Source of the DNA: an uncultured Verrucomicrobiae bacterium
Lineage (GTDB): Bacteria; Verrucomicrobiota; Verrucomicrobiia; Palsa-1439
Length of the DNA stretch: 64,000 bases
Direction: 5' to 3'
Assembly: GCA_963812605.1 (NCBI GenBank)
Contig: CAWEWF010000004.1
Coordinates: 288,001 to 352,000 of the forward strand
Within the stretch, counting starts at the first letter, position 1. Every line of letters begins with the position of its first letter. The notes beneath the pieces are model-generated. The model had not been told where the DNA came from. It did not search any database and saw nothing but the letters and a program-made list of their open reading frames with translations. The position numbers and the translations under genes were made by a program. Below, piece by piece: positions 1 to 64,000 of the stretch.

Positions 1-1795
<1,795 letters not shown>

Positions 1796-1816
1796 TGGCC
1801 CTCTGGAGAGATCCTC

Positions 1817-2374
1817 ATGTCTGATTGGCGATTAACCCCGCAGAACACCGCCCTCGTGGTCATCGACGTGCAGGAGAAGCTCATGAACGTCATGCCGCGG
1901 CGCACGGAGTTGCTCGCGGCGATCCAGAAACTCGTCGGCGCGGCGCGCGTATTGCAACTGCCAACGCTGGTCACGGCGCAATACATCAAGGGCCTCGGCC
2001 CGGTCTGCGGGGAGATTGTAGGGACATCGCAGGCAGGGACGCCTGCGCCACCAATTGAGAAGATGACGTTCTCGTGCTGTGGTTCCGAGGAATTCCTGCG
2101 CGCCATGAAGGATCTGCGACGGCAACGCATCATCCTCTGCGGCATCGAGGCACACGTATGCGTCCAGCAAACGGCCATCGACTTGATGAAGGATTATTTC
2201 GTCTACATCGCTGTCGACGCCATCGGCTCGCGACACGAAACCGATTGCACTATCGCTATCGAGCGCCTGCGCGATTGTGGCGCGGTCATCACCACCGTCG
2301 AGTCCGCCGTCTTCGAACTTCTCCGCGAATCCGGCACCGCCGAGTTCAAGCAGATCCTGCCGTTGTTCAAGTAA
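1817..2374 (+). CDS. Isochorismatase-family (cysteine hydrolase) protein
   Basis: LVVIDVQEKL, EKMTFSC, GIEAHVCVQQT, ESAVFELL motifs. Confidence 0.9.
   Translation: MSDWRLTPQNTALVVIDVQEKLMNVMPRRTELLAAIQKLVGAARVLQLPTLVTAQYIKGLGPVCGEIVGTSQAGTPAPPIEKMTFSCCGSEEFLRAMKDLRRQRIILCGIEAHVCVQQTAIDLMKDYFVYIAVDAIGSRHETDCTIAIERLRDCGAVITTVESAVFELLRESGTAEFKQILPLFK
2017..2052 (+). repeat. GTAG-type REP-like hairpin embedded in frame in the isochorismatase gene
   Basis: tgtag followed by stem cgcaggc(2028-2034)/gcctgcg(2041-2047), read as VGTSQAGTPAP. Confidence 0.6.
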
Positions 2375-2389
2375 TGCGCATGCGCCGGA

Positions 2390-4882
2390 TCACGGCAGCG
2401 TCAGATGTACGCGATAGAAGCGTTGCGTAAGATTGGCTGCGCCGATGTCCGAGAACTGCGTATTTCCCCCGTTCCCCAGGACGTTACCGGCGAGAACCAA
2501 CCAATTGCTGGACGTTAAATCATCGGTGTATTCGACAGCGTAAGTTTTCCCACTCATGCAACCGAAACTGATCACAACATCCGCGCCTGAGAAGTTCAGG
2601 CCAGGTATTTCGAGGACACTGCCCGCGTCGAGATAGGTGCCGTGGTTGATAAATCCGCCAGGAAAATGCGCGAAACCGTTGACGATATCGATCGTGCCAT
2701 TATTGACAACCGGTCCGAGGAATTCGATATCGGCGTTGTTGGTGGCAACGATTGTCGAACTGTTCGTGACGATCCCCTTGAGGGTAAGCGTCCCGCCAGG
2801 GCAGGTGACCGCCAGAGTTCCGGAGTTATTGATGCTTCCGATGATCGTGCCGCAACCGCTGACCGAAGTACCGGCAGAAATGCTGAGCAGGTCCGTCAGG
2901 ACAACCCCTTGTTGGAGAACGATCTGCCCGTGTTGGAGTTGGATCTGGCCAGCGCCTCCGTTGGTGATGGTGAGTGATCCGGCCACGGTAACAAAATTGC
3001 TGGGGCCGCTAGTTCCGCCAGCGATGAACAGTTGCCTGGCATCGACAGAACCCCCGACGCCGATGGCCAAATTGTTGTTGTCAGAACCCAAGCCGAAATA
3101 GAGTTGTCCAGTTCTTCCCCAGCGCGCGCCGTTTCCTGCGACGTTGATATTGCAACCGCTGCCGTTGACGTACACGAATTGGTTCCCGAGCAATTGTGCG
3201 CCATCGAGGATCGACAACTGGTCATAGTAGATGACGTAAAGTGTTCCGCTGTCGGTGCAGGTTGTGTTCGTACCCGTGAGTGTTACTTTCGACCCGTAAT
3301 CCAGTGTGAAACCGCCATTCAGCGCCGCGCCATTGCTGACGATCAGCGCGTTGTTCGTATTCCCATAGGAGCCAATGTCGAAACCTCCATCCACATGGGT
3401 ACCCGACCCGCTAAGGAGAATGAGGTTGTCGCTTCCGCTCAAAATTGAGGCACCACCGTTTATGTACGCTCCGTCGGTGACGGAAACCACGTTGCTCGAG
3501 CTATAAATATACATCTGCGCATTGGACCACGCCGAACCGGTTCCCAGAATCGAGATCGTGTTCCCACCCACGGGGTTCTCGTACCCAATTGTTGTCTGAC
3601 CGGAGGTGATCAAGATCGCGCCAGCACGGACAGTCACGCGATTATTACCGGATTTGCTACCGTACGCCCCGATGATAAACGGGCCGGAATCGGTAAGGCG
3701 CGAATTCTGACCGGCGATGGTGAGCACATTGCTACTGGTGTAACTGCTGATGTTGGTGCTCCCAATAACTTGTGAGCCGCCTTCGATGTCCAACTCATTG
3801 CCGTCCCCGTAGTAACCGACAGCCAACAAACCTGCGTTGCTCCACACGGAACCATCAGCGACGGTGAGAACATTCGGATCCTTGATATTTGGGTAATAGC
3901 TGTCGATGACAAGTCCTCCGCTGATCACACGGGCTCCATTGGTGACGGTAATGGTGTTTCCCGGACTGCTGACGTAGAAATACGAAGTGATCTGCCACAG
4001 AGTGTTTGTATCGGTGACCAGCACCGTATTATTACTCGCCGGCCAGTTGCCAATGATAACACCTGAGTCGTTGGCCACTGCACCAGCGCTGATCGCGATT
4101 TGGTTGTTGGTCCCTTGAGAATAACCAAATGCGAGAAGGCCGGTATTGCTCCACAGGGTATTGCTCCCGGTGATCGTGATAATATTTGCCCCGTTATCGA
4201 CTGAGGCACCATTGCAAATGAACTTCGCGCCTCCACTCAGCATGAACTGATTGCCGGGGCCATAGGCCCCCATCACAAACGAGCCGTTATCGACCAGCCG
4301 CGAGTTGGAACCGTCCACGATAATGGCGTTGTTCGATGAAGCGGGGTACGTGCTCAGCCAAACAGAATTATTGCTCAGCACCTGCCCACCATTAAGAACC
4401 TGAAGCTGGTTCCCTGCTCCGGCATTACCGACCTCGAGAGAGCCGCTATTACTCCAGACTGAGTTCGTTCCTGTGACAAGCACCTGGTTGCTACTGCCGT
4501 GCCACGTGTCGCCGATAACGGAAAGCATCGTGCTCGTCAAAAGTGCACCGTTCGAAACAATCAGCGTGTTTCCAGCGGAAGTTTCCCCGATATACATACC
4601 GTATGGGGAGGCAATCCATGCCGAATTCGTGCCCGTTACCAAGGCGGTATTATTGCTGGCCGCGATTGCATTCCCCAGAATTCCATCGCCGCATGTGACC
4701 ACCCCTCCACTATTGATTTCGAGATAGTTGAGGCTACCGGTATTGCCAATGATAAAATCGCTGCCGGCATTCGTGGATATGCCGCTGACTATATTCGTCG
4801 TAAAGCTCTCGGCACGAGACGATGCGCATCGACCGCAATGAAGACATAACACCACCACGACACGGCAGAACCATCTCTTCAC
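2390..4882 (-). CDS. Secreted beta-helix protein with T5SS/PEP-CTERM-associated-type repeats and a C-terminal ...RFYRVHLTLP domain
   Basis: GTG at 4882 after SD aggagg; signal-peptide-like N-terminus; repeated 'V.G.NS.W.N.G.L.VG...GN.L.I..G' units; the longer ORF-track start overlaps the divergent gene and is unlikely. Confidence 0.8.
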   Translation of the reverse strand: MKRWFCRVVVVLCLHCGRCASSRAESFTTNIVSGISTNAGSDFIIGNTGSLNYLEINSGGVVTCGDGILGNAIAASNNTALVTGTNSAWIASPYGMYIGETSAGNTLIVSNGALLTSTMLSVIGDTWHGSSNQVLVTGTNSVWSNSGSLEVGNAGAGNQLQVLNGGQVLSNNSVWLSTYPASSNNAIIVDGSNSRLVDNGSFVMGAYGPGNQFMLSGGAKFICNGASVDNGANIITITGSNTLWSNTGLLAFGYSQGTNNQIAISAGAVANDSGVIIGNWPASNNTVLVTDTNTLWQITSYFYVSSPGNTITVTNGARVISGGLVIDSYYPNIKDPNVLTVADGSVWSNAGLLAVGYYGDGNELDIEGGSQVIGSTNISSYTSSNVLTIAGQNSRLTDSGPFIIGAYGSKSGNNRVTVRAGAILITSGQTTIGYENPVGGNTISILGTGSAWSNAQMYIYSSSNVVSVTDGAYINGGASILSGSDNLILLSGSGTHVDGGFDIGSYGNTNNALIVSNGAALNGGFTLDYGSKVTLTGTNTTCTDSGTLYVIYYDQLSILDGAQLLGNQFVYVNGSGCNINVAGNGARWGRTGQLYFGLGSDNNNLAIGVGGSVDARQLFIAGGTSGPSNFVTVAGSLTITNGGAGQIQLQHGQIVLQQGVVLTDLLSISAGTSVSGCGTIIGSINNSGTLAVTCPGGTLTLKGIVTNSSTIVATNNADIEFLGPVVNNGTIDIVNGFAHFPGGFINHGTYLDAGSVLEIPGLNFSGADVVISFGCMSGKTYAVEYTDDLTSSNWLVLAGNVLGNGGNTQFSDIGAANLTQRFYRVHLTLP

Positions 4883-5011
4883 GCACGCCTCCTTGTTGGT
4901 GGCGCTTGTATCCCAAGCGCGACGGGAATACCAGCTCAATGTCCTCAGCGCAACCGGTGTGTTCTCACGTTTTGGCTTGATAAGGACGGCGCCATCCTCC
5001 AATTGTTCGTC

Positions 5012-5713
5012 ATGAAGACGCCTATTCTCATCCTCTCCCTGGCAGTGGCCTTTGGCTTGAATGGTTGTTGCGATTATCGGACGAGTTATTCGGCGAGGGT
5101 TTCCTCGACCTTCCCCGCGGATTACAAAGGCCAGCCATTCTCCGACACGGTCTATAAGGGTGGCCCCCAGGCCATTCCCGGACGGATCGAATGCGCTTAC
5201 TTCGACCTGGGCGGCGAGGGCGTGGCGTATCACGATGTCGATGCCATCAATCATGGCAGTGGCGAACTCAATCTGCTACCCGACCATCAGCGACCGCACG
5301 CGACGCCTTATATCTGGGGATTCCGGAAGGAGGAAGGCATGGATATTTCTTACACCAAGGATTTTGCGGACTTCAATCATCCGAATTTTTTCACCCCGGA
5401 AACCAACCAACTTTATATCGGTTGGACGGACGATGGCGAATGGTGCAACTACACGGTAAACGTGAGGAAAGCGGGGACGTATTCCATCACGGCCCTATAC
5501 AGCAACGAACCGAAAACAATCAACTTCTCCGTCGACAACAAACCGGCCAGCGAATGCAAACTCCCCATGGCCACCGGGAGCTGGCATATCTGGAACAAGG
5601 CGGAGATTGGAACGATCACTTTCGCTGAAGCCGGGCTGCATTTGTTGACCTTGCATTACAACGCCGGAAATAACTTCGCGTATTTCGATTTTGCACCGGT
5701 CAAGCATCAATGA
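5012..5713 (+). CDS. Lipoprotein with carbohydrate-binding module (CBM6-like)
   Basis: MKTPILILSLAVAFGLNGC lipobox-like signal; IPGRIECAYFDLGGEGVAYHD and YIGWTDDGEWCNYTVNV motifs. Confidence 0.8.
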   Translation: MKTPILILSLAVAFGLNGCCDYRTSYSARVSSTFPADYKGQPFSDTVYKGGPQAIPGRIECAYFDLGGEGVAYHDVDAINHGSGELNLLPDHQRPHATPYIWGFRKEEGMDISYTKDFADFNHPNFFTPETNQLYIGWTDDGEWCNYTVNVRKAGTYSITALYSNEPKTINFSVDNKPASECKLPMATGSWHIWNKAEIGTITFAEAGLHLLTLHYNAGNNFAYFDFAPVKHQ

Positions 5714-5943
5714 TGATGGCGAGGGCCGACGCAGCCGCAACCGCCGGGGCGGGCGCACGGCTGTTGGGCAGACGCTGAACCCGACGCGGGGCCGGCGCCC
5801 TGCGCGGCGAAAACCGAAAGTTTTTTCGTCAGCTTCTTCGAGCCACAATGGGGGCACTCGACGGCGCCTTCCCACCGGACCGAGCGCACAAGCGACTCAA
5901 AATCCTTCTCACACTTGCTGCAGGAAAATTCGTAAAGCGGCAT
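5707..5943 (-). CDS. FmdB-family zinc-ribbon protein
   Basis: MPLYEFSCSKC...CPHCGS..KKLS.F pattern. Confidence 0.9.
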   Translation of the reverse strand: MPLYEFSCSKCEKDFESLVRSVRWEGAVECPHCGSKKLTKKLSVFAAQGAGPASGSASAQQPCARPGGCGCVGPRHHH

Positions 5944-5964
5944 CGCCTTCTCCCTTCCAAAATA

Positions 5965-6405
5965 CTATTGCGCGGTGGAATCCAAAAGCTGCTTCATTTC
6001 CGGGCTGGGCTCTTTGCGCGGGGCCTGTATCTGCCGGATATGGCTTTGGGTGATTTCCTTGTGGAACGGAATCCCGAGGAGGGGCTGGACATAGTCCACC
6101 GTGATGGTGACGAGCTTGTTGACAAACGTCACGTCAAGACGATTGCCGACCAGGTGCTGCGCCTCCGTCCGTTGCTCCGTGTCCTCATATTTGATGTGGA
6201 TGTCTTCGGGCTTCAGGTCGATGCCCATCTTTGTCGCGTCGTTGACGAGGTCCTGTTTGACGGAATCCATCGAGTTTTCATCGACGAAATTGAGTTCATG
6301 GTCGACCCGCTCCGCAAAATCGCCATTCGTCTTGAACTGCTTCATCGCGGTGAGGCCCGCGTAGCCGATCAAGAAAACCACCACGAGTGCAATCATGACT
6401 TTCAT
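5965..6405 (-). CDS. Hypothetical membrane-anchored protein
   Basis: N-terminal hydrophobic helix; translationally coupled to rnhC (4-nt overlap). Confidence 0.75.
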   Translation of the reverse strand: MKVMIALVVVFLIGYAGLTAMKQFKTNGDFAERVDHELNFVDENSMDSVKQDLVNDATKMGIDLKPEDIHIKYEDTEQRTEAQHLVGNRLDVTFVNKLVTITVDYVQPLLGIPFHKEITQSHIRQIQAPRKEPSPEMKQLLDSTAQ

Positions 6406-7328
6406 TTTGGCGCTCCTTCCAAAACTTTCTGCGTTGTGCGGAAATGCGTCTTGGCCACCTTGCGCAGCACGTCGCCTCCGTGTTTCGCCACGAGTTGAAA
6501 GCCGGCCTCCTGGACCGCCGTCGACGCGCCCTTGGGCAACTCCACGCCATATTCCTTGCCCAGTTTGCGCAAGCGCATGACGAACCCTTCGCGCGCAATA
6601 ATCGATGCCGCCGCGACGGCCAGGTCACTCTCGGCCTTGTGCCGTTGCACCAACTGGATCTTTCGCCCGCGTTCCATCAGGGCCTTTTCGATAATACGCT
6701 TGTTGCCGAACTGGTCGGATATCGCCTTCGGGCTGTCCACGCGCGCCAGCAGGTTCTCTATCACCCGGGCGTGGCCCCAGCCCAGAATATCGTTCACGTT
6801 ACGCATCCTCGCATGCAATTCATTATACTTCTCCGGGCCGATGGCGACAACATCCGTCACACACCCCGGCGTCGCGCGAATCTGTTTCGCGACCTCGGTG
6901 ATCCGCGCGTCGCTCTTGATCAATTTACTGTCTCGCACGCCGATTTCCATCATATTTCGCGCGGCCGCCTCGTTCAAGAACGCGCCCGCGATCACCAGCG
7001 GCCCGAAGAAATCGCCTTTCCCGCTTTCGTCCACGCCGATGCGCGGCTCCAACATCGTCGGGTCGAGAATGTGCTCGTACCCGAGTCGCGCTTCGCCCAG
7101 CAATTGCGGTTCGAGGTAGAACTGTATGAAATCCGTCGTCCCCTTCCCCTGGATGACCAGCTTGCCGCTGGTGTAAACGGCGATGTTGACCTTCTCGCTG
7201 TCGGACATCGCCCCGAAATGGGCGTACGGGACCTCGCGGAAATCGTAGCCGCGCGCCTGCAAGTCGCGTTTCAACTGCGGAATCTTGTCAGCATCCAGCA
7301 AACACGTGTAGGATGTGCGCTCGGCCAT
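6402..7328 (-). CDS. rnhC: Ribonuclease HIII
   Basis: N-terminal TBP-like domain (VYTSGKLVIQG), IGVDESGKGDFFGPL, DSK, DQF, VAAASIIAR; ATG at 7328. Confidence 0.93.
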   Translation of the reverse strand: MAERTSYTCLLDADKIPQLKRDLQARGYDFREVPYAHFGAMSDSEKVNIAVYTSGKLVIQGKGTTDFIQFYLEPQLLGEARLGYEHILDPTMLEPRIGVDESGKGDFFGPLVIAGAFLNEAAARNMMEIGVRDSKLIKSDARITEVAKQIRATPGCVTDVVAIGPEKYNELHARMRNVNDILGWGHARVIENLLARVDSPKAISDQFGNKRIIEKALMERGRKIQLVQRHKAESDLAVAAASIIAREGFVMRLRKLGKEYGVELPKGASTAVQEAGFQLVAKHGGDVLRKVAKTHFRTTQKVLEGAPK

Positions 7329-8379
7329 GGCGACACGATTCCACATACCAACCGCGCGGGTCAATCCCGAAAGCTTTCGGGGGGTGTTCCACCGCGACCT
7401 GCTCCGCTGGTATCGACGCCATCGTCGCCAGCTTCCGTGGCGGGCCGCGCGCGACCCGTACCGCATCTGGGTGAGCGAAATCATGTTGCAACAAACACGG
7501 GTTGAAACCGTGTTGCCCTATTACGCGCGCTGGTTGCGGGCGTTCCCAACGGTACGCGCGCTGGCGCGGGCGAAGGGCGACCGGGTTTTGAAATTGTGGG
7601 AAGGGCTCGGGTATTACTCACGCGCGCGCAATCTTCATCACGCCGCGCAGACTGTCGTTCGCGAATATGGCGGCAAGCTGCCGCGGACAGCGGAAGCGTT
7701 GCGCCAACTCCCCGGGATTGGCCGCTACACGGCAGGCGCGATCGCCAGCATCGCCTTTGGGGAACGCGTGCCGCTGGTGGATGGCAACGTAGCGCGGGTC
7801 TTCGCGCGGGTCTTCGCCATCACCGCCAACATAAAGGAGCCGCGGACGCTGGAAAGCCTCTGGCAACTCGCGGAAAAGTTGCTTCCCGAACGTAACCCCG
7901 GCGATTTCAACCAGGCGCTGATGGAATTGGGCGCACTGGTGTGCACACCCACGAACCCGCGGTGCGAGACATGCCCGATGCGTCGTGTTTGCATCGCGCG
8001 GGCACGCGGGTTGGTCAATCAACTGCCGAATCGCGGGCGACCGCAAACGACAGAACAGATAATCGTGAGTGCTGCCCTCTTGCGTCGAAATGGCAGTTTA
8101 CTCATGCAACGCCGCCCCGAGCACGGGCTATTGGCCGGAATGTGGGAATTGCCGACCCTGACTCGCGGACAATTTCGCAAGGGAAAACGCGTGCTGGAGC
8201 TCCGCCACACGATCACCAACCGCCGCATCACTCTGCGCGTGTTTGAGTGCCAATGCGGAAACGCGCTGCAAGACAAGCTCACCGCCGGGTTGCGTTGGGT
8301 GTCCGCCGCGGAAATGACGCGATTGAGTTTGCCGGCCGCTCATCGGCGAGCAATCGAGCGGATTCTGTCAGCGGAGTAA
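7327..8379 (+). CDS. mutY: A/G-specific adenine glycosylase
   Basis: LPWR..DPY.IWVSEIMLQQT, WEGLGYYSRARNL, HhH LPGIGRYTA, VDGNV, 4Fe-4S C-x6-C-x2-C-x5-C, C-terminal NUDIX-like domain; exact start uncertain. Confidence 0.95.
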   Translation: MATRFHIPTARVNPESFRGVFHRDLLRWYRRHRRQLPWRAARDPYRIWVSEIMLQQTRVETVLPYYARWLRAFPTVRALARAKGDRVLKLWEGLGYYSRARNLHHAAQTVVREYGGKLPRTAEALRQLPGIGRYTAGAIASIAFGERVPLVDGNVARVFARVFAITANIKEPRTLESLWQLAEKLLPERNPGDFNQALMELGALVCTPTNPRCETCPMRRVCIARARGLVNQLPNRGRPQTTEQIIVSAALLRRNGSLLMQRRPEHGLLAGMWELPTLTRGQFRKGKRVLELRHTITNRRITLRVFECQCGNALQDKLTAGLRWVSAAEMTRLSLPAAHRRAIERILSAE

Positions 8380-8520
8380 GAAGACGGGACTGTCGGTTAC
8401 ATGCAGGAGCTTGACGAGGATATCATTTAAGAGCCGGTTCGAGAATTTCGCGTGGGTGTGCTGGCCCATGACAACGAGGTTAATCGAGGTCTTCTCGACG
8501 AAAGCAATTATTTTCCCCGC
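8368..8520 (-). pseudogene. Universal stress protein C-terminal remnant
   Basis: INLVVMGQH.....LLNDILVKLLHVTDSPVFLLR resembles the USP C-terminal motif; no N-terminal half or clear start. Confidence 0.45.
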
Positions 8521-8524
8521 CGGG

Positions 8525-9418
8525 CTACACCAGCGGCAGTTGCTCCGCGCCATCGGGGACGGTGCAGGCGCGCAAGGTGGGAAAGCGTTCCCGCAGCGAT
8601 ACCGGGGCGCGCACCACCGTGCCCGGCATCAGCCGTGCCTTCAATTGCAGCGCGTTGGAAAATGCCTTGCCGTCTTTGTGGTTGTTGAAGACCACGAATG
8701 TTTTTTTCGTCCGTGCCGTGATCTTCGTGATGTGTGCGAGCAGTTCATCCAATTCCATCGCCGAATACAAATAATCGTATCGTCCGCCAGGCGTGGCCTG
8801 CTTCTCCAGGAACCAATTTTTGGTATTACGCCCATGCACCCGAAAGTAGCCGATCTCGGTGGTCGCGTACGCGGTCGGTGGGAGGCAATGCGCCAGTGTT
8901 GGCTGGTCGATATTGCAAAACGTAATTTGCCGTTCACGAAAAAACTCGAACGTCTCATCCGCGAGCCACGAATCATGGCGCACTTCGACCGCCAGCGGCC
9001 AGTCGGCAAAAGCATCGGCAATGCTGCCCAACCAATCACGGTTCTTTGCGTCATTGCGAAACGACCACGGGAACTGAAAGAGGAGGCTATCGAGTCGCCC
9101 CGCCTCGCGCAACGGCTGCAAGCCGGTGGTGAGTAATTCGTATTCGGCTTGTGTCCAATGTGAGGATCGCTCATGCGTAAAACGCTGCCATGCCTTCGCC
9201 AGAAACCGAAACCCCGGTTGTTGATCTACCGAACGCACCCAGGCTTCTGTCGTGCGTGCCGTCGGGGGATAATAAAACGAACTGTCAACTTCCACGCAGT
9301 CCAGATACCGCGCCACAGTGCGAAGTCGCTCCCCGGCTTTGCCCGGGGGATACACCACGTTCTCCCAGTCGGGATAACTCCACCCGGCGCTGCCAACAAG
9401 TATCGCGGCTTCCATCAT
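8525..9418 (-). CDS. DUF72 domain protein
   Basis: GSAGWSYPDW, VEVDSSFY, LFQFPWSF, AVEVRHDSW, YFRVHGRN, RYDYLYS, FNNH motifs. Confidence 0.92.
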   Translation of the reverse strand: MMEAAILVGSAGWSYPDWENVVYPPGKAGERLRTVARYLDCVEVDSSFYYPPTARTTEAWVRSVDQQPGFRFLAKAWQRFTHERSSHWTQAEYELLTTGLQPLREAGRLDSLLFQFPWSFRNDAKNRDWLGSIADAFADWPLAVEVRHDSWLADETFEFFRERQITFCNIDQPTLAHCLPPTAYATTEIGYFRVHGRNTKNWFLEKQATPGGRYDYLYSAMELDELLAHITKITARTKKTFVVFNNHKDGKAFSNALQLKARLMPGTVVRAPVSLRERFPTLRACTVPDGAEQLPLV

Positions 9419-9610
9419 GGTTCGCCCTATCTTAGCGCACAACGTCCCCCAATTTGGGTTCGTTTTTCCAGAACGAACCCACCCAATTTTCCGGCCCTTC
9501 TGTCGCAACATATGTATTCATAGGTGCTTACATCAAGCACACCGACACACGACGGTGGGTTCGTTTCGCAAAAAGCATGTTTTTCGCGTCTCCTTCCTCC
9601 GCATCCGGAT

Positions 9611-9695
9611 TGTAGGGCGCGATGCCTGTCGTTCAGGTATCGCGCCGCTCCGTCCATCGAATTCTGCCGGTGTAGCAGCGCTTCTGTGAAGCGCT
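9611..9695 (+). repeat. Two GTAG-type REP-like hairpins
   Basis: tgtag-g-ggcgcgatgcctg/caggtatcgcgcc (9611-9646) and tgtag-c-agcgcttc/gaagcgct (9671-9695). Confidence 0.7.
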
Positions 9696-10067
9696 TTTCC
9701 GCTCAAACTTATTTGGACTCATGTCCCGCACCATACCATTATCGGAATCCGATGTCCAAAGGAAAGTCGTTCTCCATCCGGAAAGCTTTTCTTCCGAAAG
9801 GCCGCAACATTGCAAAAACATTACAGGACTGTAATCACCTATCGCCCCGAAGCCCTTGAATTTACTGGACATTTTGGTGTAATCATGAGGTAATGTTTCC
9901 GTGACGTTCCTTTTGGATAAGCGTAGAGGCTGGCGTCACGTGGCGTTTCCTCTCGTATTTCGTTGAGAGTCGCACAACTAGTGACGTTCCACGCATCACG
10001 CGGGTCGCACCGTCAAACGGTCCAGCACAACGCCGTCGTATTCCTGCGCCCGTCCATTCTTTCTAAT

Positions 10068-10133
10068 TGTAGGGCAAGCGCCCGCTTGCCGAATCCCCAA
10101 GCCCCGGTAGGGCGGGCTGGCCCAGCCCGCCGC
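10068..10133 (+). repeat. Two GTAG-type REP-like hairpins upstream of the surface-protein operon
   Basis: tgtagggcaagcgcccgcttgcc and ggtagggcgggctggcccagcccgcc. Confidence 0.75.
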
Positions 10134-10150
10134 AGATAGGAGAACCAATC

Positions 10151-11815
10151 ATGAAAAACAAATCCCCCATCCGTCACTTAGTGGCGCAAGCGCTTGCCTC
10201 GAATCCCTTTCGAGCGTCCCTGCTTGCGGTCCTGCTCTTGCTGGTGGCACAGGCCTCCGTGCCTGTGACCGCCCATGCCCAAGTACCGGGCATCATCAAC
10301 TACCAGGGCCGCATCGTGGATGCCGGCACCAACTTCGACGGCACTGGGCAATTCAAATTCGCCCTCGTCAACACTAGCGGCACCACCAATTATTGGAGCA
10401 ACGACGGCACCACCTTCGGCCCGCCGTCCGCCGCCGTCTCGCTCACCGTCACCAAGGGCCTCTACTCCGTCCTGCTCGGCGACACGACCATCGCCAACAT
10501 GAGTGTAGCGCTCTCACCGGCGGTATTCGCGAATTCCAACGTCCGCCTCCGCGTCTGGTTTTGGGACGGCAACGGAAGTCAGGTGTTCCAGCAACTCAGT
10601 CCCGATCAGCGCCTCGCGGCGGTCGGGTACGCCCTCACCGTCGCCAATGTCCAGGCTGCGGGCGACAATACGTTCGTCGGGCAAAGCGCCGGCAATGCGA
10701 CGATGAGCGGCGACAACAACACGGCCACCGGCTCCAGGGCGCTCTTGTCTAACACGAGCGGCAACAACAACACGGCTACCGGCGACGGGGCGCTCGTCTC
10801 CAACAGCAATGGCAACGAAAACACGGCCAATGGCGAGGCTTCGCTCGGTCACAATCTGAGCGGAAGTGGGAATACGACCATGGGGTTGGGGTCCCTTTAT
10901 GAGAACACTACCGGCAACCAAAACACTGCCATTGGTGAATATACGCTCGGCAACGCCACCGGCAACGGTAATACGGCGGTGGGAACGGAGGCCCTTTTTA
11001 CACTCACCACCGGCGACTACAATATCGCGCTGGGGTCCGGCGCCGGGGACAACCTGACGACGGGCGACAACAACATCGACATCGGCAACCAGGGGGTGGC
11101 GGGTGAAGCGGGTATCATCCGCATCGGCACGCCGGGCACGCACACCGCCACCTATCTGGCGGGGACGGTGAACGCCACGGCCTTCGTCGGCGACGGATCA
11201 GGATTGACCAATCTGCCGTCAAGTCAACTGCCGGCGGGTCTGGTCACCAACAACCAGACCGGGGTGACCTTGAGCGGCAGCTTCACCGGCACCTTCAATG
11301 GCAATGCCACCACGGCGACGAGCGCCAGTTCGGCGACGACCGCCGGCAGCGCGACCACCGCCAACAACTTCTCCGGCTCGCTGGGCGGGGACGTGACGGG
11401 CCTGCAGAACGCAACCGTCGTCGGCGCCGTCGGCGGCGTCACCGCAGCCAATGTGGCCTCCGGGGCGACCGCCGCCAACAATGCCACCTCCGCGAACACG
11501 GCCGGCGCTATCGTCAAACGCGACGGCAGCGGCAACATCACCGTCGCCACCGTCACCGGCAGTCTCAATGGCAATGCCGCCACCGCTACATCCGCCAGTT
11601 CGGCAACCACCGCGGCGAGTTTCACCGGGAGCGTTGCCGACAACCAGCTTTCGGCGAATGTGCCGTTGATTAACGGGAAGAATACGTTCAGCGGTTCCAC
11701 CAATACTTTCAACGGCGTGAGCAGCACGGCCGGCGGCCTGATCATCGAAACCCGCACTGGTACGGACCCATCCAGCCCGGCGATCGGGCAGATGTGGCTC
11801 CGAACCGATCTGTAG
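10151..11815 (+). CDS. Secreted fibre/adhesin-like protein with NTAxG repeats
   Basis: Signal peptide ending AHA-QVPGIINYQGR; about 14-aa N-T-A-x-G repeats; FVGDGSGLTNL and GNATTAT motifs typical of tail-fibre/trimeric adhesin shafts; C-terminal DPSSPAIGQMWLRTDL. Confidence 0.75.
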   Translation: MKNKSPIRHLVAQALASNPFRASLLAVLLLLVAQASVPVTAHAQVPGIINYQGRIVDAGTNFDGTGQFKFALVNTSGTTNYWSNDGTTFGPPSAAVSLTVTKGLYSVLLGDTTIANMSVALSPAVFANSNVRLRVWFWDGNGSQVFQQLSPDQRLAAVGYALTVANVQAAGDNTFVGQSAGNATMSGDNNTATGSRALLSNTSGNNNTATGDGALVSNSNGNENTANGEASLGHNLSGSGNTTMGLGSLYENTTGNQNTAIGEYTLGNATGNGNTAVGTEALFTLTTGDYNIALGSGAGDNLTTGDNNIDIGNQGVAGEAGIIRIGTPGTHTATYLAGTVNATAFVGDGSGLTNLPSSQLPAGLVTNNQTGVTLSGSFTGTFNGNATTATSASSATTAGSATTANNFSGSLGGDVTGLQNATVVGAVGGVTAANVASGATAANNATSANTAGAIVKRDGSGNITVATVTGSLNGNAATATSASSATTAASFTGSVADNQLSANVPLINGKNTFSGSTNTFNGVSSTAGGLIIETRTGTDPSSPAIGQMWLRTDL

Positions 11816-11827
11816 CCAAGGCGACGA

Positions 11828-17166
<5,339 letters not shown>

Positions 17167-17205
17167 TCAGGAGGGATATGAAAACAAGCGACATTTTTCT
17201 CTTTC

Positions 17206-17232
17206 TGTCATTCCGAGCTTGTCGAGGAATCT
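17206..17232 (+). repeat. TGTCATTCC-type palindromic repeat
   Basis: tgtcattccgagcttgtcgaggaatct with attcc/ggaat arms. Confidence 0.5.
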
Positions 17233-17257
17233 CAGTCGTGCCGGGAGGAATGAGAGG

Positions 17258-19488
17258 ATGAAAAGGGGTGCTTCTGTAGCGGCGCTCTATGAGCGCCGAG
17301 GGTTCACGCAATGGATACGGACGGCGGTCATAGACCGCCGCTTGTATCTTGCCCGATATGGTTCCTTATTGTAGCCCCGTAGGGGAACCGACCATGGTGG
17401 ACAAGCCGGGGAAAGGTGAATCTGTGACCGCCGCCAGGCCCACGAGCCTGAGCTGTAGATTCGATCCCTTTCCCCGTGGTCGGCTCAGGCCGAACGGTAT
17501 CGGAGGTCCTCCGAACGCCTTCGGAGTGAACCTGTATGCACAAGCCCGGCCACGCCAACCGATCCGTCCACCGCCCACACTCAACCATAAGGAGACTGCC
17601 ATGACAAGTTATCACCCACTGGGCCTGGACATCGCCAAACGCACCGTCGACGCGGCGTTGTTGCTAGACAAGGGCCGCTATCGCCATCATCAATTCACCA
17701 ATTCGCCGACCGGTTTCACCGCACTGGCCGCTTGGCTGCGCCGACATGCCACCGGCCCCGTTCACGCCGGCTTGGAAGCCACCGGCAGTTATGGCAACGC
17801 GCTGGCGCTATTCCTGCACCAGCAAGGCACGCCTGTGAGCGTCATCAACCCGACGCGGATCCATGCCTTTGCCCAGAGCGAATTGTCGCGTAATAAGACC
17901 GATCCCCTGGATGCCGCGCTCATCGCCCGCTTCGTGGCCACCCAGCAACCGCCACCGTGGACACCCCCACCGCTGGAACAACGCCAACTCCAAAGCCTGG
18001 TGCGTCGGATCGAGGCGCTCCAAGCCATGCGCCAGCAAGAACGCAACCGATTGGATCTGGAAGCCGACGACAGTCTGGTGGCCGATTCCTTGCGCCAGCA
18101 CCTGGCTTATCTGGACGCACAACTGCGCGGCCTCCAACAACGTCTGCGCCAACACCTCCGAGCGCATCCGCCGTTACAACACCAAAACGATCTGTTGCAG
18201 ACCATCCCGGGCATTGGGGAAACCACGGCGCTCAAACTGTTGGCCGAAATGCCCGGTCTGGCCCAGTGGTCCAGCGCCCGGCAAGTCGTGGCCTATGCGG
18301 GACTCAATCCGCAGCAGCGCACCTCGGGCAGTTCGGTGCGCGGGCGCAGCCATCTGAGCAAGATCGGCAATGCACGCCTGCGCCGTGCCCTCTACCTGCC
18401 GGCCGTGGTGGCGATGCGTTACAACCCACTGCTCAAAGCGTTTGCCCAGCGATTACGGGAACGCAACAAACCCCCGATGGTCATCGTCGGCGCCGTCATG
18501 CGCAAACTGTTGCACCAAGCCTATGGCGTCCTCAAACACGCCACCCCTTTCAATCCCAACCACGCAACGACCCATTGACAACCAAGACGGTATCTACAGC
18601 TTCTGCGTGATTGCGATCTTTGGGATCAGTATCCGCTGCTTATCCACCTTTGCCGCCAGCACCGTCACCACCAGCAGCCTTGACGGCGGCGGACTGCACG
18701 CGACCAGCGCTAATTACTCGATGGATAGTAGCGTCGGCGACATCGGCGGGATTTCCAGCGGCGGGAACATCTCGACCCTGCCCGGCTCCGTCGGTCAACT
18801 CACCGAGATCGTCAGTATCAGCGTCACCAGCACACCCTGGCATCGTCAACGAAGACGCGACCAGCCAGCTCAGCGCTACCGCCTCCTTCGATGACAACAG
18901 CGTGTCCATCCTCTCGGGCAGCGACGTTGCATGGGCCAGCGCGGTCTACCCACTGGCCTCGATCGACAGCAACGGCTTGGCAACGGCGGCGTCCGTGTAT
19001 GCCACGACCAATGGCGTATTCAGCGGTTTCTACCTGGGCCTCTCCAGCACCGGCCTCGTGGCCGTGATCGACAGCAATCCCGACAACTACGGCAGCTACG
19101 CCGGCGATGGCATACCGGACAGTTGGCAGGTGCAATATTTCGGCACGAACAATCCCAAAGCCGCGCCGGGCATTGACGCGGATGGCACCGGAAACAGAAC
19201 AATCTCTTCAAGTACACCGCCGGCCTCGACCCAACTAACCCCACCTCAATCTTCGTATTGAAAATCGCCAGCGTCACCGGCCAGCCGACGCAGAAGAACC
19301 TGATCTTCAACCCCATCGCCGGCGGACGGACGTATATCATCGAAGCCAGAACGAATCTGCTCAGCGGCAGTTACGCCGCGCTCGCCAGCGCCAGCGGTCC
19401 GGTCACCAACGTCAACCAGGTCACCGTAACCGATCTAAGCGCCACGCAGACCTCGAAGTTCTACCGCGTCCACGTTTCGCTGCCGTAA
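17258..19488 (+). CDS. Secreted protein with Ig-like region, DGIPDSWQ/DADG calcium-binding-type motifs and C-terminal ...KFYRVHVSLP; interrupted by IS110 no. 2 after codon 28 (probable sequencing frameshifts near 18840 and 19195)
   Basis: ATG 17258 joins 18596 in frame once the IS is removed: MKRGASVAALYERRGFTQWIRTAVIDRRY-SFCVIAIFGISIRCLSTFAAST; downstream fragments 18611-19261 and 19258-19488 continue the protein. Confidence 0.7.
17274..17342. repeat. GTAG-type REP doublet, one member split by IS110 no. 2
   Basis: ctgtagcggcgctctatgagcgccg ... cggcggtcatagaccgccgct|acag. Confidence 0.85.
17357..17560 (+). ncRNA. Putative bridge RNA of IS110 no. 2
   Basis: GACCGCCGC (17426-17434) equals left target; AGCTGTAG (17451-17458) is the reverse complement of core plus right target; ACGGTATC (17494-17501) equals left donor; ACAAG (17540-17544) is complementary to CTTGT; guides lie in internal loops closed by ggggaaagg/cctttcccc, caggc/gcctg and cgtggtcgg/ccggccacg stems. 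Boundaries approximate. Confidence 0.88.
17601..18578 (+). CDS. IS110-family recombinase/transposase (intact, 325 aa)
   Basis: LGLDIAK, LEATGSY, KTDPLDA, TIPGIG, QRTSGSS, SKIGNARLR, AVMRKL; SD aaggag before ATG 17601. Confidence 0.96.
   Translation: MTSYHPLGLDIAKRTVDAALLLDKGRYRHHQFTNSPTGFTALAAWLRRHATGPVHAGLEATGSYGNALALFLHQQGTPVSVINPTRIHAFAQSELSRNKTDPLDAALIARFVATQQPPPWTPPPLEQRQLQSLVRRIEALQAMRQQERNRLDLEADDSLVADSLRQHLAYLDAQLRGLQQRLRQHLRAHPPLQHQNDLLQTIPGIGETTALKLLAEMPGLAQWSSARQVVAYAGLNPQQRTSGSSVRGRSHLSKIGNARLRRALYLPAVVAMRYNPLLKAFAQRLRERNKPPMVIVGAVMRKLLHQAYGVLKHATPFNPNHATTH
18575..18595 (+). promoter_or_regulatory. -35 half of the circle-junction promoter of IS110 no. 2
   Basis: TTGACA (18575-18580) lies exactly 17 nt before TATCTT (17345-17350) once the ends are joined through one CT. 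Confidence 0.75.
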
Positions 19489-19693
19489 CGCGAGCGTCCC
19501 GCTTGCGGTGCCCCGCCATTGTTGTGTGCTGTTGGGTATCACGCCTTTTACCGCGGCGCGATACCGTCGTCAAAACATCCCCAGCGCTCCCCGCAGCCTT
19601 GCGCAAAACCTTTTTGACATTGCTGCGGGCTGCTGACACACTTTGGGGCCCCGATCAGGTCAAGGGATTGATTGTAAGGCTCGTGCCACGCTC

Positions 19694-22211
19694 ATGGGTT
19701 CACGAAAAAAACAAACTGCCGCGAAGAAAAAAGAAATGCAACAGCCAGAGGCTGAAGCACCTCCGAAGACCAAGTTGTGGCCGGCGGTGGGAACTTCCGC
19801 CCATCTGGCGATCGTTTTCGTCCTCGGTGTGATCGTGCTCTTGACCTACAGCAACACCGTGCACAACACGGGTTTTGCGCTGGATAATAAATTCATCATC
19901 CTCGAAGACCCTCGATTGCGCGACGCCAGCCCGAGCAACATCCAAGCTCATCTTCAACCAGGATTACTGGTGGCCGAAGGCGGTGAGCGGACTCTATCGG
20001 CCGTTGACCACGCTGTCCTACCTCTTCAACTATCACACCCTCGGCAACGCCGACCACGCCGCGGGCTATCACTGGATCAATTTCTTCCTGCACTGGGCCA
20101 ACACGGTGCTTGTCTATTTCACCGTGCTGGTCTTGATGGAGCGGCTCTGGCCGGCGTTTTTTGCCGCCGCGCTGTTTGGCACCCATCCGCTGGCCACCGA
20201 ATCGGTAACGAACATCATTGGGCGCTCCGATCTGTTTGCGACGCTGTTTTTGTTGGTCGGCTTCCTGTGTTACGTAAAAAGCACCACGACAGACAGCCAG
20301 CGCAAGCCGTGGACCGGTCTTCAGATCGCTACGGCAGCGATTTCCGCGGTATTGGCGGGATTCATCCTGCTCTGCTGGCGCCAGCCGGCCTCGGTTCCTC
20401 CATCACTGCTAAACTGGACCTGCATCATCATCGCCCTGGTGTCGCTTGCGGCCTCGACACTGACATTTGCCTGTCTGCTGGGCGGTTGGGGCAAATTTCC
20501 CTCCCTGCTGCTCTTGCTGGTGTCGACGGCCATCGGCGTGTTCTGCAAGGAGACCGGGATCGTCGTGCTCGGGGTATTGATGCTCTATGATTTCACCTTT
20601 CGCATTCGCCGGAAGCACCCGAATTGGCTGATCAACCTCGTCTCGAACTTCTGGGAGTTTGCGCTCAAGGGCTATATCGTGCTGGCCGCGCCCGTTCTGG
20701 CGATGTTTTATACGCGCAGTTGGGTCTTCGGAAATTTGCGCCCGCCCGAGCTGCCCTGGGTGGACAATCCTCTGGCGATGCCCGGCGTCGGTTTCTGGAC
20801 GGCGCGCCTGACGGCCATCAAGGTCATCGGAAAATACTTCTGGCTGCTTCTCTGGCCGCAGGTGCTCTCGTGCGACTATTCCTACAACCAAATCCCGATC
20901 GTCGATTGGCATTTCAGCACGCTCGAAGATTGGAAAGCCGTCGTCGCGTTGATCGCGGTGGTGACGGTGGTGCTCGTGGCCGTCCGCAATTATCAGCGCA
21001 ACAAGCCCCTCTTTTTCTTCGTTTTCTTTTTCTTCGGGACCTTGCTGCCCACCTCGAACCTCTTTCCGAAACTGGGGGAACCGCTCTTGGACAGGTTGAG
21101 CTGGTGCATCGGCAGCATTATGGCGGAGCGCTTCCTCTATATGCCGCTGATTGGATTCGCCGGCTGCGCCGTGCTGGCCGTTTACGCGATCTGCCGGCAC
21201 CTGATTCCGCAGTTGGACGTCTCGGGATGGGCGCAACGCATCTGGTTGCAGGTCGTGGCCCCCACCGCGCTGAGTTTGATGGTCGTTGCCTACGGCGCGC
21301 GTTCGTTCCTCCGCAATCCTGACTGGGAGGACGATGAGCACCTCTGGACGAAAGCCGTCGAAGCCTGCCCGGACAGTTTTAAGAGCCACAAGTCGCTCGC
21401 CTTTGCGATTTATGAAAAGGATCCCGAGGGCAAGAATATCGACCGCGTCATCGCGGAAGGCGAAAAGGCCCGCGCGGTTACCGACAAAACACAAATCGTC
21501 CTGCTCCACCTCGGCGCCTACTACCGCATCAAGGGCGATACACTCGCCCGACACGCGCCCGATGGCTCGCTCGTGCCGACGGCGGCCAGCATGCCCTGGT
21601 ACGAAAAATCGGTGGAAGCTCTTAGCAAGGCAGTGCCGTTGGACCACGAATTCAATGACGACAACCGCACCAAGGAACTGAAGCGTGGCCGCAATCCGGA
21701 CCAGATCCCGGATATCGGCAACCATGAGATTTACTGGAACCTCGGGCTTTCCTACATGCGCATGTCCCAGTACCAGCAGGCGCTCGACGCCTACTTCTAC
21801 ATGCGCCACCTCGGGCCTACGAATCCCGACGCCTACCTCAGCATCGCTTCGGTTTACCTCTCGACGGGACATATCGAGGAAGCCGGCATCTCGTTGCTGC
21901 AAGCCCTGTTGCTCGATAGCAACCGCGCAGAAGCCCTGCGGTTGCTCGTGGACATTTACCACCAGATCGACCACGAAGGATGTTCGATCGTCATGAATCA
22001 GGGCCAGCCGCGCCTCAATTCCGACTGTCCGCTGGTCCATAATCATATCTGCTCCGCCTACTACGGGCTCGTCCAGGTATTTCTGGAAGCCAAGCAATTT
22101 GACCTGGCGAAGCAGACCCGGCAAACCGCGCTTCAGGGCTACCATTGCCCGCCAGAATCGTTCCAACAACCAATCCCCGACCAACCGTCTACCGCGAGTT
22201 CGAAACCATGA
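19694..22211 (+). CDS. TMTC-like membrane glycosyltransferase (putative protein O-mannosyltransferase) with C-terminal TPR (frameshift near 19940)
   Basis: LYRPLTTLSY, FGTHPLATESV..I.GRSDL, KETGI, LLWPQVLSCDYS, AERFLYMP, RNPDW; TPR tail. Confidence 0.8.
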
Positions 22212-23581
22212 CCAAAACCCTTTGCGGCCTTGTTGCCGCCTTCTTGTTTTTCTCCATCGTGAAATCAACGCCGGGCGCGGATGCGCCCGGACTTCCCCAG
22301 ACGATGACGCTTCAGGATTGCCTTGACCTTGCGCTCAAACAGAATCCGTCGATCCTCAAGGCCCAGCAAGAAATCCGCCGTAGCCAGGGCGTCATCGTGG
22401 AAACCCGCGGCGCCGCCGTGCCTCAAATCACCGCCTCCGGTTCCGGCGAGATGATCGCCCGAAGCGCCATTGATGCGTTCCCATTTCCTGCCGGCACCGG
22501 TGGCGGGGGTTCCAACACTGTTTTTAAGAACCAAACACAGCCTTGGAGTGCCCAGGTCCAGATCTCGCAGTTGCTCTACGAGGGTGGACGCGTCAGCGCC
22601 GCCGTTCGTGCCGCGAAATTGTCCGACAAGATCGCAGTGCTCGGTTTCCAAAAAGCGGTTGCCGATACCATTCTCGACGTGCGCAAGGCATTCTACCAAA
22701 TTCTCTTAAACAAGGCTCTCGCCGAAGTCCGCGAAGAATCCGTGACACTGCTGGAACAGCAACTCTTGGACGCGCAATCACGCTACGATGTGGGCTCCAT
22801 CCCGCGATTCAATGTTCTCCGCGCCGAAGTCGAGCTGGCCAACGCCAAACCGCCGCTCATCCGCGCCCAAAACGACCTGCGCATCTCCAAGGAGTCCCTG
22901 GTGAAATTGCTGGCCATCGATTCCCCGGCCCAAACGAACGATTTCACACCGATTAATTTCGAGGGCCAGCTCGTCTATGAACATCGTGCCTGGGATCTTT
23001 CGACCGCCCTGCAGCAGGGCCTCGAGCATCGGCCGGAGTTGCTACAAGCCGAACAGCAAATCGGTGTCGCAAAAGCCAATGTCAAAGTCGCTTCTTCCGG
23101 CTACAAACCGGAAGCCTCGATCTTCGGCAACTATGGCTGGCATGATGACACGTTCTTCAACGAGCCGGATGTTACGCGGGAAGGTTGGACAGCCGGTGCC
23201 AGTGTGAGCTGGGCGCTTTTCGACGGCATGGTCACCCGCGGCAAGGTCACCGAGGCGCGCGCTCAATTGGAGGAAGCGAACCTCGATTACGCCGACACGC
23301 GCCGCCAGGTGGAACTCGATGTGCGCCAGGCCTATTCCGACTATCTTCAGACCCTTGAGTTGATCGAGGCCCAGAAAAAAACCGTGGAGGAAGCCGAGGA
23401 AAGCCTGCGGTTGGCCGAGGCGCGGTTCCGCGCCGGCACCGGCACGCAGTTGGACGTTCTGAGCGCCCAGACTGCGCTCAGCGACGCCCGTTCCAATGAA
23501 GTCCAGGCGCTCCACGATTACAATGTCGCCATCGCCACGCTGGAGCGCGTCACCGGGATGACGGTGAGCGTCGCCAATTGA
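22208..23581 (+). CDS. TolC-family outer membrane protein
   Basis: Signal peptide, TLQDCLDLALKQNP, two OEP repeats, LAEARFRAGTGTQLDVL. Confidence 0.92.
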   Translation: MTKTLCGLVAAFLFFSIVKSTPGADAPGLPQTMTLQDCLDLALKQNPSILKAQQEIRRSQGVIVETRGAAVPQITASGSGEMIARSAIDAFPFPAGTGGGGSNTVFKNQTQPWSAQVQISQLLYEGGRVSAAVRAAKLSDKIAVLGFQKAVADTILDVRKAFYQILLNKALAEVREESVTLLEQQLLDAQSRYDVGSIPRFNVLRAEVELANAKPPLIRAQNDLRISKESLVKLLAIDSPAQTNDFTPINFEGQLVYEHRAWDLSTALQQGLEHRPELLQAEQQIGVAKANVKVASSGYKPEASIFGNYGWHDDTFFNEPDVTREGWTAGASVSWALFDGMVTRGKVTEARAQLEEANLDYADTRRQVELDVRQAYSDYLQTLELIEAQKKTVEEAEESLRLAEARFRAGTGTQLDVLSAQTALSDARSNEVQALHDYNVAIATLERVTGMTVSVAN

Positions 23582-23584
23582 TCC

Positions 23585-24205
23585 ATGCAGTTCGAAACCT
23601 TCGCGCCGCTGCGCCAGTTCCCGTTCATCACCCACGGGTTCACCCTGCGCACGACCGAGGACACGAAGGCCGACAATTTTGAGGGGCGCGCGCTTGCGGC
23701 CCTGGGATTTTCCCCCACCCATTTTGCTTCCGCCGAACAAACGCACGGGAATGGCGTGGCGGTCATCCTGGAAACGACCGGGAAGCGCGCGCCGCTGGTC
23801 GACGCGCTGGTGACGTCCACCAGAAATCTGCCGCTGGTGATTCGCTGCGCGGACTGTGCCGCCGTATTTCTCGTTGATCCTCGGACACCGGCTATCGCCC
23901 TGATTCATTCCGGTAAGAAAGGAACGCTGGCCAACATCGTGGGAAATACGGTGTCGACGATGCGGGAGAAATTCGGCACGAATCCGGCCGATTGCGCTTC
24001 CTTTATCAGTCCCTCCATCGGGCCGTGCCATTACGAGATGGATGTCTGGACCGGTCTCGAACAGCAATTGCGCCAGGCGGGTGTGAGTGAGGTCCACAAC
24101 CCGCGCGTCTGCACGGCTTGCCATCTTGACCGTTATTTCTCTTACCGGGCTGAAAAAGGTCGAACAGGACGAATGCTCGCCGTCCTCGCCCTGACGCCAC
24201 CATGA
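23585..24205 (+). CDS. pgeF: YfiH/PgeF-family (laccase-domain) protein
   Basis: HGFT, QTHG, ADC, HSG, PSIGPCHYE, CTAC...FSYR...GR motifs. Confidence 0.85.
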   Translation: MQFETFAPLRQFPFITHGFTLRTTEDTKADNFEGRALAALGFSPTHFASAEQTHGNGVAVILETTGKRAPLVDALVTSTRNLPLVIRCADCAAVFLVDPRTPAIALIHSGKKGTLANIVGNTVSTMREKFGTNPADCASFISPSIGPCHYEMDVWTGLEQQLRQAGVSEVHNPRVCTACHLDRYFSYRAEKGRTGRMLAVLALTPP

Positions 24206-24921
24206 GCCTGTTCGTTCCGCCGCGACGCTTCGATCCGCTGGTCCCGGAAATCATGGACCGCCGCGGTAACGAACCCGGTCTTCTCCGCGCCGACCTCCGT
24301 GTGCTGGAAGATATCAACCGCTTCCTTGGCGGCTACCGTATTCCATTACATTACTTGCGCAAGTTCTCAAGGCATCTCCGTTCCGTTAAACCGTTGACAA
24401 TTCTCGATCTCGCCACCGGAGCGGCGGATGTGCCCCGCGCCATCGCGACCTGGGCGCGGGCGCAACCCGTGAAGGTTGAAATCACTGCCGTGGACGGCAG
24501 CCCGGAGATTTTGTCCATCGCGCGCGAGAACACAGCCGGCTGGCCGGAGATTCACGTCGAGCAGCAGGATCTCCTCGCCCTCCCCTATCCCGCCGCGAGC
24601 TTCGATGTCGTCCTCTGCTCGCTCGCGCTGCACCACTTTTCCGAGTCGGATGCTGTTGCAATTCTGCGACGCATCCACGATATTGCGCGCGGCGGCTGGA
24701 TCATCAACGACCTGCGGAGGAATCGCATCGCAATTGGTTTGAGCAAACTCATGGCACGCACGATTATCACCAACCCCATCGCGCGATTCGATGCGCCCGC
24801 TTCGTGCGAACGCGCCTTCACTATCGCCGAGGGACGCGCAATGGCCGGCCGCGCGGGGATGAACCGCTTCACGATCCGTCGTCACCGATTCTTTCGCATG
24901 GCCCTGGTCGGGTACAAATGA
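24202..24921 (+). CDS. SAM-dependent methyltransferase
   Basis: EIMD, IN..LGG, ILDLATG..D, FDVV.CSLALHHF, NDL.R, D...S..RAFT: the type often found beside type III PKS genes. Confidence 0.88.
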   Translation: MSLFVPPRRFDPLVPEIMDRRGNEPGLLRADLRVLEDINRFLGGYRIPLHYLRKFSRHLRSVKPLTILDLATGAADVPRAIATWARAQPVKVEITAVDGSPEILSIARENTAGWPEIHVEQQDLLALPYPAASFDVVLCSLALHHFSESDAVAILRRIHDIARGGWIINDLRRNRIAIGLSKLMARTIITNPIARFDAPASCERAFTIAEGRAMAGRAGMNRFTIRRHRFFRMALVGYK

Positions 24922-25367
24922 GCGTCCGCACCGAAAATTCCATCCTGATCAAGGCCCCGCTCGAAAAAATCTTCGAGACCACGTCCAATCTGTTGCTCTG
25001 GCCCAAGGTGCTCCCGCACTATCGCTGGATCCGCATCCTCCAGGCGGGTGATGACGGTTTGGTTGTTAAAATGGGCGCGCGCCGCGGTTCGTTGCCGATC
25101 CAGTGGACTTCACGGTTCCAAGTTGATCCGAATGCGCACGAACTGCATTTCGAGCATCTCAAGGCCTTCACGCGCGGGATGCGGGTATTATGGACGTACA
25201 CCCCCACATCCGAAGGCGTGCGGGTTACCATCTCCCATGAATTGGACCGCGCCTCGGCCTTTGGTCGCTGGTTCGCGCACCACGTGCTTGGCGAGATCTT
25301 CATCCGGCCCGTGGCGACGCGCACCTTGTCGCATTTCAAAGAATATCTGGAACAGGACCGTGCCTGA
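24918..25367 (+). CDS. SRPBCC / polyketide cyclase-dehydrase family protein
   Basis: SILIKAP.EKIF.....L..WP..LPHY; ATGA overlap with the upstream gene. Confidence 0.82.
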   Translation: MSVRTENSILIKAPLEKIFETTSNLLLWPKVLPHYRWIRILQAGDDGLVVKMGARRGSLPIQWTSRFQVDPNAHELHFEHLKAFTRGMRVLWTYTPTSEGVRVTISHELDRASAFGRWFAHHVLGEIFIRPVATRTLSHFKEYLEQDRA

Positions 25368-25388
25368 ACGCTCCTAACTTACGGAGTT

Positions 25389-26645
25389 ATGTCACACCAC
25401 CGCGTCGTCATCACCGGAATGGGAGCCATTACCGCCGTCGGCAGCGGACGGGACGGGTTGTGGCGGGGAATCCGGCGCGGCGAGTCCGGGATCCGCCGCC
25501 TCACGCGCTTTGACGCCTCGCCGTTCGAGTCGCAGATTGCGGGAGAAGTGCCCGATTTCGATCCGCTGGCGTATTTTCCCGCGCGCCGCGTGAAACGACT
25601 GGATCGGTTTGCGCAGTTCGCGCTGGTCGCCGCGAAAATGGCGCTGGATGATTCGCAGCAAGGCAGTCTGCCGCTTTGCCCGGGCGAACCGCCTCACTCG
25701 CAGATCGGTGTTTGCACCGGCACGGCGCTCGGTGGCGTCGCGCTCGCCGAGCACCAACATGAATTATTCATGCGCCAGGGAATCCGCGCCGTGAACCCCG
25801 CCCTCGCGTTCCTCGTGTTCGGCGGCTCTGGCGGCTCCCACGTCGCCATCGAACTCGGCTTCACGGGTCCGGGTAACACCAACTCGAATAGTTGCGCCTC
25901 AGGCGTGATTGCGGTGGGCGAAGCTTTTTGCCACGTCCAACAGGGCCGCGCCATGGCCATGGTCGCCGGCGCGGCCGAGGCGCCGCTGGCGCCGCTCACT
26001 TTCGGCGCCTTCGACCTTCTCCATGCCATGAGCAAAAGCAACGACAACCCGGCACGCGCCTGCCGTCCTTTCGATGCCTCGCGGGATGGATTCGTCATGG
26101 GTGAGGGCGCGGCGATGTTTGTCCTGGAAGAGCGCGGGCACGCGCTGGCGCGCGGTGCGCACATTTTCGCTGAAATCCTCGGTTACGCCTGCAACAACGA
26201 TGCCTGGCACATGCTCGCGCCCCGTCCCGATGGCTCCTGCGCGGCGCGTTGCATTCGCGAAACCATGGCCGATGCCGGCGTTTCGCCCGAACATATCGAT
26301 TACATCAATGCTCACGCCACCGGCACTCCACTTGGCGATGCCGCGGAAACCCTGGCCATCCAGCAGGTGTTCGGCGCTCGCGCCTGGGAAATTCCGGTCA
26401 GCTCGACCAAACCGTTCCATGCGCATCCTCTCGGCGCTGCGGGGGCAATCGAGATCGCCATTTGCTGCCTGGCGCTGGAACATAATTACCTGCCGCCAAC
26501 ACTCAACCTGACGCAGGCGGATCCCGAATGCGACCTCGACTACATCCCCAACACGGGCCGCGACGCGCGTGTGAACTGCATTCTCTCCAATAGTTTCGGC
26601 TTCGGCGGCATCAATGCCGGTATCATCCTCGCTCGCCATGAATGA
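25389..26645 (+). CDS. FabF-like beta-ketoacyl synthase
   Basis: RVVITGMG, catalytic Cys (NSCASG), RPFD..RDGFVMGEG, HATGT, K...AHPLGAAG, SNSFGFGG. Confidence 0.92.
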   Translation: MSHHRVVITGMGAITAVGSGRDGLWRGIRRGESGIRRLTRFDASPFESQIAGEVPDFDPLAYFPARRVKRLDRFAQFALVAAKMALDDSQQGSLPLCPGEPPHSQIGVCTGTALGGVALAEHQHELFMRQGIRAVNPALAFLVFGGSGGSHVAIELGFTGPGNTNSNSCASGVIAVGEAFCHVQQGRAMAMVAGAAEAPLAPLTFGAFDLLHAMSKSNDNPARACRPFDASRDGFVMGEGAAMFVLEERGHALARGAHIFAEILGYACNNDAWHMLAPRPDGSCAARCIRETMADAGVSPEHIDYINAHATGTPLGDAAETLAIQQVFGARAWEIPVSSTKPFHAHPLGAAGAIEIAICCLALEHNYLPPTLNLTQADPECDLDYIPNTGRDARVNCILSNSFGFGGINAGIILARHE

Positions 26646-27744
26646 TTTTGACGTCATTGTGGTCGGCGGCGGGCCGGGTGGCGCCACTGCCGCCGCGTTG
26701 TGTACCCAGCGCGGCTTGCGCGTTGCCCTTTTTGAGCACACCCGGTTCCCACGCCAAAAAGTTTGCGGCGATGTCATCAATCCGAACTGCTGGCCGGTGC
26801 TTGAAAAACTTGGCGCAGCCGAAAGAGTCCGCGCGCTGCCGCACCATGAGATTGACGCGGCGTTATTCGCGGCGTCGACCGGCGGGGTGATCAGCGTTCC
26901 ACTGCCGCGCGGAGCAATCGCCATTCGTCGCAGTCTATTTGACCACGCATTGCTGGAGCACGCCCGAAGTTGCGGCGTGGAGATTTTCGAGGATCAAGCC
27001 GTCCATGAAGTAACGCCGGAGAAGCAGGTGATCACCAGTCTGGGTCGCTATCGGGCAAGGACGGGCATTATTGGCGCCGATGGCCGGCATTCCGTGACCG
27101 CGCGGACCGCGGGCCTCGTGCGCATGCTTCCGGAAGGCAACGGACACATCGCGTTTCAAGCGCATTTCCATGCGCCCCGGGCGTTGGATGACCGCGTCCA
27201 ACTACACCTTTTTCAAGGCGGTTATTGTGGAGTGGTACGCGTGGATGTCGAGCGGGCAAACCTCTGCATCGTGACCGATCGGCGTGGAGCGCGGTTTCAC
27301 AACGATTGCGAAGCGCTCTTCGCGCACACGGTTCGGCAGAACCCTCATTTCCGCAATCTGGGCATCGATCCTGAACCGCTCGAGCCATTGCATAGCACCC
27401 ATCCGTTACAGCGGCCGATGAACATCCCGGCCAGAAATGGCATTTTCCTCGTTGGCGATGCGTTGCGGGTGATGGAGCCGTTCACGGGCCAGGGAATCCT
27501 CTTCGCCCTGCGGACGGCGGAGATCGTGGCGGATTCCATCGGCAGCCCCTCGCATCCCGAAAGGAATTACACCGCGGACGTTACGGCGCTGTACCGGCAG
27601 CGCGGGCGGACGAACGAATGCCTCAGTCGCGTCATGTACCGCGAGCGCGCGGCCCGCGCCGTCATTCCCTTGGTTCAGCGCCTCCCCGGCCTCACGCGCT
27701 GGCTGGCCGACAACGTTCTTGGCGAAGAGCGGCGGTTCCGGTAG
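26638..27744 (+). CDS. FAD-dependent oxidoreductase (geranylgeranyl reductase-like)
   Basis: DVIVVGGGPGG, FPRQKVCG, IGADG..S, VGDA....EPFTGQGI. Confidence 0.88.
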   Translation: MNDFDVIVVGGGPGGATAAALCTQRGLRVALFEHTRFPRQKVCGDVINPNCWPVLEKLGAAERVRALPHHEIDAALFAASTGGVISVPLPRGAIAIRRSLFDHALLEHARSCGVEIFEDQAVHEVTPEKQVITSLGRYRARTGIIGADGRHSVTARTAGLVRMLPEGNGHIAFQAHFHAPRALDDRVQLHLFQGGYCGVVRVDVERANLCIVTDRRGARFHNDCEALFAHTVRQNPHFRNLGIDPEPLEPLHSTHPLQRPMNIPARNGIFLVGDALRVMEPFTGQGILFALRTAEIVADSIGSPSHPERNYTADVTALYRQRGRTNECLSRVMYRERAARAVIPLVQRLPGLTRWLADNVLGEERRFR

Positions 27745-27756
27745 GCTGCATCCACG

Positions 27757-28311
27757 ATGAGTCAAGGCACAGGCAATCGGGCCGTCTTTCTCGACCGCGA
27801 CGGCACGATCATGGAGGATTCAAATTATGTCGGCGACGTTGAGCGGGTCCTGGTGATTCCCGGCGCCGTCGCGGCGCTGCGACAGCTACAGGAGGCGGGC
27901 TTCAAGCTGTTCATTATCACCAACCAATCCGGCGTGGGGCGCGGATACTTCAGCCGTGAAGCCGTCGAGTCGATCCATGGGCACCTCGACGAGCATTTTG
28001 GCAGGGGCGGCGTGCGCTTCGACCGGTATTATGTTTGCCCACACCACCCCGAGGACAATTGCGACTGCCGCAAGCCGAAGCCGAAATTTCTGCTCGACGC
28101 GGCCCGCGAATACGGACTTGATCTGTCGCGCTGCTTTATGGTGGGAGATCGTGCCAGCGATATCCAGGCGGGCCTTAACGCGGGCGCGCGGACCATTCTC
28201 GTGCTCACCGGCGCAGGCCGCGAAACCCTGGCAAAGCAGGAAGTCAAACCCGATCATGTCGCCGAAGACATCGGCGCGGCCGCCGCCTGGATTTTGGAAC
28301 ACCAGGCGTGA
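27757..28311 (+). CDS. gmhB: D-glycero-D-manno-heptose-1,7-bisphosphate phosphatase-like HAD IIIA enzyme
   Basis: FLDRDGTI, TNQSGVGRG, CPH.P...C.CRKP, MVGDR.SDI. Confidence 0.88.
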   Translation: MSQGTGNRAVFLDRDGTIMEDSNYVGDVERVLVIPGAVAALRQLQEAGFKLFIITNQSGVGRGYFSREAVESIHGHLDEHFGRGGVRFDRYYVCPHHPEDNCDCRKPKPKFLLDAAREYGLDLSRCFMVGDRASDIQAGLNAGARTILVLTGAGRETLAKQEVKPDHVAEDIGAAAAWILEHQA

Positions 28312-28366
28312 CCCCGTTTTACAGAGTTGCAGTTCGTCGCGTTTTGGGGGATTGTTGTGGGCATAG

Positions 28367-29221
28367 GTGCAACCGATGAAAGCCCTGCGCGAACCCGATC
28401 GAAAAGCACTCGCCAAGCTGCTGGCGGACCAGGATCCGCGGCAGTTGCAATTGGTGCAGGAACAACTGGCGGAGCGGGGCGCGGAAGGGATCAGCTTTCT
28501 GGAATCGGTGGTGCTCGACGGCGAGCCCTCGGCCCAACGCAACGCGCAGCAGATGTTGCGCGTGCTTCGCGAGACGGCGGCGTGGGAGGCCCTGGCGAAA
28601 TTTTGCGCGACCTGCGGAACCCATTTCGACCTGGAGGTCGCGTCCTGGCTGGTGGCGAAAACCCGTTACCCCGAGATGGACGAGGTCGCCTATCGCACCC
28701 GGCTCGACGAGATGGCGCAGGAGTTGCGCAAGCGCCTGACAGGACGCGAGACACCTCGATCCGCGATCGAAGTTTGCAACCACTATCTTTTCCGCACGCT
28801 CGGTTTTCGTGGCAACCGGCAGGATTATTACGACCCGGATAATTCCTATCTCAATCGCGTCCTGGACCGCCGCATCGGGATTCCCATCAGCCTGTCGGTA
28901 CTGTACCTCCTGCTGGCGCGACGGCTGCGCCTCCCGTTGATCGGCATCAACATGCCCGCCCATTTCCTGCTCAAATGGCAATCCGACACCATGGGCTTTT
29001 TCTTCGATCCGTTCCACGAGGGCGAGTTGCTGGATGAGGAGGACTGCCGTGAATTGTGCAAACGCATGGGCGTGGCGTTCAATCCCGTCTTCCTGACGCC
29101 CACCACGCCGCAAATCATCCTCCTGCGGATGTGCAACAATCTCCACGGGATCTATGCCGAGCGCGAACCGGCGCGCGCCGAGCAATTTGGAAGATTTGCC
29201 GCGCTGCTGTCGCGCACGTAA
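28367..29221 (+). CDS. SirB1/transglutaminase-like domain protein
   Basis: GFRGN..DYYDPDNSYLNRVLDRR.GIPISLS, GINMPAHF, ILLRMCNNL. Confidence 0.88.
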   Translation: MQPMKALREPDRKALAKLLADQDPRQLQLVQEQLAERGAEGISFLESVVLDGEPSAQRNAQQMLRVLRETAAWEALAKFCATCGTHFDLEVASWLVAKTRYPEMDEVAYRTRLDEMAQELRKRLTGRETPRSAIEVCNHYLFRTLGFRGNRQDYYDPDNSYLNRVLDRRIGIPISLSVLYLLLARRLRLPLIGINMPAHFLLKWQSDTMGFFFDPFHEGELLDEEDCRELCKRMGVAFNPVFLTPTTPQIILLRMCNNLHGIYAEREPARAEQFGRFAALLSRT

Positions 29222-29275
29222 ATCGTGGCGCGACTTTTGCCGCAAAAGGGCGAGGCGCTTCGCCCGGGATGCCCG

Positions 29276-31066
29276 TTACGGGCTGGTAATCTTGAGACTC
29301 AACTTGCCGAACTGACCCGTAACCCCCTCGACGACGATAAAGAATGTGTTTGTCCCGTCCGTTTGAAAGCTGAGGGTCTCGTCACCGTTGCCTAACGGGG
29401 AATCCGTACAAGTGACCGCCACCAGATTACTGCAGTTGCCTTCCCAGACAGCAATCATGGAGTCGAAGTTGGCCCCCGATGTTGAAACCGTAAAGGAACG
29501 GTTCGCCGCCCCCACCGGCGGCATTACCTCCCAGACCGCGTCCCGTCCGCCCGCGCCGCAAGCTGGGCTCGGGAATGAGTTCGTGAAACTTCCCAGGTTG
29601 ACGGACCGGGTGAAGACCGCGCTCGAGAACGATCCCGCCGAGCTGGGAAACGCCACCTCTTCCGCGGCCCCGCAACTGTTGTTCACGCCAGGGCAGGTGT
29701 CCTGGGTCGTCGGATCACGCGAAAGCTTCTTGAGAGCACTCGGTTTGGACGGTGAACACTCAACGATTCCCGTGGGAAGATTATTCGTCTGACCGCTGGC
29801 ATTGAAGGCGCGAAGCAACGCGGTCATGCTGACAATCGCGGTGGTGTCGGCCCCCGCGGCCGCGCTTTGCCCCTGATCGACCAGATCGGCGGGGAACGCA
29901 ACGTTGGTGCCTCCACTGAGGTACGTCAATTGCGAGGGATCGGTGCCAAGGTATTCCGTATTGGCTTCGGCGGCGATGAGTTCGGTCGACAATTGCTTGC
30001 GCAGAACGCAAAGGTTAGACGACCTGGATTTTTGGCCCTGCGTTCCCCCTATTTCACCCGTAAACTTCGTACTGCGCCAATACAGACCGAGTGCTTCGAT
30101 CTCCGCATCCGCGGCATCCTTCACGTTATCGCTATTATGGAAGCCCTGCGGCAGGTCGAGGAAGCCCAGGGGCACCGCGCCGCAATTGACGTTCATGATC
30201 TTCACCACGGCATTGCTTAACGACGCACAGGTGGGGTCCGTATAATCCGGATGCGTGAACCAATAACGGGAAGTACGCGTGCTGAGGTTTGACGCGGTGG
30301 CGGAACGAAGGCTGCCCGCCTGGATAAAAACGGATGAATCCAAATTGGCATCACCGGCATCGGCGATCGCGATCTTCATGTGGTTGACCTGATGGGCCAG
30401 AACCGGTGCCGTGAGAGTCAAAACGGTGGTCAGCCCCCCCACGTGGACATCGAGATTCCCAGCAACATTATCGATGAAAAACTGACAGTTCATGCAAGGC
30501 CCCGTACTCACACCAGAGGACTGTCCATTGTTAACGGTGTCGATGGATACCGGGGTGGTTGTGCCGGGAATGAGCGCGTAGTTGACTCCATTCACGAAGA
30601 AGGCGAAGACGTTGTTGAACGAGTTGACGAATACGTTGTACTCTTCTGAAGCAAAGACATACTGGAATTGAACGGTGTCCGAGTCCGGGACGAAATCGAA
30701 TTGCAATATGGCCGCGTCGAACGTCGGGGTCCCGGAAATCAGCCCAGAGAGATCCGGATCGCCAGGCAGCCCATTGTCCGTCGAAGATACAATGTTATTG
30801 TTCGGGCCGATGACACCGGCTGCACTGCCGGTCGTCAGAATTATTCCGTTCTCGAACCCGATAATGCCTGTCCCGGAACAAAAAAGGCCCGACGCATTCG
30901 TGGCCCCGGTGTATTGGATGTTCGAGATGCTCACGCCGGTACCAACAAGGGCGTTGACCATATCCTGTGGAGAAGGACCCTGGCCAAGATCTCTTACCAA
31001 AAGTCCTGCGTGCGCCGTGGCTGCCGCCAGCAAGGCCCCGGCCACCGATAGCACTGTCTTTTTCAT
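29276..31066 (-). CDS. Secreted choice-of-anchor-L-type domain protein with shared C-terminal module
   Basis: MKKTVLS signal peptide; GIILTTG, DAAILQFDF, FQYVFASEEY, KIAIADAGD..LDSSVFI. Confidence 0.8.
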   Translation of the reverse strand: MKKTVLSVAGALLAAATAHAGLLVRDLGQGPSPQDMVNALVGTGVSISNIQYTGATNASGLFCSGTGIIGFENGIILTTGSAAGVIGPNNNIVSSTDNGLPGDPDLSGLISGTPTFDAAILQFDFVPDSDTVQFQYVFASEEYNVFVNSFNNVFAFFVNGVNYALIPGTTTPVSIDTVNNGQSSGVSTGPCMNCQFFIDNVAGNLDVHVGGLTTVLTLTAPVLAHQVNHMKIAIADAGDANLDSSVFIQAGSLRSATASNLSTRTSRYWFTHPDYTDPTCASLSNAVVKIMNVNCGAVPLGFLDLPQGFHNSDNVKDAADAEIEALGLYWRSTKFTGEIGGTQGQKSRSSNLCVLRKQLSTELIAAEANTEYLGTDPSQLTYLSGGTNVAFPADLVDQGQSAAAGADTTAIVSMTALLRAFNASGQTNNLPTGIVECSPSKPSALKKLSRDPTTQDTCPGVNNSCGAAEEVAFPSSAGSFSSAVFTRSVNLGSFTNSFPSPACGAGGRDAVWEVMPPVGAANRSFTVSTSGANFDSMIAVWEGNCSNLVAVTCTDSPLGNGDETLSFQTDGTNTFFIVVEGVTGQFGKLSLKITSP

Positions 31067-31098
31067 ATTGGGTTTCCCCACCAAATCAATCTGCCTCA

Positions 31099-33147
31099 TT
31101 AAAAACTCGTTACGGTCATTTGTACTTTGCCGAACGCACCACCTTTGCCCTCAATAGCAATATAGAACGTGTTGATTCCATCCGTGGTGAATATCAGGGT
31201 TTCCCCGCCCACACCCAGGACATTATCCGCGCATCCGACCTGGGTTAGATTGCTGCACGTACCCGACCAAACGGATATCAGCGTGTCAAAATTGCTGCCC
31301 GCGGTAGAAACACTAAATTGCCGCCCGGCAGCCGCCATCGGCGGGGCCACCTGCCATACGGCATTGGGGCCGCCGGTGCCGCAAGATGGAGTTGGCATGT
31401 TGTTTTGGAGATTGGCGATACTGACGGAGTCCTTGAAGACCGGATTCGCGCCCGAAAAGAAGATCATCTTGGCCGCCAGACAGGTGTCGTTTACGCCGGG
31501 ACAGGTATCCTGCGTCGTGGCATCACGCGAAATTGCTTTGAGGACCTTGGCCGGTTGTGGAGAACACTCGACCAGATTATTGGGCAGGTTATTGGTCTGG
31601 CCACTACTGTTGAATTGCCGAAGCAGGGCCGTCATGCTGCGAATGGCCGTGACATCAAAGCCGGCTGCCGCCTCGCGGGCTTGCGAGACCAAGTTGGCTG
31701 GAAAGTTCGTGACGGTGTGTCCGTTAACGTAGGTCGCATTGGGGGGAAAGGTGCCGAGCAATGTGGTGTTGGCATAGGCCGCGATTAATTCAACCGCCAA
31801 CTGTTTGCGCGCGACGCACAGGCCCGAAGACTTTAACTTCTGCCCCTGTGTCCCGTTGGGTTCACCCGTATTGCCAGTTCCCCTCCAGTAAAAACCCAGC
31901 GCTTCGATAAAGGCGTCGGTGGCGTCAATGACATTGTCCGAGTTGCGATTCTCCGTGGCGATGGTGACAAACCCGAGATCGAGGATGCCACCATTGAACT
32001 GGAGCGCGTTCAGCAAGGTGGCGCAATTCGTGTCCGAGGAGAACCCGTGCGTAAACCAGAAGCGGGAGGTTCGCGTAACCACCTGGGAACTCGCGATGCT
32101 GGCCAGCGACACATTCAGGGCGTCCAGCACTGCCCCAATGGGATTAGCGATGGCATTACCGGTAGAATCCCCAGCGAAGAGGAGCGCCACCGCATTATTG
32201 TTGGCATCGACAATGGGTGAGCCGGAATCCCCGGCCGCCGCAAACGCGGGCGCGGTTCCGGTCGGCGAAACCACGATCTGGTTGGTGAACGTCGCCATCA
32301 CGCAGGTGGCGCCGTCGTACATGACTGTAATTGTAACGTTGATCGCGCTGACGGTCCCTTCCGTGCAAAAGGTAGTCCGTCCGTTCTTCTGAACGGCTTG
32401 GCCCACGAAAGCCGGCACCACATTGTTCACCTGCGGGCCCAGATTAAGAATGTCGGATGACACCTCCGCGTCGGAACTCAGCACGAAACCGCAGTCCACC
32501 AGGTTATTACCACCCCCGAAAGAGATCGGGACGTCGCGGCTCAAGATGCCGATGTTTTGATCGGCAGTGCACGACGCATCAAGCAGACCCGGTTGATACA
32601 ACGGGGTCCCAATGGGGGCCGCGCCAGGACACGCATTCGAACCAATACTAACGACATGGGCATTGCCAATCCAACCAATCGCTCCCGTAGCATTATCGCG
32701 GACTTTGTACCCAATCGTGCCAGCGGCACAAAGAAGTGGATCACTTGTAGAAACCCCCAGCGGCACCGGAAGCGGGTAGGCAATCTGCGGGTTGCTCCCG
32801 CCGCAAGCGAAAGCGTGAATTGCTCCCGTGACACGGATACTCACGGGCAAATCATCCAAGACAGGAGGCAATTCTGCAGCCCGATTCGTACCATCGACCA
32901 GAACCGTAATCGCCAGGCTGCCATTCGTCTCGCCAATGCCGACTCCAAACACGCCATCACTTGCCAAAAGGGCCGATTGGTTGGCGGTCTGGACGGCAAC
33001 CGCATGGGCCAACTGGGCGCCCGTATAGAAGGGTCTCTCCGACTGCGCGTAGGAGTCCGTTTCGCGAATACCCAAGACCGCTGTGACCACACAAATAGCC
33101 ACCGTCATCTGTGCGCGCAATCGTCTCATAACCTTAGGGCCATTCAT
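31099..33147 (-). CDS. Secreted trypsin-like serine protease (Nal1-like) with shared C-terminal module
   Basis: AGTIG, NAHV (His), VDC (Asp), KNGRTT..T.G, GDSGS (Ser), LLFAG; start uncertain. Confidence 0.82.
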   Translation of the reverse strand: MNGPKVMRRLRAQMTVAICVVTAVLGIRETDSYAQSERPFYTGAQLAHAVAVQTANQSALLASDGVFGVGIGETNGSLAITVLVDGTNRAAELPPVLDDLPVSIRVTGAIHAFACGGSNPQIAYPLPVPLGVSTSDPLLCAAGTIGYKVRDNATGAIGWIGNAHVVSIGSNACPGAAPIGTPLYQPGLLDASCTADQNIGILSRDVPISFGGGNNLVDCGFVLSSDAEVSSDILNLGPQVNNVVPAFVGQAVQKNGRTTFCTEGTVSAINVTITVMYDGATCVMATFTNQIVVSPTGTAPAFAAAGDSGSPIVDANNNAVALLFAGDSTGNAIANPIGAVLDALNVSLASIASSQVVTRTSRFWFTHGFSSDTNCATLLNALQFNGGILDLGFVTIATENRNSDNVIDATDAFIEALGFYWRGTGNTGEPNGTQGQKLKSSGLCVARKQLAVELIAAYANTTLLGTFPPNATYVNGHTVTNFPANLVSQAREAAAGFDVTAIRSMTALLRQFNSSGQTNNLPNNLVECSPQPAKVLKAISRDATTQDTCPGVNDTCLAAKMIFFSGANPVFKDSVSIANLQNNMPTPSCGTGGPNAVWQVAPPMAAAGRQFSVSTAGSNFDTLISVWSGTCSNLTQVGCADNVLGVGGETLIFTTDGINTFYIAIEGKGGAFGKVQMTVTSF

Positions 33148-33253
33148 TCAAACAAAGCCACCGGCAATCGTAATGCCGACCAACATCAAAATCTGTTTCA
33201 TACATGTATCGTTGAGCCGTCACCCAACAAGACGTGCGGCCGCGCCAAGGACT

Positions 33254-36200
33254 CTACTTCGCTATCACCGTTGCTTTCACGACGTCGACCTTTGTCGGGT
33301 CGCTGACGGAAGTGAAGGTGAGCGTGAAGGTCGCCGCCGTGCCCTTTCCAACCAGGGTTTTGTCCGCGAAAACCTCGACGCGAATCATCGTGGCGTCACC
33401 GGTGGTGGCCGACGGCGCCAGCGTGTCGCTCGAAAACACGCCGGATTCGACGGCAGAAGTCACTTCCTTACTGTCGTTGGGGATGGCGCCGAGGAAGTAC
33501 TTCACCGTAAAGCCCGTGACATTGCCCACGCCCTGCACGGTGAACCGGTCGGGCGCGGAACCGACATTGCGTAGAGTCACAAAGAACCGCACGGCTTTTT
33601 TCGCGCCCGGGCGGATGCTTTGCTGGATTTCCTGCCCGGCGCCGCTGGCATTAATGATTCCATTGCCAACCATCTTTTTCGCATTCGTGTTCTTCCCGAT
33701 GGCGGCATCCGGCTGGCTCAGGCCGCCATTTCCTGTTAGCGGCAGTAGCTGGGGACCCCCGGAAACATTGTCCACGAACACCAGATTTGCCGTGCGCGGT
33801 CCGCCAGCGGTTGGGGCAAACTGCAGCGTGACGAGACAGGTGTCGCCCGTGGCGATGAAGACGCAGGTGTTCGAGATTTTGAAGAAATCCAGAGCATTGG
33901 CGCCGGTGACGGTCACGTTGCTGATCACCAAGGGAGCTGTCCCGCAGTTGGTAATGGTCACGCTCTGCACCGAACCGGTGAAACCCACGACGACATCTCC
34001 AAAGTCGATCGGGCTACTGGAGAAGCAGATGGAAGGCGCCAGCGCAACGCCGACACCTGTCAGGGCCAGCGTCGTCGGGCTTCCCGTGTCGTCCACGATC
34101 ACAAATTCGCATCCCGAGCGCCGGCCGCCTGGGGGTTAAACGTTACATTGACCGTGCAAAAACTGCCCGGGGCGATCGGCCCGCCGGTGCAATTCTGTGT
34201 CACGGTGAAGTCGTTCGACCCGAACCCGGTAACGGTCACGTTGGAAATATTCAAGTCGGCCGAACCGCAATTGGTGATCGTAATGCTTTGCACCGCGCTG
34301 GTCGTGGTGAGCAACTGGTTGCCGAAACTAAACGTATTGCTGCCGAACTCAGGCAGAGGACCGGCACCGCCGGGGTGCCAAAACCGCTTAGCGGCACGAT
34401 GCGCGGGCTGCCCGTGGCATTGTCCATGAAGATAAGGTTCGCCTGGCGCAAGCCCACGGATCCATTGGTAGTTGGTTGAGAACCCAATATTCACGCTGCA
34501 GTTCCTGCCTGACGGAAAAACACGGGCCACCCGCACAACTCTGGAGACACGATCGACGAAATCCGAGGCATTCGGAAGCCGCTAATGGTGGCGCTTGAAA
34601 TTTCAATGGGAGTGGCCGGCTGTGTTGTTTTGATAGGTTACGCTCTGCACCTGCTGGTGAGTCCGATCGGTTCACTGGGAAACACCAAGGGAACTTGGAG
34701 TGGCAACGATCGACGAAATGACGGCGTTGACATTCAGTACGAAATGGCCACCCGGCCCATTGTTATGCGGTTCCGCCACGATATAATAGTCATTGGATCC
34801 ATCAGCGGTAAATGTCAGCACCGATGAGATACCGCCGTTGGTCGAGGTCACTTCGATGAGCGCTCCGCATTCGCCCCTGACAAACACTGCTTCCGGGACG
34901 ACCTGCACTCTCCAGACGGACAACACATTGTCGAAATGCTGCCGGCCGTGCTGATCGTGAACTGCGCACCTGGCGTCGGGTTCGCGAGCCTGAAGAATTC
35001 CTCGGAGCCGCCAACGGCTGCCGAAGGACTCGGGGTGGACCCTTTGGTAGCATTCGATACGCGCTTGCATCAAGGTGTTGGTAAAGATGAACGGGAATTC
35101 CGTGATGACCACCGCTGTCCCGCATGAGTTGTTCGTCGGACAAATTGGGCATCGTCGGACCGATTGGTGGACGCCGCGTTGTAGACCACGAGCGCAAAAT
35201 CCTGACCCAGGACGCTGCCGACATTGGGCACACCCTGACCCGCGATATCGGTGGCGCGGACGACCACACTCCACACGCCAGTCTGGCCCGCTGGCAGGAA
35301 GACGCTCTCCATGTTATTGATGCTATCGGGGGTGCCGGCGTCGGGCACGGAGTTTGGCCCCGAGAAGACATTGCCCTTGTAGACATGTCCACCGATGGTG
35401 ACCTCCAAGTCCAAATCGTTGACCAGTTGCTTGCCCGCGCCCGGGACGCCCGCTGCATCCGTCCACGCCAGCGTGACGCGGAAAGGTTTGGTGGGATCGA
35501 ATATCTGTCCGCTCGACCGCGTAACTTTGGCCCGACTTGGCTGAAGAACGTCTGTTGCGGGACGGGGTTGGTCGTGATCAGCGGCGTATCGATCGCCCGT
35601 CGCGTCGATTCGTCACGAATCACGCGAGGAACCTGATCGAACATTCTCTGCAAATCCATCATGCCCATGCCTTGGGCAATCGAGGGCAACGTGTCCATAG
35701 CTCCCGTCGCCGGGTTGGTAATCGACAGGTAGCGGGCCGAATTGCAGAGGTAGGCCTTGGCCATCGCCGGGCTGGGTTGCAGCAACGGCGTGCCCAGTTC
35801 ATCCGTCAGCCGGTTTTGGAAGTACCACCACAAGAGACTGGATTCCTCCCGAAACTGCCGGCGCGGAAAAACTTGTGCCGCGAATCCCGTTGATGGGCGT
35901 CGGATTGGGTATCTGAATAACAATGCTGTTCGCTCCTGAACCGCAAAGGTAGACGTTGTTGCTATCTGACGGAATTCCCACGGGTACCGGAGTAACTTGA
36001 TTTCCCTCCAAGCCGCCGGTCCCGGCAGCGGCATTCGTCCAGAAGGTGCTGGCCACTCCGTAGATCGTCGTGTCCGGAGCGACGATCTCGGGTTTAAACC
36101 GGCCATCTTGCGTGGGGCCAAAAGCGGAGTATGGCGCGATCTCAAAGGAGTTTTCCTGAAGCAATTCCGGCTCGCAGCCGGAGCCATCCAGACGCACACT

Positions 36201-37927
36201 CGTCGTCGCTCCGACAGAAATGACATTCTTGGAGGTGGCCGGCGGCGCGAGAGTGGTGTTACCAAACCCCCCCGCATTACCGACGTTGCCCGCGTTGCCG
36301 TTCGCAAACACCATGATCATCTCCTGATTCAGGGGGAACGGCGACGGTGTGTTCGTCGATCCGGTCTGTTGCGCATCCCTGACACCGATGTCGTACGACT
36401 GGCAGGTCGCGTCGTAGAAGCCGTCGTTCTCATTCGGCGCGTTTGCGTTTCCATTTCCGAACACCAGGCCTTCGTCCCAACTGTTGTTGGAGATGCGCGC
36501 CGTAGCGCCATACTCGTTAAAGATAAGCTGCGGGAAATTTACCACGCAAAACACGTCATCGACATGGTACAGGCACGTCATTGCGTCGTCGACGATTACA
36601 TCCGGTTGGAAGACGCGCGTGGAGCCAACCAGGCCATACGGCGACACGCCCATTCCAAACTGAAATCCGCTGGGATCTTGATTCACGGTGTTAGTGTTGA
36701 AGCCGCTAATGATCGAGGCAATGGCCGTGCCGTGCCCGAAAGCCAAGGTATCTTCCCCCGCTCCGTTCATAATCTGCGCAATGCAGACCAAAGTGTTGGT
36801 GTTGGTGCCGCTGGCGCCGGTGACTTTGGCGATGTTATAAGGGCCGCAACTAAAATCGTACGTCGCGTAGAGTATGCGGAATCCGAAGCCGGGTTGAAAG
36901 AAATCAAGCGGGCGGGGACTGGCCGTGAACCCCGAGTCCGCGATATCGATAAGGGGATAGGCCAGTGGGTTGGTAAAGGCCGCGCTTCCACCTCCGACAG
37001 CGGTCGTCAAAAAGTTAAGGTAATGTTGTCCGCCCGAGGCCGGTGGCAAAGGCGCACCAATCCCTGGCCCCGGGCTATTGGTGTCGCTGGCAAGGATCAA
37101 TGCCTGGACCTCATCCATCGGCCGGATGCGATTGATGGGGTCGATCCAGAGCACTTCAGCAGCCGGGCGATTTCGCTCAACGCGGTCGCATCAATGCGAG
37201 CGCTAATCACGCGCTGATTCAGAACCCGGTTTGCGGAAGGCTCGGTTTGCCGCGCGAAGGAGCGAATAACTTCCAACGCGGCCTCGGCCTCGGGTGCATC
37301 GACGACCGCCACGCGAACATCGAGGGTGAGATCGGCGTTTTGCAGCGCCGGCGTGAGCTTGTACCACGGATGATAGGCTCCCACCCACTGACACAGCCCG
37401 GCCGGGTCGCGCAACGCCCTGACTTTCTTTTCCGCCGCGGCGTCCAGAAACACGAGATAGGCGTTGTTCGGGACGTAGTTGACGACCTTGACCCCGCTCA
37501 AACTCCCCAGCTGCGCCAGCCATTCCGGCTAACCGGTCCCTTGAATTGGACAATCCGGAGACGCCGTCCCGGGGTTTCGACCTGTTCCATGTCCGCAGGC
37601 ACCGCCGGTTCACTGCCCGACGTGTCGATCGAAGCGGCGCGCAGTTCGACATGATTGAGATTATTTGCCAGCACAACGCGGTCGCCGAACACCGCCTTCA
37701 GTTTGGCAAGGTTCTTGTCGGCGACCTCGACGACCCAGTACGAGCCGCAGTTATCCACCTTCTCAACGCCCGGCTGCTTGAGTTGATCGATGAAATCGCC
37801 GGGACCCGGGTAGACGATGACCTTGGTATTTGCCGGCATTATCGGCGAGCGCGACGGGCACAATAGATCCGAACGCGAGCCCAATCACGCCAACGAGTGA
37901 CCGGCAACGCCGTGCTGAAAATCTCAT
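33254..37927 (-). CDS. Giant secreted S8 subtilase no. 1 with C-terminal Ig-like (choice-of-anchor D/ASH-type) domains; several frameshifts
   Basis: Fragments join into one protein: signal peptide from ATG 37927, DIADSG, GHGT, ANGNAG, GPTQDGRFKPEIVAP, GTSFSAP; ITNCG.A.L.IS.V repeats. Confidence 0.75.
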
Positions 37928-37960
37928 TCTCCAACCTCCATCAGCCATCTTTATCTTCGA

Positions 37961-40900
37961 TTATTGCTTCACGTGGAAATCGCCCGTTGACTGATCGGGC
38001 GCCGTCGCGATTTTCCAGTTTAACCGCGGGCTCTTCACCGACACCGTGCCTTTGCAGGCTTCCTGAACGACAACACCAAACTTTTGCCCATTGTTGTTTG
38101 TCGTCGGAACGCTGCCGATTTTGACGGAGCCAACTTCTGTGGCGGTGATTATACTAGCAGTAAATGTTCGCACGGTCACATTTTTAATCGCTCCACTGAC
38201 GGCGAGCGCGCTATTGGCCAGAGCGTTGATATTGATCGTGCCCAAACTGCCTCCCAACTGAATGCCCGCACCGGTCACATTGACAACCTTGCCGTTGATC
38301 GATTTAAGACCGCCGCTCCCCACGATGCTGCCGATATTCACCAATCCATCGCTGCTGCGTGAGCCGCGTTTTACCTGAATCGTGAGGCTGGTGGTGGCGT
38401 CGGTGTTCGTCAGCACGATGGAATCAATCGGGCCGGCGTCCGTGCCCCCGAGCAAGTGCACCTCCATGGTGCCGGCCCCCTTCAGCGTTACCGACACTCG
38501 ATTGGTGCTATTTCCCTCCACGTCGGCGATCGCCTGGGGGTTGGAGGCAACGGAAAAGGGCGGCGGAACGGGAACGACGATACTGGCCGCGATGGCGCTG
38601 TTGTTTCCAGCCTTTGGATCGGTTTCATTGGCGCTGACGGTCGTCGTGGCGCTGACCAAACCCAGCGTCGTGTTGGTTACGGTGTAGCTAGCGAAAGGCC
38701 GGCATCGGCGGCCAGACTGCCCACATTACAGACCAGCGTGCCTCCAACCATGACACACCCCGCCGAAGCCGAGACGAGACCCGCGCCCACAGGCAATGAA
38801 TTGCTGATTGTCACTCCGGTGGCGGAGACGGCCCGAGATTCGTCACGGTAATGCTGCACGTCAGATTGCTATCCACAATCACAGGGCTCGGGCTGAAGGA
38901 ACTGGAAACCGTGAGGTCGGCAATGCTGGTAACGCTGATCGTGCAATCGTTCTGACCGACATTGCCGCCGTGGTCGGTTGCCGTAACCGTGAAGCTGAAT
39001 GTCCCGGCCGCAGTGGGGACGCCGGTAAGTGTCCCCGCGCCCAACAAAGTCAAACTCACGGGTAACGAACCCGCCGAGTTCGTAAAGCTCTAAGGCGCCG
39101 TGCCGCCACTCGCGGTGATGACGCCATCGTAACTCCGACCCACCGCGGCGGCGGGGAGGTTTGACGGGCTCACCGTGATCGTAGGCGGCGGCGGGAACGG
39201 ATCGGCAAGGGTCAGCGTATAGATCTTGGTTGCCGTGCAGTTGTTCGAGTCGGTGGCCATCACAGTAAATGAGCTGCTCGACGAAGTCGGCGTCCCAGAA
39301 AGCACGCCATTACTGGAGATGGTCATGCCCGCCGGCAAGGCTCCCACCGTCTGGCTGAACGTGTATGGAGGTGTGCCTCCGGACGCGGTAAATGTCTGTG
39401 GATTGTACGCGACAAATTCCGTACCCATTGGCAGCGAATTCGGCAAAAGATTGATCGTCGGGCAACTCACAAGGACCGTGTACACCTTTTCGGCGGTGCA
39501 GCCGTTTGCATCCGTGAATCCCACTTCGAAACTGAACTGTCCAACCGTGGTGGGCGTCCCGGAAATCACGCCATTCGCGGACAGCAACAGACCCGGCGGC
39601 AGCGGTCCAATGGCCAGGAAGAACGTCAAGGGTGGCTGTCCGCCGATGGAGGTAAACGCGTTGCTGTAAACCTGACCGAGAAGAAGAGCATTCGTTATCG
39701 CGGCGGGCGCAAGCCCCAAGGTCGGACAGCTGTTGATGACAATGGTATACGCACCGCTCCCGGTGCAGCCGAATGCATCCGTAAATCCGACCACGAAATT
39801 GAATTGTCCAAGCGTTGTGGGCGTGCCGGAAACCACACCGTTGGTGCCCAGCACCAGTCCCGGCGGCAAGGAGCGGGTTTTCAAGGAGAACGTCACGGGT
39901 GGTTGTCCGCTACCGACGGTAAACGCGTTGCTGTAAATCTGACCAAGCGAGCCATTCGGCAATGCTGCGGGACTAAGCGTCAATGATGGACAACTGATTT
40001 GAAGGGTATACGGGTTGGTCCCGATGCATCCGAGCGCATCCGTGGCGGCGACTGTGAAGGTGAACACGCCGGTCGCAGTCGGCGTTCCCGAAAGGATCCC
40101 ATCCGATTGCAAAGCGAGGCCCGGCGGCAACGAACCGACCGTGTTGGTGAAGCTGTAGGGCGCGGTACCTCCAGAAGCCGTCAAAAGCTGGCTGTAGGGA
40201 AGAGCCACAGGCCCCACGGGCAGTATGCCCGGGTAATCGTGATGGGCGGACACGTAACCGTGATGGAGGCCGACAGCGTAGAGGCACAGTTATTGGAGGC
40301 CACCGCCTCCACCTGGAAGTTGAAAACTCCCAGGACCAGCGGGGTGCCGGAAACCACGCCGTTGGTGGCCAGCACCAGTCCCGGCGGGAAAGTACCGGCT
40401 ATCAAGGAGAACGTCACGGGTGGTTGTCCACCGCTGGCGGTATACGTGTTGTTGTAAACCTGACCGAGAAAAGCATTCGTCATCACGGCAGGCGCCAGCC
40501 CCAAGGACGGACAGTTGTTGACGACAATGCTATAGGTGTTGCTCCCCGTGCAGCCGAGCGAATCCGTGGCGGCGACCGTGAAGGTAAACACGCCGGTCGC
40601 GGTCGGCGTTCCCGAAAGGATCCCGCCCGATTGCAAGGTCAGGCCCGGCGGCAACGAACCGCCAGTCTTGGCAAAGCTGTAGGGCGCGGTGCCTCCCGAA
40701 GCCGTCAAGAGCTGCGGGTTGTAAGCCGCCGTCACGTGCCCCTGGGGCAGCGTGCCCGGAGTAATCGTGATGGGCGGACACGTAACCGTGATTGTGGCCG
40801 ACAGCGTGTCGACACAGTTATTGGAGGCCACCGCCTGCACCTGGAAGTTGAAAACCCCCGGGACCAGCGGCGTGCCGGAAACCGCGCCGTTGGTGGCCAG

Positions 40901-43900
40901 CACCAGTCCCGGCGGGAAGGAACCGGTTAGCAAGGAAACGTCACGGATGGTTGTCCGCCGACGGCGGTGAACGCGTTGTTGTAAACCTGACCGAGAAAAA
41001 CATTCGTCATGGCGGCAGGCCCAAGCCCCAAGGACGGACAAGTGCTGATGACAACGGTATAGGTGTTGCTCCCGTTGCAGCCGAGCGAATCCGTGGCGGT
41101 GACCGTGAAGGTAAACACGCCGGTCGTGGTCGGCGTTCCCGAAAGGATCCCACCGGATTGCAATGTCAGGCCCGGCGGCAACGAACCGGCCGAGTTGGTG
41201 AAGCTGTAGGGCGCGGTGCCTCCAGAAGCCGCCAAGAACTGCTGGTTGTAGGCCGCCGTCACGTGCCCCTGGGGCAGCGTGCCCGGAGTAATCGTGATCG
41301 GCGGACACGTAACCGTGATTGTCGCCGACAGCGTATCGGCACAATTATTGGAAGCCACCGCCTGCACCTGGAAGTTGAAAACCCCGGGGACCAGCGGCGT
41401 GCCGGAAACCACGCCGTTGGTGGCCAGCACCAGTCCCGGCGGGAAGGAACCGGCTTTCAAGGAGAACGCCACCAGTGGTGCCCGCCGCCGGCGGTATACG
41501 CGTTGCTGTAAACCTGACCGAGAAAAGCATTCGTCATCACGGCTGGGCCCAGCCCCAGGGACGGACAGTTGTTGACGACAATGATATACGTGTTGCTCCC
41601 GGCGCAGCCGAGCGAATCCGTGGCGGTGACCGTGAAGGTGAACACGTTGGTCACGGTCGGCGTCCCCGAAAGCACCCCATCCGGTTGCAAGGTCAGGCCC
41701 GGCGGCAAGGAACCGGCAGTTTTGGCAAAGCTGTAAGGCGCGGTGCCTCCAGAAGCCGTCAAGAGCTGCGGGTTGTAAGCCACAGACAGGTGCCCCTCGG
41801 GCAGTATGCCCGGAGAAACCGCGATGGGCGGACACGTAACCGTGATTGCGGCCGACAGCGTATCGGCACAGCTATTGGAGTCCACCGCCTGTACCTGGAA
41901 GTTGAAGACCCCCAGGACTGTCGGCGTGCCGGAAACCAAGCCATTGGTGGCCAGCACCAGTCCCGTCGGCAAGGAACGGTTTTCAAGGAGAACGTGATGG
42001 GTGGTTGTCCGCCGGCGGTAAACGCGTTGCTGTAGACCTGACCGACAAAACCGTTCGTCATCACGGCGGGCGCCAGCCCAAAGGACGGACAATGGTCGAT
42101 GACAATCGTATAGGCGTTGCTCGCGGCGCAGCCGAGCGCATCCGTGGCGGTGACCGTGAAGGTGAACGCGCCGGTCGTGGTCGGCGTTCCCAAAATCCTC
42201 CCGTCCGATTGGAAGGTCAGGCCCGGCGGCAACGAACCGGCGGGGTTGCTAAAGCTGAAGGGGCTGGCCCCGTCGATGACGGAGAACTGCGCGGTATACT
42301 CGATATTGGAATAACCGGGCGGAAGTTCCGCGGGAGACAGCGTGAGCGCGCAAGCCCTGGCGACGTTCAACACGAGATGCCCCCCGGCCCATTGTCCAGC
42401 GGCTCCGCAACAATGTAGTAATCATTCGAGCCGTCCGCAGTAAACGTTACATGCGAGTTCAATCCTTCCGTATTGGAGACGAGTTCCACCAGCGCGCCGC
42501 ATTCTCCGCGAACGAACACGGTCTGCGGGATAGCCTGGACCGTCCAGACGGACAGGAGCGTATTAAAATCACTGCCGATCGTGTCGATGGTGAATGCCGT
42601 TCCGGCCGTGGGCAGGACAATCTTGAAGAATTCATCGATACCGCCGAGCCCCGCGCTCGGGCTTGGCTGGACATTCCCGTCGAAGCCGGCGGATTTGGCG
42701 AGAGGATGTTTGAGAAGGTCGTCGGGAAGCTGGTGAGGTTGATCGCCGTCTGGCAGGAGTTGTTCGTCTTCAAATTGGGCACGTCGGACAGGGTATTCGT
42801 CGCTGCATTGTAAACGACGAGCGCGAAGTCCTGATCGTTGCCGCTACCCACGTTCGGAACGCCATCGCCGGCGATATTGGCGGCGCGCACGATGACTTGC
42901 CACGGGGCACCGGAAGTCACCGCGGCAATGCCGCCCAGCGAACCGATCGGGTTCAAGAACACACTCTGCATGTTGTTGACGGAGTCAAACGCGCCACCCG
43001 GCACCGACACGTTCTCGGCAAACACGTTGCCCTTGTACGTGACCCCGCCAATAATCACCTGTAAATCCAGGTTATTCACCAATTCTTGCGCGGCGCCCGG
43101 CGCCCCTGGGGCATCGGTCCAAGCCAACGTCACACGGAACGGCAAGCCGTTGCTGGCGATCTGGCCTGACAATTCGTAGCTCTGACCTGACTGGCTGAAG
43201 TAGGTCTGCTGCGGCTGCCGGATTCGTTGTGATCAGGGGTGAGTCAATCGCCCGCGGTGACGATTCGTCACGGATCGCCCGCCCCGCGCCATCGAACATA
43301 CGCGCCAAATCCAGTTCGCCCATGCCCTGGGCATTTGATGGCAATGTGTCCATGGCATGCGTCTGGGGATTGGTCAATGGCAGATAACGGGCCGAATTGC
43401 ACAGATAGGCTTTGGCCATCGCTGGGCTGGGCTGCAACAATGCCTGGCCCAGTTCATTGGTGAGACGATTCTGGAAATACCACCACAGGAGTTGAATGGC
43501 TCCGGAAACCACAGGCGCGGCATAGCTGCTGCCCGAATTGCATTGATACAGGCCGCCAGGGGGGACATACCTCGCGATCTCGTTGGAACAAGCAGTAAAG
43601 GGGGGACAATCAAAAAGATTCGTAATAGCACAAATGGTATTGTCGTCGTTGCCAAGATTCCCACACTCATCGCGGTTGACAAGGGGAGTGATCAGGCCCG
43701 AGGCATCGATCCCGAGCGCCAGTTCGGACGATGCGCCATAAATTGTGGTGCCGGGCGCCACAATCTCGGGCTTGAATCGCCCGTCGAGGGTCGGACCGAA
43801 CGCCGTGAACGGTGGGAGCATTAGTGAATTGTCCTGCTGGTTTTCCGGCGCGCAGCCACTGCCGTCCAGTCGCACGCTGTCGGATGAGCCGACCGTGATG

Positions 43901-45822
43901 ACGTTCTTGGCGGTGGCGGGAGCGGTGAGACGAATGTCCCCAAACCCACCGACATTTCCACCGGCGCCTTCATCGCCAAGGCCGGAATTGGCGGCGAAAA
44001 CCACGATAAACTCCTGATTCAACGGCGATGGACCGGGAACACTGTTCGTGTTTCCTCCAATTCCCAGGTCTCCCACGAGCAAGGCATCGCGAACGGCGAT
44101 GTCAAAGGTCTGCGAATCGGAAGTGTATTGCCCGCCATTCGAACCGTCTGTGTTCAACGCGTCGCTCCAACTGTCGTTCTGGATGCGCGCACCGAGCCCA
44201 TAAGCCGAGGCGATGAACGACGGCAGTGAGTTGATGCAAAGAGTTGTGGGATCGATCACCGGGGCGGGTGGAGTGCCTGCGGTATGCGCCGCCTGAGACC
44301 AAATGCGCGAGACGCCGATCTCGCCAAACGGCGAAACGCCAAGGCCGAGCTGGAACCCGCTCGCATCCCGGTGGGTGTTGTCAACCGACTGGGTGACGAT
44401 AATTTCCGTCGGGAGCGTCAGCGGTGGGCTAAGTACCAGCCCGCTTGTGCAGGTTACTACGAGAGTTGTCGCAAGCATGCACGGCAACGTCGGGTAAATA
44501 AAGGTGTTGGTCTCGCTATCCGTACCCGAGCAAGTATACGGGTTAATAGGAAGGAATGTTTGAGTTACTATTTCGTTGATGACGCATACCTCATCAGCAA
44601 CGTTCGTCTGAACATCGTATCCGGCAATGACCGAAGCCACCAGCGTGCCGTGCCCGTAAAAATCCTCGGACCCGGAGAAGTTGACATCGAAAGCCTGGCA
44701 CCCCAGTTGTGGCTGGCCGGCATCGATGTAGCTGGGTGGCTCTCGATACACCACACGCGACGCCCCGGCCCGAGTGCCAAACTCGTAAAATGATGGATGC
44801 ACCACGTTGTCCACATCAATTCCCGTGTCCGCAACGTCTACAATCGGATACGCGAACTGATTAGTGATCGATGACAGGCCACCGGCCACGGTGTTGGTTA
44901 TGAAATCCAAGTAATTGGTGTACAAAGCCGATGTGCCAGTGAGTGAGTTGGTCGGCCCGAAACCGGGAGCGTTGGTCTGGGTGGCGAGGATGAGGCCCTG
45001 CACTTCGTCCAAGAGCCGCTGCGGTTCGACCTTCTGGATCCACAACACGTCCGGCAGTTGCGCGATTTTGGCAATGGCCGATGGTGGCACGTCCATTTCG
45101 AAGATCTGCTGTCCGGAGCGCGTCAGGGACGTGTTGACGAAGCCCATCGTGGGGACCCGTGTGGCCTCCTGTGGCTCCTGCGAGCGATCCACCACGGCCA
45201 CCCGCACCCTTATCGATTCAGTCCCGGAAGCATACCGAAGCTCTGGCGGGATCTTGTAAAATGGATGATAAGCCCCGATCCACTGAATGGAACCGCCGGG
45301 CGAGCGCAGCTTTTCAAGCTCCTTTTCCGTCCCGGTATCCATGAAGACCAAATAGGCGTCATTGGGCACATAGGAGACAACTTGCACGCCACTTACGGAT
45401 TTTATCAGGCTCAGCCACTCGGGCGTGATGGGTCCGCGGAACTGCACCAGTCGCAGCCGCTTGCCAGGCACCTCTTCCTCGCGAAAATTGGCTGGAACTG
45501 CCGGGTCACCGGAGGTCGTGTCGAACGAAGTACCGCTCAACTGAATACGGTTCAAACGGTTCTCCTTTACGGCTCGCGCCCCGTAAAGCTGCGTCAACTG
45601 ATCGACTTGAGCATCGGTCGCTTCCACCAACCAGTAGGAACCGTAGTTCGTAACTTTCTGGAAACCCTTTGCATTGAGCTGGCCGATTTTCTCGTCTGCA
45701 GTCGGGTAAACGACGACCTTGTTGTCCGCCGCCGCGACGGGCAACGCCTGACAGTGGTGTCCCGCGAGGATAAGACACACGAGACCAACAAGTACTGACA
45801 ACCACGTTTTGCAGGATTTCAT
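37961..45822 (-). CDS. Giant secreted S8 subtilase no. 2 with tandem putative-Ig (He_PIG-type) repeats and DUF11-like domain; several frameshifts
   Basis: MKSCKTW signal peptide; DVADTG, GHGT, GPTLDGRFKPEIVAPG, GSSYAAP; many ASGGTAPYSF...GSLPPGL.L...G.LSGTPT repeats; ADL.V.......V.V..N and DP..GNN motifs. Confidence 0.78.
39650..42300 (-). repeat. Tandem about 527-bp repeats (pairs of Ig domains)
   Basis: ggcggacacgtaaccgtgat recurs near 40246, 40773, 41300 and 41827 with near-identical flanks. Confidence 0.88.
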
Positions 45823-46256
45823 TGCTCGAGTCTTCTCCACCCTACCTATCATTCGGAAAGATTGGCTGGTGGACTATAAGGTATCAAAAGGGCTTTTGCC
45901 TTTGCAACCAGAATGTTTGCAAAATACTTTGGCACTCTCACGGTTGCGAAAAATCGGGCTAAAACACAGGATTTCACCATTTATTTCAACAAGCAGATGC
46001 CGTTGTGTAGTTTGGAGGCCTGATAAATGAATTGGCAATTATCGCCTTCCACACGAGTCGGTTACACCCGCACGCTGCCGAGCCGCAAGGCCTCCGCCCC
46101 GCTCGCACCGCCACCGGCGGCATCGGGAAAACGGATGCCCCAGGCTGCGCCTCCCGTCTTGGTAAACTCTTGATTTGTCACTGCGTTCGGCGAGACCCCG
46201 GTGACCAGGTTTGATCTAGTTTGATTTGGTTGAATTGAGTCCACGCGGGGACGGGG

Positions 46257-46920
46257 TCATTCGGGCAGTTTGACTTCCCCGCTGGCTTCTGGTGGGTCCT
46301 CGATTCCGAACACCGCCTTCCGCAACCACGCCTGCCTTTCCTCGGGTGTCTTGTCTCCCCGGCAGATTTCGTCGCGGTGTTCCTCGGCCCATTTCGAAAA
46401 CTCCTCCTCGCGCAGTTCGCGGAGTTGCTCGCGCTCGAACTCCAGCCGTTCCCGTTCAAGCTTGAGCCGCTCGGCACTGTGGTCGCCCTTGCGCAGCGCG
46501 ACAATGTCCGCGCAGAACTCGCGGAGGATTTTCAAATCGATTTCGCCCTCCGCATTCAACTGACTGAGGACCTTGGCCGCGATCACGTAATGGGCCGTCA
46601 ACCGTTGCGCCAGAAGGTCCGGCAGACCGGGCTTTGCTGGCCTGATTCAGTTCGTCGGCATCGGCGTCCATCTGTCGGACAAGGCCGATGATCTCCTGGT
46701 GAAGGCCCCAGTCGCGGTAGCCGCCCTGTTTCCATTCGGACAGGTTCTGCTCGCTGATGGGCTGTCCTTTGAAGTTGGCCTTCAGAACGGCCTCCACTTC
46801 GGGCAGGGAATTCAGCCAGTCCACCAGATGTGTCTGCAACTCACCGTCGGCGAGGCGGCGATTGAGTTGTTCGCGGATTTCGCGGGGCAGTCGGGCGATT
46901 TTCCCGGTGCGGGTGCTCAT
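46257..46920 (-). CDS. GKIARLP-family protein (Mu gp27/DUF3486-like), frameshift near 46620
   Basis: MSTRTGKIARLPREIREQLNRRL...WLN.LPEV...ISEQNLSEWKQGGY; continues in the 46257-46601 frame with a coiled coil. Confidence 0.65.
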
Positions 46921-46978
46921 GGGGCAATCCTCACGGGAGACCGCGAATGAAAGGGAATGGACGCGAATTTCATAACGG

Positions 46979-47180
46979 TCACCTGTATTTCCCCCGGATG
47001 TAGCGGTTGTAGTCGGCCGGGCGACGAGGCATTCAGCAAGCCTTCGAAGTGGCGGGACGGCACGCCGGGGTGGTCGTAGACGCGTCCACTGCGGAATTCG
47101 ACGGTCAGCGTTCCGCCAGCGAAGCCGACGGCGCGAATCGCGGTCGAGGTGACGGTAATCATTTCAACGTAGTAGCTCAT
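46979..47180 (-). CDS. KTSC domain protein (frameshift near 47015)
   Basis: V.STAIRAVG....TL.VEF.SG.VY...GVP.....GLLNASSPG then YNRYIRGKYR-stop in the shifted frame. Confidence 0.85.
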
Positions 47181-47488
47181 GGCTTGCTCCTTTTTGAAGT
47201 TGGTTGGTGCTTCATCAAGGCAAGAGTGCCATTGAAGTTCCCGAACTTAAATGACGATAAACGACCGCTGGGGTTTTTCGTTACCTGCTTCGCCCACCGC
47301 GTGTCTCAGCCGACAGCGGAGGAACTCAAAACGGAGGACCGGGCGGGTCCGAGTTCGCCCACCCTGCGTCTCACCGGACAAGGAAGGCTCGCCAAATGGG
47401 TACATCCTTTTGAATCGCTTCACTGTTTCAGACCGGGCTTGAAGCTGCCGTTGTGGATTTCGTTCCCAAACCTTGAAACCCTTCATTC

Positions 47489-48175
47489 TCAACTGGGATG
47501 GTGTGTAGTGGTGCAGCAGGCGCATGATCGCCAGCCCATCCAAGGCGGGTTGGACAGAAAATGCTCCACGCGACGTCCATCCCACAGCCTGAAAACGCCA
47601 GGTCTGCGCCTGGCATTGACCCACCGCGCAAACCCTTGCACGATTTCCTCGTTGGTGCAGAATCGCCAGTAGATGCGAAAGACGCCCACCTCGTACCCCT
47701 CGGTTTCGTCACAGAATGACGAAGGCTCATCTTCTGGTCGCAAGCGTCGCCACATTTCCGGGGTGAGGTGCGCTAAGTATTCATCCACCAGTTGTCTGAT
47801 TTTGATCGTCTCAACCCAGTGGCCGCGCCCAAACGGATGGGGCTTGTCGGCATTGGCAGGTAAAACACCTTTACGGCGATCTCTTTTTGACAATTGTTGC
47901 CAAGGAAGCGGGAACTGGCCAAGGCCAAAGAATCTATCGACGATCAACCACGGATATTTCCCGTAACCCTGTATCCGGGCCATGCTGCCGCAGCTAGGGT
48001 TGCCGTCGATGCTACGCTGATGCACAGATCGGATAAATGCCGATTCGCGCGCATACTCCCACCAGCAGCACACTTCCAATTCATCGGAAGGCACCCCGTC
48101 GAAGTTCCAGTTGCGAGGGTCGTCAATCGTCAGGTCTGGCGGCAGCGCTTCTCTCGTTTCGGACGCGTTGCTCAT
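47489..48175 (-). CDS. Hypothetical protein
   Basis: 228-aa ORF with WNF...P..E...C..WEYARES start; 3' end may be frameshifted. Confidence 0.6.
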   Translation of the reverse strand: MSNASETREALPPDLTIDDPRNWNFDGVPSDELEVCCWWEYARESAFIRSVHQRSIDGNPSCGSMARIQGYGKYPWLIVDRFFGLGQFPLPWQQLSKRDRRKGVLPANADKPHPFGRGHWVETIKIRQLVDEYLAHLTPEMWRRLRPEDEPSSFCDETEGYEVGVFRIYWRFCTNEEIVQGFARWVNARRRPGVFRLWDGRRVEHFLSNPPWMGWRSCACCTTTHHPS

Positions 48176-48288
48176 TTCAGTGGCGGGAAGACCCTCATGA
48201 TTTTTACCTTTTCAAGGCTGACGGTGAGGGCTTGACCGTGTAACCAGTAGCCCATGCCTTTTTTGCGGCCCGGCTTCTTATCTGCCAT
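48172..48288 (-). CDS. Small basic hypothetical ORF (38 aa)
   Basis: MADKKPGRKKGMGYWL...; stop overlaps the next ATG (ATGA coupling). Confidence 0.35.
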   Translation of the reverse strand: MADKKPGRKKGMGYWLHGQALTVSLEKVKIMRVFPPLK

Positions 48289-48308
48289 ACACGTTTCAAA
48301 GGAATATC

Positions 48309-48590
48309 TCACACCCGTTTTGCGGCCAGGTGTTCGTCGAGAATTTCCCGGACGGTCAACGCGCGGATTTCGCGGCCTTCCTTGCGCTGGAATCGGTCGA
48401 TCTCGAAGCGCGCGTCCCCGCTGAAGTCGAAGCCGACGAAGTAGCCAAGCTTGCGGTCTTCACGAGCCATCACCGCCTCGAAGGCGTCGATATCCGGGCG
48501 GCCTACTTTGTCTTTTTGCTTCACCTGAACCGGATACCACACGTCCATGAATTCCAAATGACAGGTTTCCTTGCCGACGCGCTGTACCAT
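48309..48590 (-). pseudogene. Mrr-like PD-(D/E)xK restriction endonuclease C-terminal fragment
   Basis: PVQVKQKDKVGRPDIDAF...GYFVGFDFS.DA; lacks the N-terminal part. Confidence 0.65.
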
Positions 48591-48643
48591 CAGGAAATCG
48601 TAGAGCGCGCCAGCCTAACGGCGATCACAAAGAGGATCCCCAC

Positions 48644-49019
48644 CTAAAGTCCTTCTGCGGCTTCAGCGGCAGGCGGATGATCTCGCTTCCACTTTTCCAC
48701 CGGATCCTCGGCAATAGTCTCCGGCTCGCTGGCTGGTTCCTCTGCGGGTGTAGCACTGGCCGTCTCGGCGACTACCTCCGATTTCAAAACCAATTCCCCG
48801 GCACAATGCGGGCACCGCGTCGATTTCGGATGGATCGACCGGTGGCAATACCAGCATGACACTCCGAGGCGAAACGCGCAGAATCACCGCCAGCGGACCA
48901 AAGACCAAGCCGTAGAGAAACCAGTTGGCGTCTTCCTCCCCGCGATTCCTGGCCACGGCGGCCGCCCCAAAGGCACAGCACAACCAAACAAAAACAATCA
49001 GTGGGGTCGACAAATCCAT
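48644..49019 (-). CDS. Small membrane protein with zinc ribbon (frameshift near 48870)
   Basis: A.VARNRG...WFLYGLVFGPLA followed by CWYC...CPHC. Confidence 0.6.
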
Positions 49020-49022
49020 CGC

Positions 49023-49559
49023 TCACAGCCCCTTGGCGGCCTTGGCGGCGTCGGCCTTTTTCTTGGCCTCCACCTCTTCATAAAATTGCTGGGAGAGCTC
49101 GGAGTTATAGATCGTCACGAAGGCATCTCCTGGTGTATCGCGTGTAAACATTTGCACGATTTTCCCCTTCCATCGCTCCTCAGGGGTTGCCGTCCCTTTT
49201 ATCGCAGGGCCCGGCTCTCCGTAGGCCGCCACGAAAACATCCCGCACCTGTTCGAGATCTTCGTGAGCGATAATAATGGAAATTTCGTGCAGCTTTCCGC
49301 GCGTCGTTGAGTAGTAGATGGCTTTGGCGGTTGCAGTGCCAATGCTTAAATTCTCTGGCTTGCGCTCATATTCGTCCCAGTCCGAATCCTTCAAGCGAAC
49401 CATGTCCGCCCGGTTCGAAAGCACCTCCCCAAACTTCAAATCCCGAAACCCATTCCGCCAGTCCATATAAGCCAGCGTCCCCATTGGCGGCGCATTCGTG
49501 TCGGCGGCGAGCGTCAGGCTCGCCATTAAGAATACGACAACGGCCAAAGAGTATTTCAT
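49023..49559 (-). CDS. Secreted hypothetical protein
   Basis: MKYSLAVVVFLMASLTLA signal peptide; D..NGFRDLKFG motif. Confidence 0.7.
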   Translation of the reverse strand: MKYSLAVVVFLMASLTLAADTNAPPMGTLAYMDWRNGFRDLKFGEVLSNRADMVRLKDSDWDEYERKPENLSIGTATAKAIYYSTTRGKLHEISIIIAHEDLEQVRDVFVAAYGEPGPAIKGTATPEERWKGKIVQMFTRDTPGDAFVTIYNSELSQQFYEEVEAKKKADAAKAAKGL

Positions 49560-49821
49560 GTCTTGCCCTTTTCTTTTTTCGACCGATGCTGCACCAGTTC
49601 CTCACGAATGGTTTTCAGATTGTCGCCGCAATAGATAACGCGCGTGTCCACGAGTGAAGATGGACGGCCCGCACTTGCCGTGCCTGCGGATGAAGCCTGG
49701 CGCGCTTTCGCCATGCCCACCTTCTACTCGAAAATGGGAGGGCTGTAAAAGAGAAAAGGGCGATGACGCAGACCGCGCACCCGCCGCTCCCGCACTTTGC
49801 GCAAAGCCCAGGTGCCGTAAT

Positions 49822-49919
49822 TTGTAGGCGAGCGGCTCGCTTGCCGTCGTTTATGGACATGGCAGGCGGGCCGCCTGCCCTACAATCCAGAAACGCCTCC
49901 CTACAATCCAGAAACACCT
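49822..49919. repeat. GTAG REP doublet followed by a 21-bp tandem duplication
   Basis: tgtaggcgagcggctcgcttgcc ... ggcaggcgggccgcctgccctaca; ccctacaatccagaaac(g/a)cct twice (49878-49919). Confidence 0.75.
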
Positions 49920-49982
49920 CGATGAATCCTGAATTCAAACTGACGCTATACACCGCCGGCATCGGAAAATTGGCCGGACGCG

Positions 49983-50675
49983 TCAGCTTTTTACGAATTG
50001 CGGCCGGCCAATTGTCACGGCGCCTGCGCCCGGCGAGAAATTCGCGCCAGCCCGCCGCGTTTCGGGCCACCAGGCGAAACGCTCCCGCAACAAACTTTCA
50101 TCGTCTACCGTTACCTCCAGCCGCGTCTGCGGCCACGGTTCATGCCTCACCCGAAACATTCGCCGCAACCCATGCCACTCCGTGAAGGCCACGTACCGCT
50201 CCAGCAGGAATTCGTCGAGGCTGCCGTGTTCACAAGGCGCGAAACATATCGCGGCGTCCCGCTCCGCTTTGTAAGAAAATCCCGTCCCGCGACTCGTCAC
50301 GCGGCCCCGGATCATCCGCTCGCGATGCTCGTACTCGATTCTTCCAAGCCGATAGGGCAACCCAAATAGGGGCGGCCCCAACCAGGTTGCGACCCGTTTT
50401 GGCACCCACTCCGCAAGAAAGAAGATTCCCGTCTCGCCTGCGTGCCGCACATACGTGCGCACGTTGAGAAACTCGTGGTTCGCGAACCAGCACCCCACCC
50501 ATTTTGTCAGGCTCCCGCCGAAGGCAAACCGCAATCGCTCCTGCGAAAACGCCACCACGCTCACGTAAGCTTTCCCCTCGCGCACGTCCAGGGGAAACGG
50601 CACCGTTGCCTGCAACCGCGCCGGCTCCACTTCATAATGCAGGAACAACACACTCATCCATTTCGCTTTAAGCAT
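49983..50675 (-). CDS. DUF2071 (YqjF-like) protein
   Basis: W..VLFLHYEV.P..L, EFLNVRTYV, GIFFL, FGLPY, FLLERY, H.PW. Confidence 0.88.
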   Translation of the reverse strand: MLKAKWMSVLFLHYEVEPARLQATVPFPLDVREGKAYVSVVAFSQERLRFAFGGSLTKWVGCWFANHEFLNVRTYVRHAGETGIFFLAEWVPKRVATWLGPPLFGLPYRLGRIEYEHRERMIRGRVTSRGTGFSYKAERDAAICFAPCEHGSLDEFLLERYVAFTEWHGLRRMFRVRHEPWPQTRLEVTVDDESLLRERFAWWPETRRAGANFSPGAGAVTIGRPQFVKS

Positions 50676-50700
50676 CCCAGCTCCACACACGATTTATCGA

Positions 50701-51651
50701 CTATCCAAAGCACCGACAGTCGTGCAGTCGAAATGCACCTGGTTTGGGCAACCCCTGATGAATTTGTGCATCCGTGAATTGAATTTCGGGCCGCAGATTT
50801 TCGGGCAATGAGCTGCAGGCCGGCAGGGGTTCCACGATTCCCTCCGAAAGAATGCGCACTTGCGCGATGGACACCAGTGGGGTCTTCATTACCCGCTCCA
50901 GGCAACAACCCAGCAGATAGTGAAACCATAATGGCATGGGGACATACAGCGGTTTCTTTCCAACCACCCGGGCCACCCGTTGCACGGCTTCGGTCAACAT
51001 CAGCTCTTCTGGTCCCGTCACTGCTACCGTCTGCCGCGACAGCCTTCCATCAAGCAAGCTCGCGCGCAGAATGCGAACAACGTCTTCAACTGCAGTCGGG
51101 CGTATCGGCTTGTCTTGGAAACCTACGAGCGCGAAAACTGGAAACGTGTAAAAAGCGTGGCTCAGATGGTCCAGCATGTGATCGCCAACCCCATAGATGA
51201 CGCCGCATTTCAGCACCGTGTAGTCCAGCCCCGAGGCGCGAACGATCTCTTCGGCAGCCCATTTCGATTCATGATAGCCGGAGCCACAACCGGGTCGCGC
51301 ACGGAGAAAACTCAGCAAGGCGACCTTCTTCACACCGGCCCGCGTCGCTGCGTTGACGACATGTCGCGTTCCTTCCACATGCACGCGCTGGTAGGTTTGC
51401 CGCCCGAGCTCACGATTGATTCCGGCGCAATGCGCGACCGCATCGCATCCGGCAAATGCTTCGGCCAGCTTCGACTCGTCTTCGAGACCCACCATCGCCA
51501 GCTGAACGCCCGCCAGCTGTCGAATGCTCTCATCACGGTTGTCCAATCCGCGCGCAACTAGCACCACTTCATGTCCGTCTTCCACCAGCGCCCGCGCGAC
51601 ATGTCGTCCCACGAACCCGGTTCCGCCAGTAATTGCCACTTTCATGTTCAC
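50701..51651 (-). CDS. NAD(P)-dependent epimerase/NDUFA9-like atypical SDR
   Basis: ITGGTGFVG, HCAGI, YHESKWAAE. Confidence 0.88.
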   Translation of the reverse strand: MNMKVAITGGTGFVGRHVARALVEDGHEVVLVARGLDNRDESIRQLAGVQLAMVGLEDESKLAEAFAGCDAVAHCAGINRELGRQTYQRVHVEGTRHVVNAATRAGVKKVALLSFLRARPGCGSGYHESKWAAEEIVRASGLDYTVLKCGVIYGVGDHMLDHLSHAFYTFPVFALVGFQDKPIRPTAVEDVVRILRASLLDGRLSRQTVAVTGPEELMLTEAVQRVARVVGKKPLYVPMPLWFHYLLGCCLERVMKTPLVSIAQVRILSEGIVEPLPACSSLPENLRPEIQFTDAQIHQGLPKPGAFRLHDCRCFG

Positions 51652-51672
51652 ATTCTCCTTTGCACATTGAGA

Positions 51673-52047
51673 CTAGGCCATCATCGGCGGTTTCGCGTTC
51701 TCTTTCCCGCGCCGTCGGCTCGTCGAAAGAACGTACAGGTTGAAGAAGTGCATGACCCCAAGGACGACCAGCACCAAACCCACTTTGGTGCTCAGGAACT
51801 CGATCGCCTCCTGCAGGTTCCCCGGCTTCTCCCCGTACTTCAATGCCAGCGTCACGTATCCGATATTGATCAGGTAGAACCCGACCACCAGCAGATGATT
51901 CACCGAATCCGCAATGGCTTCGTTTCCCAGAAATGCGTCCACCAGGAAAACCCGCCCATTCTTATGCAGCGTCTGCGCCACCCACAGCGTCAGGGCCACG
52001 CTGATCACCACATAAAACGCATACGTCCAGACGATATACAGATTCAT
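51673..52047 (-). CDS. Conserved small integral membrane protein
   Basis: LT.WVA.TL..NGRVFL, SVNHLLVVGFYL.N.GY, LGVMHFFN; three TM helices. Confidence 0.8.
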   Translation of the reverse strand: MNLYIVWTYAFYVVISVALTLWVAQTLHKNGRVFLVDAFLGNEAIADSVNHLLVVGFYLINIGYVTLALKYGEKPGNLQEAIEFLSTKVGLVLVVLGVMHFFNLYVLSTSRRRGKENAKPPMMA

Positions 52048-52065
52048 ACCGGCTCCTTTCCGTGG

Positions 52066-53004
52066 CTAATGCCACCTTCTCGTGAGACTTTGCAGTCTCA
52101 GTTCCTTCTTGTTTTCCGCGACGATCCATCCGAGCAACCCGCACACGCTAAAACCCACCGCCTGCAATACCCCGTGCGTCCGCGCCATTTGCGGGATGGC
52201 GATCCACACCTCACCGAAATAATCAGCCACCGCGTAGACACTCGCATAAACCATCGCCACAACCGCCGCGATCGCCGACACTCCCAACAGCGCGCGGGCT
52301 GCCAAGGGTTCAATTTTTCTCAGGCTCCACAGCACCCACGCGGCCATCATCATCAACGCGACGACGAGCAATGTGGCTCCGGTCAATCTCACCGGCCGCG
52401 CGTGTAAGAGATATCCTGCGGCCAGTAGGGGTGACCCGCCTGCCGCACAGATTGTCAGCATCCATTTCATCTTCCCGTTTTCATCCCCGGTCCTGTCCAG
52501 GACTTCCGCCGCCATCAGCGGCGTCACGAACGCCGCAAAATGAAAGTGCACGGCCACCAACAGCACAAGCGGCTCTTGAAACCCCAGCGGCTGCATTCCC
52601 CAGCGCGATTGCAACAAGCCGACAGCGCCCACTGCCAATCCGATCATCCCCACCACGCGGCAAATCTCGCCAAGATGTTGTGTCGACGGAGTGAGATGTG
52701 TCCGGCGCTGCCACAGCCCACCGATGGCAATCCAGATGCATACCGCCAGCCACGGCGCCACCAGCATTCCCGCGATCGTACCGGTCGGCGCCAGAAAGGA
52801 AATCGCCGCGCCGACGGCTGCAATTAAGAGCAGCCACAGACTGTCCACCCCCGCGAGTTGTAGTCCCAACGGCGCGACGACGAGCGGTCCGAGCAGGAAA
52901 AGTCTCTCAATCGTTCCGATTCCGCGGTTCGGGTCCCAGGGAGCCAGAACGAAAGCGCCCCACAGAGCGCTTCCACTGGCAACCGGGAGGAGTTTCGCTT
53001 TCAT
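52066..53004 (-). CDS. YndJ-like membrane protein
   Basis: LV.LVAVHFHFAAF, IPQMARTHG.L...GF motifs; multiple TM helices. Confidence 0.8.
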   Translation of the reverse strand: MKAKLLPVASGSALWGAFVLAPWDPNRGIGTIERLFLLGPLVVAPLGLQLAGVDSLWLLLIAAVGAAISFLAPTGTIAGMLVAPWLAVCIWIAIGGLWQRRTHLTPSTQHLGEICRVVGMIGLAVGAVGLLQSRWGMQPLGFQEPLVLLVAVHFHFAAFVTPLMAAEVLDRTGDENGKMKWMLTICAAGGSPLLAAGYLLHARPVRLTGATLLVVALMMMAAWVLWSLRKIEPLAARALLGVSAIAAVVAMVYASVYAVADYFGEVWIAIPQMARTHGVLQAVGFSVCGLLGWIVAENKKELRLQSLTRRWH

Positions 53005-53441
53005 CAGTTCCCTCCGCCGGCGGCACACCAGTGCCAGAAGATCAACAACCAGTACGTTGCCGCCAGCGCGCAAAATAATCCCGTGAGCAACGCGTGACCG
53101 ACGGCAAACTGCCGGCCCTTCGGCCAATCGGTATGTTCGTAGTAGAAGAAGTCGACCGCAACCCGCGCGGTCCAATACGTGGCGATAAATGCCGCGATCC
53201 CCAGGGCCGCCCGCACGCCCAGCAACATGTCTTCATGCAAGAGAAGCGTCAGCAGGCCAAAAGTGGTGATCGTCAATATCGCAAACGCCCCATGGACCCA
53301 CATCAATTTGCGGTTGAAGGAACTGAGCCGCGGCAACTCGTCAACCCAGTGCAACCGCCAGGGCACCTGAAAGCTCGCGATGAGCACAACGAAGTGGCCG
53401 ATGCCCGCCAGCCAGAGCAGTACATTGAGTAATTCCTTCAT
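53004..53441 (-). CDS. Four-helix membrane protein
   Basis: ATG 53441 after SD ggagg; ASFQVP.RL.W..EL..L, YW.AR..VDFFY. Confidence 0.75.
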   Translation of the reverse strand: MKELLNVLLWLAGIGHFVVLIASFQVPWRLHWVDELPRLSSFNRKLMWVHGAFAILTITTFGLLTLLLHEDMLLGVRAALGIAAFIATYWTARVAVDFFYYEHTDWPKGRQFAVGHALLTGLFCALAATYWLLIFWHWCAAGGGN

Positions 53442-53845
53442 GATATCACCCTCCAAGCTGCCAACGTGAACACCAGGCCAAGGTAAACGAACAAGAGCGT
53501 GAAGAAATAGTGGGCCAGGCGATTCTGCGCTTTGACCCGGTCGTCGTAATAGCCAAGCTGCACGACAATCCGCGGGAGCCAAAATGCGGCCATCAACAAG
53601 CTGAGGAATCGTCCCAGCCCCGGTCCGCTCGCCAGTTCGGGCGCAAACCACACGCTCAACGCGCCCAAACCGATCAACACCCCGACAATGTAGACCGCAT
53701 GCACGATGAAAATCTGGCGAACAATCGCCGACATTTTCATCAGATTCGCGCCGTACCCCAGCTTCCGGGGGATAAACAGGTTTGCCGCTGCGATTACCCA
53801 TTGGATGATTCCCGCCGCCCAGATATATGGCACCAGCCGATTCAT
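53438..53845 (-). CDS. Four-helix membrane protein (paralog of the downstream gene)
   Basis: ATG 53845 after SD aggag; AN.FIP.KL.Y..NL, RQIF.VH, FW..R..VQ..YY. Confidence 0.75.
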   Translation of the reverse strand: MNRLVPYIWAAGIIQWVIAAANLFIPRKLGYGANLMKMSAIVRQIFIVHAVYIVGVLIGLGALSVWFAPELASGPGLGRFLSLLMAAFWLPRIVVQLGYYDDRVKAQNRLAHYFFTLLFVYLGLVFTLAAWRVIS

Positions 53846-53858
53846 GATCGTTCTCCTT

Positions 53859-55055
53859 TCAGTTGACCGCTCCAATCACGCGCAGGAACGGAACCACTAC
53901 GCGCTCGATGAACGGGGGATGAAACAGCCAGAACACCGGTCCAGCCACGATGATCCAGGTCATCAACCGCTGGCGGATGACGCTGCGGCCCCGACGTTGC
54001 CATCGTCTCTCAAGCAACATCCCCAGTCCTTGCAGAGTGAAATACAATGTCGGAAATCCAAACCCGGCTCGGGCCGGTACCGAGATCACCAATTCATGCA
54101 ATGCGCCCGACGCCAAAAATACGCCGAAGGTCGCCGCGCCCGCGCCGTAACGACGACGGAGCGGCGCAAACCACAGCACCTGCGCGAGATCACGAAAGGC
54201 TGTGTTCCACCGCGCACTCCAAAAATCTCGCAGGGAAGTCGCCAGAATCGGTGCGTGCATGATTGGCGGCACCCGCCACGCCAGTGCCAACAAATGCATC
54301 ACCCCGAAATGCAGCAGGAAGGCCAGCCCAACCCAACCGACCCAGCCAACCAGCAGGCTTTGCCCGGCGGGTAGCCGACGCGCCATCCACCAGACCAACA
54401 GCGCTCCCAGGGCGGTTTTGGTGGTCGCAAATACCCAGTCCAAAGGTCGTGCATCATGTCCCGCACCCGCAAAAGTGCTCGGTGACATTCCGGGCCACAA
54501 CAACCAATAGCCGAGACTGCGGCCGACTCCCATCCGCAGACCACTGCGCCGCGCGCGAATCCACGTGATCCATTTGAAGCCGAAAAACAGGGCCGCGGCC
54601 AGGCTCCACATCCACGCCCAGGCGGGAAGCTTTCTGCCAACTGCCAGGGCGAATCCCAGACCGCATCCTCCCGGCAACCAATCCGATGTTTGCTCCGCAG
54701 GGGTGCTCGCAATTTCACAGCCTCCTTGTCGGCAGTATCGCCGGGCCGCGAACTGGCGGTAACCGCACTCCAGCAGGCGCATCGCACCGGGCGCGCGACT
54801 CATGGCCCACAACGGCCACGCCCACCACACTCGTCGCGCCAGGTAAACCACCGCGCGGGCGCCGCCGATCAACTCGCCCGCGTCGGTCACCAGTTTCATC
54901 TCGTCCGCCGGTTCCGACAGCGGGACGAACCGGAACCCATATTTACCCAGCCAGCGCTGGCCACGCCGCGCCCAGGCCGTGCAGAACCGACATTCGGCGT
55001 CGTAGAACACGCATCCGCCATCTTTGTCAGTTATTTCTGTAATTTCAGAATTCAT
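53859..55055 (-). CDS. DCC1/DUF393 thiol-disulfide oxidoreductase-like domain fused to an MBOAT (wax-synthase-type) acyltransferase
   Basis: FYDAECRFC ... Y...A.RRY; C-terminal P....SL.DFWS.RWN, F.ASG.LHE. Confidence 0.8.
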   Translation of the reverse strand: MNSEITEITDKDGGCVFYDAECRFCTAWARRGQRWLGKYGFRFVPLSEPADEMKLVTDAGELIGGARAVVYLARRVWWAWPLWAMSRAPGAMRLLECGYRQFAARRYCRQGGCEIASTPAEQTSDWLPGGCGLGFALAVGRKLPAWAWMWSLAAALFFGFKWITWIRARRSGLRMGVGRSLGYWLLWPGMSPSTFAGAGHDARPLDWVFATTKTALGALLVWWMARRLPAGQSLLVGWVGWVGLAFLLHFGVMHLLALAWRVPPIMHAPILATSLRDFWSARWNTAFRDLAQVLWFAPLRRRYGAGAATFGVFLASGALHELVISVPARAGFGFPTLYFTLQGLGMLLERRWQRRGRSVIRQRLMTWIIVAGPVFWLFHPPFIERVVVPFLRVIGAVN

Positions 55056-55067
55056 GGTCCAAAAAAA

Positions 55068-55590
55068 TCAGCGCAGCAGCGCGCCGACCTTTCCACCCAT
55101 CTTCATTAATTTTCGCAACGTCGCCGGCGGGAGTTTTCCGACATCCGCGTAGCAAGCTGAGGCGGCCTCGAAGAATTCGAGCATCTTCGCCAGTTGCTCC
55201 CGCGCGTATTCGTCCTCTTTCCCCCCGGCCCGTCCCTCTTCCACCGCCTCCCGCAGCAATCCCATCGTCGGTTCCACTTCGCGCCGCATCCGCTCGTGGA
55301 TCACAATCTGGAAAAGCGCCCAGAACGTCCTTGTGCGTCTCGAAATGATCGCGGCGATCCCCCAGGACATGGATCACCTTCACCAGGCCCCAATTCTGCA
55401 ATTCTTTCAGGCTGGTGCTGACGTTGGAGCGCGCCACGGACAAGGTCTGGGAAATCTCCTCCGCGTTCAGCGGCTTCGGCGAGACGAACAGCAGCGCATG
55501 GACCTGCGCGACCGTGCGGTTGATCCCCCAGCGGGTCCCCATCTCCCCCCAGTGCAGGATGAACTTTCTTGTGAGCGGCGTCAGCTTCAT
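55068..55590 (-). CDS. GbsR/MarR-family transcriptional regulator (frameshift near 55330)
   Basis: FILHWGEMG.RWGINRTVAQ.HALL, ARSNVS.SLKELQ.WGLV, GDRRDHF. Confidence 0.88.
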
Positions 55591-55633
55591 TTCTGTTATG
55601 ACAGAAATTACAGAATTAAATGCAGAATGTCAA
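55591..55633 (-). promoter_or_regulatory. Sigma70-type promoter with overlapping operator of the GbsR-family operon
   Basis: Minus strand TTGACA(55633-55628)-N17-TAATTT(55610-55605); palindrome TTCTGT-tatg-ACAGAA at 55591-55606 directly before the ATG. Confidence 0.7.
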
Positions 55634-56778
55634 GCGCCTTTTTCCAGCACGGCTCCGATGATTTCCGCCGGTGTGTCCCAACTGAAACGGGCGGCGTGCC
55701 GGCGTCCGCCTTCGCCCAGCCGTTGCCGCAAGGCCGGATCGGTCATAAGTTGCTGCAAGGCCTTCGCCAGCGCCGCCACATCACCCTCGGCGATGAGTAG
55801 TCCGGTTTCGCCGTCCACGACCGCTTCTGCGGTGCCGCCGCTACGGTAGCCCACGACCGGTTTCCCGTGGAACCCAGCTTCGAGATAGGTAATGCCGAAT
55901 CCTTCCACGCTTTTCGGCAATGTCCGGCTGGTCATGGCGAAGATGTCGCATTGCTGGTACGTGCGCGCGAGGGTGTCGGTGATCTCGCCGAGAGGATCGA
56001 AGGCCACGCCGGCGTTCCGACAGGTTTGTTCCACCCGCCGCAAGTATTCCACGTCGCCCTTGCCGCCAACCTGGTAAATGACCTTCGCCCGCAATTCGGC
56101 CGGCAACAGCGCCAGTGCCTGCGCGGTGTCGAGTTGCCCTTTGCGCGGGTGAACGCGGGCCAGTGTGAGGACGCGGATCTTGTCGTCGCCGGGCTTCGCG
56201 ACTGGACCCGACTGCATGGCGGCCGTACTGCACGAGCAGGGAGCCATGACAATCCGCCCAATCAACGAAGACAGGAAGCTCCGTTCGATCAACGACCGGG
56301 AGAACCGGGAAACCGTCAGCACGCACTCGGCGTGCGGAAAAAAACGCCGGGCCCAGAACCTCCAAAATGGGTTGCGCTCGAACCGCAGCACCTCGGAACC
56401 ATGCAGCAGCGAAAGGATGCGTCGGCATTTGACGCGGCCCAGAGGCAGGAGAATCATAAAGGCCATATGTGCGCCGACGCTCGTAAGCAGCACGGTCGCC
56501 GGCTCCAGTTGCGCCCGCCGCGCGACCAGTTCCCGCGCAAATTGCGTCATGTCCCAAAACCCGAGGCTGCCGCCGGCGCGCAATCGCACGACGGGAAACG
56601 TCTGCTTTTCGGGCGCGCCACGCGTTCCGTAGTCCGGCGCCCACACTTCGACGGTTTGACCGGCACGGTGAAGGGCCGCCGCCAATTCCGCGCTGTACGT
56701 GGCGACGCCGCCGCGAAACGGGGCGAACTCGTGGGTGACGATCACGATTCTCGGTTTTGCGCTTGCGGGTGGTGTCAT
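55630..56778 (-). CDS. Glycosyltransferase family 4
   Basis: EFAPFRGGVATY, LHGSE, ARVHPRKG, EGFGITYLEA. Confidence 0.9.
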   Translation of the reverse strand: MTPPASAKPRIVIVTHEFAPFRGGVATYSAELAAALHRAGQTVEVWAPDYGTRGAPEKQTFPVVRLRAGGSLGFWDMTQFARELVARRAQLEPATVLLTSVGAHMAFMILLPLGRVKCRRILSLLHGSEVLRFERNPFWRFWARRFFPHAECVLTVSRFSRSLIERSFLSSLIGRIVMAPCSCSTAAMQSGPVAKPGDDKIRVLTLARVHPRKGQLDTAQALALLPAELRAKVIYQVGGKGDVEYLRRVEQTCRNAGVAFDPLGEITDTLARTYQQCDIFAMTSRTLPKSVEGFGITYLEAGFHGKPVVGYRSGGTAEAVVDGETGLLIAEGDVAALAKALQQLMTDPALRQRLGEGGRRHAARFSWDTPAEIIGAVLEKGA

Positions 56779-56901
56779 GCGTGGGCTACCGTCATCTCAA
56801 CAGACTGGCATGGCCCTGCCAACCCAAAAAAGCACTTTCACTTTGGCATGGGGTTTGGTATCAGTCTCGCGACGAACCAAAAATCAGAAGTGTAGTTTTT
56901 G

Positions 56902-57828
56902 ATGAGCGTAACTTTGACCGAAAATGATGTGGCCGACCTGAAGGAAGGACTGCGCCGGTGCAGCCCGGAAACGATTGAAGCCGCCATCCGCTACCGCGAA
57001 AACGGCGATGTCGCCGCGATTCCGACCATCGTCTTCGGGATTCTCGACCGCTATCAACCCGCCACGGCAGCGGTAAAACTTTCGGAAGCGAATGAAAATA
57101 CGCGCCTCGTCGAAGACATCGGGCTGGACTCGCTGACGCTCCTCGAAATCGTCCTCTCCATCGAGGAAGTCCTCAAACTACGGATCGAGAATGAGGAACT
57201 TCGTGAAATCCGCACTCTCGGTCAGCTTAACAAGTTTCTCCACGACAAGATCACGGGCGCAACACGCGAAGCGCCCGCCAAGCGTTATACCCGCGAGCAA
57301 ATTGCGCTCGTGCTGCCGCAACAACCGCCCTTCCTGTTCCTCGACGAGGCCCTGCTCAGCGGGGACAGCGTAAAGGCCAGTTACACGATCAAGGGCGACG
57401 AGTTCTTCCTCGAAGGCCATTTCAAGGACGAACCGATTTTCCCGGCTTCGATTGTCTTCGAGGCGATGGGACAGGCCGCGTGCCTCTGGGTGTTGGAAAA
57501 CGGGCCCGCCCGGCTTGGCAAGGAAATCAAGTCGAACCACGTTTTCTTTGCGTCGCTGGATGGCGCACACTTCTATCGCAAGGCCAAACCCGGCGAAAAC
57601 CTGGAGTTCGAACAGAAGCTGGCGAAACTGCGCGAGCCACTGGCGGTTTTTGAGGGAACCGTGACTTCCAACGGCGAGCGGGTCGCCAAAGTCGAGCGTC
57701 TCGTGCTCGCGTTCGGTGAGCAGTTGCTGCCGGGCAGCGCCACGCCGGTGATTGTGCCAGAGTTGGAGGCTCCCGCAACGCTCGCGGTGCCCATCTCCTC
57801 CAACGGCTCGGAAAACGGTCCGTCCTGA
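56902..57828 (+). CDS. Acyl carrier protein fused to a FabA/FabZ-type dehydratase
   Basis: DIGLDSL phosphopantetheine motif; LPQQPPFLFLD, FLEGHF..EPIFP..I.FEAMGQ. Confidence 0.88.
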   Translation: MSVTLTENDVADLKEGLRRCSPETIEAAIRYRENGDVAAIPTIVFGILDRYQPATAAVKLSEANENTRLVEDIGLDSLTLLEIVLSIEEVLKLRIENEELREIRTLGQLNKFLHDKITGATREAPAKRYTREQIALVLPQQPPFLFLDEALLSGDSVKASYTIKGDEFFLEGHFKDEPIFPASIVFEAMGQAACLWVLENGPARLGKEIKSNHVFFASLDGAHFYRKAKPGENLEFEQKLAKLREPLAVFEGTVTSNGERVAKVERLVLAFGEQLLPGSATPVIVPELEAPATLAVPISSNGSENGPS

Positions 57829-57851
57829 TTCCACAGCAATCTATTCCGCCA

Positions 57852-59120
57852 ATGAAGCGTGTCGCCGTCACGGGCCTGGGGTTCATCACCAGCATCGGCA
57901 ACAATCGCGAGCAGGTACTGCGCAGTCTGCAGGAATGCCGCACGGGCGTCGAGCTGTTTCCGGATTTCGCCGCCCCCGAGATTCCCGTAAAACTGGCGGG
58001 TACCGTCAAGGGCTTCCAGTTTCCCACGCCCTACTTCGAGGATTGGATCTACCCGCCGGAATTCCAACTCACCCGCGAGCAGTTGCGACCGATGGCGCCA
58101 AACTCGCTTTACGCCTACTGCGCCATGCAACAGGCGATCGCCGGGGCGAAGCTGGCCCCCGACCTGATCTCGAACCCGCGCACCGGCGTCATGTGCGCTT
58201 CCGGCGGATCGATGTGGCTCGCCTATGACAACCTGCACACCATGCTCACCCGCGGCGTCGCTCGCTGCCAGCCAATGGGGATCATCAATAGCATTCCCGG
58301 CTCGCTCTACATCAATCTCGTCACGGCCTTCAAAATCAAGGGCGGCTCGGCCGGCTTCTCCAGTGCCTGCTCGTCCTCCGCCCACGCGCTCGGCGCCGCT
58401 TGCGACCTGATCCGCCTGGATCGCCAGGACGTGGTCTTCGTGGTCGGCGCGGAGGACTGCAATAAATTCAACATTCTTCCCTTCGCCGGCATTCGCGCCC
58501 TGAGCCTGCAGACCGATCCTCAAAAAACACCCTGCGCCTTCGACGTGAAGCGCGACGGATTCGTCGGCACGGGTGGGGCAACCGTTCTCGTGCTGGAAGA
58601 TCTGGATCATGCGCAACGCCGCGGCGCACCCATTGCCGCGGAAGTACTCGGGTGGGGCCAGTCCTCCGACGGCTATAACGTCATCGCGCCCGACCCCAAC
58701 GGCGATGGCCTGCGACGCGCGATGGAAGCCGCGTTGCAAGATGCGAAGCTGCAAAAGGACGATGTCGATTACATCAACGCGCATGCCACCTCCACGCCTG
58801 CGGGTGACGTCAGTGAGTGCCGCGCAATCCGCACATTATTCGGCAACGGCAAAACCCCGCCGGTCAGCAGCACGAAGAGTCTCACGGGCCACGGCCTGTC
58901 GCTGGCCGGGGCAATGGAAGCCGCGTTCTGCGTCCTCGCGGTGCAGGAAAAGTTTATCCCGGTTTCCGCGCACATTACCCAACTCGATCCGGCCTGCGCC
59001 ATTGTCCCCATCGTCACAAAACCGATCGCCGCCGCGCCGCGCGTCGCCCTCAACAATTCGAGCGGCTTTGGCGGCACCAACGTCTGTCTCGCGATCCGCC
59101 GCTGGGAAAATGGCCGCTAG
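57852..59120 (+). CDS. FabB/FabF-like beta-ketoacyl synthase
   Basis: RVAVTGLG, SSACSSS, FD..RDGFV, HATST, KSLTGHGL, SGFGG. Confidence 0.92.
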   Translation: MKRVAVTGLGFITSIGNNREQVLRSLQECRTGVELFPDFAAPEIPVKLAGTVKGFQFPTPYFEDWIYPPEFQLTREQLRPMAPNSLYAYCAMQQAIAGAKLAPDLISNPRTGVMCASGGSMWLAYDNLHTMLTRGVARCQPMGIINSIPGSLYINLVTAFKIKGGSAGFSSACSSSAHALGAACDLIRLDRQDVVFVVGAEDCNKFNILPFAGIRALSLQTDPQKTPCAFDVKRDGFVGTGGATVLVLEDLDHAQRRGAPIAAEVLGWGQSSDGYNVIAPDPNGDGLRRAMEAALQDAKLQKDDVDYINAHATSTPAGDVSECRAIRTLFGNGKTPPVSSTKSLTGHGLSLAGAMEAAFCVLAVQEKFIPVSAHITQLDPACAIVPIVTKPIAAAPRVALNNSSGFGGTNVCLAIRRWENGR

Positions 59121-59931
59121 CGAACCCAGGAAGGTTTTCCTCACCGGCGCCAGTTCCGGCATCGGACTGGAAACGGCCCGACTTCTTGTCCAACACGGCT
59201 GCGAAGTGTGGGGAACATCCCGCGACGTGTCGCGCCTGCCGCAATTGCCGCGCTTCCACCCGGTGCGAATGGACCTGGCCAGTTTCGACTCGATCCGCCA
59301 GGGTTTTGCCATGGCCCAGCGGGAAGCCGGCGCATTCGACGCGCTGATCAACAATGCCGGCGATGGCGCGTTCGGCCCGCTGGAAACGATGCCGGCGCAG
59401 ATGGTGCGCGCGCAGTTTCAGGTGCTGGTCGACGCGCCGCTGGAGTTGATTCGATTGGCGCTCCCGAAAATGCGAGAACGCGGCCGCGGCGTCATCCTCA
59501 ATGTCACCTCGCTCGCCGCGCAGTTCCCGATTCCGTTCATGGCGCCCTACAGCGCGGCGAAATCCGCGCTCAGCCTGTTCACGCAGGGACTGCGGGTGGA
59601 GTTGTCCAACACGTCGATTCACGTCGTCGAGTTGCGGCCCGGGGACATTAACACGCCGTTTCACGAACGGACAAAGAAGGTGGCCACCGCAGCAAGCGCC
59701 GGGGAGCAACGCCGGCTGAAGGCGGTCTGGGATTCGCAAGTCCGCAACATGATGGCCGCGCCGCCGCCTGAGCGCGTCGCCCGGGCCATACTGCGCGCGA
59801 TCACGGCGCCGAACCCGCCACCGTTATTGGTTGTGGGAGGGTGTTTTCAGGCACGGGTAACACCGCTGGCGGCACGGCTCTTGCCGCTTCGATTATTGGA
59901 ATGGGCGCTGCGGCAATACTACCGGCTCTGA
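59110..59931 (+). CDS. Short-chain dehydrogenase/reductase
   Basis: TGASSGIG, INNAG, YSAAK, RPGDINT. Confidence 0.9.
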   Translation: MAASEPRKVFLTGASSGIGLETARLLVQHGCEVWGTSRDVSRLPQLPRFHPVRMDLASFDSIRQGFAMAQREAGAFDALINNAGDGAFGPLETMPAQMVRAQFQVLVDAPLELIRLALPKMRERGRGVILNVTSLAAQFPIPFMAPYSAAKSALSLFTQGLRVELSNTSIHVVELRPGDINTPFHERTKKVATAASAGEQRRLKAVWDSQVRNMMAAPPPERVARAILRAITAPNPPPLLVVGGCFQARVTPLAARLLPLRLLEWALRQYYRL

Positions 59932-61069
59932 CGCGGAGCGCCGCAATCGTCCGCACGATATCGCGCGGGTGCATCGGCGGGCAGGCCACTTTCATGGCCT
60001 GACGGACCGCCGCGGGCAGCTCCGGCTGCTTCCGCCACTGCCCCACGATCCGCGCCAGCCCTTCCGGACTGCGAATGAGTTCCGCGAGGCCGTGCTTGCG
60101 GCAGAACTTTACGGTGATGTGTTCCTGCGGCATGATGCCGCCAAGACAGTTCAGCAACAGGGGACAACCGCTGACGATCGCCTCGCTGGTCGTGCCAGTG
60201 CCCGGTCGCGCGACGATAGCCGACACCGAGCGCATCAGCTTGCCGACGTTCGTATTGTGGGGCAGCAGGCGCACCCGCGCCTGTGGGTTGGCCTTCGCCC
60301 ACGCCGAGATTTCGCGTTCGGCGATCTGCGATTTGCCGCAGAGCAGCACCACTTGCGCGTCGCTGTGGCGTTGCTTTAGCGCATCGAGAAAGCGGACGTG
60401 ATTGTGCGCGCCGCGGCTCGAGGCGCTGAGCAGCAAAATGAACTCGTTCGGATCGAGGTCCAACTGCTGGCGGATGAATGCCGCTCGGCCCTCCTCGTCA
60501 GAGGGTTCATCGTAAAAAAACCGGCGCAAGAGAAAGCCCCCGACCTGCGTCTTCTCCGGCGCCATGCCCCAGCGGATGGCGGCCTCGCAGGTTTCGGGAA
60601 CCGCGCCGATGAAAAGATCGGCCGATGGATTCACCCAGTGGCGACTAAAACCGTAGCCGCCCGACAATTCGCCGCAGTAGGTCACGCACTTCACGCGATC
60701 TTCGCCCAATACCTCACGGGCATGGTCGAAGAACGCGTGATTCAAGGAGTCATGCACGCTGAGGAGCACGTCGGGCTGCAGTTCCTCCAGTATCTTGCGA
60801 TACTTTCCCGCGCCCAGCGGCTTGTTCGTGCGAACAATCGCCACGACTTCGAGGAAATTGAAATAGACATGATGCAGGAACGGCGCGGTGCGCTGGATCC
60901 AATTATACAGCCAGACACCGAAAGCGTAGAGTTCGTGCGATTTTTCCAGGGGACGATGAAGCTGCGCCGAAGTATCCAGCGACGGCATCGTCTGGGCCCA
61001 TTCCTGGAAAGCGCGGGCCCGCATGTTGTGGCCCCCCCCTGTGCTCGACGTTAAAAGGACGACGCGCAT
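59801..61069 (-). CDS. MGDG synthase-like glycosyltransferase (GT28)
   Basis: LTSSTGGGH, CGK, RPGTGTTSEA, PQE; 3' tail overlaps the SDR gene. Confidence 0.85.
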   Translation of the reverse strand: MRVVLLTSSTGGGHNMRARAFQEWAQTMPSLDTSAQLHRPLEKSHELYAFGVWLYNWIQRTAPFLHHVYFNFLEVVAIVRTNKPLGAGKYRKILEELQPDVLLSVHDSLNHAFFDHAREVLGEDRVKCVTYCGELSGGYGFSRHWVNPSADLFIGAVPETCEAAIRWGMAPEKTQVGGFLLRRFFYDEPSDEEGRAAFIRQQLDLDPNEFILLLSASSRGAHNHVRFLDALKQRHSDAQVVLLCGKSQIAEREISAWAKANPQARVRLLPHNTNVGKLMRSVSAIVARPGTGTTSEAIVSGCPLLLNCLGGIMPQEHITVKFCRKHGLAELIRSPEGLARIVGQWRKQPELPAAVRQAMKVACPPMHPRDIVRTIAALRVRAGSIAAAPIPIIEAARAVPPAVLPVPENTLPQPITVAGSAP

Positions 61070-61102
61070 AAACGGAGCGGATTATATGATACACCATTCC
61101 TA

Positions 61103-62065
61103 CTACAAGCTTCGAAATGGCTTGCGCCAGACCCAACCCAGCAGCGGGAGTTGTTTCACAATCGCCCCGCAAGACTGTTCATCGCGGTGAAGCGGCGCCG
61201 CAAGCAATAACAGCCCGACCAACAAAATCGTCTGGGTAAAGGTGATGCCCAGCAACAGATAAACGCCAATGTGAAATAGAATCAAGCCGGACCCCCACCA
61301 TCGTTGAAGCGCCGGCCGGAACGCCGCCCAAAAGGCGAACAATTCCACGTACACGGCCACCAATCCGAGCGGCCACCCAAACCAGGGATGGGCGAGGAGC
61401 CAGGGCCCCAGCCAGCTACTGGAGTTCGTTTGCAACAATCGATCCGCGATGATTGACGCAAGACCGGTCGGCAGGAAAAGGTTGTTCTGACCCGCGCCAA
61501 TCTGGTAGATCGCCCCGCCGATCTTTCCCACGCCCGACATCGTATAGGTCAGTAGTACAATCGCCTGGCAAACCCAGAAGATGAGCAAGAAACGTTGTCG
61601 TACTGCCCGACCAGCCGACCGCGCGGGCGCGTTTGGCAAAAACACCAACCAGAAAGCTGTCAACACCCACAGGTGGTAGTTGTGGCTGATCTTGCCAAAC
61701 GAATTGTCCAGCCCCGCAAATTCGAATAGTCCGGCAAACACCAGCGCCCGCGCCCAACGCCTCTCGGGGAAGATTGCGCCAAGAAACGCCGCGACCAGGT
61801 ACCCCGCCAGGATACCCACCCTGCCCACGCGCAACGGCACGGCGTTGAGCCAGCAAACTGGCCAAAGCGCCAGGGTTTCTCGTCGATCCAGGTAGGCCGA
61901 CCAATCGTGCAGTGTGGCCACAGCCATGAACAGGACTGCCACGTAGTAACAGCGCACGACAACTCGCGTGGTGCGAAACGATTCGGTCTGGCGACTCAGC
62001 GTTCCTCGCGGGGCTGGCTGATGGTCGAAACCGAAAAAACGCCGCACCCGCCGAAGGAGGGTCAC
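61103..62065 (-). CDS. HTTM-like polytopic membrane protein
   Basis: SFGKISH, Y..SG..K, ELF, FH.G....LGI.F. Confidence 0.65.
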   Translation of the reverse strand: MTLLRRVRRFFGFDHQPAPRGTLSRQTESFRTTRVVVRCYYVAVLFMAVATLHDWSAYLDRRETLALWPVCWLNAVPLRVGRVGILAGYLVAAFLGAIFPERRWARALVFAGLFEFAGLDNSFGKISHNYHLWVLTAFWLVFLPNAPARSAGRAVRQRFLLIFWVCQAIVLLTYTMSGVGKIGGAIYQIGAGQNNLFLPTGLASIIADRLLQTNSSSWLGPWLLAHPWFGWPLGLVAVYVELFAFWAAFRPALQRWWGSGLILFHIGVYLLLGITFTQTILLVGLLLLAAPLHRDEQSCGAIVKQLPLLGWVWRKPFRSL

Positions 62066-62529
62066 GGCGCTTCTCCCGGCGATACATACTCCGCGAGTGG
62101 TTGGACCTCGTATTGTCCCGTGCGCCAGCGGACCAACGGATCGAAGGTGATTGTCACAAGCTCATACCGGCATGGCGACGGCAGGTGGTTCTTCTCCAAA
62201 ACCTGGCGAATACGCTGTTGCTCGTCGGTTCTTCCCTGCTTCACCGCCAGCCCCAGTTGCTGCACCAGCTCATCGACGGTCACGCTCTGCGGATTCGCCA
62301 CGAAGTCTTCCGCGTCCTGGTAGAAGAGCGGCTGGGTCAATCTTTGCCCATGCGCTTCCTGCAAGCGCACGGCATAGCGCGACTCCGACCCGGGCACCAG
62401 TGGAAACAGGAACCATGAATAAACCGGAAAGACTTCCTGTCGCGGATGCAATGCCGTCGCCAATCCCAGCGCAAAGTAACCCGTCAAAAATAGTGCTACC
62501 CAGCCACGCAAGATTCGGTATGCTGCCAT
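62062..62529 (-). CDS. Membrane-anchored hypothetical protein (likely partner of the HTTM-like gene)
   Basis: N-terminal TM helix, E.FP..SW.LF motif; 4-nt overlap with the downstream gene. Confidence 0.65.
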   Translation of the reverse strand: MAAYRILRGWVALFLTGYFALGLATALHPRQEVFPVYSWFLFPLVPGSESRYAVRLQEAHGQRLTQPLFYQDAEDFVANPQSVTVDELVQQLGLAVKQGRTDEQQRIRQVLEKNHLPSPCRYELVTITFDPLVRWRTGQYEVQPLAEYVSPGEAP

Positions 62530-62617
62530 TCAGTCGTCTCCGTGCCGTCATCCTATCCAAAGCGTACGGCGCGGGTCAGGCTTAAAGTTTTTTTGTGGGC
62601 GGAAATTCCGCGAGACC

Positions 62618-63676
62618 ATGGCCAGAGTCCTTTATGGAGTAATGGGAAATACGTTCGGGCACGTCTCCCGCGCCCTGGCTGTCGCGCGCCGATTGCCGGA
62701 ACATGAATTTCATTTTGTCGGCGGGGGTCGCGTGCCCGAAGTCTTGCGGGGTTTATATCCCGTCCTGGAAGTGCCCGTGGCGCGCACGGTTTATAAGAAA
62801 CAACGCGCTTACGTGCTGGCCACCTGCGGGCACCTCGCTCGTTGCGTGATGAACCAACCGCGCGTGCGTCAGGAGATCCTCGATCTCATCGACCGTTGGC
62901 GGCCCGACATCGCCATTTGTGATCGCGAGTTCTTCCTGCCTCATGCGGTCCGCCAGGCGGGGTTGCCGATGTTTTCGCTCGACCATTCGCATGTGCTACA
63001 GGTCTGCCGCTACAAGGTCCCTGCGTCGCAAGTGGTTTCGTGGTCGCTGTCACGCCTTGAAGATTTTCTCTTCTTCGACCACACCCGTCACAACCTGGTC
63101 ACCTCTTTTTTCCATCCCGAACTCAAGCGCCGCGGTCAAAATGAACTGCTTCCGCCAATCTTGCGACCTGCCGTGCGCGAAATTCAACCGCGGCGGGGCG
63201 ATTACGTCTTTATCTATCAATCAACGCCGACCTTTGGCGCTCTCATCGACGTCGCGCGCCAACTCCAACGACCCGCCATCGTCTACGGTTACCGCAACGA
63301 AAAGGCAGTCGAAGGCAATCTGACATTCAAACCGTTCGATCCGCGGGCCATCCTCGAAGACCTTGCGGGCAGCGCCTACGCTGTCGCCAATGCCGGCCAC
63401 AATCTTATTTGCGAGGCGCTCTACTTTGGCAAACCGCTCCTCTGCTTTCCTGTTGCGGTCAACTTCGAGCAATTTATCAACGCCTGGTACGTGCGCGAAC
63501 TCGGCTACGGCGATTTTTCGATCGGCTTCCAGCCTACCGCCGCGATGTTCGCGGATTTTGAGTCGCGCCTCGACATGTATCGCAGGAAGATTCAGGAAAC
63601 ATTCGTGGACGGCACGGAGATCGTCACCAACCGCGTCCGCGATCTTATCCGCGACTCCCACGGCGCAAAAAAATAA
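62618..63676 (+). CDS. Glycosyltransferase (MJ1255/VC2487-like GT-B)
   Basis: LYGV.G..FGH.SR, PPILR, NAGH..I.EALY.GKP....P....FEQ..NA. Confidence 0.85.
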   Translation: MARVLYGVMGNTFGHVSRALAVARRLPEHEFHFVGGGRVPEVLRGLYPVLEVPVARTVYKKQRAYVLATCGHLARCVMNQPRVRQEILDLIDRWRPDIAICDREFFLPHAVRQAGLPMFSLDHSHVLQVCRYKVPASQVVSWSLSRLEDFLFFDHTRHNLVTSFFHPELKRRGQNELLPPILRPAVREIQPRRGDYVFIYQSTPTFGALIDVARQLQRPAIVYGYRNEKAVEGNLTFKPFDPRAILEDLAGSAYAVANAGHNLICEALYFGKPLLCFPVAVNFEQFINAWYVRELGYGDFSIGFQPTAAMFADFESRLDMYRRKIQETFVDGTEIVTNRVRDLIRDSHGAKK

Positions 63677-64000
63677 ATGAGCGCACCGCCAACCATCGCC
63701 TATATCTTCGAGCGTTACCCCGTGCTCTCGCAGACGTTTCTGCGGCGTGAGGTCGCGGGCGTGTGCGGCCAGGGCGTGCGCGTGGAAATCCATTCGATGC
63801 TCACGCCCAGCGCCGCCGATCGAACCCACGCGCTCGCCGACGTGCCCGTCGATTATTTCCGACTGGTGGGAAGCCGGGAAACTGGTCGTCGCCCTGCCCC
63901 GCGAACTGCTGCGCGATCCGGCATTGCTGCGCGACGGCTGGCGATTGTATCGCCGCTACCGTCCCACGAATGCCGAGAACTTCTGGAGCACTATGTGGGC
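63677..64000 (+). CDS. Glycosyltransferase family 4, WcaL-like (runs out of the window)
   Basis: MSAPPTIAYIFERYPVLSQTFLRREV; probable frameshift near 63865. Confidence 0.75.
   Translation, partial: MSAPPTIAYIFERYPVLSQTFLRREVAGVCGQGVRVEIHSMLTPSAADRTHALADVPVDYFRLVGSRETGRRPAPRTAARSGIAARRLAIVSPLPSHECRELLEHYVG

Follow-up and report, generated by a model that had tools for sequence, protein, structure and literature searches.

Two IS110-family elements at REP-like repeats in the probable signal-peptide leaders of consecutive surface-protein genes in a Verrucomicrobiia genome from soil

A three-gene surface-protein operon in a soil Verrucomicrobiia genome carries IS110 elements in its consecutive genes 2 and 3 (Table 1; the window is the whole stretch of 64,000 nucleotides that was analysed). 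On balance, these two unrelated elements, both relatives of IS621, were probably each guided by RNA into a REP-like repeat, as recent and lineage-specific insertions that reflect the repeat preference of the elements and not a dedicated switch. We regard the insertions as ordinary for REP-targeted IS110 elements, and only their place, which is probably coding, as unusual. The locus would illustrate cleanly, and in a natural setting, how bridge RNAs address their targets, with two side-by-side elements whose guides spell their own repeats, and with a sister copy of one of them (IS#2) in which guide and target have changed together. Less ordinary is the location of the targets, since repeats that are probably translated would open coding sequence to elements that are normally intergenic.

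Table 1. Features of the locus, in window positions
Feature	Position	Strand	Remarks
Gene 1	10151..11815	+	ORF; opens the operon; secreted protein of 554 aa, signal peptide, repeats of GNxNTA type
Leader cut off by IS#1	11828..11880	+	ATG 11828 and 17 codons; 12 nt past the gene-1 stop
REP1 left arm	11860..11880	.	GGAG at its end; the same arm, ..gtgtcctaat.ttGGAG, precedes GGCCACG at unoccupied REP1 sites
IS#1, IS110-family, 1204 nt	11881..13084	-	limits from alignment of copies and unoccupied REP1 sites
IS#1 right end	11881-11891	-	11 nt
IS#1 transposase	11892-12832	-	split in the window copy
IS#1 left end, bridge-RNA-like region	12833..13084	-	guide-like segments, shuffle test, fold z -3.06
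IS#1 guide-like segment	12896-12903		8-nt, same as right-end terminus
IS#1 guide-like segment	12939-12944		6-nt, antisense of CT + right target
IS#1 guide-like segment	12967-12976		10-nt, same sense as left target + CT + C
REP1 hairpin GGCCACG-loop-CGTGGCC and inverted partner unit	13085..13170	.	7-bp hairpin; 16 genome sites
Gene 2 body	13085..17166	+	signal-peptide core, seven RCC1 repeats (by Pfam), 844-aa beta-helix-like region; orthologs found
REP3, third palindromic repeat	17204..17241	.	spacer between genes 2 and 3
Leader cut off by IS#2	17243..17342	+	Shine-Dalgarno GGGAGGA 17243-17249, ATG 17258, 28 codons
REP2 doublet, two inverted hairpin units	17274..17342	.	final four bases, ACAG, at 18596-18599, past IS#2
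IS#2, IS110-family, 1253 nt	17343..18595	+	limits from C8 copy and REP2 sites
IS#2 left end, bridge-RNA-like region	17343..17600	+	guide-like segments, C8 covariation, fold z -2.62
IS#2 guide-like segment	17426-17434		9-nt, same sense as left target + C
IS#2 guide-like segment	17451-17458		8-nt, antisense of CT + right target
IS#2 guide-like segment	17494-17501		8-nt, same as right-end terminus
IS#2 transposase	17601-18578	+	intact
IS#2 right end	18579-18595	+	17 nt
Gene 3 body	18596..19488	+	remaining signal peptide, then roughly 300-aa secreted protein

Elements, guides and repeats

By their sequences, IS#1 and IS#2 are two distinct IS110-family elements: NCBIfam NF033542 ("IS110 family RNA-guided transposase", cut-off 140 bits) gives 254 and 204 bits for the two, their transposases share 37% identity, and they lie in opposite orientation. 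PF01548 and PF02371 match both, with E-values of 1.2e-28 and 1.2e-27 for IS#2 and of 3.7e-20 and 1.2e-15 for IS#1, in the latter case on the two fragments of the transposase. Matches in the PDB are IS621 (8wt6) and ISCro4 (9t56), with E-values of 1e-70 for IS#2 and 4e-40 for IS#1. In an alignment of IS#2 with ISCro4, the columns LGLDIAK/IGIDVSK, LEATGSY/MEATSTY, KTDPLDA/KTDAVDA and SGSSV/SGSSV are conserved, and these we take to hold the catalytic D, E, D, D and serine. Both elements have long left ends (252 and 258 nt) and short right ends (11 and 17 nt), lack terminal inverted repeats (ends CTTGTATC.. vs ..ACAGTTG / ..ACGGTATCT), and are bordered on both sides by a 2-nt CT core in place of a target duplication. 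An earlier, sequence-only reading had placed two IS110 elements here, with distinct transposases, guides and targets and in opposite orientation, and the Pfam, NCBIfam and alignment results agree with it.

The limits of IS#1 follow from an alignment with three full and one truncated further copies in the genome, and from 12 unoccupied REP1 sites in which GGAG runs directly into GGCCACG. A genome search that tolerated up to three mismatches found REP1 at 16 sites, four of them preceded by the left end of the element, and all four full IS#1 copies as well as the truncated one sit at REP1 units. The window copy is the only one of these whose join is crossed by a long ORF, which indicates that the repeat, and not a gene, determines where IS#1 lands. 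In this assembly the IS#1 transposase lacks a G after 12482 that is present in all four other copies, and three of the other copies encode an intact transposase. For IS#2, the limits come from a comparison with an 87% identical copy at C8, elsewhere in the genome, and from the 15 matches to REP2, after which the next bases are ACA in 13 cases, the element in one and TCAG in one. The target of IS#1 is the CT core adjoining the REP1 hairpin; for both elements the insertion point is a CT core that immediately follows a REP-like hairpin on its 3' side.

The left end of each element appears to encode a bridge-type RNA. By analogy with IS621, one guide would correspond to the CT core together with the 3' hairpin arm of the repeat, a second to the antisense of the CT core plus the right flank, and a third segment to a copy of the element's own right terminus. 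In shuffled sequences a same-sense match as long as that observed was reached in 29 of 5000 cases for IS#1 (10 nt) and in 104 of 5000 for IS#2 (9 nt). Furthermore, guide and target covary: the copy at C8 has another left flank (..AAGCGCGG followed by CT), and its left end differs from that of IS#2 in exactly that guide block. No other REP2 site in the list matches the right guide of IS#2 as well as the window site, ACAGCT. Both left ends are predicted to fold stably (Table 1), in keeping with a bridge-type RNA; an Rfam search gave no matches. Since the guides spell the repeat arm, the core and the flank, each element would be addressed to its own repeat family.

Genome searches bear out the earlier proposal that the insertion points lie at repeats, and that these are real repeat families: REP1 and REP2 (16 and 15 matches) are short imperfect palindromes with GC-rich stems of 7-9 bp, often arranged as inverted doublets and mostly extragenic. 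Their copy number is low for REPs. The genome contains four matches to PF01797 (Y1/RAYT transposase) above the cut-off, and no REP1 or REP2 unit was found within 900 nt of any of them with up to four mismatches; because the repeats do not flank a RAYT gene, they are termed REP-like here. REP3 has matches in all 18 of 18 genomes of the genus, with 12 matches in G000.

Reading frames, start codons and the operon

The repeats probably lie in translated leaders, between the start codon and the hydrophobic core of the signal peptide, and were most likely translated before the elements inserted. In-silico deletion of 11881-13084 puts ATG 11828 in frame with the RCC1 gene, and deletion of 17343-18595 joins ATG 17258 in frame to gene 3, giving MKRGASVAALYERRGFTQWIRTAVIDRR continued by YSFCV...; both products are identical to those derived in the sequence-only reading. 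Across each join the gene's own frame alone is open, while the two other frames contain stops. An open frame is expected by chance at about one in three joins, so that the frame argument is weak when taken alone.

A rival reading is that the repeats are non-coding and intergenic, that the upstream ATGs occur by chance, and that translation of gene 2 starts at a non-canonical codon behind AAGGGAG (13181-13187) and that of gene 3 at GTG 18607. This we hold to be unlikely, though it has several points in its favour. Besides the chance expectation for the frames, the majority of REP1 and REP2 copies lie outside convincing genes, most gene-3 orthologs have short, ordinary signal peptides, and the leader at ATG 11828 is not significantly similar to the beginnings of gene-2 orthologs (a score as good is reached by 943-1706 of 2000 shuffles). 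The Shine-Dalgarno-like AAGGGAG is directly upstream of the hydrophobic core of gene 2; however, no ATG, GTG or TTG occurs between either this motif or the repeat and the core, and 13147-13340 was verified letter for letter by a short-read contig. In gene 3, GTG 18607 lacks a Shine-Dalgarno sequence and would yield a signal peptide without a charged n-region. ATG 17258 has a strong Shine-Dalgarno sequence. Moreover, a REP2 doublet is demonstrably in frame inside a two-domain GT4 enzyme (a glycosyltransferase) elsewhere in the genome, where it sits in the linker. In the gene-3 ortholog of G016 a repeat is placed after the conserved start. If the repeats were non-coding, the elements would have inserted between genes and would affect transcription by polarity or read-out at most.

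The stretch 17214-17342 matches a short-read contig without differences; the frame argument depends on about 115 nt of the gene-2 leader and 57 nt of the gene-3 leader for which no short-read contig gives confirmation, and 1-bp errors are known from this assembly. The short-read contigs lack the frameshifts at 14630 and 18838, which are thus assembly errors, while the indel near 19195 is not covered by these contigs. Gene 3 is split over three frames by the 1-bp indels at 18838 and near 19195, and correction of the indel at 14630 makes gene 2 a single gene of about 1377 aa. Caution is warranted, as two of three apparent pseudogene frameshifts were errors of the assembly.

In profile searches gene 1 matched no Pfam or NCBIfam family. 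Its homologs are present in 20 of 41 relatives' genomes (G000 included), usually followed by a gene-3 homolog, and between the two genes of this conserved pair the RCC1 gene has been inserted in a lineage-specific manner. Its insertion point was possibly the signal sequence of gene 3, and the data fit a course of events in which the RCC1 gene, bracketed by repeats, dropped into that sequence and took over the start codon of gene 3. The first 33 nt of the leader at 11828 match the start of the gene-3 ortholog of G017 at 20 of 33 positions. If the RCC1 gene did enter in this way, the repeats would be cassette seams as well as landing pads for switches.

Silencing and its reversal

In both genes the insertion would fall between the start codon and the signal-peptide core. 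Since the repeats lie between start codon and gene body, it cuts the start codon and the ribosome-binding site off from the body, leaving gene 2 without a canonical start and gene 3 with the poor GTG 18607 only. Both genes are probably silent now, and reversal of the insertions is presumably rare. A transcript that runs out of the co-oriented IS#2 transposase could still let translation of gene 3 begin at GTG 18607. No IS110 element was found near the orthologs in 62 loci of relatives, and the nearest counterpart of the IS#2 transposase in 17 further genomes of the genus is 70% identical; both observations suggest that the insertions are recent.

The sequence-only reading had gone further and proposed two reversible off-switches, in which precise excision restores the leader and RNA-guided re-insertion silences it again, so that genes 2 and 3 would vary independently between four states. 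Its RNA-guided elements, repeats and probably translated leaders hold up, while reversible four-state switching is without positive evidence and seems improbable to us. It is equally doubtful that translated repeats in signal-peptide leaders double as addresses for bridge-RNA recombinases, with the RCC1 adhesin and the next protein switched independently into four surface states. Several observations do fit reversible switching: deletion of the element reopens the frame from ATG to signal peptide in both genes in silico, the guides match exactly these sites, the three other IS#1 copies with an intact transposase could supply it in trans, and PMC11208160, in its available part, states that IS110 elements excise without a scar. 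Three findings had been named in advance as counting against it, and they left it standing; one was not encountered, and another, that the downstream frameshifts are real and the genes dead, is contradicted by the short-read contigs, the artefacts at 14630 and 18838 implying that the genes are not dead. By contrast, neither the joints 11880>13085 and 17342>18596 nor circle junctions were present in four runs (Logan contigs of depth 2-7, with rare variants dropped), a weak search, since such contigs cannot reveal rare alleles. Likewise, neither an IS-free allele of the same species nor a same-species relative was found, the orthologous loci of relatives are without IS110, and the other IS#1 copies occupy repeats outside gene leaders. 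In addition, two recent preprints, as far as their available text goes, report that IS621 and CazIS110-1 are copied out with the donor copy kept, which contests the premise of clean excision.

Two different elements in consecutive genes 4.3 kb apart would be unusual under random site choice. With five copies of IS#1 in 4.17 Mb, stretches no more than 5 kb from a copy make up about 1% of the genome (a post-hoc estimate and not a computed test), and on this estimate the closeness of the two elements speaks more for a selected switch or a hot spot than for pure chance. Frequent excision at such sites would provide simple, programmable surface variation in an abundant, little-studied soil phylum; if excision is infrequent, the locus records the erosion and rebuilding of surface-protein operons by repeats and IS elements.

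That a long-read metagenome assembler put multi-copy elements at repeats that lack them in the real genome is very hard to believe: the assembly does contain 1-bp errors, short-read contigs break at the ends of IS#1 and those with the right end of IS#2 run into two other flanks absent from this genome, but breaks are expected at multi-copy repeats, a short-read contig (X1, 1984 nt) spans the unique left flank from 17214 through the entire IS#2 without a difference, and both junctions show the exact core and flank structure of other copies.

Relation to known systems

As in the eps locus of Pseudoalteromonas atlantica with IS492, an IS110-family element is found in a surface-structure gene and its precise removal would restore that gene. 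Precise excision of IS492 was reportedly described by Higgins in 2007, and both states as well as high-frequency excision are said to have been shown experimentally; the window locus, by contrast, is seen in the occupied state only. The closest parallel in the PDB is with the bridge recombinases IS621 and ISCro4, which have solved structures and share with the window elements a two-domain DEDD and serine transposase, a long non-coding left end, a very short right end, a CT core, the lack of terminal inverted repeats, and left-end segments for target and donor (guide-like here). Insertion of IS110 elements into REPs, and REP hairpins as the natural targets of IS621 and ISCro4, are described in the accessible portion of PMC11208160. 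The window elements differ in that they are about 40-45% identical to these, come from a soil verrucomicrobium, are known from sequence alone, and target repeats inside probable signal-peptide leaders instead of between genes.

ISPpu9 and ISPpu10 of Pseudomonas putida are IS110 elements that, according to partial sources, occur solely in copies of one REP-type sequence. An ISPpu10 preprint, in the text available, describes targets in which a GC-rich stem-loop immediately precedes the insertion point on its 5' side, a layout shared by both window sites; the targets of ISPpu9 and ISPpu10 are described as intergenic, which sets them apart from the probable leader sites here. Repeats in coding sequence have a counterpart in the Rickettsia palindromic elements (RPEs) and other intragenic MITEs, which, in the available part of PMC10969869, lie in frame in protein genes without destroying them. 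The REP2 doublet in the GT4 linker and the repeats in the two signal-peptide leaders resemble RPEs as described there, but the window repeats are shorter (units of about 25 nt or doublets of about 70-105 nt, compared with about 150 bp), have a low copy number (16 and 15 matches), and are also targets of IS110 elements.

Three co-oriented genes and two IS110 elements

The analysed stretch (G000:C4:288001-352000) is part of a 4.17-Mb genome, G000, which comprises 15 contigs and is 90% complete, and public runs holding parts of it are limited to four soil metagenomes of a single study (Logan contigs, depth 2-7). The row of surface-protein genes 1 to 3 is broken by two insertion sequences, IS#1 and IS#2 (see table), both belonging to the IS110 family: their transposases carry PF01548 and PF02371 (Pfam), score 254 and 204 bits, above the cut-off of 140, against NCBIfam NF033542 ("IS110 family RNA-guided transposase"), and match only the IS621 and ISCro4 transposases in the PDB (E 1e-70 for IS#2, 4e-40 for IS#1). 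Both elements have a long left end (~255 nt), a short right end (11-17 nt) and flanking CT on both sides, and lack inverted repeats. The sequence-only reading had taken them for two distinct elements with different transposases and targets, which is borne out by the 37% identity of the transposases, the opposite strands and the insertion into different palindromic repeats, REP1 for IS#1 and REP2 for IS#2. A truncated IS#1 (left end and first ~470 nt of the transposase) adjoins an inverted REP1 unit 64 kb downstream of the copy in the window.

Features of the interrupted gene row and associated features of G000 (window positions unless a contig is given)
Feature	Position	Strand	Description
Gene row	10151-19488		three co-oriented genes, broken by two insertion sequences
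Gene 1	from 10151	+	554-aa secreted repeat protein; no family match (Pfam, NCBIfam)
Gene 2			signal peptide, seven RCC1 repeats, 844-aa beta-helix-like tail
IS#1	11881-13084	-	elsewhere in G000 three full copies and one truncated, 96-100% identity
Hairpin beside IS#1	13085-13104		terminator-like in score
REP3	17204-17241		gtcattccgagcttgtcgaggaatc type; spacer between genes 2 and 3
Hairpin beside IS#2	17322-17342		terminator-like in score
IS#2	17343-18595	+	one further copy in G000 (contig C8), 87%
Gene 3	to 19488	+	secreted protein, ~300 aa
He_PIG ORFs	39090-42373	-	overlapping same-strand ORFs
Truncated IS#1	G000:C4:364703-365510		
GT4 glycosyltransferase gene	G000:C14:51217-52453	-	REP2 doublet; = L015:972-2207

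Two of the breaks in the reading frames can be ascribed to the assembly. The extra bases at 14630, where the RCC1 part of gene 2 meets its tail, and at 18838, the first break of gene 3, are absent from short-read contigs, both in single-copy sequence, and removal of either restores the frame expected from orthologs. The window thus has assembly indels, and, but for the insertions, genes 2 and 3 are probably intact, which takes the ground from the concern, raised with the original proposal, that the downstream frameshifts are real and the genes dead. The gene-3 break near 19195 falls outside short-read contig coverage. The IS#1 transposase in the window is interrupted by the lack of one G after 12482, which all four other copies have; this G is present in short-read contigs of two runs, the source of which may be other IS#1 copies, and the contigs contradicting the indels at 12482 and 12859 possibly derive from other IS copies as well. 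A Pfam frameshift survey of the whole window (10 overlapping ORFs) left a ketoacyl synthase and a reductase apparently intact and a giant gene apparently split. The ORFs of the latter all match He_PIG Ig-like repeats and probably represent one giant surface-protein gene, broken by assembly indels of the same kind.

Predicted guides and repeat targets

Read in transposase orientation, the left end of each element shows three kinds of segment. The first (CGTGGCCCTC in IS#1, GACCGCCGC in IS#2) is an identical, same-sense copy of the left target flank and core; the second (TTGGAG and AGCTGTAG, respectively) is antisense to the core together with the right flank; and the third (ACAGTTGC and ACGGTATC) repeats the right terminus of the element itself. 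The two elements are therefore predicted to carry different guides, as had been proposed, since separate segments of each left end match its own flanks and termini. Among mononucleotide shuffles of the left end, the same-sense match was reached by 29/5000 for IS#1 and 104/5000 for IS#2, and both matches jointly by 22/5000 and 8/5000. The strongest argument for the putative guides is natural covariation with the target: the C8 copy of IS#2 is flanked by ..GAAGCGCGG|CT, compared with ..AGACCGCCG|CT in the window, and the left ends of the two copies are near-identical except for a block exactly at the predicted guide (GTAAGCGCGGCC vs GTGACCGCCGCC). The predicted folds of the two left ends are also more stable than those of shuffled sequences (z -2.6 for IS#2, -3.1 for IS#1). 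The layout of the segments is the one described for IS621 bridge RNAs in a passage of PMC11208160, and a bridge-type RNA is predicted here from sequence; a search of 11000-19600 against Rfam (E up to 1) had 0 matches and turned up no curated bridge-RNA family.

Both elements are inserted at a CT immediately 3' of a GC-rich hairpin, an arrangement shared with the targets of ISPpu10 as reported in the ISPpu10 abstract, and the insertion points fit the general statement in part of PMC11208160 that IS110 elements go into REPs. REP1 (GGAG|GGCCACGCTCCGTCGTGGCC, in most cases paired with an inverted unit) occurs at 16 sites in G000 with up to 3 mismatches; GGAG precedes the hairpin at 12 of these, and at the other four the IS#1 left end takes its place. 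REP2 (..GGCGGTCATAGACCGCCGCT|ACAG, frequently in doublet form) has 15 matches with up to 5 mismatches, followed by ACA in 13, by IS#2 in one and by TCAG in one. Matches to REP3 are found in 18/18 genomes of the genus, G000 having 12 matches. A link of the repeats to RAYTs was not found, as none of the four Y1-transposase genes has a REP1 or REP2 unit closer than 900 nt, so that the repeats are termed REP-like. Beside both elements, the repeat hairpin and the CTTGTATCT that follows it, from the first bases of the element's left end, score as terminator-like, with a regional total not above that of shuffles.

Repeats in the probable leaders and a possible origin of gene 2

The proposal that the repeats are translated gains from removing each element in silico, which joins ATG 11828 (gene 2) and ATG 17258 (gene 3) in frame to signal-peptide cores, the gene's own frame alone being open, a result expected by chance in ~1 in 3 cases per site. 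For gene 2, the stretch from the repeat up to the hydrophobic core contains no ATG, GTG or TTG, and a short-read contig matches 13147-13340 without difference. For gene 3, GGGAGGA lies nine bases upstream of ATG 17258, while the alternative start GTG 18607 is without SD and would give a leader with no charged n-region. Repeats are also read through elsewhere: the linker joining the N- and C-terminal domains of the GT4 glycosyltransferase holds an in-frame REP2 doublet (..ASVAAVYDRRSSNSQDPAALIERRYS..), between Pfam matches that extend up to residue 204 and resume from residue 233, and in a relative (G016) the start context gacacggagg..ATG, common to two further relatives (G015 and G017), leads first into a 33-nt repeat, which recurs five times elsewhere in that genome, and then into the signal peptide. 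Long leaders are likewise present in several metagenome orthologs, and in-frame palindromic repeats inside genes have been described in Rickettsia as well as other bacteria (part of PMC10969869). By contrast, the majority of repeat copies lie outside convincing genes, and gene-3 orthologs are mostly short-leadered. The leader from ATG 11828 shows no significant likeness to gene-2 ortholog starts (943-1706/2000 shuffles score equally), nor does that from ATG 17258 to 12 gene-3 ortholog starts (best 179/2000). The insertion sites are unusual and probably translated; in the literature searched by title, no title on an IS110 element in a translated signal-peptide repeat was found. The REP2 doublet of the glycosyltransferase gene is an unoccupied, near-perfect IS#2 target.

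Homologs of genes 1 and 3 adjoin in relatives (loci L035-L061), with stop-to-start gaps of 10, 53, 288 and 10 nt in the four pairs checked base by base, and further pairs lie, by coordinates, within ~3 kb on one contig. The RCC1 gene sits elsewhere in these genomes, so that gene 2 is a lineage-specific insert. ATG 11828 is placed 12 nt past the gene 1 stop, and its first 33 nt agree with the G017 gene-3 ortholog start at 20/33 positions, a score equalled by 0/2000 shuffles, by 6/5357 ORF starts of G000 and by 4/785 of those beginning ATGAA; since 12 orthologs were tried, this likeness of the ATG past gene 1 to a gene-3 start is suggestive. The 11 leader codons ahead of REP1 and the 22 codons past the IS#2 site add up to 33, the length in residues of the G017 signal peptide. 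Possibly, the RCC1 gene entered the gene-3 signal sequence together with REP1 on one side and REP3, ATG 17258 and REP2 on the other.

Plain insertion or reversible switch

We favour, with some reserve, the reading of IS#1 and IS#2 as ordinary IS110 insertions targeted to repeats, the location itself being unusual and probably translated. Two independent reversible RNA-guided switches with four states, as envisaged in the sequence-only reading, appear improbable, even though IS492 reportedly provides a precedent for excision: IS110 elements are absent near orthologs at the relatives' 62 loci, the best match to the IS#2 transposase in 17 further genomes of the genus reaches 70% identity, and of the four full IS#1 copies the window copy alone breaks a long frame. 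Scarless excision of IS110 elements is stated in a passage of PMC11208160, whereas, according to the abstracts of two preprints, the donor survives when IS621 and CazIS110-1 copy out. A same-species IS-free allele was found neither among the relatives searched, which belong to other species (at best 72% for gene 2 and 76% for gene 3), nor in a metagenome scan (15 loci, <=66% identity) or a genome-collection scan (10 loci, <=61% identity). Empty-site or circle joints at the IS limits were not seen in the contigs of the four soil runs, which at their depth bears neither way on excision; the joints 13087>17207 and 13145>17274, with sides of 27 and 22 letters, link repeat-rich spots and were discarded as repeat artefacts. 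In short-read contigs of two runs (X1, X2; 18598/18599), a 100%-identical IS#2 right end runs into two other flanks, which share ACA(G) after the core and have 0 matches each in G000, indicating further IS#2 insertion sites, either elsewhere in the community or in the ~10% of the genome that the assembly lacks.

Follow-up and report, generated by a model that had tools for sequence, protein, structure and literature searches.

An IS110-family insertion sequence of a soil Verrucomicrobiae bacterium with a predicted left-end bridge RNA that matches its own REP-like target

IS621 of E. coli is the founding bridge recombinase (PDB 8wt6). In the passages cited here (PMC11208160, PMC11208158), it is described as a protein with two Pfam domains, a catalytic D-E-D-D set and an S-G pair, served by an RNA from the left end of the element with a target loop and a donor loop, each ordered as stem, guide, stem-loop, guide and 2-nt handshake guide. 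The right donor guide follows a 9-nt/7-bp pattern (PMC11208160), the core is CT, the target is of REP type, and the -35 and -10 boxes lie in the right and left ends, respectively. ISCro4/IS622 of Citrobacter rodentium (PDB 9t56) shares family and architecture with the element analysed here. IS622 is given as 88% identical to IS621 and as engineered for human cells in the cited part of 10.1101/2025.05.14.653916, where Perry et al. report detectable product in human cells for 18 of 72 tested orthologs and a single ortholog above background in the quantitative assay. For ISPpu10 of Pseudomonas putida, the cited description (10.64898/2026.03.19.712850) places the left target (LT) in the 3′ arm of a GC-rich REP stem-loop, just 5′ of the CT, with targets often in convergent pairs.

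The window, that is, the whole stretch of 64,000 nucleotides analysed from an uncultured Verrucomicrobiae bacterium, carries at positions 17341-18595 a complete IS110-family insertion sequence (IS110 subgroup, IS621/ISCro4-like), very probably with a bridge RNA encoded in its left end and a mechanism as proposed below. The parts of the element and its flanks are as follows, with the evidence in brackets.

17322-17340, plus strand: REP-like hairpin CGGCGGTC-ATA-GACCGCCG (sequence, repeat-family counts).
17333-17340, plus strand: LT GACCGCCG, the 3′ arm of the REP-like hairpin (sequence).
17341-17342, plus strand: left copy of the CT core (sequence; boundary common to paralog B).
17343-17600, plus strand: left non-coding end (LE), 258 nt, predicted to encode the bridge RNA, starting TGTATC after the CT (sequence, paralog comparison).
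17590-17595, plus strand: ribosome-binding site AAGGAG, 5 nt 5′ of the ATG (sequence).
17601-18578, plus strand: recombinase gene, 325 aa, RuvC-like DEDD domain and Tnp domain with S242-G243 (ORF, Pfam, alignment, selection).
18579-18593, plus strand: right non-coding end, 15 nt (sequence, family comparison).
18587-18593, plus strand: left donor ACGGTAT (sequence).
18594-18595, plus strand: right copy of the CT core (sequence).
18596-18601, plus strand: right target ACAGCT (sequence).

This is the layout of the IS110 subgroup: the CT recurs at the two junctions, and the left end is long while the right end is short. The boundaries are shared with paralog B, a second copy in the same genome (G000 C8:246885-248137, minus strand; 87% nucleotide and 90% amino acid identity). 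Elements of the IS1111 subgroup, with their seekRNA, have the same recombinase family and RNA-guided logic, but encode the guide RNA 3′ of the recombinase gene. Assignment to that subgroup, in which the guide RNA occupies a long right end, was rejected because the right end here has 15 nt and the covariance-model match described below lies upstream of the gene.

The recombinase gene starts at ATG 17601 and its stop codon is at 18576-18578; a longer frame opening with TTG (17349-18578, 409 aa) was not accepted as the gene because the homologs start at ATG 17601, which is preceded by the ribosome-binding site. The protein matched PF01548 and PF02371 (E 1.2e-28 and 1.2e-27, in each case passing the curated cut-off) and aligned end to end with IS621 (8wt6, E 1.3e-70) and ISCro4 (9t56, E 1.2e-70). 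Residues D10, E59, D101, D104 and S242-G243 aligned to D11, E60, D102, D105 and S241-G242 of IS621, whose catalytic roles are taken from the cited part of PMC11208158, so by this alignment the element retains the whole D-E-D-D set as well as the Ser-Gly conserved in the Tnp domain, as the original prediction of an intact transposase with DEDD and SG serine had it. IS621 is a distant protein relative (241.7 bits, without close identity), ISCro4/IS622 is equally distant, and the host here is not an enterobacterium; the comparison with IS621 was made through the protein (8wt6) and published features.

Covariation and a covariance model support an RNA from the left end in which two internal loops, both with a closing stem, contain one stem-loop each. 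Its parts, again with the evidence in brackets, are listed here.

17357-17552, plus strand: predicted bridge RNA, its 5′ end placed from the -10 box and its 3′ end where the basal stem of the donor loop ends (covariance-model match, RNA-library contig).
17360-17389, plus strand: 5′ stem-loop GGUUCC...GGAACC, predicted only (fold; sequence not kept outside the clade).
17408-17475, plus strand: target-binding loop, with basal stem 17408-16/17467-75, upper helix 17420-22/17463-65 and stem-loop 17435-39/17446-50 (covariation, helices 1-3).
17408-17416 and 17467-17475, plus strand: target-loop basal stem strands GGGGAAAGG and CCTTTCCCC, enclosing both target guides (sequence).
17426-17434, plus strand: left target guide GACCGCCGC, eight LT bases and the first core base (sequence, paralog, clade, family).
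17435-17439 and 17446-17450, plus strand: hairpin CAGGC/GCCTG between the two target guides (sequence).
17451-17458, plus strand: right target guide AGCTGTAG, the reverse complement of CTACAGCT (CT+ACAGCT) (sequence, clade, family).
17459-17460, plus strand: target-loop handshake guide AU, complementary to donor A6 and T7 (sequence; model from the cited part of PMC11208158; family table).
17488-17551, plus strand: donor-binding loop, with basal stem 17488-92/17547-51 and stem-loop 17504-07/17530-33 and 17509-15/17520-26 (covariation, helices 4-6).
17494-17501, plus strand: left donor guide ACGGTATC (sequence, family).
17536-17544, plus strand: right donor guide AT-GC-ACAAG, discontiguous, pairing with CTTGTAT, with ACAAG at 17540-17544 (sequence, family; pattern as in the cited part of PMC11208160).
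17545-17546, plus strand: donor-loop handshake guide CC, its first C complementary to the target G at -1 (sequence, family).

The left and right target guides fit opposite strands of the flanks and extend into the core, whose second base the left guide leaves unpaired, and both donor guides are complementary to the joined ends of the element. The handshake guides are complementary to the non-cognate DNA and lack complementarity to the cognate DNA; the second C of the donor-loop handshake is unpaired, like U167 of wild-type IS621. All four guide segments were thus read directly at the places given by the original prediction of an element at 17341-18595 with its own bridge RNA, except that the right donor guide, taken there as ACAAG, proved to be longer and discontiguous.

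Compared with the published features of IS621, the element has the same Pfam domains, catalytic residues, loop order, CT core, REP-type target and placement of the -35 and -10 boxes, as well as an identical AU target-loop handshake and a discontiguous 9-nt right donor guide. The donor ACGGTAT differs by one base from the ACAGTAT of IS621, and the donor guide is changed to match (PMC13396178); the IS621 donor given in the original prediction, ACAGTATCTTGTAT, agrees with the Methods passage of that paper. The target sequence is another one, and the element here is known from sequence alone. The left target guide covers eight flank bases and one core base, compared to seven and two in the cited descriptions of IS621, and the right target guide match extends up to 8 nt, compared to 4. 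At position 17435 there is a C in place of the U of IS621, so that the left target guide leaves the second core base unpaired; for IS621, the cited part of PMC11208160 reports a strong preference for pairing with both bases of the core. As this C is common to seven of the eight members of the close clade, which sit at five different matching targets, it is compatible with insertion.

The genome has 58% GC and is rich in GC palindromes, a background in which fortuitous matches might be expected. In a chance control, 2,000,000 random 16-nt genome sites were tested by searching the left end for their leading 9 nt and for their last 8 nt in reverse complement; both halves were present for 16 sites, and for four they were correctly ordered within 40 nt, a match equal to that of the element. 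A chance origin of the guide matches to flanks and ends is thus very unlikely. Three compensating changes in paralog B and the concordance of guides across the family, both described below, also speak against it, and together these results refute coincidence in GC-rich sequence as the source of the matches.

The original prediction had proposed a covariance alignment of homologous elements and a fold as checks on the IS621-type architecture. In an alignment of 58 sequences (L064 left out; L047, L067, L091, L094 and L096 entered truncated at the 3′ side), the 33 pairs of the six helices were 92% paired, compared to 76% after shuffling and 32-44% after sliding, and 27 of them had changed on both sides. 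Helices 1-3 were 81-95% paired, with double changes, and helices 4-6 were 89-98% paired. A covariance model built from 45 of the 58 sequences, all relatives at no more than 57% protein identity (the eight clade members and the five truncated loci being left out), found 17407-17552 with 95.2 bits (E 7.5e-23) as its sole match within the window, and in the whole genome it matched only this element and paralog B; the architecture claimed by the prediction was thereby borne out. Rfam 15 gave zero matches at the gathering threshold over the whole window and, on 17200-17700 with E up to 10, three chance-level matches to unrelated families only; curated-model support for the RNA is absent because Rfam 15 has no matching family. 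As for the fold, the 5′ stem-loop was predicted, but the minimum free energy structure of 17343-17600 (z = -2.4) also paired GAAUCU (17418-17423) with AGAUUC (17457-17462), which was not adopted as it is not kept in the family; the conserved upper helix, 17420-22/17463-65, takes its place.

Paralog B is a natural compensatory test of the left target guide. Its guide is AAGCGCGGC where the window element has GACCGCCGC, differing at three of nine positions, and its left flank, AAGCGCGG|CT compared to GACCGCCG|CT, shows the same three changes. Outside this guide, 135 of 138 nt of the RNA core are identical between the two copies, so that three of the six differences of the core fall inside the 9-nt guide, whereas the coding sequences are identical at 835 of 978 nt (dS 0.61, dN/dS 0.09). 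Since the RNA core is so well kept at this dS and dN/dS is so low, both protein and RNA have been under long-term selection.

Four family loci were found when the genome contigs were scanned, one of which, L013, was not used owing to its truncated left end and degenerate right end. Among the members of the close clade, the guide equals the own 8-nt left flank in seven of eight, with five distinct flank sequences, and a B-type copy (L018) occupies a different guide-matching site. The expectation that other copies lie at guide-matching sites held for paralog B and L018 but failed for one clade member, L023, whose left flank fits its own guide at only 3/7. In paralog B and L018, the right target guide and the flank disagree at the fourth position past the core.

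The wider family set comprised 60 loci with at least 300 nt upstream, from which L040 was dropped because its left end was unalignable, leaving 59. The left target guide matched its own flank at 6/7 positions or more in 47 loci, compared to 7% of pairings with foreign flanks, and the right target guide matched all four bases beyond the core in 48 loci, compared to 1.3% of foreign pairings. The left donor guide contained the own 7-nt left donor in 58/59 loci, with three donor variants. The single donor difference from IS621 (A to G) does co-vary with the guide, as had been claimed. When 400 other genomes of the phylum were searched with the protein, two matches at E <=1e-60 came up, about 41-42% identical; both lacked an alignable left end, and one of them (L016) gave a weak covariance-model match (27.6 bits). 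An E. coli plasmid match, L098, is not IS621 but another family member (245.7 bits to 8wt6), with a covariance-model match of 61 bits.

Subterminal repeats are described for the IS110 family in the older literature. The left end could accordingly be no more than a leader 5′ of the recombinase coding sequence in its mRNA, or a regulatory region of that mRNA, and the matches could be DNA features read by the protein (subterminal repeats, target mimicry), all the more so as the RNA ends are deduced. Recognition at the DNA level does not predict six helices with compensatory changes, and here one guide half fits the top strand and the other the bottom strand. Moreover, the handshake position tracks the non-cognate DNA: in 49/59 loci, the handshake base of the donor loop can form a Watson-Crick pair with the target base at -1, with three pair types, whereas it is complementary to the own donor in 2/59. 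For IS621, RNA and protein were necessary and sufficient for in vitro recombination according to the cited part of PMC11208160. We therefore regard this alternative as very improbable and prefer an RNA that acts as a bridge.

The target is a REP-like palindromic repeat with many copies in the genome. The 13-mer GACCGCCGCTACA has 12 exact copies, compared to 0.24 expected, which together with the flank matches upholds the claim that the guides fit the REP-like site which the element itself occupies, and 16 hairpin-plus-tail sites were counted. By its description, ISPpu10 is alike in that its REP stem-loop directly precedes the CT and has LT in its 3′ arm, and a second REP lies here 28 nt upstream in the opposite orientation. 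The REP-like hairpin at 17322-17340 also scores as terminator-like. A new target specificity, also predicted, holds only trivially, as each natural IS110 lineage has its own guides; bridge RNAs are already described across thousands of IS110 orthologs in the cited part of PMC11208160.

By analogy with IS621, the left end would encode a bridge RNA of about 195 nt with two internal loops, which would be bound by the 325-aa DEDD/Ser recombinase. Its donor loop, carrying ACGGUAUC and AU..ACAAG, would pair with the joined ends ACGGTAT-CT-TGTAT of an excised circle, and strand exchange at the CT core would place the element at the foot of the REP-like hairpin. End joining would also create a TTGACA-17 nt-TATCTT promoter, which would drive the RNA. 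Two boxes are predicted.

18575-18580, plus strand: -35 box TTGACA of the junction promoter, overlapping the stop codon (predicted; 55/57 family loci).
17345-17350, plus strand: -10 box TATCTT of the junction promoter (predicted).

In silico, the 17-nt spacing between them arises only across the joined ends, and it is present in 50 of the 55 family loci with the -35 motif; a search of the integrated configuration found no sigma-70-like promoter. A 213-nt contig of an RNA library, from a near relative (4 mismatches, 2 indels), spans 17341-17551 and so covers the left end only; as a single assembled contig without strand, ends or level, it may derive from DNA carry-over, and its not covering the gene carries no weight. 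Four runs were compared as assembled contigs; they showed neither a circle junction nor an empty site, which for assembled contigs carries no weight in either direction. Metagenome contigs of one soil study place the same element beside other flanks starting CTACA(G/A), although they cross a repeat and may be assembly joins. One of these flanks is similar to a REP site without an insertion in this genome.

The purifying selection relative to the paralog (dN/dS 0.09), the metagenome flanks and the RNA-library contig are indirect signs that the element may be active, as originally predicted. Alternatively, it could be structurally intact but no longer mobile, silenced by a subtle defect, its guides matching the flanks because it has not moved since insertion. 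In line with this, the assembly holds a single A-type copy despite eight unoccupied 14-nt GACCGCCGCTACAG sites, the integrated configuration yielded no promoter-like site, the second core base is left unpaired, and the IS621 bridge RNA itself is described as weakly expressed from genomic loci, with inefficient excision, in the cited part of PMC13626964. Such immobility is nevertheless unlikely in the light of the selection on protein and RNA, the retention of every catalytic residue and the other flanks in the soil contigs. Candidates for the silencing defect would be the C at 17435, which is however shared by clade members at five matching targets, the lack of a promoter in the integrated state, or substitutions in the recombinase.

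We put forward tentatively that the soil clade may read its targets by a slightly different rule. The left guide would be shifted by one base (eight flank bases and the first core base, the second one always facing a C), LT would always be the 3′ arm of a REP hairpin, and the two paralogs would have been retargeted between two REP families solely by changes in the left guide, while in the second copy the right guide would still be mismatched at the fourth base past the core. If true, target choice in the clade would be driven by the left guide and the hairpin with a relaxed right half, a natural half-reprogrammed design that would bear on the specificity rules of bridge editors. Usefulness of this element as a tool is speculation.

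The knowledge of the bridge-recombinase mechanism is unchanged by this element. It offers a clean natural case of bridge RNA programming, in which two diverged copies in one genome have changed guides and insertion sites together, under strong selection on both RNA and protein and with a REP hairpin as target. It also adds a soil-bacterium ortholog far from the enterobacterial IS621 and IS622, and the shifted register of its left guide could be of use for the rules of guide design.

The stretch 17100-18900 was read for the ends, flanks and open frame of the element, and its left-end anatomy was compared against those parts of PMC11208160 and PMC11208158 that describe the IS621 RNA. The features obtained are listed below.

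17322-17340: upstream hairpin, CGGCGGTC-ATA-GACCGCCG
17341-17342 and 18594-18595, plus strand: CT dinucleotides bounding the element
First 258 nt, inside the element: left end
17408-17416 and 17467-17475: target-loop enclosing stem, GGGGAAAGG/CCTTTCCCC
17426-17434: left target guide, GACCGCCGC
Between the two target guides: hairpin CAGGC/GCCTG
17451-17458: right target guide, AGCTGTAG, terminating in AG, the complement of the CT core
Following the right target guide: target-loop handshake guide AU, 2 nt
Closing the donor loop: second basal stem GGCCG/CGGCC (by comparison with the published IS621 RNA)
17494-17501, within the donor loop: left donor guide, ACGGTATC, the donor match of the original prediction (ACGGUAUC in the same comparison)
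Between the two donor guides: longer stem-loop (same comparison)
17536-17544: right donor guide AU-GC-ACAAG, discontiguous
Following the right donor guide: donor-loop handshake guide CC (same comparison)
17601 (ATG) to 18576-18578 (stop): recombinase open frame, with AAGGAG 5 nt upstream of the start
Last 15 nt: right end, terminating in ...ACGGTAT
Directly after the right CT: downstream flank ACAGCT

All the strings named in the original prediction were present at their positions, and the left end holds every published part in the published order, as expected for the IS621-type architecture that had been proposed. The right donor guide had been described incompletely, as ACAAG (17540-17544); its 9 RNA letters pair discontiguously with the 7 donor letters CTTGTAT, a pattern that, like the AU handshake, is the same in the IS621 descriptions consulted. 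The donor differs by one base from that of IS621 (ACAGTATCTTGTAT; Methods section of PMC13396178) and the guide carries the corresponding letter, as had been claimed. In agreement with the requirement of the handshake model, pairing with the cognate DNA is absent for both handshake guides; AU is complementary to donor A6/T7 and the first C of CC to the target G at -1, the pairs that would form after strand exchange.

As a control for chance, 2,000,000 16-nt sites drawn at random from the genome were compared with this left end. Both parts of a site, its first 9 nt and its last 8 nt as reverse complement, were found there for 16 sites, and in the correct order within 40 nt for only 4 of them; the guide matches are real and not due to chance. 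Separately, GAAUCU (17418-17423) is able to pair with AGAUUC (17457-17462) over 6 bp, or over 5 bp in the paralog B. This pairing is absent beyond the close clade (the element, B, L012, L018, L019, L021, L022 and L023) and, in the free RNA, would mask the handshake guide together with that end of the right target guide which binds the core.

The recombinase (325 aa) matched PF01548 (E 1.2e-28) and PF02371 (E 1.2e-27), and its residues 4-320 aligned with the recombinases of IS621 (8wt6, E 1.3e-70) and ISCro4 (9t56, E 1.2e-70). In the alignment, D10, E59, D101, D104 and S242-G243 correspond to IS621 D11, E60, D102, D105 and S241-G242, described as the composite active site in the relevant part of PMC11208158. 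Among 8,000 proteins scored in a database search, 3,916 were relatives at E <=1e-40, mostly of 320-326 aa from environmental assemblies and with no label beyond 'transposase'; the nearest named records in a genome-contig scan were uncultured Verrucomicrobiota assemblies with 65-70% protein identity.

Relatives were collected from genome contigs (4 loci) and metagenome contigs (80 loci), and the 60 loci with at least 300 nt upstream, the element and B included, were aligned; L040 was unalignable and was dropped, leaving 59. Six helices with 33 pairs were defined on an alignment of 58 sequences, in which 92.0% of cells held standard pairs, compared to 75.9% in shuffled controls (0/500 shuffles attained the observed value) and 32-44% when the 3' partners were slid by 1-3 columns. 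The covariation that the original prediction had named as a check was evident, with double-sided changes in 27 of the 33 pairs. A covariance model built from 45 sequences, whose recombinases are <=57% identical to that of the element and which excluded all eight clade members, matched 17407-17552 over its full length (95.2 bits, E 7.5e-23) as the sole match in the 64-kb window, and in the whole genome matched only the element and B.

The guides also followed the sites. Left target guides agreed at 6 or more positions with the 7-nt flank of the same locus in 47/59 loci (7% of foreign-flank pairs), and right target guides with all 4 bases past the core in 48/59 (1.3% of foreign pairs). The expectation that copies lie at guide-matching sites held for most loci; of the 12 with lower left agreement, some are alignment register problems, but L023 has a true left mismatch (3/7) beside a good right half (right guide 7/8; L023:181-397 plus flanks) and may be a natural half-matched insertion. 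The 7-nt left donor sequence was contained in the left donor guide in 58/59 loci, and the variants ACAGTAT, ACGGTAT and ACGGTCT each came with the corresponding guide. The donor-loop handshake base formed a Watson-Crick pair with target base -1 in 49/59 loci (C:G 22, U:A 15, G:C 12) and a wobble pair in 4 more; with the donor of the same locus it was complementary in 2/59. In a large soil clade (L024, L025, L026, L028 and others; about 35/59 loci), TT or AT stands at the left junction and CT at the right one, the left target guide mostly tracking the left junction while the right one always terminates in AG, so that the first core position seems flexible or wobble-read there.

The paralog B, the only one in the genome (contig C8:246885-248137, minus strand), is 87% identical in DNA and 90% in protein. 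Its ends, donor loop and right target guide are identical to those of the element, whereas its left target guide is AAGCGCGGC instead of GACCGCCGC and its left flank AAGCGCGG|CT instead of GACCGCCG|CT: three guide changes are matched by the same three flank changes, constituting a natural compensatory test within one genome. The coding sequences share 835/978 nt (dS 0.61, dN/dS 0.09) and the RNA core without the left target guide 135/138 nt; the 147-nt core shows 6 differences, 3 of them inside the 9 guide positions. Therefore, both recombinase and RNA scaffold are under purifying selection, the guide meanwhile having been retargeted. L018, a B-type copy on a metagenome contig, lies elsewhere, next to an identical 8-nt left flank.

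The target, predicted to be a REP, is a REP-like repeat: the 4.17-Mb genome holds 12 copies of the 13-mer GACCGCCGCTACA (0.24 expected) and 8 of its 14-mer extension by G. The hairpin followed by CT[AT]CA was found at 16 sites, frequently accompanied by another, oppositely oriented hairpin some tens of bases away. This layout is the same as that reported for ISPpu10 in the portion of 10.64898/2026.03.19.712850 consulted, where the 3' arm of a GC-rich stem-loop serves as left target and sites form convergent pairs. The site of B belongs to a second hairpin family, CGCGCTTC-ACA-GAAGCGCG followed by G-CTACAACC, and its reconstructed 16-mer target occurs twice more. The tail CTACA is common to the targets of the element and B, and the superfamily xxCGCTTC-ACA-GAAGCGxx followed by CTACA gave 68 core-pattern matches genome-wide, both strands counted (e.g. 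C1:89490, C4:20679 and C5:147698).

An unrelated second IS110-family element (11876-13084, minus strand; 38% protein identity) has four near-identical copies, the others at C8:211342 onward, C10 near 232987 and C14 near 700478, all at the hairpin GGCCACG-ACGGAG-CGTGGCC followed by CT. Its left end contains CGTGGCCCT, its own left target guide. The window copy is broken, given a 1-nt gene deletion and two extra G in the left end; two intact copies were matched only weakly (15.9 bits) by the covariance model.

No sigma-70-like promoter was found in 17200-18700 in the integrated state. When the right end was joined to the left end with one CT core, TTGACA (18575-18580) was placed 17 nt from TATCTT (17345-17350), and a TTGAx hexamer occupies this place in 55/57 family loci (spacing of 17 nt in 50, 18 nt in 5). 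This agrees with the published proposal that a promoter is rebuilt by excision (PMC11208160, section 5), and we infer such a function for this element. The REP-like hairpin with the T-rich left-end start (17322-17350) scores as intrinsic-terminator-like by consensus match only; it could protect the element against read-through transcription. An open frame of 860 aa with abundant G/T/N/S repeats (14584-17166), autotransporter- or adhesin-like in composition, stops just upstream of the REP pair.

Public reads were searched as assembled contigs only, and the element was present in three DNA runs of one soil study. One contig carried the left flank and whole element with a different sequence after CTACA; a second continued from the element into a flank whose first 18 letters are a REP site unoccupied in the genome (C9:3275) before diverging; a third differed in its left context. 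Guide-matching letters were kept in all these flanks, which are only suggestive of movement, since contigs crossing a repeat may be mis-joined. In a soil RNA library from a different study, a 213-nt contig covers 17341-17551 (4 mismatches, 2 indels), showing a stretch of a close relative in an RNA library, nothing more.

Taken together, 17341-18595 is a real and complete bridge RNA element of the IS110 type. Its guides are cognate, and the element was very probably functional not long ago. It adds to a known kind, as guide rules had already been derived from thousands of orthologs (in the part of PMC11208160 consulted) and 72 orthologs tested, according to the portion seen of the preprint of Perry et al. 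(10.1101/2025.05.14.653916). As described in the sources consulted, IS621 has a left target guide of 9 nt that pairs with 7 bases of the flank plus the two core bases. The left target guides of this clade cover 8 flank bases and, of the core, the first base: guide and 8-nt flank are equal in 7/8 members, across five distinct flank sequences, and the following letter, C in 7/8, closes the stem-loop instead. Other clades keep the 7+2 register. In the element, 8 bases of the right flank are matched by the right target guide; in B and L018, the fourth post-core base is mismatched. With a preprint on half-match recombination as relevant background (10.64898/2026.08.31.748434, seen in part), the shifted left register and this right mismatch may bear on which target half dominates.
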